From an uncultured Myxococcales bacterium (GTDB lineage: Bacteria > Myxococcota > UBA4151), in NCBI GenBank assembly GCA_964013405.1, contig CAXGWI010000113.1:1-11462 (forward strand): a DNA stretch of 11,462 bases, in the 5' to 3' direction. A program made the translations under genes and the position numbers. Positions 1-11,462 of this stretch are shown here, piece after piece. The notes under the pieces are model-generated. The model was given only the letters and a program-made list of their open reading frames with translations. It had not been told where the DNA came from and ran no database searches. The stretch's first letter is position 1, and every line of letters starts with the position of its first letter.

Positions 1-2
1 CC

Positions 3-3000
3 CGCCAGGCCGGCAGGCCTTGCACCGCGGAGAACGCCGCACAGGTGTGCGTGAGCGAAGGCTCCGCTTGCGAGGCCTCGGAGGGGGAGGAGATCAGCCG
101 GTGCACGGGCGACACGATGGTCCGGTCTCTCTTCAACAACGAGGCAACGCCTCCGGGCGTGCATAGCCGGTCGTGGAACGGGCAAGATGACCAGGGCAAC
201 CGTCTCTCCGACGGCGTCTATCTCCTGTCATACTCGGCCCGCCGGGGCGAAGATCAGTCCACCGATTCGATCCTCGTCGGCGTCCTGAGTGAGGCGCCAG
301 CAGAAGTCCGAGGCATGGTCCGAGACCGGGATACGGACCGGGGTATTCCTGGCTCTGTGGTCGAATTGCGAACCCCTCGCGGCGGCCTTATTCAGAAGGG
401 TCAGGTCGGTCGTCGAGGGAACTACGTGCTGCCTCTGATTCGACCCGGCTCCTATCGCCTGACGGCCAATGTCCCAGGTTACGGTGATCCCGAAGGGGTC
501 GACTTGGAGTTGGGCTCCGGTGAACGACGGACCACGCACTTCTGGATGAGCGGCAACCAACCCCCGTCCTTCCGTCCCGTCGACCCCGTCGCTCCGATCG
601 CCGAGGGCAGCGACTTCGAACTCCACATCCAGGCGGTCGACCTCGACGGCGATCCCATCGCTTTAGAGGCTTCGGTCCCCCTCGGTGGCCGCTTCGATGA
701 TCTGGGCCAGGGTCATGGACGCTTCCGCTGGCAGGTCCCCTACAGTGATGATCATGAAGCCCGGCTCTTGGTCGAAGCAAGCGACGGCATGGGCCGCAGT
801 GAGTTACTGATCCGCCTGCCCATTGCCGAAAACAACCGCCCCCCCACCATCCACGGTCACCACCAGGCTGCCCTAAGCTTTGGGCAGCACATGAATCGCC
901 GCATTTGGGCCGTTGACCCAGACGGGGACAACGTCAGCCTGAGCATCGAAAACATGCCACAGGGCGCGAGCTTCGACGGCGAGCACTTCACCTGGACCGC
1001 GCCGAGAGGCTGGATGGGCCGCATCGATATGGAAGTGGTCGCAACCGATGACGGCGATCCCGCAGCCGAGGCCCGAGGCCCCTTCGTCGTAGCCGTGGGC
1101 CCACCCAATGGCCAACCGGTCCTAGAGCCGGTGCGCCAATTGCGAGTAACCGTGGGTCAGGGCTTTAATCACCAGTTCATCGCGGATGACCCGGACGGTG
1201 ACGCCCTTACCTTTGGGGCCAACGACCTCCCAGAGGGCCTCGCCATGTCTGCCGACGGGATCCTCCAGGGGCTCGTCTCCGCCGATCTTGCCGACAGCCA
1301 ACAGGTCATCACCGTCTGGGTTCGTGACAGCAGCGTGCCCGAGGGCAATGACCAAATGCAGGTCACGCTGTTGTTCATCGCAGCAGACCGGGAGCCCTAT
1401 CTCAACCTACCGGATGAATTGGTGGTGTCTCCGAACACCCTGTTCCGTCACCCCGTCGATTTCGGCGGTGGCCAGGACTTGAGTCTGCTGGTGCTCATGG
1501 GCCCGCCGGATCTGGCCTTGGACCCAAGTGGAACGACGCTGGTCTGGAGCGTGCCCCCCCAACTCGCCGATCGGACCGTCCTCGTTCTCGGCCTTCGGGG
1601 TGCCGAGCGACCGATCCGGGCGCAAACGGTTCTCGTGAAACAAGACAACGATCTACCACCGCGTATCGTCTTGCCTGCTGAAGTCACCATGGACGGTCTG
1701 CAGGTCATGCTCGATGCCTCCGAGAGCCACGACCCAGAAGGTGCCCCCTTGCTGTTTGAGTGGTTTCCCGAAGCCGGTGCGACAGTGGAAGACTCGACAG
1801 CGGACGGCAAAGCCCGATTCAAGTTCGAGGAGAATAAACGCTATAAGATCGTGCTGCGTCTAAGCGATGGTCGCCATACGGTCAGTCGAGATGTCCAAAT
1901 CCTTCCCGAGGCGATGGGCACTGGCAGCGTCCCCAGCCAGGGCTGCTTTGATGCGTCGGGCTCGGCCGGCTCCGGTTTGTTTATTCTGTTGGCCCTTCTG
2001 GCGCTGAGGCGCCGGCGGGCTGCCTGGGCTTCTGCAGCAGGACTCTTCCTCCTCGTCGGCTGTGGTAGTGGCTTGCCCCAGTTCGAGGCATCGGAGCTGC
2101 CCAAGCCAGCGAGCGTCCTGCCCGGTTTACTCAACGTCACGGCCCCCTCGCCCGATGGCCTGGTCCAAGTCAGCGGTGCACCCGGTGCCGCGGTGCCGAT
2201 GGCCGAAGTCACCGTGACCCCTGAGAACGGCGAACCCACTTCAACCACATCGAGCATGGATGGGAGCTTCGAAACCTACGTGACGGCGACAAATGCGCAG
2301 AACCTCGTGCTGTCACAGTCAATCGATGGTCGAACTTCGGATCCAATCACCGTGAGGGCTGGTGTTCGCCCCCCCACCGGCCGCGCTGAGCTGGCCCGCA
2401 ATGCCGCGGATGAAACGGTGCTCACCCTCAATACCGCGGCGACCGACGGTGCCGATGAAATCTGGATCCGCGACCCTTACGGAACTTGGTCAAAACTGCC
2501 CGAACCCGACGCAGCAGGGCGTTATGTCATCCCCACCGAAGTCGACCTCCCGCCGAATCCCGGCGACGCCTACGAGGTGAAACAGGTGGTCGAGGGCGTC
2601 AGTTCAAGCCCACGCCCCATCATGGTGAGCGAGCCCGCAGGCGATGCGGGCTTTTCAATGACTGCGAGCAGCGACCCCGAGGACCAGAGCCTCTACATCG
2701 CAGGCCCGGCCAACCCCGACCGCAGTCTGGCCTATGTTCTCGTCACCAACCTCGACGCTGCTGGCTTCCCCCAGCGCAGTGCTCGAGCAGAAGAAGACGG
2801 CGCCTTTGGTCCCGTCGTGATGCCGGGGCATCACGGGGACCGAATGGTCATCGAGATCATCGCAGAGACGGAAACACGGTACGAGCTCATGGGCCCCCTG
2901 GACCGGCGCCGCACCCGGGTCCGCTTTACAGATGTGGGCTCAGCTCAGGTCATCGGGAGTCCCGGCGCAGCCATGCCCGGGGCGACCGTTCAAGCGAGCG

Positions 3001-6000
3001 TCCCCCGACGCGGCCGCACCTTCACGACCACAGCCGATGCCCACGGTGCCTTCGAAATCGATTTGATCGTCGGCGCTGGGGAGACCATTTTATGCACCCA
3101 GAGTTCGGCGGACGAAGAGAGCACGTCGACCTATGAGTCCCCACCGATTCGACTGGTCGCGCCGCAAAGCAGCACGGGGGTCAACGGGGACCTGCTCCGG
3201 AGCAGTCCCGGAGACGATGGGAACATCCGGATCAGCGGGCTCACCGGCGCCACCACCGCAGGCCATGGGATCAGCCTGCGCCATGCTCCCAGCGGCTCGA
3301 CTTCCGCCGATGACCTCGTCGATGGAGGAGCAACCATCGCCAGCGACGACGGCAGCTTCGAGTTGAGCCTGCTCGCTGAAGAGGTTCGAGAGGGAGACGA
3401 ACTGCTCGTGATCCCGGAAGATGGGCCGCCAACGGTCTATCTCATCCCTTCCACGCCCATCGATGTGAACGTCGAGGGCGGCGAGCCAGGTGGCATCGCT
3501 CTTTCCGCCGCCCCAGGCGCTCGCTCAACCCAGACGTCGGTCTCCCTGGCGCCTGGGACGCTCCCCCCCGGGGCCACCTACACCATGGAGGTGGGCAAAG
3601 TCGGTCTCGACGATCGCTTCACGGCTGCCGGCTCCAGCCGAGGTGGCCTAGGTAGCGGCTCGGGGGGGCGCTGGGTGCTTACCGTCGGCCCCGACGGTGG
3701 CAGCGGTCAACGGCCTGTGGTCGTCGAGCCCGGTGAAGCGGTACGGATCCTCTGCGCATACGACGATGGGAGCCGTCAGGTCATTACGGAGGTCCTAGGC
3801 CTGCGGACGGACCAAATCGGGGTGAGTACCCCCGATGATGAAGGCCGTATCGATGTCTTCGCTCCCCCCGGTGCCGCACCGGTCGGTGCCACAATTCGCG
3901 TCCAAGTCGTCAATGGCGCTGCCGGTAGCATTCTCGTCGATTCCGACGGTGGCTTCGGACTCCGCGTCGCTGCCAGCGGCGGAGATGCTGTCCTGGTTCA
4001 AGTCGACCTCCCGGGCTGCGGCTGCAGTTCGTTGCCAACAACGGTGACTGTGCCCGGTGGTGACCGGCCGACCATGACCCTCCCCGTCCCCCCGGCGCAC
4101 CTGCTGGCGACCTGGCGTCGCCCGGGAGGCTACATCGTCTATGGTGCCCCGATGGCGACGGTCTCCGGTGCGACCGTCCTCTTGCGTAGTGCCAACGGGC
4201 AGGTCTTCACCGGACAAGCCAACAGTCGAGGTAGCTTCTTGATCGCTGCTGAGGGCGGCCCCAGCGACGAGGTTAGCCTCACAGCCCAGCGGGGACAGGC
4301 TCGGAGTGATGCAACCACTTTTTGCGTCCCAGAGGTGGCCCAAGACAGTGGCGTTGCCCTGACCCATTGTGCCGGCGAATGGCAACTCTCCGGGCGGGCC
4401 CGTCTCGGCGAGGCCGGAACGACCATGACTTGGACCCTTACATCCATGGATCCGCAACGGGCCATCGCCGCTCAGCTACTCCTCAACGGGGCCCCAGGTT
4501 TGGTGACGTGGAGAAGACGAGCGCAAGAGACCCTTGCGGTGACCCATGCGCCCCCCCTCACAACACTTTTTACAAGCCATAGCGAGCCCCTGGATTTGGG
4601 CCGAAGTGCCCGCATCGGCCGCCTTGGTGACCATCCCCTGCTCCTGCTCGACCACGCTGCAATCTCAGCAAACCGCCCGGAGAATACGCTGCAAATGGGG
4701 CGGGGCTTGGGTGCCCAGCGGCGTTGGCTGCAACCGACGATGCTAGAGGGTCAGGGCGGAAACGGTCTGGTCCTCGCCCTCGCACCGGATCTGGACGACC
4801 GACTGCTCTTTCGCACCGTCGGCCCGATCACCACCATGCCAAGCAGTTTGATCGAGGGCCGAGGCACGGCAGCCCCATTCCCCACCGAAGGTTGGGTTTT
4901 CACCTGGGAGCCCGGCGTCGACCGCATGGAGCTTTGGGGGGGGGCATTGGCTGAAGGGGATCTCATCATCGCCCACTATCCCGGCAGCGAACGCTTTGAC
5001 CTCTTCGTCAGTGAAATGGCCGAACACCCACCAGAGGAAGAGGGTGGAGAGCCAGGGGCCACCGAGCCTCGGATTCAGGTCGAGTTGCGATCCGAGTGGC
5101 TCGATGGGGATGAACCCGCGCCGGTGCACCTTGCCCTCGTCCGGGAGGGGCGGCTTTCCCAAGCCGTGGAACTCTGGCTCGATGACAATGACGATGTCCC
5201 CGTTGCCCAGGAGCTCGGCGAAGGTCGCAGTCGGTTTGGTGATGGCCCAAGGGATTCGGACCGGGACGGGATCCCAGACCTTGCGGATGTGGATTCGGAT
5301 AACGATGGCATCAACGACCGGGACGAGTACGGCCAGCCAGCAGAAGGCGAACCGATCCAGGACAGTGATGGCGATGGTACCCCGGATTACCTCGACGATG
5401 ACAGCGATGGCGATGGCATCCTCGATGTGGAGGAGGGGGCTGGCGATCGAGACAACGACGGCACCCCGGACCATCGGGACACGGACGCGGACAACGATGG
5501 GATCCCAGACCAGCAGGAGCGAGGTCCCGGTGAATTCGCCCGGGATCACGACCAAGACGGAATTCCCGACTTTCAAGACACCGACTCCGATGGGGACGGT
5601 GTCTCGGACCAAGTTGAAATCGGAGATGATCCGGCCCAGCCCGCAAGTCTCGGCGCCAACGGCCCGGACTACTTGAATCCCTGCTTCCCGCGGGCCCCGC
5701 TGCCGATGACCGTCGTTTCGCTCAGTGGTCTATCGGGCCAGCTCGCGCTGCCTGCCGGCTTTGGCGAAGACGCGACCCAGGCGGTCATGGCCACCGTGCC
5801 TGCTTTGGGCGATGAAGACTGTGCTCGACCCCAGCCAGGTGAGCCCGAGGGCACCCGCCCTGTTGGCTCACGGATCACAAGCCAGGACGGCATGCTTGCG
5901 GGGGCAGTCATTCGCCGGCACCGCCCCGAGTTTCTCGATGCCGAGCCGGGCTGGCGCCGGGCAGCGGCCCACCTCGAGGATGTGATCGGGCGCCTGCAAG

Positions 6001-7364
6001 TGGCGGGGTGGAGCTTCGGCGGCCCAGGCCCCAGAGCCTTCCGTGGGGCCGAGGGTGATGCGGCCTTCGTTCAAATCCAAGCCACCCCACCCAATGAGGA
6101 TACCAACACGCTAAACCACCGCTTGGACGCGATCCTAAACACGATTCTCCAAGACTGCAGTGAGCCCGCAGAGGAGGGTGGCGAACCCCAGTGCAACGTG
6201 CCCGCCGTCCGGGAAGCGAACCAAGCAGGCCTTGAAACCCAACAACTGGAACTGGCCATCAGTGCCATCGACCGGTGTGCAGGCAGCGTCGACTTCCAGA
6301 TCATGGTGGCCGTCCAAGACCAGGGTGAAGTGGCCCAGCGAGCTTTCGGTATCGCGGTGGCTTCAGCCATCGCCGGAGGCAGCCATGTGGGAGCCAATGG
6401 TGCGACCCTCGAGCCGGTCTGCGAGGACTACACCTATGGGCAGGGACCAGGGGCCCTCGATGTGATCGTCGTCGTCGACAACTCCGGCAGCATGGAAGAG
6501 GAACAGCAAGCCCTTGCGGAAGCTGCTGCAGACCTGACGAGCACGCTTTCGAGCAGTGGGCTGAACTGGCGCGTCGGTATCACAACGACCGATGCGAACC
6601 CCAACACCAATGGTGGTGATGGCCAATTGATCGGCGGGTTCTCGACTCAAACCGGAACCATCCGAAGCACCATCGAGAACATCGGTACGGATGGCAGCGG
6701 CAGGGAGTATGGCCTGCGAGCCGTTCGCCGAGCCCTCGAGCGAGCCACCGAGAACGATCGGCTCGAGGGCGACGCCCATGCGCTGAGACCGGGTGTACCC
6801 GTCGCCATCATCTTGCTGACCGATAGCGAAGACCAGGGCGCCCGGGATGCCCGCTGTGACAACCGAGACGATGACCGCAATGGCCTGGCCGATGATGCCG
6901 AATGCATTGAGGAAGCGGTGGAAAGTACCATCGCCTTACTCCAGGGTGAGTTGGACCGGGTGCCGCTACCAGAGGGCCTTGATCGAGTCGGGACGCTCTT
7001 TGCGATCACCACCAGCCCCATCGATGGCTGCCCCGACCGCGAGAGCTTTGGGTGGTCCCAAAGAGCCGTTGCCTTGGCTACCGGTGGGTCCGTGGGCAGT
7101 ATCTGCTCCAACGATTTGGACTACAGCGCCTTGATTCGTCGCATGGCAGGACAGGCTGCCGATACCGTGCCCAGTTATAACCTGGGGGGACGGGTGATCG
7201 CCGGTAGCCTGAACGTCACCAGCGGCGGTGAAGGCGAGCGGCAGCCACCGCCCGCTGGAACGTATCGCCATGACCCGGTCACAGGCCATGTCGTGCTTGA
7301 AGCTGGCGCCCTACCAGCCGCCGGTGCTCAGGTAGGCATCAGTGGCATCCGCTGGAGTCGCTGA
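3..7364 (+). CDS. Giant multidomain cell-surface/adhesin-like protein, 5'-partial (FlgD-Ig, CarboxypepD_reg-like, cadherin/PKD-like Ig, internal MYXO-CTERM + lipobox, Ig-like repeats, TSP3 repeats, VWA)
   Basis: ORF track gives 45..7364 (2439 aa from a GTG). The same frame has no stop back to base 3 (RQAGRPCTAENAAQV...) and no signal peptide follows the GTG, so the true start is probably upstream of the window. Recognisable extracellular motifs run along the whole length. TGA stop at 7362-7364. Confidence 0.93.
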   Translation, partial: RQAGRPCTAENAAQVCVSEGSACEASEGEEISRCTGDTMVRSLFNNEATPPGVHSRSWNGQDDQGNRLSDGVYLLSYSARRGEDQSTDSILVGVLSEAPAEVRGMVRDRDTDRGIPGSVVELRTPRGGLIQKGQVGRRGNYVLPLIRPGSYRLTANVPGYGDPEGVDLELGSGERRTTHFWMSGNQPPSFRPVDPVAPIAEGSDFELHIQAVDLDGDPIALEASVPLGGRFDDLGQGHGRFRWQVPYSDDHEARLLVEASDGMGRSELLIRLPIAENNRPPTIHGHHQAALSFGQHMNRRIWAVDPDGDNVSLSIENMPQGASFDGEHFTWTAPRGWMGRIDMEVVATDDGDPAAEARGPFVVAVGPPNGQPVLEPVRQLRVTVGQGFNHQFIADDPDGDALTFGANDLPEGLAMSADGILQGLVSADLADSQQVITVWVRDSSVPEGNDQMQVTLLFIAADREPYLNLPDELVVSPNTLFRHPVDFGGGQDLSLLVLMGPPDLALDPSGTTLVWSVPPQLADRTVLVLGLRGAERPIRAQTVLVKQDNDLPPRIVLPAEVTMDGLQVMLDASESHDPEGAPLLFEWFPEAGATVEDSTADGKARFKFEENKRYKIVLRLSDGRHTVSRDVQILPEAMGTGSVPSQGCFDASGSAGSGLFILLALLALRRRRAAWASAAGLFLLVGCGSGLPQFEASELPKPASVLPGLLNVTAPSPDGLVQVSGAPGAAVPMAEVTVTPENGEPTSTTSSMDGSFETYVTATNAQNLVLSQSIDGRTSDPITVRAGVRPPTGRAELARNAADETVLTLNTAATDGADEIWIRDPYGTWSKLPEPDAAGRYVIPTEVDLPPNPGDAYEVKQVVEGVSSSPRPIMVSEPAGDAGFSMTASSDPEDQSLYIAGPANPDRSLAYVLVTNLDAAGFPQRSARAEEDGAFGPVVMPGHHGDRMVIEIIAETETRYELMGPLDRRRTRVRFTDVGSAQVIGSPGAAMPGATVQASVPRRGRTFTTTADAHGAFEIDLIVGAGETILCTQSSADEESTSTYESPPIRLVAPQSSTGVNGDLLRSSPGDDGNIRISGLTGATTAGHGISLRHAPSGSTSADDLVDGGATIASDDGSFELSLLAEEVREGDELLVIPEDGPPTVYLIPSTPIDVNVEGGEPGGIALSAAPGARSTQTSVSLAPGTLPPGATYTMEVGKVGLDDRFTAAGSSRGGLGSGSGGRWVLTVGPDGGSGQRPVVVEPGEAVRILCAYDDGSRQVITEVLGLRTDQIGVSTPDDEGRIDVFAPPGAAPVGATIRVQVVNGAAGSILVDSDGGFGLRVAASGGDAVLVQVDLPGCGCSSLPTTVTVPGGDRPTMTLPVPPAHLLATWRRPGGYIVYGAPMATVSGATVLLRSANGQVFTGQANSRGSFLIAAEGGPSDEVSLTAQRGQARSDATTFCVPEVAQDSGVALTHCAGEWQLSGRARLGEAGTTMTWTLTSMDPQRAIAAQLLLNGAPGLVTWRRRAQETLAVTHAPPLTTLFTSHSEPLDLGRSARIGRLGDHPLLLLDHAAISANRPENTLQMGRGLGAQRRWLQPTMLEGQGGNGLVLALAPDLDDRLLFRTVGPITTMPSSLIEGRGTAAPFPTEGWVFTWEPGVDRMELWGGALAEGDLIIAHYPGSERFDLFVSEMAEHPPEEEGGEPGATEPRIQVELRSEWLDGDEPAPVHLALVREGRLSQAVELWLDDNDDVPVAQELGEGRSRFGDGPRDSDRDGIPDLADVDSDNDGINDRDEYGQPAEGEPIQDSDGDGTPDYLDDDSDGDGILDVEEGAGDRDNDGTPDHRDTDADNDGIPDQQERGPGEFARDHDQDGIPDFQDTDSDGDGVSDQVEIGDDPAQPASLGANGPDYLNPCFPRAPLPMTVVSLSGLSGQLALPAGFGEDATQAVMATVPALGDEDCARPQPGEPEGTRPVGSRITSQDGMLAGAVIRRHRPEFLDAEPGWRRAAAHLEDVIGRLQVAGWSFGGPGPRAFRGAEGDAAFVQIQATPPNEDTNTLNHRLDAILNTILQDCSEPAEEGGEPQCNVPAVREANQAGLETQQLELAISAIDRCAGSVDFQIMVAVQDQGEVAQRAFGIAVASAIAGGSHVGANGATLEPVCEDYTYGQGPGALDVIVVVDNSGSMEEEQQALAEAAADLTSTLSSSGLNWRVGITTTDANPNTNGGDGQLIGGFSTQTGTIRSTIENIGTDGSGREYGLRAVRRALERATENDRLEGDAHALRPGVPVAIILLTDSEDQGARDARCDNRDDDRNGLADDAECIEEAVESTIALLQGELDRVPLPEGLDRVGTLFAITTSPIDGCPDRESFGWSQRAVALATGGSVGSICSNDLDYSALIRRMAGQAADTVPSYNLGGRVIAGSLNVTSGGEGERQPPPAGTYRHDPVTGHVVLEAGALPAAGAQVGISGIRWSR
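15..104 (+). other. Cys-rich (C-x8-C-x6-C-x10-C) disulfide module
   Basis: In-frame Cys codons at 21, 48, 69 and 102 (RPCTAENAAQVCVSEGSACEASEGEEISRC). Resembles the short Cys-rich repeats common in myxobacterial extracellular proteins. Confidence 0.55.
117..285 (+). other. FlgD Ig-like domain (C-terminal portion)
   Basis: MVRSLFNNEATPPGVHSRSWNGQDDQGNRLSDGVYLL matches the FlgD_ig pattern VRxL...GxHxxxWxGxDxxG..xxxGxY. Confidence 0.8.
303..549 (+). other. Carboxypeptidase regulatory-like (prealbumin-fold) domain
   Basis: VRGMVRDRDTDRGIPGSVVEL...GNYVLPLIRPGSYRLTANVPGY matches the pattern IxGxVxD..G.P.PGAxV...GxYxxxxLxPGxYxLxxxxxGY. Confidence 0.8.
555..1908 (+). repeat. Five tandem ~90-aa cadherin-like/putative-Ig and PKD-like modules
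   Basis: Modules start at NQPP (555), NRPP (834), NGQP (1107), DREP (1386) and DLPP (1650), spaced 88-93 aa apart. The first three carry AxDxDGD Ca-linker motifs (AVDLDGD, AVDPDGD, ADDPDGD); the first two end in VxAxDxG-like strands. The fourth is degenerate. The fifth has the PKD-like LDASESHDPEG..LxFEW. Confidence 0.8.
1941..2018 (+). other. MYXO-CTERM-like (Gly-Cys / TM helix / Arg cluster) sorting signal, internal to the ORF
   Basis: GCFDASGSAGSGLFILLALLALRRRR: Gly-Cys at 1941-1946, small-residue spacer, hydrophobic stretch, then RRRR at 2007-2018. It follows a G/S-rich linker after the last Ig module. Confidence 0.8.
2007..2063 (+). other. Internal lipoprotein (signal peptidase II-type) signal peptide with lipobox LVG|C
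   Basis: RRRR (n-region), AAWASAAGLFLLVG (14 uncharged residues), then Cys at 2061-2063 followed by GSG. Fits the lipobox consensus [LVI][ASTVI][GAS]C. Confidence 0.72.
2127..4335 (+). repeat. About 8 diverged ~80-100-aa beta-sandwich (Ig-like) repeats
   Basis: Recurrent pattern VxGxPGAAxPGAxV...xxDGxFxxxxxxxxGDxLxxxQ: GAPGAAVPMAEV..DGSF (2175), GSPGAAMPGATV..HGAF..GE (2955), GLTGATTAG..DGSF..GD, APGTLPPGATY..GE, APPGAAPVGATI..DGGF..GD (3861), GAPMATVSGATV..RGSF (4143), plus two more degenerate units (..AGRY..PGD, ..DGAF..HGD). Confidence 0.7.
5253..5618 (+). repeat. Thrombospondin type-3-like Ca2+-binding repeats (8 x DxDxDG)
   Basis: DSDRDG, DSDNDG, DSDGDG, DSDGDG, DRDNDG, DADNDG, DHDQDG, DSDGDG, arranged as four DxDxDGxPDxxDxDxDxDGxxDxxE pairs. 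Confidence 0.9.
6453..7155 (+). other. von Willebrand factor A domain with MIDAS motif (myxobacterial CglB-like type)
   Basis: LDVIVVVDNSGSMEEEQ (DxSxS at 6477-6491), WRVGITTTD, GSGREYGL, IILLTDSED (6807-6833) and ATGGSVGSICS. This motif order is typical of myxobacterial VWA lipoproteins. Confidence 0.9.
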
Positions 7365-7376
7365 CCTGGGGCCGAA

Positions 7377-8585
7377 TTAGACGTCGTAGCCGTGAACGTC
7401 GCCAAAGCGGCGTAACCGGAGTGCGTTGAGTTTGATGAAGCCATCGGCATCAGCCTGGTTGTAGACTTCTTCGGCCTCGAAACTCGCCACCTCGGGGTCG
7501 TAGAGCGTCTTCTCGGCCTTGCGACCAACCACCGCTGCCGCGCCTTTATAGAGCTTCATCCGGACGGTTCCCGTCACGTCTCGCTGACTCAAATCGATGG
7601 TTTGCTGCAGGAGCTGTCGCTCCGGTGCGTACCAAAAACCATTGTAAACCAACTTGGCGTAGCGGGGCACAAGTTCATCCTTAAAGTGGGCGACCTCCCG
7701 ATCCAGAGTCAAACTCTCGATGGCCCGGTGAGCGGCGAGCAGCACGGTCACCCCTGGCGTTTCATACACACCACGGCTCTTCATGCCGACGAAGCGATTC
7801 TCGACGATATCCACGCGACCGATGCCGTGGGCACCGGCTCGAGCGTTGAGGTGGGTCAGAAGCTCAAAGGGCGTCATGGCCACACCGTCCACTGCGACCG
7901 CATCCCCCGCTTCAAAACGAATCTCCACATACTCCGCTTGATCCGGCGCGTCTTCGGGGTTCACCGTCATTTTAAACATCGAGTTGTCGGCTTCCCGCCA
8001 GGGGTCTTCAAGAATCCCGCCCTCGTAGGAGATGTGCATCGCATTCGCATCCATCGAGTACGGCTTCTCAGCACTCGCCTCCACCTGCAGGCCCCGGGCT
8101 TCGCAGTAGTCGAGGAGATCCTTTCGCCCTTTGTAGGCCCAATCGCGCCAAGGAGCGATGACCTTGATGTCTGGCTTTAAGGCATACGCGGTGAGTTCGA
8201 AGCGCACCTGGTCATTCCCCTTGCCCGTCGCTCCATGACTGATCGCATCAGCACCTTCGGCCGTTGCGATCTCAACCATTCGCTTGCCGATGAGTGGGCG
8301 CGCTAATGAGGTGCCAAGCAGATAGACGCCTTCATACAGTGCATTGGCCCGAACGGCCGGGAACACAAAGTCGCGAACAAACTCTTCACGCAGATCATCG
8401 ATGTAGATTTTCGAGCCAGCGGCTGCTGCCTTGCCTTCGAGCGGATCGAGTTCCTCCCCCTGGCCCAAGTCGGCAGCGAAACAGACGACTTCGCAGCCAT
8501 AGGTCTCTTTCAGCCAATGCAGAATAACCGTGGTATCTAGACCACCGCTGTAAGCGAGGACGACTTTGCTGATCTCTTGTGCCAT
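7377..8585 (-). CDS. argG: Argininosuccinate synthase
   Basis: 402 aa with signatures [68 protein letters not shown] at 8585, preceded by GGGAGG. Confidence 0.98.
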
Positions 8586-8590
8586 GCGGG

Positions 8591-8596
8591 CCTCCC
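8591..8596 (-). promoter_or_regulatory. Shine-Dalgarno site of argG
   Basis: Minus strand reads GGGAGG-cccgc-ATG (plus strand cctccc at 8591-8596), a 5-nt spacer to the start codon. Confidence 0.8.
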
Positions 8597-8634
8597 ATCT
8601 CAGGATGCCTGCCTACAGGGGCTTCAGGCCGGGA

Positions 8635-10488
8635 TCAACCGGCGCTCAACTGGTCGCCGAAGGTCGCTGACAAATCGTCCGGAAGCCCTTGAAGGTTACC
8701 GTCCTCAGTCTGAAAGGCCTGAAGCCACTTCACAAAGCGGTCCTGCTCCGCCGGTTCACTCCGGGCCAACACGTCCTCTCCATGGCTGAGGATCCGGTTG
8801 ATCCGCTCAGCTTCACCCTCCTCTTCGGCATCATCACGAAGCCGTCGAACATCGCCCAAGAGTAACCGGAGACCCTCTCGAGATGCCTGCTTGATTCGAT
8901 CACTGTGGCTCCGCAGCAGGTTCGCCTGGTGCGCCGCTTTGAGCTTGTCCAACTCTTCGTGGCTCAGCCCGGACGGGACCAGCAAAGCTGCCCGGTATTC
9001 GTTGCCAGTGCCGGCGTCCTGGGCAAAAATATTGACGGTGCCATCGGCATCGATGCTGAAGTCCAGATGGACTCGCACGCTGCCCCGCGGTCCTTTCTGG
9101 AGCCCCGTGATCTTCACAACCCCCAACAACTCATTGCCGGAGGCCGTCGTGGAGCGACCTTGCCGTACGACGAGGCTCAACTGGTCTTGATCGTTTTGGC
9201 TCGTCGTGAGCGCCCGAGCAGCCACGGCTGGGATCGCTGTATTTCTGGTGACGATGGTCTCAAACCGATCGTTCGGGAGTTGGATACCTAAGTCATGGGG
9301 TGTCACGTCCATGAGTAGAATCTGCCCCCGCAAGCCCGACAACGCCGCGGCCTGAACAGCGGCGCCCAAGGCGACCGCATTGTCCGGATCCACAGCCTGG
9401 GAAGGCTCCCGGCCGGACAGGACCTTGAGCCGTTTACGGACCAGCGGCGTTCGGGTCGTCCCACCGACGAGAAGAATCTCATCGATATCATCAAAACTGA
9501 GATCACAGTCATCCAGGGTCTGCTGGGTGACCTGCATCGCCTTGCCCACCAGATCTTCGATCAGGTTTTCTAGACGTGCTCTGGGCAACTCCATCTCCAG
9601 GTGGATAGGCGAGCCGTCTTCGAGGGCCGAAAGGAAAGGCAGATTGAACCGAGCGGTGACAGCGGAAGAGAGTTCGTGGCGAACATTGCGCGCGGCTTCT
9701 CGAAGCCGTTGCATGGCCGTGGCATCACCGCTCAAGTCCACCTCGTGCTGATCGCGAAGTTCGTGGAGCAAGAGGTTCACGACCCGGTCGTCAAAGTCCT
9801 CACCGCCGAGACGGGTATCACCACCCGTTGCGACCACACGAAACATACCTTCTCGCACATCAACGATGCTGACGTCGAAAGTACCACCACCCAGGTCAAA
9901 GACGAGGACTCGCCCCTCCTGCCGGTCGTGTCCGTACGCAAGAGCCGCCGCCGTCGGCTCATTGATCATTCGAACGACTTCCAACCCGGCAATTTTGCCC
10001 GCATCGCGCGTCGCTGCCCGCTGTGCGTCGGTAAAGTACGCTGGGACCGTGATCACGGCTCGCCGGACAGATTCCCCGAGGAAAGCCTCCGCTCGACGCT
10101 TGATCTCGGCGAGTACCTCAGCGCAAATGGCCGAGGGAGGAAGCATTTCATCCCGCAGCATGACCCGGGCATCCCCCCGCGGTCCGGCCACGATCTCGAA
10201 TGGGCTCGTTGGGATCTGCTCCTCAAGGACCGGATGGTCAAAGGGGCGCCCGATCAAACGCTTGACCCCGAAAATCGTGTGCTTCGGGTTGGTGACTGCC
10301 TGTCGAAAAGCCAACAAGCCTGAAAGCAGGCGACCATCGGATGTCTTTGCGACGACGCTCGGAAAGCCGACCTCGCCACTTTCACTGGTCACAACGACCG
10401 GCCCATCACCCTGCCAGACGGCCGCACAGGTGTTGGTGGTACCGAGATCGATACCAATGATGGGGCTGTTGTCCTGACCCGCCACCAT
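8635..10488 (-). CDS. dnaK: Hsp70/DnaK-family chaperone (divergent paralog, probably not the housekeeping DnaK)
   Basis: 617 aa. Hsp70 signatures IIGIDLGTTN, KRLIGR, AVITVPAYF, RMINEPTAAALAYG, VFDLGGGTFDVSI, LGGEDFD, LLVGGTTRTP; linker ILLMDVTP; substrate-domain PRG..FSIDADG. The lid and tail are divergent. Confidence 0.95.
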   Translation of the reverse strand: MVAGQDNSPIIGIDLGTTNTCAAVWQGDGPVVVTSESGEVGFPSVVAKTSDGRLLSGLLAFRQAVTNPKHTIFGVKRLIGRPFDHPVLEEQIPTSPFEIVAGPRGDARVMLRDEMLPPSAICAEVLAEIKRRAEAFLGESVRRAVITVPAYFTDAQRAATRDAGKIAGLEVVRMINEPTAAALAYGHDRQEGRVLVFDLGGGTFDVSIVDVREGMFRVVATGGDTRLGGEDFDDRVVNLLLHELRDQHEVDLSGDATAMQRLREAARNVRHELSSAVTARFNLPFLSALEDGSPIHLEMELPRARLENLIEDLVGKAMQVTQQTLDDCDLSFDDIDEILLVGGTTRTPLVRKRLKVLSGREPSQAVDPDNAVALGAAVQAAALSGLRGQILLMDVTPHDLGIQLPNDRFETIVTRNTAIPAVAARALTTSQNDQDQLSLVVRQGRSTTASGNELLGVVKITGLQKGPRGSVRVHLDFSIDADGTVNIFAQDAGTGNEYRAALLVPSGLSHEELDKLKAAHQANLLRSHSDRIKQASREGLRLLLGDVRRLRDDAEEEGEAERINRILSHGEDVLARSEPAEQDRFVKWLQAFQTEDGNLQGLPDDLSATFGDQLSAG

Positions 10489-11442
10489 CTATCGTCTCTT
10501 TTTCAGGCGTTCTTGGATATCTGAAGCCGCAGGGTCGAGTCGGGCGATCTTCTCTGCAACCGTCCGAGCTTTCGCATCCATCCCAGCCGTATCAAGAATA
10601 TTTAACATGACCCGAAGAAACTCAGTGTTATCGGGCGCAACATCAATGGCCCTTTGCGCCATATTTGCCGCCTCTTGAAGGTCCTCGCCCACGCGGCAGC
10701 AACACTCTGCTGCCCGGGCCCAGTACTCTGGTCGGTGCTCACATATCTTCGCGGCGTTCGAGAACGCCAAGGCTGCCTGATCCCAGCGCCCAACATTCAT
10801 CGCAAACTCACCGGCCTTCACGTGAGGTTCACTGCGGAAGTCGGAAGCACGAACACGCATTCGTTCCTCCATCTCAGTGTAGAGCGGATTCCTCGGATCG
10901 AAGGTCTTGGCAGCAAGGATGGCATTGTGCGCCTTCACAAATTCCTTCTTTTCCACGAACTGCATCGCCTCTTGATAGAGGGCCTTGGCCCGGCCGATGT
11001 TCGCAAACATCGGATTTTTTCTTAGGCGACGACGGCGAAGCCCCTCTGAAAGCCGCTGCCGCTCCCGCTGACGGGCTTCTCGGACTTCTTCCGGCAAGTC
11101 CTCTTCTTGAATCTCTTCAATGGACACACCCATCAGCTGGGTCCTGAGCTCCGAGCGTTGATCCTTATCGAGTAACACGTCTGCCGCGGCCCGAACCTGC
11201 GTATAGAGGCGTAGAATAAGGGGTCCGAAACTCCCCACCTCCTGACCAAAATAGGTGTCCGGGTGAAACATCCTCAATTTCTTGTCCGCTTGGCGCATGA
11301 TGCGTCCATCGTCTGCGGACATGGGAACATCGATTACTTTAAATGGTGACATGTCATCGATACGAGCATCGAGAAACAGCATCTCCTTACGCACATTCAT
11401 CTCCAGTGCGCAGATCTCCTCCAAGGGAGCACGGGGGAACAT
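10489..11442 (-). CDS. J-domain (DnaJ-type, HPD) + TPR-repeat protein, possibly 5'-partial
   Basis: Residues ~31-100 (SPFKVIDVPMSADDGRIMRQADKKLRMFHPD...YTQVRAAADVLLDKDQRSEL) form a J-domain with HPD at 11257-11265. The C-terminal half has TPR-like units (AKALYQEA..A..FDPRNPLY; G..AMNVGRWDQAALAFSNA; AQRAIDVAPDNTEF; IARLDP). The frame stays open to the window edge (GRFEGF-M), so the start may be upstream. Confidence 0.85.
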   Translation of the reverse strand: MFPRAPLEEICALEMNVRKEMLFLDARIDDMSPFKVIDVPMSADDGRIMRQADKKLRMFHPDTYFGQEVGSFGPLILRLYTQVRAAADVLLDKDQRSELRTQLMGVSIEEIQEEDLPEEVREARQRERQRLSEGLRRRRLRKNPMFANIGRAKALYQEAMQFVEKKEFVKAHNAILAAKTFDPRNPLYTEMEERMRVRASDFRSEPHVKAGEFAMNVGRWDQAALAFSNAAKICEHRPEYWARAAECCCRVGEDLQEAANMAQRAIDVAPDNTEFLRVMLNILDTAGMDAKARTVAEKIARLDPAASDIQERLKKRR

Positions 11443-11462
11443 GAATCCCTCAAATCGGCCGA

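Follow-up and report, generated by a model that had tools for sequence, protein, structure and literature searches.

Two exported proteins are joined head to tail within a single open frame in the genome of an uncultured Myxococcales bacterium. The join is formed by a short hinge, in which an internal MYXO-CTERM tag is followed directly by a lipobox signal and one arginine cluster serves both. We consider it probable, judging from the sequence, that this hinge makes the product a membrane hairpin precursor, which myxosortase and LspA would cut to give two lipid-anchored envelope proteins, termed here protein A and protein B. The window, that is the whole stretch of DNA that was analysed, is the entire contig C113 (11,462 nucleotides) of genome G000, an assembly of 3.9 Mb in 244 contigs.

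The giant gene and its two halves

The visible part of the giant gene is an open frame of 2,453 aa (3..7364, + strand), annotated at NCBI as a single hypothetical protein. It is without the first 460 aa of the precursor, which lie on contig C231; a search of the genome's own contigs located there a 469-aa frame that matches the head of the G001 orthologue at 85% and shares 16 bases with the start of C113. The gene's own start on C231 is preceded by an AGGAGG ribosome site, and the frame begins with an SPI-type Sec signal (judged by eye), as do three orthologues. By arithmetic, the two contigs give a full precursor of approximately 2,913 aa, in which the junction cysteines occupy positions 1108 and 1147, a numbering identical to that of database protein P0001. 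Named relatives are labelled Myxococcales or Myxococcota bacterium, and the sequencing runs with matching DNA are marine by record. Genes at 7377-8585, 8635-10488 and 10489-11460 (- strand) converge on the giant gene; from their translations, we take them to be argininosuccinate synthase-like, DnaK-like and TPR-like, respectively. G001-G003 share the argG-like and DnaK-like neighbours, and on the 5′ side the neighbour differs between genera.

A gene spanning the join is found in four of 41 genomes searched, namely G000, G001 (same genus), and G002 and G003 (another genus). Identity to the G001 protein is 71%, and to the G002 and G003 proteins it is 49% in the A half and 35% in the B half. The relatives' open frames measure 2,890-2,916 aa, and in none of the four genomes is there a stop at the join.

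Protein A opens, in the first 460 aa, with the Sec/SPI-type signal, a helical domain resembling squalene-hopene cyclase C and an Ig domain. Its visible part (3..1940, + strand) contains FlgD-Ig, carboxypeptidase-regulatory-like and cadherin/He_PIG/Big_9-like repeats and a PKD-like domain, and ends in a short Gly/Ser/Pro linker ahead of the tag. By domain content, A is a putative stalked protein with a helical-barrel head. A single-sequence structural model of the head is unusable (pLDDT 39.6), with Atlas matches below 0.9. The head has matches in 112 of 401 genomes, with identities of 21-35% outside the four orthologous genomes; among 16 loci inspected outside those genomes, 15 end without a tag and one ran off the locus. 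The squalene-hopene-cyclase-C match is accompanied by a CxxCH motif (C231; L016:3978-4910), and the pattern C-x-x-C-H-x-Q is seen again in those distant, exported myxobacterial homologues of the head that were inspected.

Protein B (2061..7364, + strand; 1,767 aa) consists of Ig/FnIII-like beta-sandwich repeats, a middle part with no domain assignment, acidic DxDxDG (thrombospondin-3-like) repeats and a vWA domain, a content that suggests an adhesin-like Ig-stalk/TSP3/vWA lipoprotein. Its structural model has a pLDDT of 80.7, with residues 1-11 below 50, forming a low-confidence tether ahead of the first domain. The vWA region bears a local likeness (46.9 bits) to the gliding lipoprotein CglD (NF033765), from which B differs by its long Ig-repeat stalk; membership of that family was rejected, at 46.9-48.6 bits against a cut-off of 400.

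An earlier note on this DNA had described repeat families as switching exactly at the join. This holds for Big_9, He_PIG and PKD-type repeats, which lie before it, and for Big_6 and vWA, which lie after it; it does not hold for CarboxypepD_reg-like matches, which occur on both sides. Within the same genome, A's cadherin-like region has five paralogues, four of which carry a MYXO-CTERM at the usual terminal position; of the four paralogues of B's vWA region, three have a usual lipoprotein signal at the start.

The two arms of the hinge

The first arm begins with Gly647-Cys648 (1941..1946, + strand; the glycine codon at 1941 and the cysteine codon at 1944). Cys648 is the signature cysteine of a MYXO-CTERM tag, and is predicted to be both a lipidation site and the new C-terminus of protein A. 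It is followed by the hydrophobic segment GLFILLALLAL (1974..2006, + strand), which is the top hydropathy window of the open frame and a predicted out-to-in helix, and by RRRR (Arg669-672; 2007..2018, + strand), which would form a cytoplasmic turn and acts both as the arginine cluster of the tag and as the n-region of the second signal. On the Kyte-Doolittle scale, the two junction segments rank first and second for hydrophobicity in the frame with windows of 15 and 19 residues, and first and third with windows of 11 residues. The nucleotide coordinates that the earlier note gave for both cysteines and for RRRR are exact, and the frame through them is uninterrupted. At 1958-1977, two terminator-like matches overlap each other (0.6 +/- 0.9 expected); they were treated as by-products of Leu/Phe codons.

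Recognition of the tag by curated models, which the earlier note had proposed as a check, proved partial. The excised 49-aa tag piece passes TIGR03382 (16.8, cut-off 15.85) and fails TIGR03901 (16.9, cut-off 20), both matches starting just past Cys648, and neither model is listed in a scan of the full-length frame. The tags of the G002 and G003 orthologues pass both models; that of G001 passes neither and is matched by TIGR03901 only, at 15.4. On a profile built from terminal tags of the same genome, the internal tag scores 14.9 with the cysteine outside the match, and the four best non-seed terminal tags score 20.3-23.5. Several hallmarks of the MYXO-CTERM class are in place: the signature cysteine, the hydrophobic helix with its arginine cluster, an export signal at the carrier's N-terminus and a myxosortase in the genome. 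The position is not C-terminal, since 1,781 residues follow the tag. It is best described as an atypical internal form, for which Cys-dependent cleavage by myxosortase is predicted.

The second arm (2019..2063, + strand) comprises another hydrophobic segment and the lipobox LVG-Cys687, a predicted Lgt/LspA site by a matrix built from the genome itself. The training set for this matrix was 384 N-terminal lipobox sites from G000, picked by a PROSITE-style pattern. Cys687 ranks first among 8,456 internal cysteines in the genome's open frames; its score of 12.1 is close to the training sites' lower quartile (12.2), and the next internal cysteine scores 9.1. The Cys687 codon lies at 2061, and the earlier estimate of an approximately 1,770-aa protein B with glycine at +2 agrees with the 1,767 aa counted from Cys687 to the stop and with the glycine found there. 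The basic n-region, h-region and lipobox cysteine of a Sec/SPII signal are all present, as are Lgt and LspA in the genome; the signal does not sit at an N-terminus after an initiator Met, and there is neither an ATG nor a conserved alternative start. The 384 lipobox-like N-termini occur among 2,940 kept open frames, many of them in large proteins, and by this rough count G000 is an unusually lipoprotein-rich small genome.

Both cysteines of the hinge, whose conservation the earlier note had made a point on which its reading would stand or fall, are invariant in six of six aligned homologues. The residues between them are largely changed, with their hydrophobic or basic character kept, and the lipobox appears as LVGC, LQAC, TQAC and IAGC. 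Invariant cysteines are common elsewhere in the protein as well (20 of 22), so cysteine conservation alone is not specific. Between G000 and G001, codons are changed at 3 of 32 positions in the tag, which is as constrained as A, and at 7 of 18 in the lipoprotein signal, which is freer; in neither arm does this discriminate between models.

The enzymes that such a hinge would call upon are encoded in the genome. One open frame (L020) matches the myxosortase core model NF040914 (Mrt_core) at 111.1 bits against a cut-off of 100, and lies below the cut-offs for MrtX, MrtC and MrtP. LspA and Lgt are above cut-off, as are GspD and LolA; Lnt-like matches fall under the TIGR00546 cut-off (121.5 vs 132.9). 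A second CPBP/Rce1-like protease is fused to a TPR-containing N-terminal region (L019; G000:C14:24841-28140), and was ruled out as a myxosortase by its score.

Probable processing of the precursor and alternative readings

The Sec signal would export protein A first. The tag helix would then halt transfer with RRRR on the cytoplasmic side, and export would resume at the following helix, so that B would become periplasmic too. Cys687 would be diacylglycerylated by Lgt and the chain cut by LspA, yielding B (1,767 aa) lipidated at its N-terminus. Cys648 would be lipidated and myxosortase would cut after it, giving A (~1,085 aa once its signal is removed) with a C-terminal lipid, and the ~38-aa hairpin would remain for degradation. 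In the myxosortase model itself, lipidation is still described as hypothetical (PMC11980579). Synthesis of A and B would be tied 1:1.

The fusion is likely to have arisen from two adjacent genes. Among 301 genomes, the B half has strong matches in G000-G003 only, besides two weak partial ones. In the protein database, the B half returned two full-length fusions at lengths of 971-3,093 aa and none at 30-970 aa; the A half returned one true homologue running through the join and six generic repeat proteins. A scan of metagenome contigs gave no confirmed relative. Across the genomes, protein database and contig scan, no split or stand-alone form of this gene family was found, and a two-gene origin can thus only be inferred. 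The separate adjacent genes that the earlier note suggested looking for were not found for this family, and such an arrangement does occur in another one. In genome G289, two trypsin-domain genes stand in tandem (L029; G289:C263:203960-204121): a MYXO-CTERM closes the first, and nine codons past its stop an in-frame Met opens the second with a lipoprotein signal. By its sequence, this pair resembles the two-gene precursor state that would be expected for such a fusion.

A single cut is unlikely, though less so than the other alternatives; in its most likely forms, LspA would free B while the tag helix holds A, or myxosortase would free A while the hairpin holds B. The tag stands at the weak end of its family in G000 and G001, as this alternative would suggest, and PMC11980579 describes some uncleaved myxosortase substrates that still reach the surface. 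Cys648 is nonetheless invariant in the six homologues while its neighbours vary, and the tags of G002 and G003 pass both curated models. Furthermore, the tag extension left after the LspA cut would be 14 residues, inside the range of 0-19 seen after the genome's terminal tags.

The short helices of the hinge, whose cores span 11 and 14 residues, make it improbable that it serves as a permanent two-helix anchor in the inner membrane, with the protein whole and both cysteines either lipidated or disulfide-linked. Two helices around RRRR do obey the positive-inside rule, and the invariance of many other cysteines (20 of 22) is also in keeping with such an anchor. Set against this, Cys687 has the best internal lipoprotein-signal context in the genome, the hinge is also found with AxA-type signals that bring no second cysteine, and a 1,767-aa Ig-stalk/vWA protein would far exceed the length for spanning the periplasm.

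It is quite improbable that an internal in-frame start within the tag supplies some or most of B, as with overlapping genes that share a frame. No ATG lies ahead of the arginine cluster, and the positions of TTG and GTG codons differ among the four genomes; TTG codons that could serve are present at Leu659 and Leu663. Just 5′ of the TTG and GTG codons there is no Shine-Dalgarno-like 4-mer; in this genome such a 4-mer precedes 110 of 179 ATG starts of lipoproteins. The TraA and TraB frames overlap (PMC11980579), which gives a precedent of a kind; here, with no stop at the join, the full-length product would need processing anyway.

An assembly error or a recent loss of a stop codon fusing two genes, which the fragmentation of the genome into 244 contigs might invite, has a negligible probability, given a join that is open in all four genomes with the gene, in all 13 join-covering proteins among the 27 mapped database proteins listed, including a full-length 2,882-aa copy on a 3.73-Mb contig, and in a contig of sequencing run X8. 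None of these 27 proteins (one cluster being represented by 15 of its 26 members) starts or ends at the join. Contigs from eight runs were compared: one X8 contig bridges 1791-2119 gap-free at a depth of 2.4, and X6 and X7 cover parts of the join. RNA run X1 has pieces either side of the join and not across it, which carries no weight either way. The gene is encoded in many separate assemblies, and misassembly is thereby excluded; a stop codon or misassembly at the junction would, by the earlier note, have refuted its reading. On some long-contig assemblies, the gene is in pieces (P0003, P0013, P0014 and P0023), broken inside B after residue ~1,458 and not at the hinge; these breaks are probably sequencing indels.

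The hinge in Myxococcota and in known systems

A tag, an arginine cluster and an export signal in succession form a common layout in the phylum. Searching 401 Myxococcota genomes with a hinge profile gave 30 loci, 26 of them non-seed: eight open with an AxA-type signal, two open with a lipobox and 16 in which a stop soon follows the tag, the G289 pair being one of these 16. Among 20 regions chosen from the profile matches for long stop-free coverage, 14 were of AxA type, three had a lipobox, one had a stop and two were not parsed. These counts describe selected sets, with 16-17 candidates scored per genome, and are not frequencies; the type of second signal was judged by eye. Within these sets, the hinge is commoner with an AxA-type signal than with a lipobox, and by eye it often lies ahead of barrel-like sequence. 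By established envelope biology, an outer-membrane barrel placed after the hinge could move on from the inner membrane only once the second cut is made. G000 itself holds a second internal MYXO-CTERM (G000:C238:912-2600, - strand), its 5′ end cut by the contig, with acidic TSP3-like repeats, the tag, RRR, an AxA-type signal and barrel-like sequence, a layout that is TraA/TraB- or MXAN_5598-like.

Five further genes, from G102, G247, G041, G345 and G348 and belonging to two other families, have a lipobox-type join. Their flanks (100-500 aa) show no match to the present gene and match lectin-C, MopE-like or cytochrome-like sequences instead, which points to repeated origins, the comparison being one of matches and not phylogenetic. 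On balance, we lean towards the view that Myxococcota use a portable 40-residue hinge (MYXO-CTERM, arginine turn and export signal) as a general means of making polyproteins, and that this device emerged on repeated occasions with partners unrelated to one another. Where the second signal is a lipobox, Lgt and LspA would act at a site over 1,000 residues into the chain and myxosortase would cut the other arm, giving a C-lipidated and an N-lipidated surface protein 1:1 in each pass of the ribosome. Such a device would parallel, in bacteria, the polyproteins that viruses process by signal peptidase; a literature search for a bacterial signal-peptidase polyprotein returned nothing relevant.

If the processing proposed for the present gene is correct, Lgt and LspA are independent of an N-terminal signal and myxosortase of a terminal tag. 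Genes annotated as a single giant hypothetical protein would then encode two, which predictors confined to N-termini miss, and the hinge would be a compact tool for the 1:1 display of two proteins. With a hinge this short, and with both enzymes active in E. coli, as reported for MrtX (PMC11980579), the proposal is directly testable.

The earlier note knew of no characterised example. As far as our searches reach, the lipobox form of the internal MYXO-CTERM fusion is unpublished, and the internal tag itself is already known: no paper was found on the lipobox version or on Lgt and LspA at an internal lipobox, in a search that took in few subscription papers and bioRxiv supplements. Sec/SPII lipoproteins are processed by Lgt and LspA, and the second arm resembles their signals in its basic n-region, 14-residue h-region, L-x-G-C lipobox and flexible tether; it differs in having no initiator Met and in lying ~1,130 residues into the precursor. 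The FbcH cytochrome b-c1 precursor of Bradyrhizobium is split at an internal signal sequence, and differs in undergoing a single cut and in yielding respiratory membrane subunits, which are not known to carry lipid anchors.

The first arm is closest to the TraA/MrtX prototype (PMC11980579; 10.1101/2023.06.07.544157), with which it shares the cysteine, hydrophobic helix, arginine cluster, N-terminal export signal and a myxosortase-core protein; unlike in the prototype, 1,781 residues separate the present tag from the C-terminus, and the arginine cluster of the tag also forms an n-region. The words 'internal', 'polyprotein' and 'fusion' are absent from the available main text of Haft 2023 (10.1101/2023.06.07.544157), whose supplements may list internal tags. 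Internal tags are called rare in PMC11980579 (Guo, Haft & Wall 2025), which takes MXAN_5598 of Myxococcus xanthus (adhesin, tag, barrel, OmpA) for a likely product of gene fusion and proposes processing of its N-terminal part. Like MXAN_5598, the present protein has a large adhesin-like N-terminal half and an internal MYXO-CTERM after it, with fusion and processing proposed. The C-terminal half of MXAN_5598 is an outer-membrane barrel with OmpA, for which the text consulted describes no second signal or lipobox; in B, there is no Pfam or NCBIfam match to a barrel or OmpA domain. With a predicted lipoprotein as the second half here, each product would carry a lipid anchor, A at its C-terminus and B at its N-terminus. 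In vesicle samples, MXAN_5598 was detected in three of three through a single peptide (741-755 of 2,699 aa; PMC4158809), which is too thin for evidence of processing. A parallel in another domain of life is HVO_0405 of Haloferax volcanii, in which two genes are fused around a central C-terminal-type sorting tag that is cut in vivo by its cognate archaeosortase (PMC7157517). That fusion is archaeal and is described as strain-specific, with no second lipobox signal mentioned in the text consulted, whereas the join described here is conserved across genera.
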